Shown here in pieces: positions 1 through 64,000 of a stretch of DNA of 64,000 nt (positions are counted from its first letter, which is position 1; each line of letters starts with the position of its first letter). A program made the translations under genes and the position numbers. The stretch spans positions 28,584,001 through 28,648,000 of the forward strand of contig CM119372.1 of NCBI GenBank assembly GCA_051294905.1. Reading direction: 5' to 3'. This stretch comes from Botryllus schlosseri (lineage: Eukaryota). The notes under the pieces are model-generated. The model did no database searches. It saw only the letters and a program-made list of their open reading frames with translations, and was not told the origin of the DNA.

Positions 1-53
1 TATAACACCTGCGTTCGATTGTAAGAAATGAATTCTCAATATGTTGGGCAGAC

Positions 54-790
54 TTTCAAATCTCGCATACTCAAACATATTATGTTAATCTCAAGTCGCG
101 GGCACCGAGAAGTAATTACTTTTATCTTATAAAATATACCGCATAGTAATTCCTCTATCTTACAGAATAGTGACGACTTTTCAAGTTGAATAAAAAAGAT
201 GCGTTGGGATATGAATACAACCGAGTTTGTTATGGATTTTAGGTTTTAGTGATGGTATGGATTCGTGTATGTTTGTTTGTTTTTCGTATTGATACTGTTT
301 GAGTTGGTCGGTTAACGGATTTACTTGACAATGTTTTCGTGGTTGATTCTTTGAATATGGTAAGATGGTAAGATGTCGAGACGTAATACTATTTCGTTAA
401 CTCAATTACAACAAAACATAACCAGCATTCAAATAATCCGTAAGCTACAAGTGGATTTAAAACTTGATGCTGTTTTGTGGTTAACTCAAGTCAGTGGTCA
501 TATTTGTGTTGATTTCAGGAATGATCATGACGAGTTGGTCGGGTAAATTAGTGGTAGTAACTATGACCGTACAGAGTTGCTGACATTCAAACATCTTTTA
601 CGCTGTAATATACGGATTTTATTGTGATAAATTATTTCTCAGTTATTGTTCAGACATTCAAATCTCGTATACTCAAAATATAATATGTTTATGTCAAGTC
701 GTATATGCACCGACTAGTAAATACTTTGTCTTCAGAATAGTAACGACCTTTACAGTTGAATAAAAAATTATCGGTCATATGAATACAACC
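54..790. repeat. Degenerate direct duplication (~54-220 vs ~656-790)
   Basis: Shared blocks TTCAAATCTCG(C/T)ATACTCAAA, CAGAATAGT..CGAC, GTTGAATAAAAAA and ATATGAATACAACC. Confidence 0.75.
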
Positions 791-1579
791 AGGATGAATT
801 AATTCAAGTTTGTGAGTTGTTGTGATATAATCAAGTAAGTGAAAACTAGATATTTAACACTTGTTAATGTTGTGAATAATTCTTTTGAGTATGATAAGTT
901 GTTAAAATGTCGCTTTGGCAATTGAAAAGCCGGATCGCGAATAGAGTTGTAATGTTTCATTACTTGTTTCGAATCAATGTGTGTATAATCTCTAAATATG
1001 ACTGGGTTGAAAGTTGTTAGTCATGTTTGTCAATCTATTTCAATTCAGACTATGTCAAAGTCCAAATATTTCATTTTGGATTATCTGGATTTACCTTTAG
1101 TACATCCGCGAATGGGTTTACAGTTGGTAAATTACCAAAATGATTGAATATTATCGGGTTAGAGATAGTTGGTATTGATTCTATAACTGTTAAAACAGCG
1201 GCGTGGAATGTGTGAATGATCCGATGTGGGTGAATGTTGGTGTCAGTAATATTCAGGTTACGTTCGATTCAACAGATTGCGTTAATAGGATTTGTCAAAG
1301 GATTTGAGTTGGGTCGAGTCAATACATTCAAATACGATTCAACTTGATCTGTGTAGTGAGTTACATTTCAAGTTGACAAACTAACGCATTGATTGAATAT
1401 TTTCATGGATCTTATCACGCAACTAAAGTCAGCCACTATTCGAGAGGCATGAAACATATAGCGACCGCGGGCAAGTGTCAAATTGTTGGTTTTCGAATCA
1501 CGGTCTGCGCTGGTACTGTTATTCATTACTTATTACTTGATAGTAACAACCATCGACACATTACACTGTAGCGATTGGG

Positions 1580-1917
1580 ATGTATGTAATGACAAGACGC
1601 GAGAAATGGTGATGTCTTTGGTGTTATCTTGTGAGCGATCGTGGGATTTGTAACCTATTTCACCCGTTTTTGTAGTGTTGGTTTGTGAACGCGGCTATTG
1701 TTGATATTTGAATCACCGTCTACGCCGGCTCTGTGGCAAACCAATTACCAAAATATTACATTGTCAACGATCGGCATGTATGTAACAAAGAGTCGCAAGC
1801 GATGGTTATGTCTTAGGTATTATCTTGTGAGCGATCGTGGGATTTTACCAATATTTCACACCTTTTTGGAGTGTTAGTTTGTGAACGTGGATATTGTGCG
1901 ACGGCTCTGTGACAAAC
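1580..1917. repeat. ~195-bp degenerate tandem duplication
   Basis: TTATCTTGTGAGCGATCGTGGGATTT and TTTGTGAACG occur twice, about 195 bp apart. Confidence 0.8.
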
Positions 1918-2222
1918 TTATTGCGGAAATATTACCTGCGAATATTGTGCTATCGCGGTGAAGTCACGACTGTGAACAGCAGACTATTCTGTAGGTGCGA
2001 AACAGCGGTATACAAGGTGCGAAAAACCCGATCTGAAGTATTATTCAGCTAGCAATCAATAGAGAGGAAAGACTTAGAACACGGTCGGTCATTTGTCACG
2101 ACTAAACTACATCATATATAATAATTTACGATATACACATTAACAAAGATTCATTCACATGACTATTTACTCGATACATATTCAACACCAGTCGAGAGAT
2201 GTATATACCCGAAAGTACGAAT

Positions 2223-2485
2223 CACGACCACATCCATAAGACGCAATAGCCGCATGTCGCCCCGCCATAAGACACAATAGCCGCTCACGACCCCCGCCAT
2301 AAGACATAAAAGCCGCTCACCACCCCCAGGTTTTCCAGCCGCTCACGACCCCCGCCATAAGAAATAAGAGCCGCTCACGACCCCCGCCATAAGACGCAAT
2401 AGCCGCTCACCACCCCGCCATAAGGTATAAGGATCCGCTCACCACCCCCGGTTTTCCAGCCGCTCACCACCCCGCCATAAGCCAC
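2223..2485. repeat. ~33-bp GC-rich minisatellite (CCGCCATAAGAC...GCCGCTCACGACCC)
   Basis: About 8 tandem units, two of them with a GGTTTTCCAG variant. Confidence 0.9.
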
Positions 2486-4714
2486 AACGCCAATGTGCCA
2501 CCGATCTATATAACTACTCCCTAGGCATGAATGGAAAGGAGAAATGTTGATTGTTTTGCTCAGAAATGCCCCAAACACCAGATTTCTTCTCATATCACTC
2601 AGAGCTCAATGTGATAATGGTCTCTGTAACGCAAAAGTTATAGTAATTTTATACTTGCTCGCCCACGCATTGGAACAGAGAGTTCGGCTCTCTGGTGGAA
2701 GGATTTGAAGTTGCATATACCGACTTGACAACGAATGTAATGCACGCTCCATGAAGGGATTTACATGCACCGCTAGAAGATACATTCTCACAAGCAGCAG
2801 CTGCAAACTCACGAACGCTGTTCATTATTACTTTACAATGCATAGAAATGTACTAAATGCCGGTATACGACTGGTAAATCGGCTACAATAGCCTAAATTT
2901 CATAGTAGCCCATGAATGCAAGGTAACATAGTTCTGCGGCCCGCAGCGTCTTTTGCTGTTGAAATGCGGCCCGTTATACAAGGAAAGTTGAGAACCTCTG
3001 ACATATGGTATAGTGGCATATGTAAATCGGGGTTAGGCCTACATGTCCATTCCTATTGTCTGACCACTAAGAAAACACAATATTACAAAGCTGACACATA
3101 TGATCCAATCCCAATCGTGCTTGTGATATTGCAACAAGTTTCTGTGCCTTTCTCAATGTTTTTGTATTATGTACGAAGACTAAGTGTGCAATTGTGTCTG
3201 CACCTAAGAAGTTGTCATTTTGAAGAATGTCACACTTCAGGATCCTTTTTGAGCTACCAATAGACACTTGCGATTCACTTGAGTTGTAAATCGGAATTCA
3301 TATCTCCTCCGCAACCCATGGTAACAGTATCATGCCAACACTCTTAGAAATATTCGTAGATTTACCCAAATTATACCGGTAAATTTGTCCCGTCAGTTAT
3401 ATTAACGGTAAATGCCCGTTAAATTAATATACGGGCACGTCAAAAGTAAATTTACTTGTTTTTAGAGGGTAAAAAAATTACAGATTGAATTCGTAGAAGC
3501 AATATACGGGATAACCAGTATTTCAGATTTACTTTTGGATTTGTAAAAGCAATTTACTGGATAATAAGTATTCCGGATTTACTTTTGCATTCGTAAAAGC
3601 GATTTACTGGATAATCATTATTTGCAACATTGCTATTGAACTCACAATTCGATCATTTTACACGCTTACGGTCTTATGGACATATATATATATGATTTTC
3701 GTAATTACATCATGTTTCAATCATCAACCAAATTACGACATCGATGGCTGTGCTGATTGCTAATCGGTGAATGGTATCCGAACATTTGGGCATTGCGGAT
3801 ACCATCGTTTATATCGCTTTATAAATAGTATCCTTTGAGACATCAAGGTCTAGCAATAGTAGCATGGCAAGCGAATTTGGTATGTTTTGTAGTTTTACTG
3901 CAGGTATGATATTTTGTGTAATTATCTGTTGGACCAGTTCTGCCACCATTGTAGACTCCTTAACGCATGTATGATGCAAACTATATATCGAAACACTGGA
4001 GCTGGTGTTTAGCCGCCATGCTCCTTTGCCATAGAGACGAGAGTAGTAGACGTCCTTTACCTTTTTCCTGCGAATGGCCTTGTGAATTGTTTGATCATGA
4101 ATTCGTAGCTGCTCGAGCGAACAATACATTGTGACGTCGTACATATTCCAGACATAGTGGCGTCAGACGTCAGACATATCTGAGCCTGAGCACGTGCGGT
4201 TGAATGTTCCGAGACAGATATTATATCGACGCGATGTTTTCGTATTGGATAATAACAAGATGCGTTGCTGTAAGCATGGAAAACTGAATGAATTCAGTTT
4301 TCCATGCTGTAAGATATTGAGGGTTTCGAAGCCACAGCTTAACTCTAGCTTTAGAATATTGCAGGTGTTGATAGCAGATATTGTAGGTATAGCAGTATCC
4401 GAGCTCAAATCTGGCAAGTTATTCTCAGTCCTGGTTCTGAAGACGTATGTATTTTCGTTACAGTTTAATGGTGAACAGAAGCTATGGCTTATAAGAATGT
4501 ATTACATTTTCTGACATTGAACTACACGAAAATGGAAGCGTTATGGCATTATGAATCATGACGTCGAATGCTTATGTGATAGAAAGGGATCATTTCGCCT
4601 CTCGCTTCTAGCACGATGCCGTGCGAAATACATTGGACGTGCGATGCAAAGGAGTGTTGCCAGATAAGTTTGCAATCACGCTGGAAAAGATGATTCAGGT
4701 ACGAAGTCCTAGGC

Positions 4715-7031
4715 CAAACTCAACTTGCGTCGCTGGCCAGATTCAAACTTTCAAACCGCTCGCGGGCCGGATCAGTCAAATCATTCCAAAATGTTACGGT
4801 ACATCAAAACGCCCGACCTTTCTTTTCGCTTGAATAGTTTATTATCAATCCTGTATACATTTTGGTATATTACATAACATTCACGATCATATCATATGGA
4901 TATATTCTAGCAGCACCTTTACTCGCAAACAACGGAAGTTTGGCAAAAATTCAAAGATTGATCGTTTGAATTCAATCGCTTAACCCTAGAACGCATGCAC
5001 AAAAAAACTTACGCTAATGCATAACAGGGGTCATTTTGACCCGTGTTGCTATTACGTGCAATTGTATTACAATGACATTGAAAATTTTTCTTTTTGTTCT
5101 TTCCCTAGATCTTTCAGTGGCGTAATGATGACATGTCTAGAGTTTCAGCTGTATTTTAATGTGAAAACCGACGAAAAACAGTGTAAAGAAGTCGATGATG
5201 AAATGAAATAAAAGTCCAGAACAGTTCATACTGCAAAGAATACTTTGATTCATTCAGTGCATTTGTTGCCTATGATCATGGTCACGCTCTATTCTGAGCA
5301 CATCGGTCTGCAACATCTGGAGCAACATTTCGTAACTTTCTTATCCCTTGCGTCTGGACATAAGGAGTGGCTATACCTACATGTAGCGTATTTGGATCTT
5401 GATGTTTTATGATTGCAAGTCAAGCTCCCAGCAGAGAATCACTAAATATTCACAAACAGCAAGTAGCATATTTCGAGCAAGCTTTTGTAACAAAGCAAGT
5501 AAAAGTGTTTGAGATTGTCAAGGTGCATGCGCAATTGCGCATTTGGTGTTGATTTGTTTTTAAGCTGTGACAACGCCATGCATACAGTGGCCCGCAGGTG
5601 AAATGCAATTAATTTCATACAAAGAAGGAAGTGAAAATTGTAATCCATCAAAAAGGTTCAGTGCAGAACCTATGAAAAAGGTTCACAGTGCAGAACTTAT
5701 CAAGGTTCGTTTGTGGACGTGAACCTCTAAATTTCGGGGGTTCAAACACAGAATGCGAACGTGAACCTCACCAAAAATCACACCATCCCTAGTAAGGAAC
5801 ACCACTTCCTATTCTGCAACGTGTTTGTTGATTGTGGGGATGGACTTCGAAAAGCTATGTCATATCTCATCTAGCCTCTCCTGTGGCTCTGTGGTGTTGC
5901 ATTGTCTATCTTGTCATCATGTGGAGCAAAATGAGGCAGTTAGCAAGATATCGATCAAACCTCATTGCTTTGAACCTTGTCCACTCATATAATCAAGTCA
6001 TACTTGTCTGAATATGGTAAATGCATTTAGAGCTGCGATGTTGAGCAGATTGTAAAAGAGAACTACAGGCCATCGACAAGATTTTCGTTTGCAAGTATAT
6101 GTTTGAACCATTTGGTCAATCAAGTCAACACAAATCTTTGTCTGTTTATAAAATCTGATGATCTCAGGCCTCTTTTTCGGGTCCATTTCTATTTCAATTT
6201 GCTGCGGGTCAAAATGACCCCTGTTATGCATTCTCGGGGTACTCAATGAAATATGCATTTTTCTTGTCAAAGGTAAAATTTTTCAGAACAAATTTTTTCT
6301 CATCATGTATAAGTATAAAAGACTAACAAAGTCCAGAAATTTCAGGATTCAATTCGCAATATGTGTTTAGCGGTTACAATGAATAACACCGTCTGGGTCA
6401 TTTTGACCCCTGTTATGCATTCTAGGGTTAAACACTGACTCTAACCACGGAATATGCTGACATATTTGTATGCTCCCTTTGTTTTAATCGTAAACTGCCG
6501 TTAACTCATCGTATGCGCTTTGAGGAACACAAGTGATTTAATTGTAAACCAGACGTTAGAATTTGGCTCATTATTAATCGTCATTCGGGTTTCTCTGTCT
6601 GTCTGGGGCCTTTGAGTAGAAGTGATACAGCAGTGCGACCAAATATATTTGAATTGTATTTTTTATAACTATTATATTCTCCATGCGTCCTGCATATAAC
6701 AGTTTTTTTTTCACTTCACGAATAACTACTTTTTGGCTCATTTCTTCATAAAAATATGAACTCAGTGTGCACTTCTTGGAGTTTTTGGAATTGGATGTCA
6801 GTATCACCAACTTGTTCCTGATGACGACTAGAGTAAAACCATAACACCACTGTCGGATAATTATAGTACGGTCTAAGATCTTGACATTTGTGGCCTTGCG
6901 GGAAGCATTTCTTACAATAATATCTCAACATTTGATAGAAAATGTGCTGGGTAATACAGGGGTTTTTCAAACTACTCAGAATTGCTTCGCAGGTCGCATG
7001 CGGCCTGCTGGCCTTATGTTCGACATCGCTA
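4715..7031. mobile_element. hAT/Charlie-type non-autonomous element nested in the CACTA element
   Basis: Direct repeat TCCTAGGC at 4707-4714 and 7032-7039; GCGGGCC-type subterminal motifs; related fragment near 12000-12130. Confidence 0.6.
4984..6427 (-). mobile_element. Internally deleted piggyBac element
   Basis: TTAA at 4980-4983 and 6428-6431; TIR CCCTAGAA(C/T)GCAT; transposase relic KRPEIIRFYKQTKICVDLIDQMVQTYTCKRKSCRWPVVLFYNLLNIAALNA (~5998-6190) and Cys-rich tail CPDARDKKVTKCCSRCCRPMC (~5295-5360). Confidence 0.9.
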
Positions 7032-8197
7032 TCCTAGGCCATCATTATTTGAGAAATTGACAAGAATATGAAAAGTCGCAGTATGTCATACTATAGCGTC
7101 TCAAAGTTTCCAAATTGTAACGGTGTTGATGACAGCATAATCTTTGTTAAGATTATAGAAGAACCTACAAAAGAGCATGGCCCAAAGTACAGTCCTTCAA
7201 CTGCTGCTGAAGTTTTGATGAAGCCCTCTTCATTCAGGCAGTTGCTGACCGATGATCTCCACAAGAAAGACTGGATTTCCGTCATTATCCACACTTACTT
7301 TTTTTTTACGTGTTCCCGCACCAAATAAACCTGATTCAAATTTACTGGTCTCAGGAACGTAAAACTGCTGCAAGGGACCAGACGAGTATATTGATATTAC
7401 AGCAGATTTCTGTTACCTTAGGTTACGGAAATGTTCCGTAAAATTTCCTACGGTCAGCATATGTAAAATCATATTACGGGGAGAGTTATTTCGAATTTAC
7501 TGGTCCCATCAGCGTAAAATTGCTGCACTGGACTAGACCAGTAACTTGGTATTACAGCCGTTTTCCGTTACATCAAGTAACGGGAGTATTCCGTAAAAAT
7601 TTTAACAGTCAGTATTTGTAAAAATAAATTACGGTCAATAATATTTACGGGAAAATATTTTTCAAATTTACTGGTCTCAGAGTCGTAAAACTGCTGCCAG
7701 GACCAGACCAGTAATTTGGCATAGAATATTTTTAACAGTGAATGCCAGTATCATGGCAATGCACAAATTTACCGAAGGTAGCCCTACGATCGTTTCTCAT
7801 GATTGAAAGTGAGATATCTTCGCTCTCTTGCCAAGTAATCTTTCCTCAATTCGCAAAGATGCTAAAAGTTCCGAATATTTCTCTTTCAAGTCCCAATACC
7901 TATGTCAGATCATTTACCTTATGTTGACTACTCTACGTTCTGAATCATCTTCGATTTCAAAATCTTCATCATTAGGCCTGCCATCTCTAAGATCTTCATC
8001 TTGATCCAAATTATCGAGCTTGTAGGAGTTTCAAGTTACCCTGGATAATCTGAATAGGGCATTGGAACTATAGTTGATAGTAAATGCAATGTTTATTTTT
8101 CCAGCCAGATCCTGCAGTTTGCATTAAATAAGTGTCTGAAATATACTCGGATGATTGCATCCTGTAACCAAAAATGGGTGAAAGCATCGGCCTATAT

Positions 8198-10829
8198 CAG
8201 TGGTTCTCGACTGGTGGTCGAAGCACTTTCGGGGGTCTGCGATGCCTCTAAATCATCAGAATAGTTGATAACCTGAATATGTATTTTTTAAACCAGGAAA
8301 ATCGCGAGGTACTTCCGCTTCATTGCTATAGTAAATCTCCAGCACTAACATCAACAGAATGGCCATCTGAGTTGAAATATCCTACTGTTCAGACACATTT
8401 TAATTCCTCTTACCAATAGCCTAATAATATATCTATTGTGCAATTTCGCGATATTTTGTTGGGGATTGTGGAAAAAATAAAAAGTTGGATTAGTATGGTC
8501 AATCACGGTGACTTCGAAATGTTTACATTCGCCGACTTTTATTTTTGCATGGGGTGGCGGCATGCACGTAGCCAGGGAGGTGTCGAAACCCCCTCCTTTT
8601 GAAACGCAAAACCCCGTCCTTTTGAAATTACCATTCTGATGCTAATATTAAGTTACAATTCAATATGTCGTATTATCAGTGTTACGCGCGGCCCCCATCA
8701 ATTAGCGAGATTCGTCTGTGCTCGCGACGCAATCTCCCGCTGAGATCATTGCGAAATTAGGTTATTGATTGTCGAGCGCTCGGCATTCATCGCTGGACTA
8801 AGCAGTAACATAGTGCAACAATTCTGGAACACGAAAGACAAACAAGAAGTATGAATACAAACGCGTGCTGCCAATCAGTATTTATCCCTTGCCAACAGCA
8901 CAATGGGTTTTTACTTAGTATTGAGTAGCTCGCATTGCGACAATTGGTTGCTGATTGAAACATCGATTTTGACTGCATTGCTGCATTTCCCGATTTACGT
9001 TCGCAAATCATAATTGGATTAATATTATGGGCACTTGAATAAAATATTTTCAACGCGGCTTGCGGCCCTGATCGATGCCAATATCGCACTTTAATTTGTA
9101 GACGGTGAAAGTATATTTGATCGCCAAATCGCGATAGGTGTTTCTCAGAGCGCGCGATGAAATTTTAAGTTTCTAGCAATGATGTCGAAAATTTACATCT
9201 TATAACGATCGTTAGTTTGCGGAAATCAGTATCAGTACGCTGTGCGAAATAAATAGTAGTGAACAATTTTATCGGACTGTACAATCGGCCGGCAAGGTTG
9301 CGCTGATACCGAAATTGCAGACATGCCGCAAATCCGTAATGAGTACAATTGCAGGGTGCGCGAGTCATACCTAAATACCCAGATTCGGTGATGGTAACGA
9401 GCACAATTTGTTTCGACGCGGGCATAAGTTTTAATCAAAAAGATACACAAACTCAAACAATATTACACTCAGAGATTGTTACTGTTTGGCGAAAGCGTTT
9501 CTGCGGACGGTAGCAGGCCTGGGTGCGGGCGCGCTAAATCAAATCACCGACGATAGTTTACATGAGATATCGACGACCTATTTCGCATACAAATGATTCT
9601 CGCTAATTTGCAGTACGCAGCATAGATAATACGAATTGTGAATTGACATTTCAAAAGGACGGGATTTTTAGTTTTAAATGAGAAGCTCACTGGCTATGGC
9701 TACGCACGTAGTGCTTTCATACCGACAATGCCCTAGTTAATATCAGCCCGGGCCCTACGGCCTACGTAGGTCCCGATCAGCCAGTCGAATTTGATAGTGA
9801 AATGGTGTGATTTTAATTATCAAGGTGTTATTGCAGCAAGAGCAATATGGGCGCATGCCGCAACCTTATTAATGGTAATGCTAATCCCGATGGTTTGAGA
9901 TTCGATCCGCGTTATGGTTGCGCCCGATAGAGTCCGTCCAGCAATGAAGTTTGTTGGAACATAGAAGTTAGGTTCCCGCTCAAAGTAATGGAATAAATTC
10001 AGAATTTGCGCCACAGAGAATCTCTTGCTGCATCAATATTTGACAACGTAATTTAACGCCATGTACTGCACGAAGCGCAGTATTAATAAAAAATCAAACA
10101 CTGACAATTGATATCGAGGGAATAGGAATGTATAAATCAGACAAGAATTAGTTGCCTACAGATGATAGCAATCGAGAAAGCGCTCATCTAATTAATAATT
10201 ACTCAACTTGCGTACAGCACAATGAGATTCCGAGTCTGACATCGCGACAATTGTTTGCTCATTATAACGGCGTTTGAGCTGCATTGCTGCATTTCCCGAT
10301 AAAAGTTAGCAAAGCCTTGTTAGAGTAATGAATATGCGCACTTTGCGCAGGAATGACTTTCTCTTCGCAGGCATGCACCGCACAAACATACTTTCCTATT
10401 TCGCGATCGCGCTCCAATTAAAAAGACTATCACGAAACTAACTCAAGAATTATTTTGTAAACCAATATGCGCATAAATACAACTTAATTTAGAGAAGTAG
10501 AACATGAATTCGTTTGTCTGGTCAAGAGAGGAGATGGTGTTTCTCAGCGCAAGCGTGTCGAAATCGACGCCGTCAACGAGGTCGCTTCGATTGTATGATT
10601 AGTGATTACTAATCACGGATTACACTTTATTGGGGCGTTTTAAGCAAGTATTCAATTATTCACGCGCGTTTATATCGGTTAATGGTAAATAGTTGGCATT
10701 AACGCGTTAACACGGACTCGCTAATTGACAGCGCAGACGGCGGGCGTTTAAGCATTTTGCATAGGGTGGCCGCGGCGTCCGTGACGGCCCAAAAGGGGTC
10801 CGCGAAGACATAAAGGTTGAGAACCACTG
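8198..10829. mobile_element. hAT/Charlie-type non-autonomous element (CAGTGGTTCTC termini)
   Basis: Ends CAGTGGTTCTC and GAGAACCACTG; left end homologous to copies at 18105 and 63714; TSD not conserved. Confidence 0.55.
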
Positions 10830-10844
10830 ATCTAAACTCTAAAC

Positions 10845-11952
10845 CAGTGGTTTTTAACCTTTTTTCCTCCAGCGCTCCTTTTCAAATATTGTTAAAGTCA
10901 GGCGCACCTCATATATTTTAAGGACTGTATACAGTAAAAAACAATGGGTAAGAGGTCTAAGTCCGGTCGGTATTTTCGGGTTGGGACATTTAGGAGTATT
11001 TCGAGCTTGAATCGCGCGCGAGGACCCTCGATCAATTACCGATACAATAATTGTATATGCTATACTCGGGATCGTATCAAGGCTGTTACAACAACCATCC
11101 GGTAGCCTACGGTCTCATCTACCATCTGGTTCGATTCCGATGTATACATCCTGACATCACATCTGCCATTGGCAACTCGGGAAAGTTAAAAGGTTTCATT
11201 TTATTGCTTTGTGTGACCCAAGTAAATCCAGTGTGAATGTGGTAGAGATCTTTGCTTGCTCATATTGTATTTGGTACTGCATCCATAGTTATTGACTTGG
11301 ATAAAGCAATCCATATTATATATATAACATTCATGTGAGGTTGTGGGTCACGACACTAAACGGTATCATTATTTATGATACGATGAAGAAATATTCTGAA
11401 GCTTTAATTTTGTAGCTTTCAAATGAAAATAAATTTAGGTAATCATTTTGTCCATAAAGCTCCAAGGCATCTTTAGTGTACAAAGCGCTCTCACTCTTCA
11501 AAGTGTTACAGTGCCTCTTTCTTCGATTCCGACACGCTCTGCGATGCGGGATATAGGCTACTACCTAGTTAAAAACATTTTGTGGAAAATGGCCCAAGCT
11601 AGCGTGACGGGAGTATTTAAACGGCCAATAGGTGATCTAAAAGTACGCGCAATAATTTCATACGAACTATAATTTTGAACCATATATTCACGGAATCATG
11701 TTGCAAACATCGTCGGCAAATATTCCGCGTGTAGTGCGGCGAAGAATTCGGGATTCGACAGATTTTGTTGAATTTTAATTAGCAATGAGAGCTCGGGAAT
11801 ATATAGAACTGTTGATTAACTGTATAATCATAAGTCCCTACTGCACCCTGTACCGGGACGCCATTTTTATTCAGCGCCCCCCATACCGCCCACCTGAGCG
11901 TCTCCACCTCTTCAAAATCCAAATCGCCCATTGGGGGGCGCTGACGACACTG
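10845..11952. mobile_element. hAT-type non-autonomous repeat family (~1.1 kb)
   Basis: Colinear homology with 49602-50760 and partial copies at ~53600-53740 and ~62970-63640 (e.g. TTTATGATACGATG, AAAACATTTTGTGGAAAAT, AGCGTGACGG). Confidence 0.75.
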
Positions 11953-14900
11953 CTCTAAATCATCATCGTCTTCTGCCTACCTGCACCAGATTCATCAAAT
12001 TCAATTTGGTTCGCGGGCCAGATTTAAACTTTTGATCGCTCGCCGTCCGGACCAGTCAAATTGTGCCAAAATAATAGTTCCGAATCCATAACTGTATTTT
12101 TCAGTGGAATGCTTTATTTTCAAGTCGGTACATGATATATATTATTGGGGATCAGTGGGTCTCTATTCGACCAACACCTTAATTTGCAATAAATGGAACC
12201 GGAAAAATACAATTATTGGGCGATTGAATACAGTTTTAAACCAGTAAAACAGTCGTGGTAACAGGTGGGTCACGACTGCATAAGTTAGCGTATTTTTATG
12301 CTCCATTTGTGTTACACGTGCTGCGGCGTTGACTTTGCGTATCCGTTGTTAGTCATACAAGAGATTTAACTGTCTATACGGACTCTTCGAATTATTATCA
12401 AATCACCATTCGGGTTTCCACGGATACGATTTTTAGTCCCAGAATAAAAAGGGTTTTAAACGTCTATACTGAACTGACTGCTCGGTTCGTATATTGTCTT
12501 GAATGTGGACACACTCCAGTATAATACGAGATTATTCTACTGAAAAAATCAATTGTCAGTATAATTTCTTTCGGCCATTTGCATATTGTAGGATTATTTT
12601 CAACATTAAAAACTCGCGTCATCCATAGGATTGAAAATTTTGTAAACTGAAAAATTCGAGTGGTATTAATAAATGCAGGTTACCACGAAAGCTTAACATT
12701 GAACTCGTCCCATGTGAGCTTGAGCATATACTGCTATTGTTGACGTTAACAATTTATAAAATAGTGGTGCATGTCATGTTCAGCATAGCAACATTGCAGA
12801 TACGAATGTCGCAATGCCAATTAAAGGGGCATTGTGTTCTAAATATGATGTGGTCTCAAACTGAAGATGTGAAAAAGATTTAATCAGCAGTCATTTTCCT
12901 CAGAAACTCGCCGTATTCGAAAGGCGTCATTTTAATCTTGCTATCTCTGTGGTAATGACACGGTCTCTGCGCACAGAAAATCGAAGTTGCGCACGAAAAC
13001 ATCCGAAGTGATTACCTTTTTTAGTCCTTGCGCACTGTTGTCCAAGGGTCTGCGCAGTGAGTTGGTGAGTGTGCGCAGACTGTTCAAAAATTAGAGGAAA
13101 TATTGCTCTGTGGTATCGAGGTCACCCGTCATGCTTCTCAACCATTTGCGAAATTTCTCGCATGCGTTTCTTCGTTTTTGCACTTACTCGGCGCGATCAA
13201 GGCAGAGAAGGCATTTTATATAGTTTCCTGCCGATATTATGAAGGCACTATGTCTTACGCACCGCGGCGGTTTAGTTATGGTAAGTAGCCGCATAGTAGG
13301 CTCTCAGCGGCCCGCAAACTTGGCATGGCGGGACATTGCAAGGGCACCGCGAGGATACGTGAAAGTTGCTGAATATTTCCAGAAGTTGTCAGTAACGAAG
13401 TACTTCTACTTTTTCGAAGTACTCAAGTAGTTTCCCTTTACTTTTTGTACTTACTGAAGTAGATATAATTTTTCGCTAATACTATACGTCGTCATATTCT
13501 GTGATTTACTTACTTACTTTTCGCTATTTACAGTTTGGGAAGAAGAAGTCTTTAGTGTGAGAGAGAAAGACTGAGACGGTGATATTTAGAGTCTGTTTTC
13601 TCTGAGTACCAACAATAATTTAATTATCAAAAATTTTTCGGAAAGTTCAGAATCTTCGTCGTGCTTCCCGCGAAATAGATATGGATTGACAAGTAAGTTT
13701 TCACGGAAGTATCTGCCAATATAATTTGGGTAGATGGTTGCGTGGTTCCTTTCATTCCGTTTTTCCGCCCCTATGACATGTTTCATCACAGTCAATATCG
13801 CTCAGAAAAAAATGTTTGGACCTATCGTCTCCAACTATCTTATCATAATCTAGCATTCTAGCGGCACAGGGTGTTTTCGAATATGGAAAAAGTGGTACTT
13901 TTACCTTTTAAGCGTTCGACCGTTTAGCGTCAACCACCGGTGAAACTGTTTGGATAAAATACATGAAATATATTCCCTCTTTTTCAAAATCATAGTTGTG
14001 CTTCTCTGGATAGACGGTACATAGAGATCTTATAAATATTCTGAGTTCTTTTGTCCGGAGCACTTGCACATGGAAGTTCATAGCTAAGAGCATAGTTGCA
14101 GTTTTTCTCCATAAGTAAAATAAATGCAAATGGCTTATTTACGATCTACCATATTTTGTTTAGCATACAATAATCGCGCAAATCGTTAGTACGATGTCTG
14201 ATACAACTCCGTAACGCCCTTCGCTTCAACTACGGCCCATATATTACGGTGGATGGCACCATTCCATGACCTTCTCTGAAATGGGACCAAGGGTATAAAT
14301 AATATTTAGGACCACTGTTCCAACGCAATACTATTATTTGCAACCCATGATGCGGTCTAATTCTTATGTGTGGAAACTTTGTAACTCTTGGTATGTAGCA
14401 GCTCGAATACAGGTCTCTGCACTGTCCACAGGGTCCAGATTGCAGCTTTTGACAGCCCATGAGAGAGAGAGAGAAATTGTATTTATAACGGCTTCCCACA
14501 ACTACTTACGTACTTACTTACTTGGGTAGATTCTAGCGTCGGTACTTCTACTTGTACTTGAGTAAATTTTAGCGTCACTACTTCTACGTCTACTTGGGTA
14601 GCTTTCTTGACTACTTTGATCACCTCTGCATATTCCACGGCTCTCCTCTCTGACGTATTATGCGAAGTAATAGAAACAACAAAAATGTCACAATAGAAGG
14701 TTTACTAGGACCATATGTGACGATTAAACCAATAACAGGAAAAATCATGAGCACATTGTCGCACTTTGCACTTCGCAGAATTTGATGTTAACAACTGTAT
14801 TGATGGGCATCCATTTTTGGAAGTACTAAATTAAGAAATCTTTCTGCAAAGAAAAATAGCTCATTGATTTATAAAATTACTTGTTTATTAATACACTTTA

Positions 14901-15223
14901 TGGGTTTTTGATGTCTGCTTCCAAATCATATTCCATGATCGGTGCAAAAGCAATCAAAGTTGCTGTAACCGTCAGACTCCAGAGGCATAATGATTCCGTA
15001 ATTTCCGGTTGGTAGGTCATGCGCACAATAGTGTGAGGTAAAATGAGGGCTATTATGCTGCTCTAATTAGAACTTGGCTGCTGTATATAATTCTGCATGC
15101 TTGTATTGCAATATACCGGTCAAATCTGCAAGTCTCTCGATTCAGTTGACCCGGTTTTGAGCTTTGGACGAGGAAGACAGCTTGAAATTGAAAACGAAAT
15201 GCGAGGATGCCTGTCAACGATGT

Positions 15224-15467
15224 TTGTTTGTTTTGTGGTACTCATGGTGTTTATCGACTACTATGGTCATTTACACCAGGCCGAGATTATTCATTATTTT
15301 CCGTAACTGCCGACTTATAGCACGGCCCACCTCTAGGCTTTTGTAAGACACCGCTTATACGCGGATGAAGTGGCGAGGAGGAGCCTAGGTAAACCTCCAA
15401 CACTTAGAACCCGCACCCATTGGTGTTGCAGCCGCGGATTATACCACTGCGCTATCTCGCCACTAAT
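15224..15467 (-). mobile_element. tRNA-derived SINE, copy with an internal deletion after box B
   Basis: Reverse complement of the 20856-21141 SINE; 12-bp TSD TGTCAACGATGT at 15212-15223 and 15468-15479. Confidence 0.9.
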
Positions 15468-17454
15468 TGTCAACGATGTAATCTCGTTTCAGTCGTACAT
15501 GACCGATTGTTATAGTATCAGCACCCATCGCAACAACACGTGAAAATAGATTTGTTTAGAGCAGGGGTTCTTAACCAGGGTTCTATGGACGCCTTGAGGG
15601 TACAAAGCACCAAAGCATGGGGTACGAGATGCAGTGTGAAATTATACGATATTTAAGGTTCAAAATTATTTATTAAATCCACAAAAAGTAAAATATTTTG
15701 ATGCGAATTTATTCAACTCAAAATGTGTCAAGAGGTTTGTTGCTTTCAATTCGGATACCATCCCTCCGACAGACTAAGAGTTAAATATTTAACATTAGTT
15801 ACAGAATACAGTTTTAGCCTTCATCCCCACACCACTACCAGCCACTGTAGCGATAAATCTGATGTCGCTCGGTGACAGAGGAATGACGAATAGTTCGCGG
15901 CAAACTAGCACATAGTGATTTTGAAGCTCGGCGGTTTTTCAGAAAAGTGTCAATACTTTTTTAAAAAGTTCCCTGTCAATTTACGTGGCACCATAGTGTC
16001 ATGTGACAATTTTTGCATAGCAGAACAGTCAATCTGATACATTCATCATCACATCAAGTAACTCCCATATTTAGATAACTGTCGCAATGTAAGTGTGCTC
16101 TCTAGCGTTATTTTCTATTTTCTATTTTTTCTTTAATTGAATGATCATCACCGCTTGACTTCCTTTCTTTCAACATAAACTTTCCATTTCAATATTTCCA
16201 AAAGTAAACTTTTGTACGTAAAGCGTCCCTCATATATCTTACTAAGCCCTGAAAAAAGTTCGTCGTGTTCTTCGGGCCAGAATATCGTTCCTACTTGATT
16301 ACAACAAGCATGGCGTATTCAGACGGAAGTAAAGTGGGGGGGGGTACTTGGATTTACTAACGATTTACGACGTCACAGAAACTTCGGACTGCGGGTAAAC
16401 TTTTATATGATTTGTTTGAAAATAAACTCTGCACACTTCCGCATTGTCAATGTAATTGACCAGGGGTGGTCAACCGTTTTGGTATTCACGGCCGCATTCC
16501 GATTACTTACGGCCGCATTCCAGGACATAGCCGTGATGAACTAATTGGACGCGAAATACCCATGTTAAACTGTCTTTGTTTATTTCCGGTTAACTCCGGA
16601 CTAATCTACTTTTTCTTCCCGGTTTATTATACGCGCGGAAATCGCGACTAGTCATGTTTTGAATAGTCAGTGGGATTCGTTATCGCCGCGCATCAGCAAT
16701 ACTAGTTGTTGCACATATTACTTTCAAATACTGATCCTTTTTAAGCCTATATGTAATCAGATTCACCGGTAGAGTTGATGAAGGCAGTGTTTTCAAAAAT
16801 CTAAGGCAAGGTATAAATCATGATGCATCTTCTTCGGTTCGGCCAATTGTTATTAGTCACTTTGTTGGATGTTGCTATTTCTTGACCTCCCATCAGGATT
16901 GTCGGTATAGTGGTAAGCTATTGGAATCGCCAAAACGTACCAGAGACAAATTTCTTTCGTGAGAAGCACAGGATTTCAAATTGGTACTTGTATATGGGGT
17001 GCATCATTTTCCTCTGCTGATCGCATCTGTACTGTGTGGCTCAGAATGTGAAGGACGCTACTATATTAAAATCGATAAATGAAGTGTAGCATTAAATAAA
17101 ATTTCAAGTTTCGTTACAACATCTCAAAAATTCGCGAGTCAAGTCGTAAATTCAATTTGCCTGTCAACGGCAGCCAATACAAACCTACTAATTGAATTAC
17201 GTGTCACGGCCGCACAAATTTCCTTCTGCGACCGCAGGTTGCCAGTAATTGACCATCGCATCGAAGAGGTCAGGCACGATGGCCTTTAACGAATACAGAG
17301 GCATATGCATGGATGCCAAACGCATTTTCACGCAGATCGTGTAGCACGCGTGATGATAGACAGACCTCGATAGTTCAATTCTCAAGTTCGTCGCCGGTAA
17401 CATAACGTTGCGCCACAAGCATATATTTTAACGGCAGTGCCGACACCCTACAAC

Positions 17455-17627
17455 CAATGTTCCCTCTAATTTTTCACGAGTCTGCGTACACTCACCAACT
17501 CACTGCGCGGTCCCTTGGACAACAGTGCGTAACGAGTAAAATGAATAGGTCATCACTTCGGCTTTTTTGTTCACGCCACACATTTTTCTGTGCGCGCGAG
17601 CACGCGTGCAGCTTAGAGGGAACATTG
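17455..17627. mobile_element. hAT-type MITE (CAATGTTCCCTCTAA TIR)
   Basis: TIR CAATGTTCCCTCTAA / TTAGAGGGAACATTG; perfect TSD CCTACAAC; related copies at ~12960-13105, ~53743 and ~62786-62966. Confidence 0.9.
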
Positions 17628-18104
17628 CCTACAACCTAACAATTACAATGTAGATGGCTATGTTTGTAATTCGAATCTGTAAACGTGAAAAACTTAATTC
17701 AGTCTTCAAAGCATGCGATATGTCACAGTCATTTCGATGACGTGCAACCGCTGCAACCATATAGCATCATCACCGAGCTTCTATAGCTGCAATACTGACT
17801 ACTAGACAGGCATCGTTACAAGTCGAACTCGAAGTGTATTCCTTCAGCTGCCCACATGTATGTCTGCTACCAAAACAATAACAGGAAACCATCGCCGGGC
17901 TCAATCAAGCATATCATAACACCACAAAAGCGAATTAAATGGGGATATTGATTGCATGCATGGCAGCAATTTTGATTTCTCAATGTACAAACTTCAAATC
18001 GAGCCCGATTTAGATTATTGATCGTTTGAATTATTTAGCATAATTTTGAAACTTCGCAGAAATCTCTAGCGGCACCATTGCGAGACGTGAATGACACACT
18101 AGTG

Positions 18105-20414
18105 CAGTGGTTCTCAACCGAGGGTCCGCGAAGCATTTCAAGGGGGTCCACGAAGCCTCTAAATTTGCAAAATGGCTTATAACCTAATCTTTTTTTATAT
18201 ATATTAGCGGAATCACGAGGCAGTTTGTGTATCATTAAGCTAAACTTCGTGACTCACATCAACAGAAAGGCCGTCTGAGACGAAATGTTTTACTGTGAAA
18301 ACTCATTTTAATTGCCAATAGCCTACTGATACAAACGTATTGATGTTTAGAGATATTTTTTTGGAAATAATGGAATTTTAAGAAGTAAGGTCGATCAGGT
18401 TGACAGGTGATTTCGAAATGTTTTTACAAATCCATTTTCACCTGTAATATACATAAACGCAATTCTAGAATAACTTCATGAGAAGCTGCTAGATCAGTAG
18501 TTCCCAACCTTTTTCATCTCGTGCCTCCCTTGGCCGAAATTTAAGCCAAAATTCCCCCCTTAGGACAAATCTGCCCGATGATTAAAAAAGGTACCGAGTG
18601 TTTGTTTCTAGCAGTGCTGTAATAACACTTTGTAGACCTACAAAAACAATGGTCTTGGTCCCAATCAAACAAATTCTGAAAGGCTTGACTCAACAGACCC
18701 CCACACTTCTATTTGTGTTTTCGGCTTACCATGCACCAATCGCTAATATAACTGTTGTGAAAAATCACTATGCATAAATTTACTGGTCTCGCGATTTTTT
18801 CTCAAGTTTGCGTATGCATTTGGCCAATAATATTGGTACTTTCATATATAGGAGGGTTGACCAGACTACAGTCTGACTCGAGTCACCATTTTCTGATGAC
18901 TCGACTTGACTCAAGTCATTTTCTCAAAATATGGAAGCGACTCGACTCGACTCGACTCGAGACAATCTGGGTATTGACTCGACTTGGACTCGAGTCATTG
19001 TGCATGACTCGATCCAAGCCATATGATTCCAGACTATAAGACGGTCAAGACCGACATTTCATTGTAATTTCGAAGAACAGTAAAGTGACCACCCTATTGG
19101 AATTTCGTCCATTGATCCTGGTATTTGACAATGCGACAAGAAACTGCTCAAAGTGAGGAAAATTAGTATATCATAAATCCAAATCATTCAATATCACCAA
19201 ACAATGTTGACTGGAGTGTGACTTGGACTCGGACTCGAGACATAATACCATGACTCGGACTCGACCCTCTGCTCGGTGACTTGGACTTGGACTTGACTCA
19301 ATGATGAATTGAAAATGACTCGACTTGACTCGAGTCAAAACTATGAAAGCCTCGTGATTTGGTTACAGCCTTGATATATAACATACAAGTGATCAAGATT
19401 CTGGAGCTCATTGAAATTTAGGACACCCATTACGCTTCGGCAACATTGCACCAAGTTTAACATGTCTTTTTTCGATCGGGTAACTGTTCACTGAAAATAA
19501 AGCAAGGCTAGCGATCTCTTTGACTTGAATCGATGACGTTGGAATATTTTGTCACTGTCTGAAAATGTTGACTTGAAATTTCAGATAAATACTTTCACTA
19601 GAAGCCTTGTGATAGATACAGCACGAAATTTGCTCGCTTAGGATATATTTGATTGAGAGGCCGTCGCTGGCCTACAAAATTATCTTGCGAACTGCAGCAC
19701 ATCTGAACTAATTTTTAAAAAATGGGGGGGGGGGGAATTTGTATGTGAAAAAGAGATTTCAAATAGCATTTGAACATACTTTCAGCAAACAAAACAAACC
19801 ATAAGGAGCATACTTTCAGATATAACTGGTTGACTACATGACAGTTCCGACATGAACAATTTAGGAAATCCAATTCTAAAGTGAAATTCCTCCCTAAAAA
19901 TTGCAAAATTCCCCCCAAGGGGGGAATTCCTCCCCGGTTGGGAACCACTGTGCTAGATAGATACGACTAGGCTTGACGTTATATGTTATTTTTAAAATGT
20001 GTTTCTCTATTTTGGTGGCATTGCCATATATGTTGCGATCATACTTAGTGGTGTTATTGGAAGCACTTCCCGTTATTATTACATTCGCCACCACCTATAT
20101 TTGTGGAAATGAATTTTCGGCACTCGTTCATATCATATCGAAGGCGCGGAATTTCAAGAAACAACCACATATTAAAGAAATGTAGCTGCAGAATTCGCTT
20201 TGAAATAATTTAAGTCTACTCAATTTCTACATAAATAGCATGATGTTAATATCAAGCTAAGTCATTTTGTTGCTGTTTATAGCTAGCCTATACAGTTATA
20301 TTTGTACAAGAAATATGACGGTTGCAGGTTATAGGGCTCAATTTGAACAAAGGGCGTGGTGGTCCGCGAGGGCCCAAAGGGGGTCTGCGGAGACAAAAAG
20401 GTAGAGAACCACTG
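18105..20414 (+). mobile_element. Charlie/Buster hAT relic with nested MITEs
   Basis: TIRs CAGTGGTTCTC; TSD CACTAGTG/CAGTAGTG; dimerisation-domain relic ALPVIITFATTYICGNEFSALVHIISKARN (19973-20185); nested GACTCGA-rich MITE at ~18853-19372. Confidence 0.75.
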
Positions 20415-20855
20415 CAGTAGTGTGCCGCGGCACACCGGTTGAGAACCACTGGGCTAACACAACGACGGTGTGGTAGGCGGATAAAAATAAATAGCTAAGT
20501 CTTGGGTTCGTGAATTGCGTAATTTCGACTATATTCGCTGCGATAAAACTGTTTTTGTGAACCGTGCGTATAAGCCAGGGGTCGGGAACCTATCGGCGAC
20601 CCCTTTATGACGATGCATTTTTCAAATCCACATTGTCTTCCTGATCATCGGCGAGAAATGGACTCTCTTGGAAATGACATTCCTGAACACAAATTCAGCT
20701 TACAAATATAGTCATACATAAAATCCCGATTGTTAGGTAGCTTGCTCGCAACGGCGTTAAAATGTAGGGTTGTAGCGCAACGTTATGTTAACGCCGAATA
20801 ATTTGGGAATTGTGTGTATAGTTAACCAAATGATGTCGCTTAACAATGGTATCCG

Positions 20856-21141
20856 GAAAGTGGCGAGATAGCGCAGTGGTATAATCCGCGGCTGCAACAC
20901 CAATGGGTGCGGGTTCGAGTCCGACCGATGTCGACTTCCGAATTCCGATACCTAAGTGTTACGGGTTTACCTATGCTCCTCCTCGCCACCTCATCTGCGT
21001 CAGCGGTGTCTTACAAAAGCCTAGAGGCGGGCCCAGCCGTGCTATAAGTCGGCAGTTACGGAAAATGAGAAGAATATCGGCCTGGTGTAAATGAATATAG
21101 TAGTCAACAAACACCATAAATACCCCCAAAACAAACAAACA
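20856..21141 (+). mobile_element. tRNA-derived SINE, full length
   Basis: Pol III box A TAGCGCAGTGG (20869-20879), box B GGTTCGAGTCC (20912-20922), (CAAA)n tail, 11-bp TSD AATGGTATCCG at 20845-20855 and 21142-21152; a 3'-only copy lies at ~59815-59946. Confidence 0.92.
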
Positions 21142-24100
21142 AATGGTATCCGACGCTGAAGATTTTTCCCGGCCTGGAGCAACTGATTGAACAGCGCGTC
21201 ACTGTCAGTAGAACAATTGAGATACGCTACCCTCGCGCGTGCTCAACGGATTCATTGGAAAGTCGCGTTATTGAAGAGTAAGCAGTTATATCGCACGTTT
21301 AGCGTCGTCTATGATTGTTGGTTTTGCTTTAAAATGCACATCTTTATTCCTTTAAGTTTCAAAAAATATCACATGCTCTTAATGGAACAAAATGTACCAT
21401 TCAAAAGGTTCCCGAACGATGCAGCGAGTTTAAAGTGGTTTAAAGTTTAAAGTGGTGGTGCCGTTTTCCATTTTGTCGGATGCTCAAATGTATCGTAACC
21501 GACTTGATTAGTGCGGGCGTTATAACATCACACCAGTGTTTACGCAGAAAATATGGCGCACGTGACGAATCCCATGTAGTCAACATTGATTTTGTGCCTC
21601 AATGACGTCACGCATATTCGATTGTTACGTAACAATTGACAACGATGTATGGCTTTTTGTGAACTACAATTGAAAATTTTTGGCCAATATGGTCATTTTG
21701 TCGAAAAGTGTTCCCTGGTATAAACGATATATGGCGATGAAATGACCCATATGAATATATGGAATGGTTTTGGGACGAGATCCCACAAAAGCTATGTTGA
21801 AAACCCTACGGAGGCCCAAGACTAGCGTTTGGGGGCGAGCTGGAAAAGTTTTGTCTTGATCTTGGATACCACAAGATTTCATGAAGGTTAACAAACATTG
21901 GTTGAGAGCAATATTTCTTCTCGTGCAAGTGCCATGGTGTTTCATAATTTCCTAGTATGCCACAAGTTGAAAATGGAAACCTCTGCACTGTGTAATCAAA
22001 GTGAATTAATCGAGCGCGTAATACTGTTATAGCGCTTGGTTATGAGATCAATTTAATTGTTAATTCCACACGACTATTAATCATAGGTGTATGGGAGTAG
22101 TATGCGACGGATGCGGGCGCATCCCCTATCCAAATATCTGAGATTGTCACGAATTGACTTTTTTAGTTTCCTTACTATATTACAAAATCAGTGACAGAAA
22201 CTTGTTTAACAATATACAAGGAGCATATATTTAACGTAACGGGCATATATTTAACGTAACGGGCATATTTCTGTCAAAACTACATTCATTGCAGTATTGA
22301 GTTATCAGATCAATGACGTTTGATTCTTACGGAGTTAACGGCACCATGACAAGCGCACGAACAGAGAATCGAAGTCTTAATTTGAATTCCAGTTTTAGCA
22401 TAATATTATTATGATCAAATGTCCATTATGTCATCGATCGGTATCTTCTTCCAGATTAGCCTGGGACATGCATGGTTTGCATTTCTGTTCCTGGGAAATG
22501 TTTTCCCCTCAACTATATCCTGGTTTCTGTATATTATGACTACATTACTGTCCAGTGTCCCCTGTGTCATCAATCGGCATTGGGCAATCTTCCTCCAGAT
22601 TAGCCTGGAACACCCATGGCTGGCTTTTCCGCTCTGGCGCTCTTTAGAAACATTTTCCATATATGTAGATAGTAGATCCTGGTTTCAGCATATTATGACC
22701 GTTTCGCTGAACGCTATGTCGTAATGTCATCCAAGTTGGATGGTTGACTTTCCGCTCTTAGAAATATTTTCATCTTGTTTCGATCCTAGATTTCGTTATC
22801 TGAATCAAATACGCCATCTTCTCGATGCGGCAAAGTCCATATTTTCGGCTTCTTCCACGTTTCAGAGTTGCTATCCAACATAAAAGATCATTTGCCCAAT
22901 TTTCCGCCTCTTCTTTTTCTATAGCATAAAATACTCATTTGAACTGTTATGAAATTCTAATGATTTATACTGTGCTTGAAATTGAAACCTAATACCTTAC
23001 TCATTCGGAATCAAACCACTCAGAATTTGCCCAGCTTGTTATCATGCTGAACGTATGTCAGTAGATTACGTTAATTATCCAACATTTTCTTGCAAAGCAA
23101 TAACTTGAAAAATCCAAAGTAATTCAAATCATTGACTAAATAAATAACTTATCAACTTTTATATGCCATCGCCAAGAACGACACGACAAGCTACTAGGAT
23201 TACCTAGTATATCCCTAGCTACTAGCTAGAGTGCTAGACGCTAACGCAGCTAGACGCAGTAAACTTGTCATGGTCACTGGGTTGAAACAAAACATTGAGG
23301 TCATAGGTTAACATAGGTTCGGTTTATCTATAGATAACTAACTTACGTAGGTTAGTTATCTATAGTTTATCAGCAACTTTTATCAATGCAATACACCACA
23401 AAAATTGCGATACAATGAAAAGATAGAAAGGTATCGAAACGACTTGGATAGTATTTGAAATCAGACACTCACCTTGGCCTTGGCGATGTAAAGATAAGGA
23501 TGTGCAGATTGCACACTGCATGGAAAGTAGAAAGACTACACGGCTGATAGACGATACCACGAGGTAATCCCGGCACAGAATAAAATATAAGGCACATTTT
23601 AAAATCATCTCTCGTACATCGAAAAAGCAATCTAATATCACCAAGCTCCGAACTACTGCCATAGCTAAAGGCTTTGCCACTGCGATCTCCGGCAATGTAA
23701 ATTGACGTCATCGCTACATACAGATGCATTGTGGGTAGTACCCTAAGTGATGTCATAGTGATAGCGACAGTTGAATCATAGATCACTATGTTGATTTAGT
23801 GAAGGCATGGGGAAATGAATGGAAATCTGTTTTCCATGGTACGGGAAGTTATGGAAAAGCGGGTACTGTTAAAATATATTTGATTCGTGACAGGTTTGTC
23901 GTATTATATGCGCCACTCGCTTCATACATAGATTTTGCTACTTTAAGAAAATATCGTGGTCTGTGGTGTTGGCCGAGTGAGAATCAGAATCAGCAGTATC
24001 GCTCTGTCTCCTGTCTGGAAGTTTATGAAAACCAAATTCATGCACAAAACCGGTAAGTTACTGCCTATAATTTTTTCAAGTTGATATTTTCTAGGAAATA

Positions 24101-24194
24101 AGTTCACTTGAAATTAAGTTGATAAACAAACTACCGGTACGGTAGTTCGTGTATAGGCTACCGTATCACAGTTGCACTCTAACTTAGCAAAAAG

Positions 24195-24706
24195 CAGGGT
24201 TGTAACTAAGTCACAAGGTTCCGAGTCGCAAATTTTGACTCGAGTCGAGTCACTTTCAATTCGTCATCGGGTCAAGTCCGAGTCCAAGTCACGAAATGGA
24301 GTTTCGAGTCCGAGTCATATTGTTTTGACTCAAGTCCTAGTCCAAGTCAATGTGTTGACTGTTCACTGTTCAGTTCCGAGTTAATGTCATGTGAAACCCA
24401 CTTTTTACAACTCTGCTTGGTGATACAGTATGCTTCGCATTCGCAATATATATACCAATTTTCTCACTTCTGACGGTTTTAGTAGCATTTTCAAGTATCA
24501 GTATTGACAGACGAAATGATAGTAGTGTGATAACTTTACTATTTTTGGAAATTACAATGAAATGCGCCTGTCCTGGTAGACCCAGCCTCGAGTCATGCAA
24601 GTCGACTCAATGGACTTTATCGAGTCGAGACATTTTTATTTATTTTGAAATGACTCTAGTCAAGTCGAGTCACCAGACAATAGCGACTCGAGTCATTACA
24701 ACCCTG
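24195..24706. mobile_element. GACTCGA-rich hAT MITE upstream of the transposase ORF
   Basis: TIR CAGGGTTGTAA / TTACAACCCTG; TSD GCAAAAAG/GCAAAAAT; same family as ~18853-19372 and 49359-51619. Confidence 0.88.
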
Positions 24707-24778
24707 GCAAAAATCACTATGAAGTAGTGTAACTACTAGATAGCCAGTAACGATTTTGAATTGTGTGCAGGTAATCCA

Positions 24779-27333
24779 ATGGAAAAGAGCCGGAAGAGAA
24801 GTTCTCGGACAAGACTGATATGCAAAAGCTGTCGTCGATCCATATCTTCGTCTTCCAAAGAAGATCACATAACGGCTGCTCATGGGGGCGATTGTTCAAT
24901 TGAGTTTAGTGTGGAAGATCATCTTAAACAAAGCAAGCTAACTTTCAAACCCATTGCTCGGCCCATTGAAGTTGAACAGTCTCAGCAGTCAGTACTGGTG
25001 CCAATCGACAGTGCACATGTAAACTCCTGCTCTCCTGAACTTGATATCCCTACTGTGGCAGTGTCTTGTCCTTCAGTGCCAGAAATACCTGTGATAGCGC
25101 CCAGTGATGATGCTTCGTCATCTGTTCCAAATTACAAAACCATTGCAATGTCAAATGTCGATCTTAGATCTAGTAGTGATTTGCAAACATCTGCTAATTA
25201 TAACATTGAACCTCACCAAATAATTCTACAACGGTACAATCCGAAGAAGTATGATGATGAGAAAAGACCAAGAGATTTCAATCCGAAGCTTTTTAAAACT
25301 CACCCCTGGCTAACATTCAACGAGAAGGACAAGACTATAGAATGCTTTCCATGCATGAAATTTAACAAATCGAAGGAGGCATTCAAGTATCTACAATATA
25401 GGATGCCTCATAAGTTGACTATTCATGCAAAGTGTAAGTCTCATCTTACAGCAATGGAAAAATGGGTTAATCTCAAAATCAATTGCTACAAAAAATCTTC
25501 GATTTTGACAAAAATGCGTGCATGCCACCAAGAAGAGGTAATGCAAAACAGGCGCTACTTGAAAGTGATAATAGAATGTTTACTTTTCACTGTGCAGAAA
25601 AATATTGCCCTACGTAATTATACTGAAAACCGACTCCACATTGATGAAAAATCAGATAGCAACCGTGGTAATTTTCTGGAGCTCCTCAATTTCAGGTGTA
25701 AAGACATTCCATGGCTAGCGTCAAGACTGGAGCATTCGTTAGCACTACATAAACAGTGGACATCCCCAATTATCCAAAATGAAATCGTCGATATAGCAGC
25801 TACTCAAGTACAGAAAGCAATTTGTACAAACATTGCTCAAGCTGGGATTTTCAGTCTCATAGTTGACGAGACGACTGATGTTAGTAATGACGAACAATTG
25901 TCGCTTTGTATACGTCATCTGATGCAAGGTCAAATCAAGGAAAGTTTCATTGGTTTTTATAATCCAAAAAACACTGAAGGCGAAACTTTGTTTCTTCTTG
26001 TAAAAAAAGTTTTAGAAGATTTGGGATTGGACATTGAGAATTTGGTTGGACAGTGCTATGATGGGGCTTCTAACATGAGTGGAAAACACAAAGGTATGGC
26101 AACCAGAATACAGAAAATTGTACCACAGGCAGTATATATGTACATTGTCATGCTCATCGTTTGAACTTGGCCCTTCAGGATACTCTGGAAGCAAATGCCA
26201 TTTTGAGAAATGCCCTTGGTTTAATACAGTCGTTGCATAATTTTTTTCACACACCAAAAAGGGAAACTATTCTACGTAGTTTTTCTGATGAAGAGAAATT
26301 TGGCAAATATGTCAAACTGAAAGGAATTTGTGTGACACGCTGGGTATGTCGTTATAAAGCGGTGAAGTCTATAGACATTCAAACCTGCCGAATAATATTG
26401 GCACTAAAAGCTTGCTCAAATGAAAAAGATTCGAAAACCTGTGTTGATGCTGCTGGTCTACTCAAGGCTGTCTGCAATTTTCAATTCCTTTTGGGACTTA
26501 AAATTTTGAATTGGATTTTCAAATTTACTGACAGCCTTTCCACCCATCTTCAAGGGACAGAAATTGATGTAGGAATTTCACAACAACTGGCAACAGCAAC
26601 CATTTCATGCTTGCGTAATGCAAGGACTAAAACGGCATTTCATGGAATCTGGGAAGACGCTTGTAAATCTGTTGAACATCTGAAACGCCAGGATGTTGAC
26701 ATCGAGGTGACTCTACACCAGAGACAGCAGTGGCCATCTAAAAGGTTCCAAGCACTGGTTGGTGAGGATGGTGAGAGGGACGCAACTAGGGGGTTTTCTG
26801 ATGAGGAAAGGATGTGCTATGAAGTGTACTTCGACGCGATTGACAGAATCTCTGCTGAGCTATCTGAACGGTTTGCCAACAACACGTCGAAAGTTCTTCT
26901 GTCGCTAGCAGAAATGGTACAAGGGAAAGGAACTATGGATGACTATAAAAAAATATCAGCCTTTTATTCCATAGATCAGGAATTGTTGGAATCTGAGTGT
27001 ATTCTGTTCCAAAACTTAAATCCGCAAGGTATGATCAAAAGTGCTGGAGAATGTACGGAACTTCTTGTGTCTACTGGCATTGGAAAAACCCTTCCCCATT
27101 TCTCGAGGGCCGCACAGATTTTTGCCACTATTCCTGCGACATCTTGCACTGCTGAAAGGTCTTTTTCAGGGTTGAGAAGGCTCAAGACCTATCTGAGATC
27201 CACTATGGGGCAGCCACGTCTTACTAACATGGCGGTATTATACCTTGAAAGAGACATGACAAATAATATTGATATTGAGGATATCATAGATGTGTTTGGT
27301 ATTCGCCATGGCAGAAACAAATACTTTTTTTGA
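24779..27333 (+). pseudogene. hAT transposase with one 2-bp frameshift at ~26133-26139
   Basis: TTF-type Zn finger (HPWL...CFPC...H...H), SNRGNFLELL, IVDETTD, GQCYDGASNMSG, TRW, IPATSCTAERSFSGLRRLKTYLRSTMGQPRL. Removing one AT from GTATATATG restores AVYVHCHAHRLNL. Confidence 0.93.
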
Positions 27334-27758
27334 ATTGCCAACAATACCCAGAAATTGGGAAGCCTAGAGTAATCTTGGACTCTGTATCAGTGTGTGTGTG
27401 TGTATCAGTCATTTGCTTTCAGTGTATTTCAGCCCTGAATATCCTGAATATGTGAAAAGTTGTTCCCAGTGCGACATCGAAACAAACAAATGCATTATAA
27501 GTGCTTTTGTGATTCATTGTCTATTTGGGCGATAAAAATATTTTCGCATCCCTAAAAGTTTTTGCTCCCATACACCTATGCTATTAATATATGGTTACTG
27601 TGTTCATTACAGATTTCGTTAATGGAGAATGCACACTGTGCAGTGTGCAGTAGTGCACTGTGCATTACACAGTATCAGTGGCGTTTCACAAGATCCACCT
27701 AAGCATAAGTCGTGATTTCGTCGGATGATAATTCAGCTATATATCGCGATATTACAAC

Positions 27759-28790
27759 ATGGAGAACACCACAAGCGAAACGAGTGCATTCACTGCAACA
27801 GATATGGCTTGGAATATCTTCACGAAACAGGAAATGCTCGTGATCGAGACAGCATTTGGTGCTGTTTGGCTTTTCGTATTTTTCGCGAATGCAACTGTGC
27901 TCATCGCTCTCTGCAGATTGAACAAAACACCTCTCAATGTATTCATGATCGCTTTGTGTTGTTCAGATAGTCTGTCCATGCTTGCCTCTCCATTCGCAGT
28001 CAGACAGACTTTGTATTCGTCCATGGGTAACGACTATCCTTAGAACAGACTCGTCTGCAAAGTATTGTTTCCTACGTTGGTAATTACATCTGCTATCCTA
28101 TCACTATCCAGCTCGTGCTCGTCCTATCAATATGGCGCGTTTATGCTATTAGTCACCCTCACAAAGCCGCAAATGCGATGACAGTGAGAAGAGCGAAAAA
28201 CTTAACAATTGGCATTTGGCAAATTACAGTGTTGGTAGTCGCGCCTTTATCTGCGTACTATCTAAAAGTGATTCTTTTTCTCATATCTTCAAGACTGGGT
28301 TGCTTCTTTCAAATTAGCGATAGAGAGGCGTTTTTTACGATAGTTATTAGAAAAGAGGCCGTTGTTTTTTCTTTTTCACCTAGCTCTCCTGAACTGATCA
28401 TATACACTTCATGTAGTTTGATAAGCGCCTGAATTGTGGCGAGAATTGATGACAGTCAGCAGATCAGAAATTAGTCTACAATAGGCTTTCCCTATATGCC
28501 TCGCTTTTGTAGCTGTGAAAACTTTGCATTGCTATGTCACGCTTCTGTAATCCTATACCGGCTCTCTATTGGCAAAGCGAATATCAGAGCACCATGGAGA
28601 TGACCATAAAACGCATGATAATGATTATCGCACTTTTAAGCAAGGAATGGACGGCGGAATTCGCAATTGGACGCCGCAGTCAGTCCAATACCATCGATGA
28701 CGTCCCAATCATATTTGGCGTTCGCGTCTAGTAGAAACTATTTCATTTTGCTTCGGCGATTCAAAGCGCACTTGGTGAATGCATTTATGC
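27759..28790 (+). pseudogene. Intronless class A (rhodopsin-like) GPCR pseudogene
   Basis: N-terminal glycosylation site (NTT); TM1 FVFFANATVL; TM2 NVFMIALCCSD; stop at 28041-28043 then LVCKV; DRY-equivalent SIWRVYAISHP; TM4 IGIW...VAP; several frameshifts and stops; 3' end approximate. Confidence 0.8.
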
Positions 28791-29019
28791 ATATGTGGAG
28801 AGCGTGCTCACCACAATATTTATTTTGTTGTATGAAATTGGGTGTCAATAAATTTCTGGAAAACTCATACTTACCTGACGAGGCAGTGAACCATGATCAA
28901 AAAGGATTCGTGCGGAGTATTTGGTTGTATTAAGCTAAAGAAAAAGATTGGTATCGCTGGGATACATTGACTTAGCATAAATGTTTAATCTACATCTGCG
29001 CTGTGCAGTTAGATTTAAC

Positions 29020-29150
29020 AGTCGTACCGTCGTACCTAGACCTTAGAGCCGTACACGTGGTTGCCGTACAGACTTACCTTAGTGCCGTACAAGTGGTTGC
29101 CGTACAGACTTACCTCGCCTTACACGCGTTTGCCGTAAACAGATTACCAA
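29020..29150. repeat. ~33-bp tandem repeats (GCCGTACA..TGGTTGCCGTACAGACTTACC), probably a MITE subterminal array
   Basis: 3-4 visible units. Confidence 0.7.
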
Positions 29151-29968
29151 CGTACACGCAGTTGTCGTTGCTCTTTAAAACATACTAACAGCGCAATACA
29201 TATACGGTAGCCTTAAGCTAAAATGATTTACCTGCAGTCCAGGGCTGTCGTGCCTGCAGTCTTCACAAACATACGGCTTGCGCTGTATTGCCTGCAGTTT
29301 CGACACACATACACGGATCGCGCAAACTTAGGCTGCCTTGCCTGCATTTCGGACACACACACAGCTACTCTGCTGTCGCACCCGTTCTTCCAAACAACAG
29401 TGCCTGTAGTTTTAATAAGCACACGGTTTCCTTGTGGCCTCACCTGCAGATAAGAAATACAACATTGGCATATTAGCATACGCGCAGCTGCCTTGCTTGA
29501 AGCTTCCTGTTTAAGGGTCGGGTGCATGGATGCTAATCAGATTAGGGCCTAATCACTAGTTAATTGATTTCTGATTAAGCAGCAGATTAAATTCCAGGGC
29601 ATGGATAGTGATTGACTAGTAATTAATTAATCTATGATTAGCCACGTAAATGACGCATGACTGACGCATTTATCTGAGCTGACGAACCGGAACGGTTGTT
29701 TTGCACTGCTTTCAAAACATCCTACGCATAAGTTTCGGGCGTTTGTTGCTTGATAAACGATAGCTGCCGTTCAGTGCATTATCCAAAACGTATACATGGT
29801 TATCTTCATTGTCTAAATTATAAATTAATGCCTGCTAATGCCATTGTTGACAGGAATATTTCATAGCTGCTTCTGCTTACTATATCAGCTTACTATATCA
29901 GCACCCTACCAAAGTACCAATACGGTAGTCTGTTTATGGTAGTTTATTGGGCATCAAACCACTTTACC

Positions 29969-32585
29969 ATGGACTATCATCTCGATTCGATCATGCTGCT
30001 CTACAATTTGAACAACAGGAGTATACCAAGGCGTATCGTTAGAGACCGGAGTAATACAGTGGAGCACCTATCAAGCGGAGAGTTTGTACATCGTTATCGC
30101 GTGTCCAAGGATTCCTTCATGGTACTCTTGGAGATAATAAAAGACGACCTTCAATACGACTGCAAAAGAAGCCATCCTATTCCTCCCATCTACCGACTAC
30201 TTGCAACCCTACGGTTCTATTCTTCGGTACATTTTCAGAGGACTGACTGAGACTTACTGCAAATGGATAGGACGTCAGTGTGCAGAATTGTTCACCAGGT
30301 GTCAAAAGCAATTGCTAAAAGAAAGCGAAAATTTATAAACTTTCCAAACACGCAGCATCAAATCAATTTAGAACAGATGGCATTTCATAGGGAGCATCAG
30401 TTTCCCGAGGTAATTGGACTCATAGATGGTACACATTAGGGTTGTTCAAAATTTGGAAAATCTTACAAATCCTCCGTTGTAATGTCTTATTCTATAGATT
30501 ATTGATAAAAAACGACACTGAGCCTAAAAAAAGCTTACAGGAACGCCGTTAAGATTTCGTGCAAAGCGTTTGAAAGTAGCTGCCAAAGAATGGGCGTGCC
30601 ACCGACCATCGAACGGCGAGAAGACTAGTAATCACGAAACCACGGCTCTTGATTGGCTGATCGGCTATGCTTCAATGAACACGGCAGCAGCTACTTGCTG
30701 ATTATGTGATCAAGGAGTCTGCTACCGGCGGCGATTCTGGAAGCGCATTGTATGTAGGCTGACAATTAATGATTTAGGATTGATTCAGGGTATGTTGAGG
30801 TACGAAATACATGCTGAACAAACAACAGCTGCTTCATAAATCCGTCTAAAGCATGGCCGCTTTAATGCGAAGGACACCGCCGTAGCCTATATGCCTTGTT
30901 TTCAACGAGGGAAAGCATAGGCGCTTATGCAAGTGGCGACGGATTCCAAGTTTCAGAAAGGATCTATCATTATTGAATACAAATATAAAACTTAACAATG
31001 ACACTACTTTGTCTGTGTGATCTTATTGGGCTCAGGTTGTAGCACATAGTTGAAGTTTTGAAAGCTCTAAGGATCGGCTGAATCAGCGGGTTATGCTTGG
31101 CACTTATCAGATGCTTACAGCAAATTGTATTCACTTGCAAGTGTTGTCAAAGTCCTTAATGCTGACGCAGAAAAGGGGTGTAAAAGTAAGCGCATACTAT
31201 GCTGGACATGATATGTCAAAGTCCTAAATAATCGTGCAGAAAAGGAAAATAAAGGTAAGCACAGACAATGATGCATATTGCACAGTATCCAGCATAGTTT
31301 GTAAGTCATATCCAGCATAGTCTGTGTTTACATTTACACATCGTTTCTGCGGCATCATTAGGGACTTTGTAAACACTTACAAGTGAATTCAATTTGCTGT
31401 AAACATCTGATAAGGGCCAAATTTAACTGTCTGATTCAGCCGATCCCTAGAGCATTCAAAACTGCAACTATGTACTACAACCTAAGCCCAATAAGATCAC
31501 ACAAATTATATTGTCATTGTTAAGCTTTATATTTGTATTCAATAATGATAGATCCTTTCTGAAACTTGGAATACGTCGCCACTTGCATAAGCGCCTATGC
31601 TTTCCCTCGTTGAAAACAAGGCATATAGGCTACGGCGGTGTCCTTCACATTAAGCGGTCATGCTTTAGACGTTTTTGTGAAGCAGCTGTTGTTTGTCCAT
31701 CATGTATTTCGTACCTCAACATACCCTGAATCAATCCTAAATCATTAACTGTCAGCTTACATACAATGCGCTTTCAGAATCGCCACCGGTAGCAGACTCC
31801 TTGATCACATAATCAGCAAGCTGCTGCTGCAGTGGTCATTGAAGCATAGCCGATCAGCCAATCAAGAGCCGTGGTTTCGTGATTACTAGTCTTCTCGCCG
31901 TTCGATGGTCGGTGGTACGCCCATTCTTTGGCAGCTACTTTCAAACGCTTTGCACGAAATCTTAACGGCCTTCCTGTGAGCTTCTTTTAGGCCCATTGTC
32001 GTTTTTTATCAATAATCTATAGAATAAGACATTACAACGGGGGATTTGTAACAATTTCCAAATTTTGGACAACCCTAGTACACATATACCAATTAGATCA
32101 CCTGGTGGACCTAATGCAGAGTTATTCAGGAATCGAAAAGGTTATTTCTCTGTAAATGTACAAGTTGTTTGCAATTCTACAATGGAATTCACGCACATTG
32201 TCGCAAGGTGGCCAGGATCGACTCATGACAGCAGGATATTTGAATCCAGCTCACTTCCTGTGTATCTGTCACGAACGAACAAACTGCTTCTTGGTGACAG
32301 TGGATACCCACTGTTGCAAAATCTGATGACTCCGCTCCTAAATCCTCAATCCGTCGCTGAGAGGCGTTATAATAGATCCCATATATCTACCCGCATTAAA
32401 ATTGAAAGAGCGTTTGGTGTATGGAAGCAAAGGTTTCAATGCTTGATGATTCCACTGCGCACCAGATTAGATAACTCGCTCGTGATAATTGTTGCTACTG
32501 CGTGCATCCACAACTTGTGCATTCGCCGACACGAAGACCTGAGCGACATTATGCAGCTCTCGGATAACGTTGCTGATGTGATAAA
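29969..32585 (+). pseudogene. PIF/Harbinger (HARBI1-like) DDE transposase, interrupted by a foldback element
   Basis: FVHRYRVSK...LATLRFYS...(TGA at 30248)...FPEVIGLIDGTH | insertion | IPIRSP...NRKGYFSVNVQVVC...WPGSTHDSRIF...LLGDSGYP...IERAFGVWKQRFQCL...CIHN. Probable left end TAA|GGGTCGGGTGC at ~29515; right end not found. Confidence 0.92.
30437..32077. mobile_element. 1.64-kb foldback (long-TIR) element
   Basis: Inverted arms of ~775 bp (30437-~31210 and ~31308-32077); termini TAGGGTTGT / ACAACCCTA; perfect TSD GTACACAT at 30429-30436 and 32078-32085. Confidence 0.95.
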
Positions 32586-33842
32586 CAGCACCGTAACTGC
32601 CGCACCCCAAACCCCCCAATTGGGGGGGGGCCAGCTCGACGGGGGCCCAAAATTATTTCGTGAATTAGCATAAATCATAGAGTATTTTTTGAAAATTTAC
32701 GCAATTTTTTCAAATGACCGTTTGTCTTTATTATTGGGTATTGGGCCATTACCGCGCCAAGACCTACCAAGACATACAATCAAGTTTTGGGCCATATAAC
32801 ATGCGACTCCAAGAAGTGTGCCAGAACGATCGGCAGCGAGAAAACCTTGGCCGAAAAGGTCTATGCCCTTATGCTGACCGAAGATTTCGTTATATATACA
32901 AACTACATATAGGTTTAATTGTCCATAGGCGCCTAAATGACTGTCGCCGAATGTTGCTGTCTTTGCAATCTGAACCTCACTAGACAAATACCATCCCGCG
33001 GGGAAAAATTTTATACCAGTGAAGAAATACCAATTTGAAATCGTGTCCGTCTCTTAGTTTAGAAGCTCACGTTTTGGCGATTCTATATTTTTTGTTATAG
33101 CAGACTGAAAGTCACGAAATAACATTATGTAACGAAGTCATATCAACGGGTCCGCCCGCCGAAGATGTTTAATTATTATTTACGGGCTCTCCCGCTTTCC
33201 AGACACTTCACTCGGCTCTACCGGTGAATCTAATTACGTGAGTAGAGAGGACAATAAATTGATAGCATAATATATATGCAATCGCCGATCTGATTGACCG
33301 ATTTTATCATAAATTATCGATAATTTTCGCGCCTCGCGCTGCCTCACAATACAGTACAGATGATGTCGTGACAAACGCGAACAACGTGATGGGGGGTCGT
33401 TTTACACCCTATGGGGGCCCAAGACCCACGTTTTTGGGGCCTGACGAAGTACTGTTTCGTTCCTGCCAATGGGTATACGCCCGAAGATGTTTAATTATTA
33501 TTGAGTCGTCCTACCTTTTCAAACACACCTCACTCAGCTCTACCGGCAAATCTGATTACGTGAGCAGAGAGAAGATAAAAATTGATAACAATATATATGC
33601 AATTCCCGATCATACTGACCGATTCAATCATGAATTCGAGAAATTTTGCGCGCTTCGCGCGCTTAGGCGACAAAAGCTGATTCGCTAAACAAACTCCCAA
33701 CAATATGATAAATAGCGGTAAACAGGGTATCGCTGGAGGGGGATCTGGGGGGCGAAGCCTCCCAGAAGTTCGGCCTATAACCCTATGCGGGGCCCAAGAC
33801 CAAAGTTTTTGGGGGGCCTGACGAAGTGCTGTTACGGCCCTG
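32586..33842. mobile_element. Non-autonomous DNA element (CAG(G/C)NCCGTAAC termini) with an internal ~320-bp duplication
   Basis: Ends CAGCACCGTAAC and GTTACGGCCCTG; homologous partial copies at ~39350-40047 (+), ~53270-53590 (-) and ~53820-54398 (-); TSD not evident. Confidence 0.7.
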
Positions 33843-34264
33843 GTTACAGTAGTACAACTGCGACACGCAGAGGAATTTATTTCAAACTAATTCGAAATTG
33901 CGTGCGCCAGACATGTTTTGTAGAGCTGAGTAGTGTAGAATTGTGCTGTGCGCGTTCTGTATGTCATACATGTCCGTAAAATCGTAGCATACTACTCTAA
34001 TAATGATGATGAATTCCTTTTCATGGGTGAGGCTCGGGTCGCGAGATGCCACTAAAACTCAGATTTTGGTGGTAGTCTAAAAAGCTGATTTATCGTTATT
34101 AAACTGTTATGAGTTCTCAATTTAGATTGAGCTAAAAAGCAGATCACACAGTATCGTGAGTTTATTTGCTCTTCTCGTTTACTCGCGAGACAGAAAATAG
34201 GAGATCGAAAAAAAAACAGAACACAAGTCGGAGCAACGTATCATAAGGTAGCAATCTCTATGAT

Positions 34265-34609
34265 GTGCCTACTCTCCTTGATCGTTTTGGACCTTATTTT
34301 CCAAGACGTAAGGTAAAAGCCTCAACACAAACATGTGGGGTTTCACTGTTTCGACAAACTGGAACCTCTGGTACCTTTGTGTCAGCTCTCAAAAACGATT
34401 TCTGCCAGCAATCATTTTTCACTCGTGAAAAATACGCCGTATCTTGGATAGGAGTGCAGAACAGATTTCAAGATCTGGCCATCCAAGCAATTGTAGACAT
34501 TCTTGTACAAAACCCAACAACTTGTTTCGCCGAGAAAGGTTTTAGTGAAATAGTTGAAATCAAAACGAGCGAAAAAGTTTCCTTTACAATGAGACACTTG
34601 ATAGCTTGA
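34265..34609 (+). pseudogene. Charlie/Buster hAT transposase fragment
   Basis: LAIQAIVDILVQNPTTCFAEKGFSEIVEIK resembles the hAT dimerisation motif TTYLCExGFS. Confidence 0.6.
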
Positions 34610-34829
34610 GCTACATAGTAGCCAATTTGTTGCACATCTGAACAAAATGTTGTTAAGTATCTTCATCATATTTCTGTATAACAAATTTTAGTTAGTTTGT
34701 GCGAATGATATTCATTATACAAAAAAGTGCGAATGGAACTCAAAAAGGTTCAAAAGCACTGCTTCAGACCACTAGTTTCGAATAAAGCAAATTACCACAA
34801 AGCGACTCTCAACTGCTTAGGTTCTAATG

Positions 34830-36191
34830 CAGACCTAGGCAAAGTGCTGCCCGCGAAGCTATTCTGTGCGGCCCGCGAAAGGTTATCTGGAATTCAAAAC
34901 ATAAAACTTGCTTTTTGAATGACTAAAACCATAGGCTGTATCCACTGAGCAGGAAATTCGATTACTTTGAAGCCTGTTCATTAATATGTCACGATTACGC
35001 TGCCTACGTACCTCACATGCGTATTCCAGATTAAAAATAACGGCAATGTGGCAAAGTTTGAGTAGCAATTAAAGTCACAAGAAATCACTCTTTCCATATA
35101 GTTGAGTTTTAACCTTCTTTGTTGCCATTGTCACATTTTGCATTATACGGTATGTGTTTCAAATTGCTACGTGATACGTTTCCAAGTCCCTAATTCGTAA
35201 AACAAGTCAAACAGTACTCGCCATTACTATATCACTCATTATATCTATCACCCAAAATAGATGTCAAAAAAAGAAAGCCTAAAACTGAAATTCAAAGAAG
35301 GTCCAGAGCACTAAATATTTGTATACTGGAGTCAGGGGAAAACCCGTACTTTTAGTTTTTGCCGAGGATGTCGTCGAGATTAAGAATTTTAATTAATGTG
35401 GGTCTTATGACAAAAACACGAAGCACTTAGTAAAAGGAAGGCGAATTTCAGAAAAACAGCAAGCTTCGCTCAACATCAAGGCTATATAAGCTGCACACTG
35501 CTGGGAAGGCAGCGACCGAGACAATAAGTTTTTACTATCGCATATACATTTCAGTGCAGTGGTTCTAGAAGTGGGGGGGGCGGGAAAGCATCTGAAGGGG
35601 CGTGCGAAGCCGCAGTTTAATAATATTTTTTTCGCGCTCCGCGCGATTTACCACCGGTTTATACTTGTTGCTCTGTGTTTTGTCCGACTTTTATCTGTCA
35701 GAATTCTCTCATCAACAGCCATAACGTTCCATGCCAACCAACTATCCGTTGGGATTGCTAGCATTCACATCGCACTATTTAATATTTTGCGATATATCTT
35801 GATAAGGGGCGCGAAATATTTCACTATCATAAAGGGAGGCGTGCCTAAAAAAGTTTGAGAACAACAGTTTTAGAATCTTAATAGAAGAACGTGGTTAGGG
35901 GTTTAAAGAGAGTTAGAAATGTATCATGTTAACATTGTTTCGAATCATGACGGCTAATAAATATTTTTTTAATAACCGTCACTTTCTCTTTACCTAACAT
36001 CAACACATTCATTAAGCATCATTTATTAACAATGTAATTTAGAAATGAAATTACATCATCATCGGCAAGCACTTGGCTGAGAAATGAAATTAAAACACGC
36101 TGGAAAATTTAGCTAAATTTTTTCATTCGGCCCGCCAACGTATTTTTTACTTCTCATTTGGACCGCGGAGGAAAATAATTGTCCACCCCTG
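34830..36191. mobile_element. Charlie-type non-autonomous element with nested MITE (~35558-35868)
   Basis: Perfect TSD TTCTAATG at 34822-34829 and 36192-36199; ends match the 120-bp element at 42126-42245. Confidence 0.85.
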
Positions 36192-36749
36192 TTCTAATGC
36201 AACACCGACAATGCCAGAATTGAAGTTGTCAAGGTTAATGGCTACAAAGATATGAGGGCCACAATTGATTTGATCATTTAATTGAACTTGACGAACATTA
36301 CGTTTGGTCACTAATCCACGCCCTTACTATATGCTATGTAAAATCATTCTCATTTACCAGCAGGTACGAGTATAGAGTACGTAAATTGAATGTTAGGCTG
36401 AACGAAATTTTGACCAATGTTAGGGCACGGAAATCATGTTGAAGGTATATATGCGTAGCAGAATTTTACTAGTAATTTGTGGAAAGCTAGGGGATAGAAT
36501 CATTAGAAGTCGCGAAGAAGTTCAATCGGTATCACTTTTCTTATCGCCGACCTCACTGCAATTGCAGCGACTTAAAAAGCCCAGAAAGTATAATGAGCTT
36601 AAAAGTTGCAGCAAAGATCCGATGAATGATGAATGACTGATTCGTTGAAGAGGAAGTGTAAGAAAAGTCGCCATTGAAAATGCATTGAACTGTCGAAATT
36701 GCCATTGTGGCATTGTCGTGGAGCGCAAAGCATAATAAGGCTATATAAG

Positions 36750-37462
36750 CAGGGCATGGTATGGTATGGTATGGCATTGAACGAAATTTCGGTATGGAAT
36801 ATGGAAAAATGCAAGTATGGTATGGTATGGAGATTTCCCATGGTATGTAATGCTTTTTCCATACTTCCATACTTTTTCCATACTTTGACAGTTTTGCCAG
36901 AATCATGACTTTGATCCTACTTTCGATTTGTCAAGTTGATTGCATACCTCAGAAAATCGCTCACTGTCTATGGTTCATATCTCGAATTGTGATTCATGAC
37001 TCACCCACCCCGGACGATATTTATTTGAAGACAACAAAGTTGCGCATCGCGCATATGAAGGAAAATAATATTAATAATAATTTTTCAATCTAAATATCAT
37101 AAAAACGAATGATATTCGACCGCTGTCGTGTTACAACTTGCATTTCGATTGTCGTGACTTCCACTCCGTAAACTACCAATGGAGTTGTAAAAACCGTAGA
37201 CTCTGACAATGTAGAAGTTACACGAACATTTTGATCAATTTGTTGAACTTGTAAATAATTTTCTGCGCTTTGGTACGATTATCATCACGCAATGTCCATT
37301 TGACATAACCGCATTGTAATTCAACGAAGATTAACCGCATTGTAATTCAAAGAAGATTGCTAAGTATGGTATGAAAAATTGCCAAGTATGGTATGGAGCG
37401 ATTGGGGTGGGTATGGAGTATGGAAAATTTCCATTCCATTCCATACCATATACCATGCCCTG
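36750..37462. mobile_element. MITE with (GTATG)n subterminal repeats
   Basis: TIR CAGGGCATGGTAT / ATACCATGCCCTG; TSD TATATAAG/ACTATAAG. Confidence 0.8.
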
Positions 37463-40400
37463 ACTATAAGCACCACTGTCCTATACCTTATCAAAACCAT
37501 ACAATACAATCTGGTATCGCTGCGTTCATACAAATCCCGGTGGATTTCCAGCGGATTTGATTGTCGCTATTGTTCATTTTCTGGAGAATGCAGTGCAACC
37601 TGTACTCACTCTCCAATGTATGCATTTAATATCCTGTAATCGAATACCGCTATGGAACATGAGTAGGGCATTGTGATGTGAGGCGTTTCATTTAGAACTG
37701 TGTTTTGTCTCATAGGATATGCTCTTACGAGTATCTATATTCTTCGGTGTGTAATTTTTACAATGCGTCGTTCAGTGCATTCATAATAAATTGATTTCAA
37801 TACAGAATACCTTCCGGATTAGTAAAGCTGTGGTATAGAATAAAATCTGTAACGGATATGATATGAATCGTGACTAATGTATCATAATAAACGAAATTGT
37901 GGCGTTTTCCATTCACAAGATTTTTTTTCAAATCTTATAGGACGATTCCCATTAGGTTGTACAGTATCGTAGATGCGAGATCGCGGATGTCTTATTCAGA
38001 AATTATACGCTTACGGAGTACGCTTACGGCAACCTGGAAGCCTTTGAGGAGCCCAAAATTTTCTCAGAGTCACAAGAACTAAAATCGACTACATTACACA
38101 TCTAACTACAGTCTACACATACTATGGGTTACTGGTGGACAAAATGAACTGTGTATCAAGAGTGTTAAATGAACAAAACCCCTAAAGTAGATTTTCCCAC
38201 TAAACGAAAACATTATAACGAACAGTTATTGAGAATCAGTGTAACTACCTAATCCTGATTATAAATATTGCACATAGAATCGGCATCTCGGAAAGACGGA
38301 CTTTTGATTTCGAAGCCTAACCTTTCGTGAGTATATGCCATTTAACACAGCGTATCATCACAACATTCCCAGGTCAACTATGGACCGCGCCTAATTGCCT
38401 GCAGCCAATGATGTACAAGCGAGGCGCGTTATCACTTGTCATATGTATAGAGTTGCGTGTGTCTTAGCCTCCTCGGTTCCATGAGACTAGCTCAAGGAAA
38501 ACTGTGAATTATTCTACAAGGAAATATAATATTATTTTGATGTTTAACATTGGCTACCCCAATGGAGGTTCGACAATAACAATTAGAAATGCTTTTACAC
38601 TCGGTGTTCTTCCTGGAAATAGCACTGCGGAGACGACCACGGTGGAATAGCAACATTAGGGTCGGACTAAAATTAAGACCGACGTATATGCCACTGAGGC
38701 CGAATCAATGCACGCCTTTACACATTATGCGCAAAAACGAACAATGTAACCTACTTTATATTCCAGTGTCGTGGTAATTTTTCAGTAAAAATATCATTCT
38801 ATCTGCCAAATAAATACATTACAATTCCGCCGTTGTCACAAAAACCACCATGCATTAATTTAGGCGCTGTGCACTAAAAGTCAGTTTATTGAAGCGTGTC
38901 CTACAGGTCCGAGTTTACCAATAAATTTGTACCAATTTATTGTCTTTATTCCATTCGAAGGATTGGAATAAGTCGTTACAAAGTATCATTGAGACGTGAC
39001 GGTGGTGATTCATAAATTATTCGTCAAGTCAATATCTTATAAGAGAGAGGTTGTAAACTTCAGTCATCAATTTCGTTTGAACCGTGGTACAAAATTACAT
39101 TATTGTGTCTCGAATATCTAGCTGAAAAGTTGGTTACGAGGGTTGAATAGGAATGATGTAATGCACTACATTACTTTCACTGTACGCGGCCATACGACCG
39201 TACCGGTACATCACGTGCTGCCATGTCAAGAGTCCCCCTGTTATATGCACTAGCTCAGATGGAATGCCTGTTGATCCATAGAGTAGTATCGTATGCACAT
39301 TCTGACCAATGGTGCAGAACCCGATGTGCATCATTCGGGTCACGAAATAACAAATAACATCGTGTAACGAAGTCGTACCAACGGGTCCGCCCGTCCGAAT
39401 ATGTTTAATTATTATTTTCGGGCCCTACAGTTTCCAAGACACATCACTCAGCTCTACCCGTAAATCTCATTACGTGAGCAGAGAGGACAGTAACCATCTT
39501 ATTGATCTATTTTATTTTGAATTTTCGAAAATTTTCGCGCTCCGCGCTGGCTCACTAAACGGGGAGCCTGATTTCGTGGCAGAAGCGAACAACGGCACGG
39601 GGGGTCGGTTTATGACCCTATGGAAGCTCAAGACCCAAGTGTTCTGGGGGGCCTGACGAAGTGCTGTTTCGTTCCTGCCACCGGGTATACGGCCGAAGAT
39701 GTTTAATTATTATATTGAGCGGTCCTACCTTTTCAAAGACAACTCACTCGGCTCAACCGGTCAATCTGATTACGTGAGCAGAGAGAGGATAAAAATTGAA
39801 ACCAATATATATGCAATTCTCGATTATATTGACCGATTCAATCATGAATTCTATAAATTTTTCGCGCTTCGCGCGACTTGTCGAGAGAAGCTGCCTGAAA
39901 CGGACACCGATTTAGATCATGAATTGCGGTGAACAACCATCTAGCCTGAGGGGGTCTGGGGGCTTCGAAGTTCGGTTTATCACCCTATGGGGGGCCCAAG
40001 AGAAACGTTTTTTTGGGGGGGCTGACGAAGTGCTGTTACGGCCCTGGGTATTGATAACTAATTTACGGATAGATGTGCAACAAGTGACTCACGATTGAAT
40101 ACGCCGAGATGCGTACTGATAAGCCGACAGAAAGCAGCATAATTGGTAGTCCTATAGCTCGCGACCCAAGCGTCCGAATAATTTGATATGTCGGTGTTTA
40201 TCGAAAGCAAGTGTCGCACTGATTCCTAAAATACGAATTGAAATCTCGCCAGAGCAATAAAACTACTCCGAAATAGCCAGCAAAGGTTGATTGTTCTGAA
40301 CAACGGGAGCGCGGCAACACAATGGCCAATGGCGTCAATCGAATGATCGGAACAATTCCAATTTTCATATTTTGGTGACTATTTTGGGTTCCTTTCATTG

Positions 40401-41534
40401 CCCTGGTATTCGTGCGGCCCCGGTCATACTCTGAAATTCTAAATTTGGCCCTGCCATCGAAAAAGGTTGGGAACCACTGGCATAGAGGCTTGTCGAAATT
40501 CTAGTTTCAGATAGTTTCATGGCATGGAAGGTTAAGACTGTTGATAAGAAAAATATGAAATTCGAACTATATATAGAGTAACAAGTATATGATTAAGACG
40601 TAAATCACGCGCAGTGCGAAAAAAATTCGGTCGACCGCTGCTTTGCGCCCGCCTTCTGATGCTTCCACGCCCCCCCAGTTTGAGAACCACTGCGCCGGAG
40701 ATTTCTTCGAATTTTTGAAATTATGTGCAAAAATAATTCTAATCTATAGCAAACGCTCAATAATCTAAATCGGGCTCGATGTGAAGTTTGTACATTTGAC
40801 AAATCAAAATTGCTCTCATGCCCGCAATCAATATCCCCCGCTATTCGCTTTACCCGACATATTGCGTGCCTTGCAGGCTAAATTCGGTTTTGCACAATAC
40901 GTATATTGATCGCAGAGAAGAGCAGTGATGGAGATGCCTGTGTGACAATGCAGTTTTCAAATCCTCGTTGTCTTCCTAATCACAAGCGAGAAATGAACTC
41001 CTTAAGAAGTCATGTTCATGTTCACGTTTACAAGTTCGAATTACAAACATACTCATCCAGGCATCCACATTGCGATTGTTACGTATCGTGCCGGCACCGC
41101 CGGTAAAATGTAGGCTCGGGGCGCAACGTTACGTTACAGGCGACGAATTTGAGAATTGAGAAGTAAAATTTATTAATTCATATCAGTTAACAAATTTCCC
41201 CGCCTGTTGAGGGTATTATCCCGGTTTGTTGGAACTATAATTGAAATGCGGGTGGCTCTGCCAGTAGCACTATTGAGGTATTACTATCCTCACACGTGAT
41301 ATTACACGATATGCGTGGAAATGCTTTCGGCATTCTAGTATACGCCTCTACGCCTCCGCATTTGTTAGTGGCGATCGTGATTGGCCTCTTTGACGCGACG
41401 GTTAATTACATCGACAATGTGGTTGTGTGCAGACTTTAATGTCAAGCAAATCTTTTGAAATTAAGCGCAGCCCGAAGTTTAAACGAGATCGCAGCAGGCA
41501 AGTTATGTGGTAGCATGAGGTAATTGCTGAAAAT

Positions 41535-41680
41535 TCAAAACCTCACACGGAAGCGGAGAAAGTTCTTCATCCGGCCTGCACTAAAATTTTGACAAAATGT
41601 CTGGGACCAAAGCTGAGGAAGAATTGAAAACGATTCCCATGTCAAATGATACCGGTCGTAGACGTATTTGTGACATGCCC
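41535..41680 (+). pseudogene. Charlie/ZBED5-like hAT transposase fragment
   Basis: KPHTEAEKVLHPAC...EELKTIPMSNDTGRRRICDM matches the KPHTIGE...IPLSNNTVSRRI motif. Confidence 0.7.
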
Positions 41681-42125
41681 GCAGAGATAAAAGATGCCCT
41701 CATTTCTTTGAAGCAGAGCAAAGCTTACTTGACTGCTCCGAAAAGGTAGAAGTACTTCGATCAGAGACGATCTCTGTACGACTGTGGTTGCTGCTAAATA
41801 TTCTGTTAGTTTGCCGGTGCTGTAGGCCAAAAAAATGCTTAGAACTACTGTGCTAGTGTGCCGCGAACTATTTTTCACTTTCAAAGGTCGCAACGAGGTG
41901 AAAAGGGTTAATAACCACTGTACCAAACTATACACGAAATTCACCTCGCGTGATCAGTAAAAGCAAATTGATCTGCGATAGATATGGGATCAAAAATATT
42001 TAGTAATATTTGATCCTGCTACAGCCTACCCTCGCACAGCATTAAACCCACAAATTTGAACCATGTATCTTCAGGAAACCAACATTGACAGACAAACTCT
42101 TACGCTAGAATTCATTTACCTAGAC

Positions 42126-42245
42126 CAGACCTGGGCAAAGTGTGGCCCGCGGGCCAAATGCGACCCGTGAAGCTATTCTGTGTTGCCCACCAACGTATTT
42201 TCTACTTCTCATTCGGCCCACGGAGGAAAATAATTGCCACCCCTG
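42126..42245. mobile_element. 120-bp Charlie-type MITE
   Basis: Perfect TSD ACCTAGAC; ends shared with 34830-36191. Confidence 0.9.
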
Positions 42246-43003
42246 ACCTAGACGAAGAAAAATAAACCCCATGGGCACCGTACGGATAACATACGGAGTT
42301 TAGAGCTTGACGGCATCCGCAATATCTTACTTGAATATGTCGCTGCATCGAGAGAAAATACCGCAATTCAAATAAAAAAAAGTCAACAGAGCCTACCGAA
42401 CGAACAACTAAAGACGTCTTTATCCATTTATCATGGATTCGTCCTATTTCCACCTGCTTCCAAAAGCAATTGATTTCTGCGCTCAGTGAGTGTTACGACA
42501 CAGTTAAAACTATCATGATATATTCTGTTTGCGCGAAAAATTATCGAGATGACAGGTTTCGCGTCGTCAGGAAAAGGAGAAGCCGTTCGCACTTTCATAT
42601 GTATGACTTGAAGTCTGTTTTTATCAAAACACGCCAACATCGTTTGTGCCAACAGCAGTACTTCGTGTACCAAGTGAAAGTAGTACACTGAAGTAAAGCG
42701 ATCACTTCATATTTTGAAATTTTATGCTTATGACGTCATATTGGGTGCTGACAATTACCCCCGATGTGTGTCATCCCAAAATACCCCGCTTTATTGCAAT
42801 ATGAATATACTATTGAATTCGGTATTGTAGAACGAAGTGTCTTGGTTACTTAGATACAACGCAATAATCGTTATCCGCCTACTGTTAAACAAGCTCCTAA
42901 AATCCGGTTGGCAAAATAATACAAAAGCCCTATTGTCTACTTCGTTTTCAATGTAATGACTAACATATGGAATCTAATGGTACATATTTCCTTAATATTA
43001 GAA

Positions 43004-43062
43004 TATAAGGCGGCATCTTACAACGAATTTCACTCGTCTGTTTTATTCGACTGCTGTGTATG
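43004..43062 (+). promoter_or_regulatory. Putative core promoter and non-coding exon 1 of the peptide precursor gene
   Basis: TATAAG at 43004-43009, Inr-like TCACTC at 43030-43035 (about 28 nt downstream), donor G|GTAAAA at 43063, and acceptor TTTTATCACGCATACAG ending at 43483, 34 nt before the ATG. Confidence 0.55.
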
Positions 43063-43517
43063 GTAAAAAATGTGCGCAGTAGCAATGTGTGTAATAGCAA
43101 TAGTTTGAATAAAGGTTTGGCTATGTGATATATAGCTGAACTGAGTATTCAATGATAACTCAATAATTTCTGGTAGACGTTCGTTTTATATTCTTTCAAT
43201 AATCTCAGAAGCTGTCGCTGTACTCTGTCACTCGGTTTGAAGTGGCATGCAGATATTTCTACTTATACTTCAAACTTGTCCAAATGCTAAATTCGTCATT
43301 AGTCGATGTTCATGTTCTTCAAGTTTATCGGTCATCAACATAGTTTACTGTCAGCATTTCTTATGGAGTGGACTATGCCGGTCCTATACATTTCACCTGC
43401 ACGGTGTACATACACGACAGTGTCAATTATCTCATTTATCCCTCTATCTCCAAGACAACTCCATTGTTTTATCACGCATACAGATAGGAGATTTGAATTT
43501 GAAAAATAACTGACGAT

Positions 43518-44731
43518 ATGAGGGGACTAGTACTTGCAACTTTTCTGGTGCTGGCTATGGTGACATCGAGCCATGCATGGCTTCATGTTCACTTTCATTT
43601 TGGGTAAGATTTATCAATATACATATCTTCTATCATAATTGATCTTTGGAAACGCCTCGCACATTGCTCCAAACGCCTACCCCATTCCATATAACAGATT
43701 TATGACATCATCAATATTGGTCGGTCGTTTAAATTCACTAACAAGCGACCCTCACGTTCCGACATAACCCATATGCGATTGCTAGATCGAGCAGAAGTTG
43801 AAAGCAAAATGAATAGGCGCTGTGTGACGCTTTATTTACTCCGTTTCGTTATAAGGCCGGAAAAGATTGACCTGACTCCCCGCACTTACGATCTTAATTC
43901 TTATTAAGACACTATTACTTCAATCGAGTCGCAGTGATTCGTGACATTGGCAAAATACTTTTCCACTTTCCATAGGTGCTATTAATGTCCACTTAATTTA
44001 CTAGGGTTAATGTTTGCTTACTTTGCAGGGATGAAGCGGGAGAGCCTGGCGAACATGAAAAGCCGGAGGAGCACGAGGGTGAGAGGCATGAAGATGTACA
44101 TTTTCACTGGCGTCCTGCGAGTAGGAGGTAAGATTCAACGATATATAAATATGTGAATTGTACCATTGTACAAAGATTGTATCGGTCGAAACATCTCGTA
44201 CATTACCTTAGATGCCTCATCTATTCCTCGCACCAGATATAGTCACCGTCAATATGATTTGGTATAGGTCGCTGACGACCAACCGAGGGATCGTCAGCGC
44301 ATTCTGGTAAACCAGAAGTTGAAACTAAAATCAGAGGGAGCTCTGTGACATGTTATTTGCCTTGTTCTGTTATCAGACTGGAAGAGATTGTGCTACCTCG
44401 TCTTAGAAACTCATAATTTTCATCATTGAGGCATTATCATATTAAAGGCACGCGAGTTTCGGGACAATGGCTTAATACTTTTGCGCATTCCAGATGCCAA
44501 TGTGTCCACCTAATTTACGAGGGTCAATGTTTGCTTACTTTGTAGAGATGAAGAGGGAAAGCACGAGGAGCACGAACATGAGAGGCATGAAGATATTTCA
44601 GGTATTATTCCATATTGTTTCTAAAGATAATGCAAATCCATCATTTTCGCTATACCCTATTCACAGCCATGCTGAGGGATATCATCCAGCAACATCGTAA
44701 CGACGGGAATGCGGCAAACTCCTTTCAGTAG
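43518..44731 (+). CDS. Spliced secreted His-rich peptide precursor, plicatamide-like (101 aa); coding exons 43518-43603, 44029-44127, 44546-44601, 44667-44731
   Basis: Manual splicing at GT-AG sites with consistent phases (2,2,1) gives MRGLVLATFLVLAMVTSSHA|WLHVHFHF-G-DEAGEPGEHEKPEEHEGERHEDVHFHWRPASRR-DEEGKHEEHEHERHEDIS-AMLRDIIQQHRNDGNAANSFQ*. Signal peptide is hydrophobic and ends S-H-A. Donors GTAAGA, GTAAGA, GTATTA; acceptors TTTGCAG, TTTGTAG, TTCACAG. If the last 65-nt intron is retained, the ORF ends ...DISGIIPYCF* at 44624. Confidence 0.85.
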
Positions 44732-45070
44732 GAAGAATGCAGTCTTGATTTAATATCTCAAACCGGCGCAATCATCGGATGTGATTAAGAATAGAAAAAA
44801 TACATCATGTAATTCAAAGCAACGTGATATATTTGCTTCCTACCTTCGGGTGTTCTATGAAGGACTGAAATATTTCTGAAATGGGTTATGACAGAGAGAG
44901 AGAGAAAGCATTTATTTTCATCCAACCGAAATACCCAACAAACTGGCAGCAATAACAGTGGTACAGAAAATAGGCACGTACTGGATACGGTATTAAATAG
45001 GAATGGTCGATCCGACCTTTCATATAAACTATATAGTCTGATCCCACCCGCTTCAAACATGCCTCTACAC

Positions 45071-46175
45071 CAGGGGTGGGCAAACTACGGCCCGCGGGCC
45101 GCATGCGGCCCGCAACACCGTTCTGTGCAGCCCGCGAGAGTCTAAAAAAAGTTTTTTTTAAATATTGATAAAATGCAGTGGTTCTCAAACTTGGGAGCGT
45201 AAAAGCATCAGAAGTGGGGCGCAAAGCTGAGCTCAACTGAAAAAAATGTTCGCGCTCCGCGCGATTTACCAACAATTTCATGATTCTTGCTCTGTATTTA
45301 GTTTGAATTTCACATTTAAAAATCTCTCATCCATAGTCGTAACCTTCCATGCCATCAAACTATCCGTTAGGTTTGCTATATAGCAACCTTGTTGCATTTT
45401 GTGATATGACGGTGAGGGGTCGCGAAATCTTTCATCATTATAAGGGGGAGGGGGCGTATCTTAATAAGTTTGAGAACCACTGTGCTAAGGTAAATACTTC
45501 CTATATTATTTTTGATGTTTAATTTCTGGCGTGACAGCTTGATCTCAAGGCCCACACAGTTTGAAAGGTTTCAACTGCTAAACATCACAGATATCCTAAA
45601 CGAGATTGACATAATTCGGATCACGAGTAGAATTTCAGATTGGCCACTCCAGTTTTATTTATTTTAGTGATGTGCTTATAAAAAACGATTCGCGCGTATC
45701 TTAGGTAGATTCGTTCTCTGTATGCGTAGAATTGGGGCATTTATATTTTATCTACACATAGTAAAAGCGTGTTTGAAGCTACCATGGTTATGATTCTGTG
45801 AGCATTGTGTGTCCTGGAACTGAACCAAAAGATAAATTAGTAAATCTATGAACAGATCGCTGCTCACAGATTTAAATTTCAATCCTGTTCTAAGAATCGG
45901 GACAACCGACTTTCATCTCTATAGTTTTGACAAATTGGTTATTGAGCTCGACCAGACTATGAAATCTCGCCACTATCTTTCTGACGCGTGTACGATATCA
46001 CCAAAGCAATGTTTGGTTTGTTTCAAATAAGCACATATATTATCTCCATGTCCTCACTATATAATCAAATACCAATATTGCGTTTTGGTTTATAGTCCCA
46101 TTTTATATAGTGCGGCCCGCGAATGGATTCAGATGTTGAATGCGGCCCGCGAGCTTAAAAGTTTGCCCATCCCTG
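45071..46175. mobile_element. Charlie-type non-autonomous element with nested MITE 45176-45482
   Basis: TIR CAGGG(G/A)TGGGCAAAC; perfect TSD CTCTACAC at 45063-45070 and 46176-46183. Confidence 0.9.
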
Positions 46176-46242
46176 CTCTACACAGACAATTTTGACCATC
46201 AGGTTGGAGTACAGCAGTACAGGCTCGGATTCACATACAAGC

Positions 46243-46425
46243 AAGGCTGTAGAGTCGCTAGATTTTACTACCGACTCCAAAATCCGACTCCGACTCCAGG
46301 CGTTTTCATTATACCGAATCCAACTCCGACTCCACGTCCACACATATTCAATATACCGACTCTGATTCCGGCTCTGACTCCGACTAGTTTTTCAAGATAA
46401 CTCCGACTCTGACCCGACTCCAACG
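46243..46425. repeat. (CCGACT)n subterminal array of a MITE; a related (CCGGCT)n array lies at ~52165-52325
   Basis: Repeated CCGACTCC / CCGGCTCC units. Confidence 0.65.
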
Positions 46426-47201
46426 GTATTACCAATTTACTTCAAAAATTAGATGTCCCAGTGACGGTTAAATGACTATCAATAACCATTAGGCATGTGC
46501 AAACATATGATTAACGATGGCATACAAAGTTGTTTCATTGTGACACAAAAGTATTCTTTATGCAATTAACATGGAAGAATGCCTTTCGAAATATCCTTCC
46601 TTTTTCATGTTTTATAACATGGACTCTCTAATGCCCTTATCTGTATGAATCATTCAACGATGACATAGATCCAATCCTGTATCAATAAAATGTAGATAAA
46701 ACAATCTTGGTGTAGCTCTTGTGTATGAGTCGGCAACTAATACGGCATGTAACTTACTAATTTTCTCATTACACACTATACTGATTACAAGCACACACAC
46801 TCTCGCTACTAGTAAACATTCGTCAGAAACGAAATTTGGGAAGTAGTCAAATAGCTTATGTCTATCTACATGCACTTAGTCAAGTATTCAAGGAATAGGA
46901 CTTGCAGTCTTTCTTAGTCATTTGTTCGACCCAAGCAACTGAACTACACTACAGATATTTTTAATTTTGTCCAGTGGGAAGCAGCGTAGGGTGTGTGGCC
47001 ATGGACATTGAAGATGTTCGACATTTGCTGTCTTGAGGGATTATTTAATGGAAGTATCAAGTATAAAAAAAAAATTGAACATTAGTTACACATCTGCCAG
47101 ATAATATAAACATTCCTTAATTTCCTCAGAATTGTGTCGCGAGCCGGATGCGGCCCGCGAGCCACATGTTTGATACAACTGGTGTACTATACACTGTACA
47201 G

Positions 47202-49094
47202 TAGGGTTGTTCAGATTTGAAAAATTGTCCGGAAACTGCGTTCGCCGTATTCCAAATGATAGTTTAGTATATAAAAACACTTTTATACGCGATTTTGGTC
47301 ATCTTCATCCTGACCTTCCTTCCCCTCACAGCCCCCAAAGATCCACTGGGCAATTCTCCTTACTATACGTGGTATGTATGGTTGACTATGTCACCGGTTT
47401 ATTGCTTTGTGACGTTATCAGATGAAAATGGCAGTTTGGAGATAGGATTTTGCAATAAAATAAATATGTTTTTAAAATTGTACTTAAATGCAGTCCTATA
47501 GAGGCCACATGCATCTCAGTTTTGCTCTGCACAACCTGTCTATCATGTGAATGGGAAGCATGTCTTGGTTGCACGGTAGACAATAGACATCGACTTGTTT
47601 TGAATCGTACATTGAAGAAGCGCCGTTGGGTTGCAAGTCGAGAACAAATGCAGATATTTTCTGCTAGTTTTCAGCCTGAAGATATTATATACTGGTATTT
47701 AATGTCAGTAATACTTTTCTGAACTTCAAATAATCTGTAAAATTCCGAGTTATCTTGTTTTATGGTAGACTGCAATTAGGTTGAAGAAGATTGTGTGAAA
47801 CAAAGCGGAGAAGGGTTTTTCTGGACCCATCCTGAACAAGATTCAAGTCTGCTCACTATATGGTCTGATATTCTGGTCCCTATTTGGTCGGATATTCATC
47901 TGAACGTATTAGTCACTCCAAGGCACCTACTCTAGATCAGGTTCTACAGTATTTACTATATCTAAAAGAAAATTGCCATAAGACTGCCACAACGCAGGTC
48001 TGTGTTCTTCTAAGTTAGAAGTTAGTTTAGGTTGCCAAAGTATAGATTAGAACAAGAATACCTATAAGGCAAGCGCAGAACATTGTGTAGATGCATTGTT
48101 TCACACATTCGTCAACTAAATTGCAGTCTACTATGGCGCGCTTCGGCACGCTGTCTGAGTATATAGACTACGTCGCGTTCCCTCTAGGGTCCGCAACAGC
48201 GAGTCGGCGGGTACGTTGGCTAGCACTTTATTGTACGACAGAAAACATCAGCGGACTGACGGTAAAACATCGGATAAGATAAACAGCGTTGGTCGTACAG
48301 CGACGGTCGATCGTCAGATAAAAAGGCGGCGGCACTCGTCATGTAAAAAGGCGGCAGCACTTTTCAGGTAAAAAGGCGGCAGCACTTGTCAGGTAAAAAG
48401 GCGGCATGTATCTAACGAAGGTCTTCTTTAAATAGTCAAAATCCAGACAGATTCGCGCACAACGATCAGCAATGATGGATAATTGATGATCCGACGTCGA
48501 GAGGGTATGTGCAGTACACCAATCCACCATACTACAATAAAATAAGATAACTCGGTATTTTACCTATGATTTGAAGTTTGGAAAAGTATTACTGACATTA
48601 CATACCTTTAAATAATATCTTCTGGCTGAAAACTAGCAGGAAATATTCGCATTTGTTCTCGAATTGCAACCCAACGGATCTTCTTCAATGTACGATTCAA
48701 AACAATTCGATGTCTACCGTGCAACCAATACATGCTTCCCATGAACATAATAGACAGGTTGTGCAGAGCAAAATGGAGATGCAAATGGCCTTAATAGGAC
48801 TGCATTTAAGTACTGTACAATCTTGAAAACATATTTATTTCATTGCAAAATCTCATCTCCACGCGGCCGTTTTCAACTGGTAACGTCACAAAGCAATAAA
48901 CCTGTGACATGGTCAACAATGCAGATCCAGTATTTAGGAGAATTGCCCCGTGGATCTTTGTGGACTTTGAGTTGAAGGAAGATCAAGATGAAGATGACCA
49001 AAATCGCGTAGAAAAGTGTTTTTATATAGTAAACTATCATTTGGAATACGGCGAACGAAGTTTCCGGACAATTTTTCAAATCTGAACAACCCTA
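47202..49094. mobile_element. 1.89-kb foldback (long-TIR) element, second family
   Basis: Inverted arms of ~520 bp; termini TAGGGTTGTTCAGATTTGAAAAATTGTCCGGAAAC; perfect TSD CTGTACAG at 47194-47201 and 49095-49102; 25-bp tandem repeats at ~48316-48407 in the spacer. Confidence 0.93.
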
Positions 49095-49358
49095 CTGTAC
49101 AGCATTAAAGCACTGACTGGGCATTTAAATACCGGTACTGCGTTCGTTAATATCAAGTCATACACTCGAATTCAATCTGGGGTGATTATTCAAGTGTAAC
49201 TGCAGCAAGAGCTGTATGAGCGCGTGTTGCGACCTTATCATTACACATCCGCTTCCTACTAAACACCCAACGATTTGAATATTCGATATTGGTGCGCTCG
49301 TTGCCAATCCGTCCGGTGTCGATCAAGTTTACTGGAATAAAGAAGGTTCCCCACCAAG

Positions 49359-51619
49359 CAGGGTTGTAATGACTCGAGTCACGGTTTTCTGATGACTCGA
49401 CTTGACTCAAGTCATTTTCTCAAAATAAGGAAATGACTCGACTCGACTCGAGTCAATATGTGTATTGACTAGACTTGGGCCCGAGTCATTACACATGACT
49501 CGAACCAAGTCATATGATTCGAGACTCAGACGGCGATTACGTTTCATTGTAATTTCGAAGAGTAGTAAATTACAAGCACCCTATTGGGAGTTCGTATATT
49601 GCAGTGATTCTTAACCTTTGTTTCTCCAGCGCCCCCTTTCAAAAATTGCTTGGGTCTGGCGCCCCCTATTTTAGGGACTGCAGTAAAAAACTGGGTAAGT
49701 GGCCAAAGTCCGGTATCGAGTTGAGACTTCACTGTTAGAACACTCGACTAATTAACGGTCAAATTGTATGAGCTATTTTCATGAATCATAAATCCAGGTT
49801 GGTATTATAACAATCATCGGGTAAGGCCTACGGGCTTATAGCATTTGGTTCGAGATTGATGTACACATCCGAAATTCTCCTCTGCGATTGGCAATACGGG
49901 GAAGTTAATTGTATTGGCTTTGTTTATTGCTTTGTGTGACTGCTAAGTCAACTGAGAATGTGGTAGAGATTTGCTGACATTAAATTTAGTACTGTACCAA
50001 GCTCTTAACTCTAACATGAATTGGGGTAACAACACTAAGCAGTATCATCCTTTATGATACGATGGAGAAATATTGTGACAAATTAATTTTATAGCTCTCA
50101 AATACAAGTATATTTAGTTAATCAATTTAGCCGAACATTTTCCAATCATTATTAATATACAAGGGACATCACTCTCAAAAGTTGCACAGTAGCCTACAAT
50201 GCCTTTTCAATTTCGACAAGTAGTGCGCTGCAGGATACAATACCTAGTTCAAAACATTTTGTGGAAAATAACCCGAGCTATCGGTATAAGTATCAATTTA
50301 TTATTAAACTCATCATTTCAAAACACCACAAAACTGCCCTACATTGAAAAGATAGTAAGGCGTCGAAACGACTTGGAGTAGCTAGCGTGACGGGAGAGTT
50401 ACAACGGGGAATCCAAAAGTATGCCTAATTCCTTTTACATGAATTAAAATAAACCACAGCATTCATGGAAACATGGTCGGTAGATATTTCGCGATGATCC
50501 CAATGAAAAACGTGATTTGACAGATTTTGTTGAGTGTTAGTTTGCAATGAGAACTCAGGGATATGAAGAACTATTGTTCTACTATTTAATCATACGTCTT
50601 TTCTAGCGTACACCATGTACTGCGGAGCCCTTTTCATTCAGGGCCCCCCATACGCCCCCTGAGCCCACCGCCCCCCATTTCACCCCCTGAGCGTTTCCGC
50701 CCCCTTCAAAATCAAAATCTCTCCCTGGGGGGCGCTGGAGACAAGGTTAAGAATTAGTGGTCCATTGGTACTGGAACTTAAAAATGCGACAAGAAACTAT
50801 TGAAAGTGAGGAAAATTAGTAGGCTATATTATAAATGCCAACCATTCGATATCACAAAACAGAGTTATAACAGTGGGTTTAACAAGACTTTATCTGGAAA
50901 CTGAGGAGTCAACACAATGACTTGGACTCGGACTAGAGTCATAATACCATGATTCGGACTCGAACCTCTGGTCGATGACGTGGACTCGGACTTGACTCGG
51001 TGGCGAATTGAAAACGACTCGACCTGACTTGAGTCAAAACTAAAAAAGTGAGATTGACTTGTGACTAGGGCTGGGCAAAATCGAGTACCTGAGTGATTCG
51101 ATTCCGAATCACTGAATATGCTTCGAGTCGAGTCGAGTAATCGAGTATCACTCGTCATGACGTCATAACAGATTGTAATGTGTCAAAGTTCAAATATGTA
51201 CCTTTTATGCGACCACAAAGAATATAATGCCTGTCATCCATCACATATTAAAGATACTTCGGTATTTTTCGACCATGCCGATTTCATTGGACTTGGTAAC
51301 AATGTTGTGGGATGATCATGACTTCGAAAATGTGCTATTTCCAGTAGCATTCGTAGCTTGAACTATACATCTCGTATGCTAGGAAACGCACAATCAAAGT
51401 TTCAAGGCGTTAGCAGTGAAATTAGTATAGAAATTATAAGTCTGTTTGATAAATTAACTTGCAGTTGTGAGAAGCATATAATTTCAGTACTCTAAAAAAT
51501 CGTCTTTTACTATTCGACTCGAATCATTAAAATGATTACTCGAATTAGATTCGAGTACTCGAATCATTGTGCCCAGCCCTACTTTTGACTCGGAGCCTTG
51601 TGACTTGGTTACAACCCTG
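49359..51619. mobile_element. GACTCGA-rich hAT MITE carrying two nested insertions (49602-50760 and 51066-51581)
   Basis: Outer TIR CAGGGTTGTAA, TSD CCACCAAG/CCATCTAG; inner TIR TAGGGCTGGGCA, TSD CTTGTGAC/CTTTTGAC; a reverse partial copy of the inner element lies at ~60125-60411. Confidence 0.85.
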
Positions 51620-54600
51620 CCATCTAGCGAATCGAATAAACACATAAATAGTGTCTGAATCTGGCCTTGCATAACTACTTGGCAACTTAATTCAGCGATT
51701 TGCACTGTATAAGTTTACAATGCACCGTGTCAGTAACAAATTGAACTACATGCTCAAAAGTGTCATTGCGCGACCTTTCAAATCGACATGTGCAGCAAGG
51801 TCACGTTTTTATTCTCTGGCGTCGCATATATATCTTCGTCTGAGGACTAATTAGTTAAATTGCTCAGCCCACATAGGCAACAGTCCCGTTTTGTGAAATG
51901 TGTAGTGATGATTCTTTTTCGAATCGCACAAGGCCATTGGTGATATGCTGAAGTGAAAAATTGCTGGTATGACGAATACCCACAATACAGTGATTACAGA
52001 GTAGGCCGCGGCATATCTAGCCCACCTAGATTTGGCGCCCATATATGAACATGGTTAGAAAAGGTGGAGCCAAGGAGGCAACAATTCAGAATTTTGTGAA
52101 CGATTACCGTATAATTATGTGAATTCAGCCAAAAATAATAGCATAACATCTCATGGAATACATCGGAGCCGGAGCTACACTTCAAAGTTCAAACAACCGG
52201 CTTCGGCTCCGGCTCCGGCTCCATTTGAATTTTATATAGATCTCCGGTTCCAGCTCCGACTCCGCTGAAAATGTACGGCTCTGTGACTCCGGCTCCTTGC
52301 TCCGGCTCCGTCTCCAAAGCCCTGGTCTTCACCGCCGCACTTGCTCGACGCGACCTCCATATTGTAGCTCCAATTCTTTATGTAGTACGTGAAAAATCTA
52401 TGATATGTCACTCACTTTGCTTCCACAATCCATATGATACAACAGCACGGACTCTCAATGACATTTGCAACATATGTATGTATTTGTAATTTGTATAATC
52501 ACCATACTGGTCGAGGCTCCGTTGTACGCTACATATAGGCTACTGTGCCGTGCTATGCTTATGTCTTATCATCTGAAACTAGCTACGATTGAACAATGAA
52601 GATTCTCAAGGACACACTCAAATTCACCATGAATATTAGAAACAGGCCTCTACAATAAATTATCCGAAATAAGTTACAGCCATTGAATACGTCGTTGGCC
52701 AATGGGTATTGTCGCAGTACTGTACCGGCGTATGCACTACAAAAATGCTATCATTTTACATTCATAATAATGAGACACACTCGGCACTACTTTCGTTGTA
52801 TCATTCTTGTGAATTGTGGATTCGTTAATATACAAATTATACATCTATATTAATTCCCCATTAGATCAGATGGCATTTGCACAGCAGGGTACCGGTATAG
52901 TGTACAGTAGTACACCAGTGGTTCTTGACCTGGCCTCCAGCGCCCCCCAAGGGGCTCTGGCGATTTTGAAAGGGGCGGAAACGCTCAGTGGGCGATATAG
53001 GGGGCGCTGGGCTCAGGGGAGCGATATTTGGGGCGCGAAGGAAAAATGGCTTCACAGTAGATGATGATGTGGTAGTAGGACATATCCTTAATGAAGCTGC
53101 AATTTATTGAAATTTCCACAGGTGTTTCACGCTCCAGCAGTCACGCAGAGATCGAACTTTACACAAAATGGCCGCGGCCAAAATTATTTTTTCGTTTTGC
53201 CCTTAAATTTGACACCACATCATTTTTAGAGTGCAGTGCCTTTTTAAGCGTCTATGGACAATTAGACTTATATACATCGAAGTTTACGGTCAACATAAGG
53301 GCAATCCTCTTCGGCAAAGGTTTTCTCGCTGACAATCTTTTTGGCACACTTCTCGGAGTCCCATATTGGCAGGAACTTCATATGTGTTCGCGCATCTTGG
53401 CGTGGTAATGGCCGACGCCGAAATGCCTATTTCTAATTTACATAATCATTTTTAATTATTTTTTTCGTGGAGGAGTCGTCAAAACATGATGAGTAATTTA
53501 TGTTCATTCACTGAAATAATTTAGGGCACCCTTCGAGCTCACCCCTCACCCCTCGCGATATTGGGTTTGGGTTGCAGCAGTTCCGGTACTGATAAGAGGT
53601 CAAATCCAGTGGCTCTTTTCGGGACTTAAGTATTAATCGCGCTCGAGGACAACTCAGCAATAATTAACCATATAATAATTATATGAGGTATATTCAGGGT
53701 CAAATCTAGGTTGTTATAACAACAATCGGGTACGGTCTCATACAATGTTCCCTCTAATTTTTTACGAGTCTGCGCAAACACGCCAACTCACTGCGCAGGC
53801 CCATAGACAACAGTGCGCAACCCGGCCCCCCATATAGTGATAAGCCTAATTTCTGGGGGGCATCCTACCCCCCAGACCCCCCTTCGGGCCTTACGCTTTT
53901 TGCCGCTACTTTTCATCTATATTGGGTGTCCGCTTAGTGGGTGTATAGCTTGGGCGCGCGAAGCGCGAAAAATTTATATAATTCATGATTGAATCGGTCA
54001 ATATGATCGGGAATTGCATATATAATGCTATCAATTTTTATCCTCTCTCTGCTCACGTTACCAGATTTACCGGTAGAGTTGATCGAATAAGGTGTGTTGG
54101 AAAAGGTAGGACCCCTAAATAATAATCAAATATCTTCGGGCGTACCCGCTGGTAATGACTTCGGTACATGATGCTCTTTCGTGTCCTCCTATCTGACGTG
54201 TCAAAAGATATTGAAATCGTCCAAACGTACTAAACTGAGACGTACACGACTTCAAATTGTTATTTCTTCTTTGAATAAGTTGCATAAATTTCCAAAAAAT
54301 TACTTCATGATTTATGTTTATTCACAAAATAATTTTGGTTCCCCTTCGTGCTCGGGCCGCCCAATTGGGGGGTTTGGGGTGCGGCAGTTACGGTCCTGTG
54401 CGTAACACCAGACGTGCGTGTATCCATTCGAGTCACATGATTCGTTGATAGAATCAAAATACAGCATTTACATTTAGATTTATTGCATTACACCAGATAA
54501 TCACATTATGAGTGACGATGGGGAACTACGCTCTAAACATGATGTGGTCTCGACTTGAAGTTAAGTCATTGAGGGCATTTTTTTCTCAGAACGCCGTCGC

Positions 54601-54936
54601 GTTTGGGCTTCTGCTGAAATATTTTTGGGATATGCACCATAGCACACGTGCTACTTTGTGGTGTCGCAAAGGACTAAGAAGCATTCACCCGCAATTGCGA
54701 TAAACCTCGACATCATGGATATCGCACGTGTTCTGTGGTGCATATTTTGAGGGTGTTTTGGCTACAGTTCGAGTGCGGTGGCTTTCTGAAGAAAATGAAT
54801 GCTATTCTTTTGCATATTTTGCTTCTCTACATATTTTGCAGAGCACACCTTTTTCGCTCGAAAAATAAAAATTCTCACCTAATTTCACAGTTTTTTTCTT
54901 CCGTTTTCACATGCCCCGACAACAGCTATGTTAAAC

Positions 54937-57900
54937 TAGGGTTGCCATACGTCCGGAATTTCCCGGACTTTTCCGGAATTTCACTGTAAAAACTGCGTCC
55001 GGTAGGAATTTCTAAAATACGCCTAAATGTCCGGAATTTTGAAGACTTGAAGTAAGCTAATTTTTTTTTATAAATCATAAACAAGATTATTTTTGGACAG
55101 ATTTATGCTACATGAAATTTTTCTTCGCGCTGCGCGCGATTTAGTATCAGGAATATTGGTTTTAATCCTTTGTGGACTAGCGTAACAAATTCGGTACATA
55201 GCGAATTACATCATTTTATACCGACTTTACGCATACTTGACACAGCCACGACGGCCGTCGCAGATAGTACACATTCCGAACTTACCTTTAGCGCCTTTTA
55301 AAATAGAGTGTTTGGAATGCAAGGTGGGTGTCCCGGACGTTGTTTATTGCATTGGCATGTCTAAGTGAAGTCGGTGGACCCACGTTCTTTGCTGCTTCGC
55401 GGTCGAAGGATTTGGTGAGTATATTCGTTAATAAAAATATGTATAGGATTCTTTACACCAGAAATAACATAGCCAGAAGTGTTTTGGATCAATAATATGT
55501 TATTTTACTTGGCAATGTTGAAAATGAGGAGTGATGCGAATTTGCATCATTGGCCTTTTGTTGGTAAACTCTGACAACATTCCTACTACTGAAATATTTC
55601 CATATTGAATAGCTATTTACGTGAGGAAAGTGGGGAATAGATTCACCAACTTCACGAGTCAAGAAAGTGCCTTGATACAGTGCATAAAGACAAGGAATAT
55701 GTATAAACTAACTACTAGAATTCAGTGTGCATGCCTCCTCTTTACATCGCCTAAGCCAAGGTGGGTGTCTGATTCCACAGACTATACTTCAAGTCGCTTC
55801 GACACCTTCCTGTCCTTTCATTGTATCGCATTTTTGTGGTGTATTGAACTGATAAAAATTGCTAATAAACCAATGATGATAGAATAGTGCTAAACAGATA
55901 GCAAATATTATCGATAATTTCAATCAGAATATGCTGCTGCAGCAATGGACACCAGATGTTTTTATGGAAAAAAAATCACTCATCAAGTGACGTTACACTG
56001 AAAAGGCATTACAGATGGTGGCTGTGATTCTGACGATGAAGAACGTTCTACTGCAGCAACTTCTGCTACCATGTGATAAATGAGCTCGGATGAATCCTCT
56101 TCACCCGATGAATCTGATGAAGATTCCTCAATCGTTTTTTCAAAAGTTGAAAAAGGAAAAACACCGGGTCATATTGTATGTAGACCGCATGAACCGCAAC
56201 GAAAATCTATCTGGAAAACAATTCAAGGTGAAAAGATCCCTTGCTACTAATTTCCTATGTGGAAGGCAGAATTGCTCGACAGTGACTACTCTATTTCTTC
56301 TCCGCACACATATTTCGAATATCTTGTTGGAGCGGAATTGCTGGACAGGATTGTTAATGAGAGCAATTTATTTGCTGTTCAAACTAATCCAACGAAGGCA
56401 ATACACATGACCAGAGATGATTTTGAAAAATTCTTGGGATGTTGCATGCATATGTCTATCGTAAAAATGCGAAGATCCTATATGTACTGGGCCAATGATA
56501 CTAGATATGATAAAGTTTCTGATATCATGTCCCAAAATCGATGGAAGCAAATCAAATCTTTCTTGCTCATTGTTCATCCCGCATAAGGTGATTTTATGCA
56601 GTAGGAACTGTGCGATCAAACAGACTGTCTGGCTGACAATTCAGTATTGGCACTGACAGCAGGACAAGAAGGAGAGGGAGATTTGAAGTAATGGAAGTTT
56701 CTCTGGACGGCGTTAGTATTCAGGCAGTAAAGTGGTATGACAATCGCAGTGTGCTATTGGCCAGTATCTTTGTCGAAGCAAATCATGTTAGGAAAATTAA
56801 AAGATGGCACAGGAGACGAAGTAACGCTCACAGGTGGACTACCCATTCATTATCGAACAGTACAATTCATTTATGGGTGAGGTTGATCTTCTGGATGCCT
56901 ATTTGGCTTATTACAGAACATGTATCCGCTCAAAAAAATATCACATGTAATTGTACTTTCATGTGTCGTCAATAGTTAGTTGCTGTACAGGCGGGACTGG
57001 GATTTTCTGCAATTTCCGAAATAGAAGCAAAAAGGTCTGCTTGCTTCCAAATTATATGCAGAATACCTGGTAAAATATGGAAAATTAGTAACCGGAGAAA
57101 AAGAGGGTGGCCATCCCTCTGTATCCAGCAGGAGTATCATAAGACAAGGAAAAGAGGACCAATAAAGCCCACCCAAACGTGACCAAGTGGGTCACACGCC
57201 TGCCGTGGACACCAGGCAGAGATACAAGAGACAAACCTGCAAAGAGCAATCGGCTATAAAATGTGTCAAATGTCATGTACATCTGTGCCTGAACAAAAAC
57301 TCTAACTGTTTTGCTTATTTTCAACAATAATTTCAATTGTCAAAACTGCCCTGTTTTGTTTCGATTTTTTGTCGCGAAAGCCTGACGTCGCAAATTTGCG
57401 ACAAACATTTAAAATAATAAATATTGAAAAAAAAATTAAAGTTTTGTTGACCAATGTCTAAGTTGAGGCAAAACAATTAAAGTTACGCATAGAAATAATT
57501 TTTCCAATCATAGAGAATATATTCAGTCCACAAAGGGTAAGAAGACTACCACCCTCGCAAAAATGGCGATCAAAAATAAATATAAAATGACGTTCATTTA
57601 CAAAAAGAAGTCTGATTGTAATCGCAATTACAAGATGACGGTATATTCATAGAGTCGGTTTAGGGCAGGCCGTTTGGAAGCTTTATTCAAAGATGGCGGT
57701 TCTAAACCTGAGGGTAGTTTGCCTTTATTCTGGGTTTCGCGAAGATATTGAAGCGAACGTAATTAGCTTCCCAAATAGGCCGTGACTAAGTCTGGGCAAA
57801 TGTGCTGACATTTAATTAGTAATCAGCTCATCAAATGTTGAGCTGGGCCACGGCACATTTTCAAATTGGAAATGGAGTAGCGACCATTAAAGGTTGGAAA

Positions 57901-58453
57901 CCACCGGATGTGCGGTGTTTATATAGCTCAGTGGTGCAGAGCGCACCGGCATTATGCTGATAAATAATCTTATCGGCGTGACATGAACATGACTTAACGA
58001 TGTACAATTACGCTCCTTGCATTTTCGAAGTCACCCTCTCCTACCAGCTCTACCGCTAACTCTGATCATGTGGGCGGAGAGAGGATCAGAATTATACAGT
58101 AATGTGTGGAAGAACCAATAATATTGACACAACTCATTCAAATCATTCAACGACTAGATGCATATAGTAAGCCCCCAGAAGTTGCATCGAATACCCTACG
58201 GGGGGGGGGAGGGGCGAGATCAGTGTTTATTTGGGCGGGAGGAGCTGAAAAAATGTGGCTTCGGCCCTGATTACAACTTACAATACACAACCACATACTC
58301 CTATACCGGATCGTGACCACCTTTAGTCGATAGACAAAGCGTTGCTGGTGTGACGTCATATTGATCGACAATGTGCTAACATCTCATTTTGAAATCCGCT
58401 AGTGGGCGCTGAAGAGCGTCCGGAATTTGTGAAACAAAAATATGGTAACCCTA
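54937..58453. mobile_element. hAT-type non-autonomous element hosting a piggyBac
   Basis: TIR TAGGGTT(G/A)CCATA; perfect TSD TGTTAAAC at 54929-54936 and 58454-58461; GTCCGGAATTT subterminal repeats. Confidence 0.9.
55166..57537 (+). mobile_element. Degenerate piggyBac element with PGBD-like transposase relic (~55945-57330)
   Basis: TIR (T/C)CCTTTGTGGACT; TTAA on the left, degenerate on the right; motifs IVNESNLFAVQ, FLGCCMHMSIV...YW...MSQNRW, VKWYDNRSVLLAS, YNSFMGEVDLLD, CVKCHVHLCLNKNSNCF; frameshifts and an internal deletion. Confidence 0.9.
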
Positions 58454-60953
58454 TGTTAAACGAATCGCACTTTTTTGCTAATTTGGCTTGGTGAGGAGAT
58501 GAGAAACTACCCATTCGTTCTGCCATTATTAAAAGCGTTCAGTATAAACAGTGCAGAATTAGCGAATATTCACTCAACGTTGGCCACACAAGCAAACAGC
58601 TATAGCCAGAACACTTGTAGCGACACAAATGGACGTCTGTAACCGCAAGTACTATAGACGGCGAATCGGAATTTTGTGCGATCATCTGTGACGTCACAAT
58701 AAATCCGTGTAAATGGTGACATAGGCTGCTATAGATTACTAATAAACGACATACACGCACGAGAACGCACTTCAAATCAATAAAGCGATCGATGTAGGCC
58801 TACCGCGTTAAAACACTGATGTGACGTCTTGATACCGGCAATATGCGCTCATTACTATCAAGACATAGAGTCAGATATAATGATACGAATATTCAAGTCT
58901 GACTGAAGCAAGAACAATATCAGTGTATGACCTTATCGACGGAAGATTCCTGTTCAAACGAATCGAACAAACCCAAAATTTGTGCTGCTCAGAAGCTGAT
59001 GTAATTCAACGCCCTTCAGTGCACAGTTGTAGCATTTCCCGATCAACGTTTGCAAAGGGATAGATGTTTTAAACAATATTGGTGGTTGTACTTGCATATT
59101 CTGCATATTATCATATCTCACCATACGTGATCAGATTCGCCTGACGGAAGTGATGACTTCGAAAAGTCACGGCATTTAATTGCACCGAAAATCTTACGCG
59201 ATGCTCATGCCACGCGGAAAAGACTATACGTTAGTTTCTCGCAAATTAACTTCGAGCTAGCTCATTGTTATTTATAACTTTGTCAAACCATGTTATTTCG
59301 CCATTTCCAGAAAAGATTGCGCTATTGAAATGATATCAGTATCGCTCACGCGTACCGCGCACGGGACCATACTATTACCATAGTGTCCTATATGGTGTCG
59401 ACACAAGCAAATCTCACACCTCAGTGAAATTGTATCACGTCACACTTTCCATTTGGCTACAGGCAATTTGACGGTCAGTTTGGACCAGCTTGCCGAGCAT
59501 TAAATTTGGTAAAACGAGTATCAATCGAAAGCTGACTCTGCACTGATTACGAAAATAAATTTTATTCCGCTCGTGGCCGTGGAACTCCCACAATCAGCCT
59601 CGAATTTTTCATTGCCAGCGTAATCCATATATTGTCTTCCAACATAGCTTCTAAGATGCAAAATAAATGTAATCGTGATTACTTTTCCAATGTAATCGTA
59701 ATCGTAATCGACTACTTCCTGATTTTGCTGTAATCATAATCGTAATCGCGTCGTTCAGAAGTAATCGTAATCACAATCGATTACATTCATGAAGTAATCA
59801 CCCCATGTCTGGTAATCGGTGTCTTATAAAAAGCCTAGAAGTGGGCCGTGCTACAAGTCGGCAGCGACGGCATAAAATGAGGAAAATTGGCCTGGTGTAA
59901 ATGACCACAGCAGTCGACAAACACCATGAATAAAACAAACAAACAGATACCAGAGGAAAACGACCAAAGTTCAGTAGTGGTTGAAAATAAGACAAAATAA
60001 GGACACAAGTCGAAAATAAGGACATTTCTTAAAAATAACGACAGTCGAGTTTTCTAAGACGAAGCCTTTCAAAATAAGGACAAATCTTAGAAATAAGGAC
60101 GGTATGGCAACCCTGCATATAGTACAAAGCTATGAACGTTGATGGAAATAGCACATTTCCGAAGTCATGATCATGCCACAACATTGTCACCAAGTGCAAT
60201 GAAATCGGTATGGTCGAAAAAATACCAAAGAATCTTTATTGTGATGGATAACAGGCACTTTATTCTTTGTGATCGCATGAAAGGTAGACTTTGACATATA
60301 ATATTATGGTATGACGTCATAATGAGTGATACTCGATTACTCGACTCGACTCGAAGCATATTACGTGATTCAGAATCGAATCACTCAGGTACTCGATTTT
60401 GCCCAGCCCTACTCGCCGACTAATTCCAAACTTTGTCGCGAGTTGCGGGCTCAGTCGCAGTAGAAAATACGCACGCGCTCTTATTTCGACGATGCTGTTG
60501 CAATCTTTTCTAATCGTTCAACTTCCTAATTTAACATTCTCGTGTACCAGATGCGTAATTTATCTTGGGTCACGGTGAAGGCTCAAGCGCTGTATGATAT
60601 CCAACAAGCCCAGAAAAAGAATGATTCAACCTCAAGTTGATAACTTAAAGATGGATGAACGAAATGAAGATATATTTGATAATTAAATTACTATATGTTC
60701 ACAATAAAAGATGAATAACAGAGAACATGACCGCTAGCCCGCCAATGCCACTGACATGCTTGACATTACGAAAGTACCGGTAGGCCAAGAAGAGTAGGCC
60801 TATATATTTATAAAGATATCTGATTGATGAACTATGTCAGGGCGTTTCAACGATAATAGACACCTTCTTGTTTATATTATTTGTATCTTGGGTACTGTAT
60901 ATTGTGCATCTGCGTCTTGAGTTGAAATAATAAACTGAGTTTTCGAATTTGAG

Positions 60954-62347
60954 GGGGAGACCGGGGACAAATGTAACTAGGGGCAAATGTAACAATCGAC
61001 CTCACCGCTAGTAGGGTGGATAAATCGCCTTGATATTTTGTGTGCGAATGTGGTAGTTATCTCTCCTAACATGTCTGAAGTTACGATGAGATACGACGCG
61101 ATACTCTGAAATAATTTGAAAAAAACTGAATTTTGCACACTTGAGTAAAAATTTTCTGATCTGGAATAATTTGTTCAGACGAATAATACCTAAAGTGGTT
61201 ACAACGTAATATATGTAGCTGGAACAATGTTATCACCGTCTACCGTGATGATGGAAAAACTAGGACTTGCATCGCCGGAAAGGTACCATACTGAGACACT
61301 AATCATGGTCGAGCGTGTCAGGGGCAAACGTAACACTCTGTTATTTTTGCCCCGTTAAAATATCTTTTCAATGCTGAATATCTTTGTTCTTATGTTGGTA
61401 TAACCATTTATGTACTGCAGATGAATCTTGAAACAGCCAGAAGTTCAATACCAGAACAAATAATACCTTGCCATACCAATTCTAACATGATTATCTGTCG
61501 GAACGGTCATACAGCAGAGGTGATGTGAATCTTACGGTTCGGTTATTTCCATGATTCTACCACCCTTTCTCATGTTGATCAACTCTTGGTGTGTCAACCT
61601 TCAGTGGTCACTTAAGAACTTGTCCATGACAGAATCCTCATCCCCTGACTCTCAGCATGGCCCAATTATATTTTGTCATTTGTTGTGAAGAATTTATTTT
61701 AATTTTGTACAGAACAGGAGAATGCCATTAGCTTTGACTCCACAAAATGTTGTGTCCTCGTTTTGCTACACTATCATCGACCCATTCAACCAAAATATTT
61801 TAGCCAGGTCGGTTTCGCACCTTCGCAGGTGATCCAATGTCCAACCCATTGTGCACGTTGAACAACAGCACCTTGGTAGAAGATGTCTAATCTGTGTAGG
61901 GAGATGATGGAATGAATGTGGTTCTTGTAGACTTTGAGCTCATGAAGAAGGTACGAAGGGTGATATTGTATTCAAATGACAAAATGCTATGGGGCGTAGC
62001 CTGGAAGCGTTCAAACTTCTATTTCTTTAGTTAAATGCAATAATGCAAGTTGTGGTCGCGTTTTCGTTGTTCATTTCGTTTGTTTTTACTTATAAATAAC
62101 ACTATTGTAATTGCCCCGCATGGGTGGTACAATTGCCCCTGGGTACGGGGCGATTGTAATATTTGAGCGGCGATTTTCGCGACCCAAAATTTCCATGATT
62201 GAGTGTTGATTGAGTTCCATTTTAGTTTTTATATAGACTATCGAGTTGTTGGCTTCTTTATATAAAACTTTGGAAATGAAATTTCCATGAGAACAACACG
62301 TCATGTTGGAAAATCCAAAAAGTGTTACAATTGTCCCCGGTCTCCCC
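60954..62347 (+). mobile_element. pogo/Fot1-like Tc1-mariner non-autonomous element
   Basis: TIR GGGGAGACCGGGGACAA(A/T)TGTAAC; relic LTPQNVVSSFCYTIIDPFNQNI (~61730-61800) resembling the pogo TxxNIxSGFxxxGIxPFN motif. Confidence 0.8.
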
Positions 62348-63713
62348 AATATCTTAGTGGCATTATGGTGTATTCCTTATCAAAATTCGGAGCATCAGCA
62401 AAATGCTGTCAGTACACATAGAAGACACATATGTGTACTTGTGTCACAGGAAGTATCTTGATGTGTTCTACAATAGTAATAACCAAGAACCTATACTGTT
62501 ACGAAATCATTAAGCTGGTACAGAACAGATAGGCCTACGTTACGACTCGGTGTCCCAGTGTGCAGCGGAACGCAGCTACCGCTATCGTGAGCGCGACATG
62601 ATCGGGGAATTACCTGTTTTAGTCGTGTCGCAAAGCCAGTGTGCAGCAGCCTTATAAGAAAAATCTCTTACGTGAGGCGCACGTGATTGCAAATTCTCGT
62701 TTCTTCACGGAGCGCAATATCTACATTTGCGGACGGCACTTGTACCTCGGTTTCAGACTTCAGCGATAGCAGTATTTGCCTCTGACAATGTTCCCTCTAA
62801 TTTCTCAGAAATCTGCGTGCCTGCGCGGTCCCTTGGACAACAGTGCGCAACGACTAAAAAAAAAGTCATCACTTCGGATTTTTTGTGCGCAGCCTAGATT
62901 TTCTGTGCGCGGAGACCGTTTCAGCACTGCGCATTTGCGCACGTGCGCAGCTCAGACGGAACGTTGGTCTCATACCCTGTGGTTCGAACCGGATGTACGC
63001 ATCCCGAATTCACATCTGCGATTGGCAATACGGGGAAATTGATGGTATTGGATTTCGTTTTAGTGCTTTGTGTGACTAAGTAAGTTAATTAAGAATGGGA
63101 TGCATATATCTGCTCAATTTGAATCTATAGTACTGTACCCAGTTAATAATTTTACCATGAAGAAATTCCGAACCAAGCAACTCATATTAATAAACGTTAA
63201 TGTTAGGTTGTGGACCACAACACTTGAGAGTGTCATCCTTTATGATACGATGAAGAAAATATTTTGACGATTTAATTTTGTAGCTCTCAAATACAAGTAT
63301 ATTTAGTTATTCCTTTCGTGCACAAAGCTTCAAAGCATATTTTATGTACAAGGGGTTCTCACTCTTAAAAGTGATAAACAGTGTTTCCTTCGATATCGAC
63401 ACGCTGTGCGCTGCAGGATATAATACCTATAGCTCAAAACATTTTGTTGAAAATAACCCTAGCAAGCGTGACGGTGGTGTTTTGACGGAAAATTGGCGAT
63501 CTAAAAGTACGCGCAGTCCATTTTATATGAATTAAGTAACCTGCTACATTTAAGAAAACATATGTAGCAAACGTCGCCGCGTAGCGCGACCAAAAATTTC
63601 GAGATTTGTCATGTTTTGTGGAATGTTAATTTGCTCTGATTACTCATTAGGAATTTGATTTCAAGTTGAGAAATTAACAAAATGATTGAATATCATCGGT
63701 AAAGACATAGTTC

Positions 63714-64000
63714 AGCGGTTCTCAACCGGGGGTCCGCGGACCCCTGGGGGTCCGCGAAGCATTTTCAGGGGGTCCGCGAAGCCCTAAAATATTTGATAAC
63801 CTAATTTGTATTTTTTTAATTCTGAAAATCGCGAAGAAGTTTCGATTCATTACTAGTAAAACTCCAGAGCTCAAATCAACAGAATGGTTGTCTGAGATGA
63901 AATATCCTACTGTACAGATCATTTTAACTGCTAAATTGCCCACTGATAAAAACATTTTGATGTTTAGAGATTTTTGTTGGGGATTGTGGGAAAGAAAAGT
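63714..64000. mobile_element. Left end of a Charlie-type element running off the window
   Basis: CAGCGGTTCTCAACCGGGGGTCCGCG, homologous to the 8198 and 18105 ends. Confidence 0.75.

Follow-up and report, generated by a model that had tools for sequence, protein, structure and literature searches.

How plicatamide, tunichromes and halocyamines are synthesized has been an open question ever since these compounds were discovered. In 2010, a review described the mechanisms and sites of synthesis as unexplored and considered ribosomal and non-ribosomal routes both possible (PMC3039461), and a 2023 review still listed tunichromes under unidentified pathways (PMC10880069). The locus analyzed here raises the question of whether a peptide with the plicatamide pattern is encoded in a styelid genome and, if so, how it would be released. 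It lies in a stretch of 64,000 nucleotides, hereafter the window. Our reading is that the gene belongs to a cluster of six that encode small secreted prepropeptides built like the precursors of styelid haemocyte antimicrobial peptides (AMPs), and that its core is released as a Tyr-less, amide-ended counterpart of plicatamide. We give this reading a probability of roughly 0.45.

We found that the locus contains a spliced gene with four supported exons that is abundantly expressed (Table 1). All four coding exons have GT..AG borders, the last exon being read here to its stop codon (44667-44731). The coding parts of the exons are 86, 99, 56 and 65 nt, and the initial annotation was right that the gene is invisible to an open-reading-frame track because every one of them is shorter than 100 nt. 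Translation of the spliced frame gives the 101-aa product that had been described, with a 20-residue signal-like start abutting WLHVHFHF, followed by Gly and an acidic tail. One RNA contig from run X1 (384 nt, depth 85.7) and one from run X2 (411 nt, depth 582) each span all three coding junctions, and one contig from run X6 crosses 44127/44546. Raw RNA-seq reads from X23 (about 6 in 100 of the run sampled; 3,271 of 12,895,792 records placed on the locus) cross the same junctions: 293 reads (147+146) at 43603/44029, 376 (207+169) at 44127/44546, and 291 (121+170) at 44601/44667. The mRNA level in X23 is about 254 reads per million, or roughly 590 RPKM. We placed the poly(A) site from the X1 contig, which ends in 11 A after position 44822.

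Table 1. Positions of the gene and its parts in the window.
Feature	Position	Strand	Remarks
Proposed non-coding exon 1	43004-43062	+	RNA support none; begins on TATA-like box
TATA-like box TATAAGG	43004-43010	+	
Exon 2 (first supported exon)	43484-43603	+	Sequence, translation, RNA contigs and reads
5' UTR in exon 2	43484-43517	+	
Start codon ATG in exon 2	43518	+	
Putative signal-peptide codons 1-20 in exon 2	43518-43577	+	
Octapeptide core, codons 21-28 in exon 2	43578-43601	+	
Gly29 codon, first two bases, in exon 2	43602-43603	+	
Tandem duplication, about 520 nt	43792-44594	+	Intron 2 (3' part) and exon 3 repeated as intron 3 (3' part) and exon 4
Exon 3	44029-44127	+	Completes Gly29; acidic His/Glu-rich stretch, second V-H-F-H-W motif, R-P-A-S-R-R at end
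Exon 4	44546-44601	+	Shorter acidic His/Glu-rich unit; internal duplicate of exon 3
Last exon (exon 5)	44667-44822	+	C-terminal 21 codons, stop, 3' UTR
TAG stop	44729-44731	+	In last exon
3' UTR	ends 44822	+	91 nt from stop to poly(A) site
AATAGA and AATACA hexamers	20-32 nt upstream of poly(A) site	+	

The 5' end differs from what had been proposed. The initial annotation described five exons joined by four junctions. The three coding junctions are borne out by the X1 and X2 contigs and the X23 reads, but the joint 43062/43484 is absent from the joints listed for the four RNA runs, leaving four supported exons. Depth was 0 over 42950-43141 in all four runs. The proposed exon 1 begins on the TATA-like box, and these bases therefore cannot themselves be transcribed. 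The main contig from X2 does not extend past 43482 and retains the genomic AG; exon 1 ends in TG. The TATAAGGCGGCATC string of exon 1 is kept in the paralog L005, where the donor GT is AT, and the identity of exon 1 to L005 (74%) is not above that of introns (68-81%). The stretch may be a promoter plus a short first exon, or an outron. Spliced-leader trans-splicing at 43484 can only be inferred, from the point where the X2 contig stops and from the trans-splicing reported in B. schlosseri (PMC3691228).

The predicted protein falls into two parts, with a sharp change of composition at Gly29. The signal-like start has Arg2, a hydrophobic run of 12 residues, Ser at -3 and Ala at -1; our assessment used only the -3/-1 rule and the hydrophobic run, by reading the sequence. 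The mature 81 aa would contain 13 His (16%), 22 Asp+Glu (27%) and no Cys, with a net charge of -12 at pH 7, and the spliced product is predicted to be mostly low-complexity. The computed charge of the core is about 0 at pH 7 and +2.75 at pH 5. The core is followed by G-D-E. Without Lys or Arg after the Gly, the classical route to an amide through prohormone convertase and carboxypeptidase is not encoded. Exon 3 encodes a second V-H-F-H-W motif and ends in the sole dibasic site, R-R, which reads R-T-K in L005. The internal duplication was recognized from four direct-repeat families with a spacing of 499-521 nt and 71-82% identity.

The genome belongs to a tunicate of the family Styelidae, either Botryllus schlosseri itself or a species very close to it. 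On C9, a GT2 cellulose-synthase-like exon is followed 3.3 kb downstream by a GH6 exon in the same orientation. The GT2+GH6 cellulose synthase fusion is known only from tunicates. Both published ISH primers for Botryllus schlosseri botryllin have exact matches, convergent and 2.2 kb apart, and the botryllin epitope GWYNKHKPTIHK is encoded across an intron in the same genome. The assembly contained no match to COX1, and the hAT transposase gave no taxonomic information in the ESM Atlas. The link to plicatamide needed a tunicate source, and these markers provide one; Styelidae is also the family of Styela plicata.

We found six intact paralogs, including the gene under study, within 310 kb on C2 (28.42-28.73 Mb). 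All six have intact frames of 101-102 aa and GT..AG sites. On the assumption of cleavage after Ala20, the core W-[L/F]-H-V-H-[F/I/L]-H-x follows a near-identical signal peptide (18-20 of 20 residues identical across paralogs) in 6/6 genes. Within the core, W1, H3, V4, H5 and H7 are the same in every gene, and variation is confined to positions 2, 6 and 8. The proposed octapeptide length and His register of plicatamide, with His at positions 3, 5 and 7, were thus found in every paralog. All six genes encode W-L-H or W-F-H at the start of the core, which would be an NH2-X-X-His motif only if signal peptidase cuts after Ala20. At core position 8 the paralogs have F, I, C or N, and none has Tyr; type A and type B proteins have no Tyr anywhere. 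Lacking Tyr at this position, the core cannot give rise to the dehydro-DOPA end of plicatamide, and the oxidized or decarboxylated C-terminus offered in the initial annotation is not supported as a DOPA-type end. The Gly that had been noted after the core is present in 5/6 genes, where an acidic His/Glu-rich tail comes next. The exception is L006, which has Cys-Trp in place of Gly and in which 9-10 residues precede the acidic part.

Conservation was uneven along the gene. Exon 2 is its best conserved part, at 87.5-91% identity between paralogs over the full length of the exon. In the comparison with L005, the coding sequence of exon 2 is 92% identical, that of exon 3 75%, and the introns 68-81%. 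The internal His motif encoded in exon 3 is not retained in L005 or L006. Among paralogs, pN/pS for the whole coding sequence is 0.33-0.46, and pN for the signal peptide is 0-0.046. Type A and type B genes diverge by about 1.5% over 3.1 kb, and the only two fixed coding differences, L22F and F28I, are non-synonymous and fall within the 24 nt of the core. Among the X23 variants listed in the coding part of exons 2-3, 5/5 are synonymous and none is in the core. A non-coding RNA or a decaying gene is ruled out by the open frames and splice sites in six paralogs, by pN/pS below 0.5, and by the synonymous-only RNA variants in exons 2-3.

We searched for relatives of the family and for genes that might act on its products. 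No homolog outside this genome was found in the protein libraries or literature searched. The stop-to-stop frames holding exon 3 (44 aa) and exon 5 (46 aa) gave no candidates in the protein libraries, and an exon 2 query gave no usable match in the ESM Atlas. An HMM of four distinct exon-2 products, run against 1.84 billion representatives, gave two matches (E about 3e-4). We judged these spurious, as repeat-derived frames without a signal peptide. The initial annotation had looked to paralogs with an FFHLHFHY core, but an exact back-translation of this peptide had 0 matches in the genome. A looser pattern, hydrophobic-H-hydrophobic-H-hydrophobic-H-Y, had 52 genome matches versus 313 for a reversed control, and in 0/52, judged by eye, was there a Met and a hydrophobic stretch upstream in the same open frame. 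Two of the 52 matches, on C1, adjoin what reads in the DNA as fibrinogen-domain-like coding sequence.

In the window, 141 open frames (13, plus 128 of the 159 that reach at least 70 aa) were scanned against Pfam, and no processing or modifying enzyme was found among them. The matches were transposase domains, a sub-threshold 7tm_1 (GPCR-like, 28031-28432), and a sub-threshold TPR_Trm732_C (29867-30250). The initial annotation knew of no described precursor gene, and our literature search agrees with this: papers on plicatamide, tunichrome and RiPP yielded no precursor gene for plicatamide or tunichromes. The core strings appeared in the literature only in an unrelated hydrogel context, and none of the papers listed for histidine-rich products in Botryllus concerned this gene family.

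The data establish how the gene is built and spliced, its high mRNA level, the make-up of the family and its pattern of conservation, and the taxon. The following steps describe how the peptide may be made and used; we infer the cleavage sites, the amidation, the cell type and the activity of the octapeptide. Signal peptidase would cut after Ala20 and so expose, as the new N-terminus, the hydrophobic His-rich octapeptide W-[L/F]-H-V-H-[F/I/L]-H-x. The octapeptide would then be split from the anionic His/Glu-rich propiece at the Gly-Asp boundary and probably amidated via the Gly. The free peptide is predicted to carry an NH2-X-X-His (ATCUN) site for Cu or Ni and an H-x-H-x-H face, and would go from uncharged at pH 7 to about +2.75 at pH 5. 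The predicted ATCUN site and the pH-dependent charge together suggest a pH- and metal-switchable, membrane-active defence peptide, for which the acidic tail would serve as a neutralizing propiece.

A different possibility is that the protein is never cut. The whole mature protein is acidic and could function as an uncut, disordered, His/Glu-rich protein of 81 residues, secreted or vacuolar, that binds or buffers protons or metal ions (Cu, Ni, Zn, Fe) in blood, haemocyte vacuoles or tunic; cross-linking through metal coordination is also conceivable. In that case, the N-terminal run of W-x-H and H-x-H-x-H would be where the protein binds with the highest affinity and would not be released as a peptide. 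We regard this as possible but hold it with some doubt. Its composition (16% His, 27% Asp+Glu, no Cys, net charge -12), the duplication of H-E-rich units within the gene, the second V-H-F-H-W motif in exon 3, the lack of a basic cleavage site after the core, and moderate purifying selection on the whole coding sequence (pN/pS 0.33-0.46) all fit such a protein, as does an mRNA level as high as for a bulk protein. Release of an octapeptide is also at odds with the absence of Lys or Arg after the Gly, with the missing Gly in L006, and with the size and charge of known styelid AMPs, which are cationic helices of 23-37 residues and not neutral octapeptides; nor did the libraries searched contain a homolog to show conservation of the core across species. 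However, the acidic exons diverge about like introns (exon 3 75%, introns 68-81%), in contrast to the 92% identity of signal peptide and core, and the internal His motif has been lost in L005 and L006. We took the strong conservation of signal peptide and core, and the fixed A/B changes in the core, as evidence for a processed peptide. The layout mirrors known styelid prepropeptides whose acidic part is discarded as a propiece, and a natural octapeptide of the same register, plicatamide, exists in a sister genus; we counted plicatamide and the botryllin and clavanin/clavaspirin layouts as precedents from the same family.

If an octapeptide is released, its chemistry and role could still differ from those we propose. 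The gene could be the Botryllus ortholog of a true plicatamide or tunichrome precursor, the C-terminal residue being oxidatively decarboxylated to an enamine in a strict animal RiPP pathway. The animal family, peptide length and His register are the same, and reviews deem a ribosomal route possible while leaving the pathway unidentified (PMC3039461, PMC10880069). We consider this unlikely. With Phe, Ile, Cys or Asn at position 8, and with no Tyr in the type A and B proteins, no DOPA-derived end can form, and the Gly that follows the core suggests amidation instead of decarboxylation. The back-translation of FFHLHFHY had no match in the genome, none of the 52 loose-pattern matches lay behind a signal-like stretch, and no modifying enzyme was found among the 141 window frames scanned against Pfam. 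Less likely still is a neuropeptide- or hormone-like precursor from which a short amidated N-terminal peptide would act on a receptor. A short peptide abutting the signal peptide and followed by Gly, and a dibasic R-R at the end of exon 3, are consistent with such a precursor. In contrast, the Gly is not followed by a basic residue, the dibasic site is changed to R-T-K in L005, and bulk expression is very high. Six recent polymorphic copies, with extra variants in the RNA reads, fit an immune effector better than a hormone. His-rich hydrophobic octapeptides are not a known type of tunicate neuropeptide.

Returning to a processed defence peptide, we suggest, tentatively, that in these six genes the precursor family of plicatamide-class styelid peptides may be seen for the first time at the genome level. 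These peptides would be host-encoded and ribosomal and cut by a protease at an unusual Gly-Asp site, and the last core residue would decide the C-terminal chemistry. If this is true, ribosomes make the small His-rich "natural products" found in tunicate blood cells, and these are cut from directly behind a signal peptide, with an amide end in Botryllus and a decarboxy-dehydro-DOPA end where residue 8 is Tyr, as one would predict for an ortholog in Styela plicata. In a styelid that is amenable to laboratory work, an expressed and conserved gene family encodes a plicatamide-patterned octapeptide abutting a signal peptide, and this makes the question of origin experimentally addressable. Apart from the plicatamide link, this is an unannotated, highly expressed and apparently lineage-restricted family of secreted proteins. 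An ATCUN/His-cluster metal site is predicted for its members, and the protein libraries searched contained no counterpart.

Plicatamide, an antimicrobial octapeptide, offers a comparison of peptide pattern alone, since no plicatamide precursor is known. It occurs naturally in styelid haemocytes and carries His at positions 3, 5 and 7 of its eight residues (PMC3039461). The Botryllus core shares the styelid source, the eight residues, the His register, and aromatic or aliphatic residues at positions 1, 2, 4 and 6, and is identical at 5/8 residues in type B and 4/8 in type A. Position 1 is Phe in plicatamide and Trp in the Botryllus core. Plicatamide ends in decarboxylated dehydro-DOPA derived from Tyr, whereas the Botryllus core has F, I, C or N at position 8 and then Gly (L006 excepted). 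Neuropeptide-type Gly-Lys/Arg or dibasic sites flanking the core are absent, G-D-E being found there instead. Histatin-5 and piscidins are ATCUN-bearing His-rich host-defence peptides. The likeness to them would lie in a free N-terminus with His at position 3, further His, and a pH- and metal-dependent activity, the free N-terminus and the activity being predicted for the Botryllus core; they are longer, cationic, vertebrate peptides from unrelated genes.

Within the styelids, botryllin comes from the same genome. The botryllin peptide lies directly behind its signal peptide, is followed by an acidic Asp/Glu-rich propiece, and is stored in morula cells (PMC9966394). Both precursors have a Trp-first peptide abutting the signal peptide and an acidic propiece after it, but botryllin is a strongly cationic peptide of 37 residues, its mature part split by an intron, in a 158-aa precursor, and the octapeptide family shows no significant similarity to it. 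The best blastp E value was 1.1, in a comparison with the 50-aa botryllin first-exon product only. More generally, known styelid AMPs are cationic amphipathic helices of 23-37 residues, whereas the Botryllus core has 8 residues and is about neutral at pH 7. The clavanin post-piece is anionic, with acidic residues right after the Gly. In the precursors of clavanins and clavaspirin (Styela clava), a signal of 19 aa is followed by a propiece of 10 aa, a stretch of 24 residues that takes in the Gly for amidation, and a post-piece of 27 aa (PMC8719109); the ATCUN site used by clavanin C is X-X-His at the N-terminus (PMC8424629). These are His-rich haemocyte peptides, and as in the Botryllus precursor the peptide is followed by Gly and a post-piece, with no N-terminal leader enzyme needed. 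Clavanins are 23-residue amphipathic helices behind a 10-residue propiece; the Botryllus core is 8 residues long and abuts the signal peptide. The layout of styelid AMP prepropeptides, i.e., signal, peptide, Gly and acidic C-terminal propiece, is present in the Botryllus family, with the Gly in five of its six genes.

We found that 43484-44822 is a real, spliced and polyadenylated gene. Its four coding exons (table) join into a 101-codon frame, which opens with the ATG at 43518 and closes with the TAG at 44729-44731, as translated from the spliced sequence. Four public RNA runs with the same organism label (X1, X2, X6 and X23, the last as raw reads from ~6% of the run) were placed on 42950-44850. 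One 384-nt X1 contig and one 411-nt X2 contig crossed all three coding junctions, and one X6 contig also crossed 44127/44546. Junctions 43603/44029, 44127/44546 and 44601/44667 were spanned by 293, 376 and 291 X23 reads, respectively, and depth in the introns dropped to zero or 3-6. An X1 contig terminated in eleven A after 44822. An (AG)n microsatellite lies shortly 3' of this poly(A) site (44892-44905) and is 14-16 bases longer in the paralogs L003 and L004. In X23, 3,271 of 12.9 million records were assigned to 42950-44850 (~254 per million; very roughly 590 RPKM, taking a 0.43-kb mRNA).

The initial annotation had described five exons. The three coding junctions and four of the exons were borne out, but the non-coding exon 1 (43004-43062) was not: it had zero depth in all four runs, and the 43062/43484 joint was seen in none of them. 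The main X2 contig ended at 43482 and retained the genomic AG, in contrast to the TG at the end of exon 1. The first bases of exon 1 form a TATA-like box that is kept in the paralog L005; the donor GT is not kept, and in this comparison conservation of the stretch did not exceed that of the introns. These observations would fit a promoter near 43004 combined either with a very short first exon or with spliced-leader trans-splicing onto 43484. Trans-splicing is reported in B. schlosseri (PMC3691228).

Features of the window, the paralog family and the source genome (assembly G000; C2 and C9 are two of its sequences)
Feature	Position	Strand	Detail
Coding exons of the window gene	window 43484-43603, 44029-44127, 44546-44601, 44667-44731	+	GT..AG borders
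Type A (window gene and L002)			core W-L-H-V-H-F-H-F
Type B (L003, L004)			core W-F-H-V-H-F-H-I
L005			core W-F-H-V-H-I-H-C
L006			core W-F-H-V-H-L-H-N, then C-W in place of the Gly of the other genes
Exon-5-like fragment	G000:C2:28457938-28457997	+	isolated, in-frame TAA, 70% identity
hAT-type transposon, two long open frames	window 24740-27333	+	DUF4371 1.4e-20; hAT C-terminal dimerisation domain 4.3e-10
PIF/Harbinger-type frame	window 32023-32673	+	DDE_Tnp_4 4.3e-33
piggyBac-type fragment	window 56251-56586	+	DDE_Tnp_1_7
piggyBac-type fragment	window 6001-6282	-	DDE_Tnp_1_7
GPCR-like open frame	window 28031-28432	+	rhodopsin-type 7tm_1, 22.7 bits, cut-off 30.5
GT2 and GH6 exons	G000:C9:15025585-15029521
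Second GH6 match	G000:C9:15068570-15068854

The product begins with a signal-like stretch, read by eye (Arg2, a 12-residue hydrophobic run, Ser at -3, Ala at -1). It is followed by a hydrophobic, His-rich octapeptide core, Gly29 (its codon split by intron 2) and a 72-residue tail. The predicted 81-aa mature protein is 16% His and 27% Asp+Glu, with a net charge of -12 at pH 7; types A and B contain neither Cys nor Tyr. The core alone was computed at ~1.12 kDa, with no charge at pH 7 and a charge of about +2.75 at pH 5. If cleavage occurs after Ala20, the W-x-H N-terminus would be an ATCUN copper/nickel motif. Exon 3 and its intron are duplicated in tandem (~520 nt) as exon 4 and the intron upstream of it. 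Exon 3 encodes a second V-H-F-H-W motif and an R-P-A-S-R-R end, neither retained in L005 or L006.

Genome searches with exon-2 DNA and with exon-2, exon-3 and exon-5 proteins each returned the same six loci on C2 (28.42-28.73 Mb). Nothing credible was found outside them in these searches; the extras were one noise match (E = 4.45) and the exon-5-like fragment, probably a pseudo-exon within the cluster. All six genes have conserved splice sites and intact frames of 101-102 codons, and they encode four distinct products. Intron 3 of L005 is enlarged to 2.8 kb by repeat insertions (locus L020, G000:C2:28447300-28453200, minus strand); short palindromic repeats of the GACTCGAGTCA type abound in the insert, which is MITE-like in appearance. 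Hundreds of X23 reads with loose ends at 44547, 44601 and 43604 led into exon-3 and exon-5 variants absent from the six assembled genes, with a consensus agreement of only 0.55-0.74; one carried an H-I-H-V-H motif ahead of P-A-S-R-K. They point to additional members or alleles, and other genotypes probably carry more members than the six.

Conservation was greatest in exon 2, whose coding sequence is 92% identical to L005, while exon 3 reaches 75% and introns 68-81%. Among paralogs, 18-20 of the 20 signal-peptide residues are identical, and core residues W1, H3, V4, H5 and H7 are invariant. Over the whole coding sequence, pN/pS was 0.33-0.46. Across about 3,100 aligned bases, types A and B show 44-50 differences, and the only two fixed coding differences (L22F and F28I) both fall within the 24-nt core. 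This suggests possible selection on the variable hydrophobic core positions, in counts far too small to test. Within the coding sequence of exons 2-3, all five variants listed for X23 were synonymous, and the core had no X23 variant at 10% or above. The non-synonymous variants in exons 4-5 (H68P, M82L, H90Q) are states found in L005 and L006.

In the 495.5-Mb source assembly, the window occupies C2:28,584,001-28,648,000. On C9, this genome carries an exon resembling GT2 cellulose synthase (Pfam Glyco_trans_2_3, 1.8e-16) that contains a QRSRW motif. It is followed 3.3 kb downstream, in the same orientation, by a GH6 exon, and a second GH6 match is found 43 kb off. Two CesA-like genes may stand here in tandem. 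Tunicate cellulose synthase is typified by a GT2-GH6 fusion. Both botryllin in-situ primers tabulated for Botryllus schlosseri in PMC9966394 matched C11 exactly, convergent and 2.2 kb apart, and the published epitope GWYNKHKPTIHK is encoded there across an intron. The forward primer has two matches 55 kb apart (G000:C11:9117417 and 9172179), one exact and one with 1 mismatch, and the inspected copy has two residues unlike the published C-terminal epitope; botryllin may be duplicated or polymorphic. Taken together, the GT2/GH6 exons, primers and epitope identify the source as B. schlosseri or a very close relative. B. schlosseri is a styelid, in the same family as Styela plicata and S. clava. 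A non-tunicate source would have weakened the proposed link to plicatamide; the tunicate source found here instead favours that link.

No relative was found in a 5.8-billion-cluster word search, a 1.84-billion-representative HMM search or the ESM Atlas, at low sensitivity because the queries were single exons. In the literature searched, the core strings occurred in no relevant context, and no precursor gene for plicatamide or tunichromes was described. A Pfam scan of 141 open frames in the window gave nothing else relevant, only transposase frames and two sub-threshold matches, TPR_Trm732_C and the GPCR-like frame, the latter perhaps an exon or a remnant of a receptor gene. The surroundings of the gene are transposon-rich, otherwise gene-poor DNA.

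We tentatively favor, at a probability of roughly 45%, a defence prepropeptide. The octapeptide would be cut free at the Gly-Asp boundary and amidated; it would then be active on membranes and switched by pH and metal, and the acidic tail would serve as a propiece. Against this reading, no basic residue follows the Gly, and L006 lacks the Gly. The main rival, somewhat unlikely in our estimate, has the acidic His/Glu-rich protein work uncut, as the molecule that binds metal or protons.

Strict plicatamide-type maturation is improbable: it is contradicted by the missing Tyr, and none of 52 looser core matches sits behind a signal-like stretch. The genome moreover contains no FFHLHFHY core. An L-H-F-H-F-H-Y open frame present twice on C1 (27.19 and 27.25 Mb) adjoins fibrinogen-related-domain-like sequence in another frame, as read by eye; it has no signal peptide and was judged unrelated to the family. 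Copy number, polymorphism, expression level and missing convertase sites all speak against a neuropeptide role, which we regard as very improbable.

The cores equal plicatamide in length, share its 3-5-7 His register and are identical to it at 4-5 of 8 residues. The suggested link to tunicates and the plicatamide pattern is strengthened. However, a defining feature of the plicatamide/tunichrome class is lacking: no core has Tyr at position 8, which precludes a DOPA-derived enamine end. Of the two C-terminal chemistries proposed, an amide is possible and a DOPA-type end is not. The family shares its overall precursor plan with styelid antimicrobial peptide (AMP) precursors. Clavanin and clavaspirin precursors carry, after the signal peptide, a propiece of 10 aa, a stretch of 24 residues that contains the amidation Gly, and a post-piece of 27 aa (PMC8719109), and clavanin C has an N-terminal X-X-His site that binds Cu(II) (PMC8424629). 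Botryllin, in the same genome, has Trp directly after the signal peptide and then an acidic propiece (PMC9966394). In contrast, the family departs from the clavanin/styelin/botryllin class in peptide length, charge and sequence similarity (E = 1.1 to botryllin, compared with its first-exon product only). Because it mismatches both classes, we place it as a styelid AMP precursor architecture with a plicatamide-patterned octapeptide, which would be a new combination.

Follow-up and report, generated by a model that had tools for sequence, protein, structure and literature searches.

A trans-spliced four-exon gene of Botryllus schlosseri with an internally duplicated acidic region, a candidate precursor of a short His/aromatic peptide

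The window analysed here, a stretch of 64,000 nucleotides from Botryllus schlosseri (assembly GCA_051294905.1, contig CM119372.1, positions 28,584,001 to 28,648,000), contains a precursor gene of four exons on the plus strand. The structure was established by the alignment of RNA reads and contigs to the locus, with evidence coming from 8 of 24 runs and 5 studies. The translation of the four exons gives a spliced product of 101 residues, in which a predicted signal peptide of 20 residues is followed by WLHVHFHF (core 1), Gly, an acidic spacer of 22 residues, VHFHWRPASRR (core 2, VHFHW, with a basic tail), a second acidic spacer of 16 residues and a C-terminal tail of 23 residues. The features, in positions of the window, are as follows.

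43484..43603, plus strand: exon 1, with a short 5' UTR after the trans-splice acceptor, ending in phase 2 (RNA depth and joint 43603>44029)
43518, plus strand: ATG, start of the CDS in exon 1
43518..43577, plus strand: predicted signal peptide of 20 residues ending S-H-A (hydropathy and -3/-1 heuristic)
43578..43601, plus strand: core 1 WLHVHFHF, the predicted main product; next come Gly, with its codon interrupted by intron 1, and Asp
43604..44028, plus strand: intron 1, 425 nt, GT-AG, phase 2 (RNA joint)
44029..44127, plus strand: exon 2, 99 nt, phase 2-2, with spacer 1 and VHFHWRPASRR, almost always included (RNA)
44128..44545, plus strand: intron 2, 418 nt, homologous to intron 1 over its whole length
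44546..44601, plus strand: exon 3, 56 nt, phase 2-1, with acidic spacer 2
44602..44666, plus strand: intron 3, 65 nt, phase 1 (RNA joint)
44667..~44822, plus strand: exon 4, with the C-terminal tail, the stop at 44731 and a 3' UTR to poly(A) near 44822

The joint of exons 1 and 2 was detected in 7 of the 8 runs, whereas those of exons 2 and 3 and of exons 3 and 4 (44601>44667) were detected in all 8; the poly(A) end of exon 4 was seen in one contig. The signal peptide heuristic relied on a basic start, a hydrophobic stretch with a mean of 2.9 over 10 residues and an S-x-A end. The mature chain of 81 residues has 13 His and a net charge of -13, including 3 His and -9 in spacer 1 and 4 His and -7 in spacer 2. 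An earlier note, made from the letters of the DNA, had correctly seen that an acidic DE..EEHE.ERHED spacer opens two exons and that the first of these runs into VHFHWRPASRR. The first core that it named, HVHFHF, is also there, but the full core is WLHVHFHF, eight residues directly after the predicted signal peptide. The end of the gene had been missed, as the second acidic exon (44546-44601, phase 2-1) is followed by a fourth exon at 44667-~44822. Inverted-repeat elements were located just downstream of the gene, at 45066-46180 and 45176-45482, and transposase remnants of hAT type and DDE_Tnp_4 were identified in the window at 24740-27333 and 32023-32673.

The 5' end of the mRNA carried a non-templated leader, detected on 177 reads in run X23 and also in X22 and X24. 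The 22 bases of the leader were not found upstream of the gene; 254 dispersed copies exist in the genome, followed by AG-GT in two of the four loci read, and a trans-splice acceptor AG lies at 43482-43483, just 5' of exon 1. Because of the non-templated leader, its dispersed copies and the acceptor AG, the mRNA is considered to be made by spliced-leader trans-splicing, with what we take to be the known stolidobranch leader.

The expression amounted to 162-485 reads per million records in five raw-read runs, counts that take in close paralogues. In the single-cell runs X20, X21 and X23, diagnostic bases were found at 48-56% and 74-76%, matching the 2-of-4 and 3-of-4 split of four near-identical gene copies, so the window copy accounts for approximately a quarter of the reads. 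These are the proportions to be expected if the four copies contribute equally.

Exon 2, with its length of 99 nt and phase 2-2, can be skipped without loss of frame and both of its joints were present in RNA reads, in agreement with the earlier note. The alternative splicing suggested on this basis was not borne out. The inclusion of exon 2 was documented by 1,362 reads across the exon 1-exon 2 joint and 5,002 across the exon 2-exon 3 joint in five raw-read runs, counts on which the preference of single-cell libraries for the 3' end bears, and no GT-AG joint of exon 1 to exon 3 occurred among the joints listed for the 8 runs. Eight reads in X22, 1.3% of the exon-1 joints of that run, joined a divergent exon 1, at 43577, to exon 3, at 44546, with unplaced letters between and may represent rare skipping or a single-spacer allele or paralogue absent from the assembly. 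As no clean skip joint was listed and at most these 8 reads are ambiguous, exon 2 is constitutive or nearly so in the sampled runs. A contig from X13 joining 43597 to 44546 was rejected as an exon skip, having about 108 unplaced letters between these positions and 22 differences in exon 4, and was taken for a diverged paralogue possessing an exon 2 of its own.

The two acidic exons are parts of a larger internal duplication. The repeat of an intron end plus exon start reported in the earlier note was confirmed, with 43986-44059 and 44503-44576 being 82% identical over 74 nt, but the extent proposed was too small, as whole introns and the end of core 1 are included. Introns 1 and 2 were identical in 290 of 383 alignment columns (76%) from end to end, and the alignment score of 307 compared with 98 +/- 10 and a maximum of 144 in 200 shuffles (z = 20). 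The match between the copies starts inside core 1, and VHFHW echoes the end of that core by alignment. The two units, with inferred breakpoints, are given below.

43587..44095, plus strand: duplicated unit, copy 1, with the last five core residues, intron 1 and spacer 1
44096..44594, plus strand: duplicated unit, copy 2, with VHFHW and the basic tail, intron 2 and spacer 2

In the simplest history, about 500 bp reaching from Val24 through the spacer would have been duplicated in tandem, most likely when the spacer end and the middle of core 1 recombined by unequal crossing-over. Through a crossover inside core 1, copy 2 would have lost both the signal-peptidase site and the W-L/F-H start and acquired a new basic tail. 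In the same simplest history, exon 2 would be a chimera of the old spacer, the last five core residues and a short basic tail, and the alignment supports the derivation of core 2 from the end of core 1. Matching introns of paralogues from the same cluster on C2 were 79-82% identical, whereas introns 1 and 2 within one gene were 74-77% identical. Because the introns are closer between paralogues than within a gene, the duplication is judged to be older than the split of the C2 paralogues.

The gene belongs to a family, identified in 970 kb examined around two clusters and by genome-wide searches, the results of which are lower bounds. The C2 cluster (28.42-28.74 Mb) has six intact genes, four of them near-identical copies in segmental repeats of 98-99.8% identity and two more diverged, each of them represented among the RNA contigs; the count may mix tandem copies with co-assembled haplotypes. 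Their first cores are WLHVHFHF-G (two genes), WFHVHFHI-G (two genes), WFHVHIHC-G and WFHVHLHNC-W, and their second cores with tails are VHFHWRPASRR (four genes), VHEHLNPARRK and VHAHLNLPRTK. A variant known from the RNA of X22 has a core 1 ending in H-W-K (302 reads) and VHIHVHPASRK as core 2. All six C2 genes carry exactly two spacers, and the variation in cassette number anticipated in the earlier note was thus not observed among them. C2 also has, at 28457.8 kb, an orphan exon 3-4 that contains a stop, and a look-alike with the His motif at C2:28359593 was rejected, lacking a start and a signal peptide.

The second cluster, on C13, was found via a weak match (E 4.5) and contains four predicted intact single-core genes with the cores WLTLGFHW-G, WIFHFHF-G, FMFRWHW-G and FLFHFHF-C. 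The predicted genes have three exons, a phase-2 intron after the core, Asp as the next residue, one spacer (in 4 of 4) and a short phase-1 last intron; their downstream exons are predictions from DNA. The spacers are His-poor, and the core-Gly-Asp start is kept. A profile of the C13 first exons placed the C2 first exons at the top among 29,584 C2 frames of 650 kb (best E 0.004), whereas the C2 tails were not recovered with a profile built from six C13 tails, and kinship of the two clusters is for this reason likely, not certain. A shared 'follower' tail of the C2 and C13 genes obtained no support from the profile search. If the kinship is real, the C13 genes would show the state before the duplication. 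The region C13:12.74-12.88 Mb also holds one frameshifted copy with a stop in the last exon and three orphan last exons. The family count leaves out a gene at C13:12733865 that encodes a signal peptide, a head rich in Arg, Tyr and His runs and three Cys, and in which a phase-2 intron precedes an acidic exon.

The segments of the precursor differ in conservation. Pairwise residue differences among the three diverged C2 types, with non-independent pairs and one codon of one paralogue excluded, amounted to 4/60 in the signal peptide, 7/24 in core 1, 10/66 in spacer 1, 17/33 in core 2 with its tail, 14/48 in spacer 2 and 18/69 in the C-terminal tail, which makes core 2 with its tail the fastest-changing protein segment. 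The non-synonymous divergence of core 2 (0.30) exceeded the divergence of introns (about 0.18-0.21), based on small counts and non-independent pairs. VHFHW was changed in both diverged paralogues and in one RNA variant. It is therefore not the conserved core that the earlier note took it for, and lack of conservation in homologues was one half of what the note itself had named as speaking against its view. In contrast to core 2, core 1 (WLHVHFHF/WFHVHFHI) is conserved, and its boundary is well kept across the family: all 10 of the 10 intact genes have Asp after the core, preceded by Gly in 8 of 10 (6 of 8 distinct cores), and His stands three residues ahead of Asp in 9 of 10. Because two genes have Trp or Cys instead of Gly and one RNA variant has Lys, amidation is not universal in the family.

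The layout of the precursor resembles that of known ascidian peptides. In excerpts of PMC7387483, styelins and clavanins are described with a signal, an active part and an anionic pro-region and with cleavage before Asp; both are reported to be amidated, and clavanins are His- and Phe-rich (excerpts of PMC7387483, PMC10608444 and PMC8719109). As far as these sources describe them, styelins, clavanins and Ciona LCAMP have in common with the window gene the predicted signal peptide, the active part, the anionic C-terminal pro-region and the Asp boundary. They differ in being cationic helices of 23-32 residues, while the family cores have 7-9 residues in a beta-strand-like pattern and contain no Arg or Lys except for one Arg in one C13 core. 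Moreover, the pro-region of the window gene is internally duplicated, and no sequence match to these precursors was found. Botryllin of B. schlosseri (excerpts of PMC9966394) shares the small secreted prepropeptide, the acidic pro-region and the phase-2 first intron. It is, however, a separate gene on C11 encoding a cationic peptide of 37 residues, with the first intron inside the mature peptide and the second apparently in phase 0 (by eye), so that the window gene was rejected as botryllin. The botryllin gene and a second close copy were located at C11:9117417 and 9172179. A published botryllin primer (PMC9966394) has an exact match on C11, where the exons around it code for the N-terminal epitope given in that paper, which identifies the genome as that of B. 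schlosseri or a very close relative.

The main reading of these data, to which a probability of roughly 0.55 is assigned, is that the four-exon gene gives a 101-residue predicted-secreted precursor and, from it, a His/aromatic octapeptide that is likely amidated and probably serves in defence, core 2 being mainly pro-region. The gene is best read as a styelin/clavanin-style prepropeptide, with its processing deduced by analogy. Signal peptidase would cut after Ala20, and a protease would cut in front of Asp30, as in styelins and clavanins. A Gly after a peptide is the usual amidation signal, and Gly29 would be used by peptidylglycine amidating monooxygenase to give WLHVHFHF-amide, with a predicted MH+ of 1121.58 (1122.56 for the free acid), WFHVHFHI being isobaric with WLHVHFHF. 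Matches to the family of this monooxygenase occur in the genome, with none close to the clusters in lower-bound searches. The acidic His-rich pro-region may hold the peptide soluble and inactive during storage. Action on microbial membranes or binding of Zn/Cu is reported for plicatamide and clavanins, and the product may have the same activities. The shortened core 2 likely serves mainly within the pro-region. Of the spacer-core precursor proposed in the earlier note, the secreted type, the acidic spacers and the symmetric exon made by duplication stand, whereas the repeated conserved cores do not.

The likeness of core 1 to plicatamide leads to a more specific reading. Both are octapeptides in which His alternates with hydrophobic residues, and the register is shared; the window core is identical to plicatamide at four of seven positions and two sister copies at five of seven (plicatamide residues 1-7 taken from an excerpt of PMC3039461). 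Only 8 of 1,334,869 background 7-mers scored as high as the window core against these residues, and 6 of the 8 were C2 cores, giving background rates of about 6e-6 for 4/7 and about 1.5e-6 for 5/7 identity in a comparison that was chosen after the core had been seen. The plicatamide source and B. schlosseri presumably belong to the same ascidian family. Plicatamide has a C-terminal Tyr, whereas window-type cores end in Phe, Ile or Cys (Trp in the RNA variant) followed by Gly. Since no core has the needed C-terminal Tyr (0 of 10 cores contain Tyr at all), the gene would at best work like a plicatamide precursor, and does not encode plicatamide itself. The His/aromatic likeness can also be convergence. 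A plicatamide-class gene family, with signal-core-acidic precursors, amidated or oxidised cores, a Styela orthologue ending in Tyr, fibrils with Zn/Cu and a second product emerging, is accordingly held as a tentative extension that is less probable than the main reading. Designed catalytic amyloids such as IHIHIQI and IHVHLQI (as described in part of PMC9656882) alternate His and hydrophobic residues over 7-8 positions, as the window core does. They are synthetic, N-acetylated heptapeptides with two His, while the window core is natural, has three His and would have an amide end only if the proposed processing holds; the likeness to metal-binding amyloid peptides is treated as a resemblance only. 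If the family is of the plicatamide class, the released peptide would be a natural counterpart of the designed catalytic amyloids, restrained by an acidic pro-region, and the C2 duplication would represent a second product being born.

The flanks of the two cores differ: core 1 has the signal site before it and Gly-Asp after it, whereas core 2 has Asp before it and basic residues, then Asp, after it. The release of the pentapeptide VHFHW (predicted MH+ 725.35) is unlikely, because no basic site lies ahead, no Gly behind and Arg-Pro comes next. A cut before Asp could, in contrast, free a core-2 peptide of 12 residues. It is on the whole doubtful, though worth weighing, that the precursor yields two products, with the Asp-directed protease also freeing D-VHFHWRPASRR or a trimmed form (predicted MH+ of VHFHWRPAS, 1136.58). 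Asp51 and Asp63 flank the segment, which the same cut would therefore release, and V-H-x-H, the basic C-terminus and the exon length of 99 nt are kept in six genes and likewise in the X22 variant, V-H-x-H and the basic end being constant in all four variants seen. Positions 3 (F/E/A/I) and 5 (W/L/L/V) vary, however, the dibasic end is missing in one paralogue (T-K), the Gly, an upstream basic site and the W-L/F-H start of core 1 are absent, and no signal can be seen for the cut at W-R or R-P on which the pentapeptide would depend. The rapid change of core 2 can mean diversifying selection; a relaxed remnant and a diversifying second peptide both fit the substitutions.

Maturation of the plicatamide/halocyamine type, in which the C-terminus of the core would be oxidatively decarboxylated to an enamide (predicted MH+ 1076.56 for WLHVHFHF), possibly with Trp bromination, and the family would be a ribosomal source of this chemistry, appears unlikely. 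The octapeptide length and the register match plicatamide, and His-Trp forms the end of two intact C13 cores and of the X22 variant, comparable to the His-bromodehydrotryptamine of halocyamine B from Halocynthia roretzi (excerpt of PMC8719109), which has His and a Trp-derived unit at its end. Halocyamines are, however, tetrapeptides with DOPA according to that source, and the window core ends in His-Phe. Furthermore, the routes to dehydro products discussed in the available part of PMC3039461 begin at Tyr or DOPA, while the family cores are free of Tyr, cores ending in Ile or Cys cannot yield an aryl enamide, and Gly follows most cores. Candidate enzymes are well represented in the genome, with at least 21 exon-level matches to copper type II monooxygenase (PF03712) and at least 22 to tyrosinase (PF00264), yet lower-bound searches for these two families gave no match within 1.5 Mb of either cluster, the nearest being PF03712 at about 2.3 Mb from the C2 cluster and PF00264 at about 1.6 Mb from the C13 cluster. 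PF03712 matches were distributed over at least about a dozen loci (C2:31.0-37.8 Mb and others), including a tandem group at C2:36.8-37.0 Mb, which is possibly an expansion relevant to peptide modification.

It is more improbable still that the protein stays uncut and that, once secreted, the acidic His-rich chain has a metal-binding or structural function, the duplication having added binding sites. The His content and negative charge of the mature chain and the conservation of spacer 1 are in line with such a role, but the C13 relatives keep the core-Gly-Asp start with spacers poor in His, and the layout agrees with known cleaved precursors. A neuropeptide or hormone precursor, which would share the signal peptide, Gly amidation signal, one dibasic site and acidic spacers, is the least credible option, as no Gly-Lys/Arg-Arg follows core 1, the three exon peptides gave no Pfam match, and the high expression, the allelic diversity, the broken copies and the recent amplification in tandem are more in keeping with defence peptides.

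Searches for protein homologues were performed with exon pieces of 20-44 residues, and blanks obtained with such queries are weak. Among 2,793 candidates, no homologue was found besides two chance matches to a bacterial-looking signal peptide, and further protein searches with exon-sized queries confirmed none of 724 and none of 3 candidates. Exon-sized queries also gave no match in the representative-protein search at E 0.001 or in PDB; from the ESM Atlas they drew unnamed bacterial clusters only, all of them weak, the recognition score being low. None of 174 pattern matches in metagenome contigs was confirmed, and the three exon peptides had no Pfam match. In the literature searched, which included few subscription journals and no supplements, the cores were not described and the core string led to unrelated papers only. 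A plicatamide precursor gene was likewise not described in this literature, which lay outside the primary plicatamide papers.

The preferred reading, an amidated octapeptide released from a styelin/clavanin-style prepropeptide, combines a known layout of signal, core and acidic region with what appears to be new here, namely a very short plicatamide-like core, a ten-gene family and an internal duplication. The multi-core and splicing story is the weaker part. A 2010 review (PMC3039461, excerpt) left open whether plicatamide-like tunicate peptides are ribosomal and where they are made. An abundant spliced gene with a core in the plicatamide register, ten members and predicted masses would make a ribosomal origin directly testable, and the very short candidate defence peptides that this family offers in a colonial model chordate are of a kind that screens based on helices would overlook.
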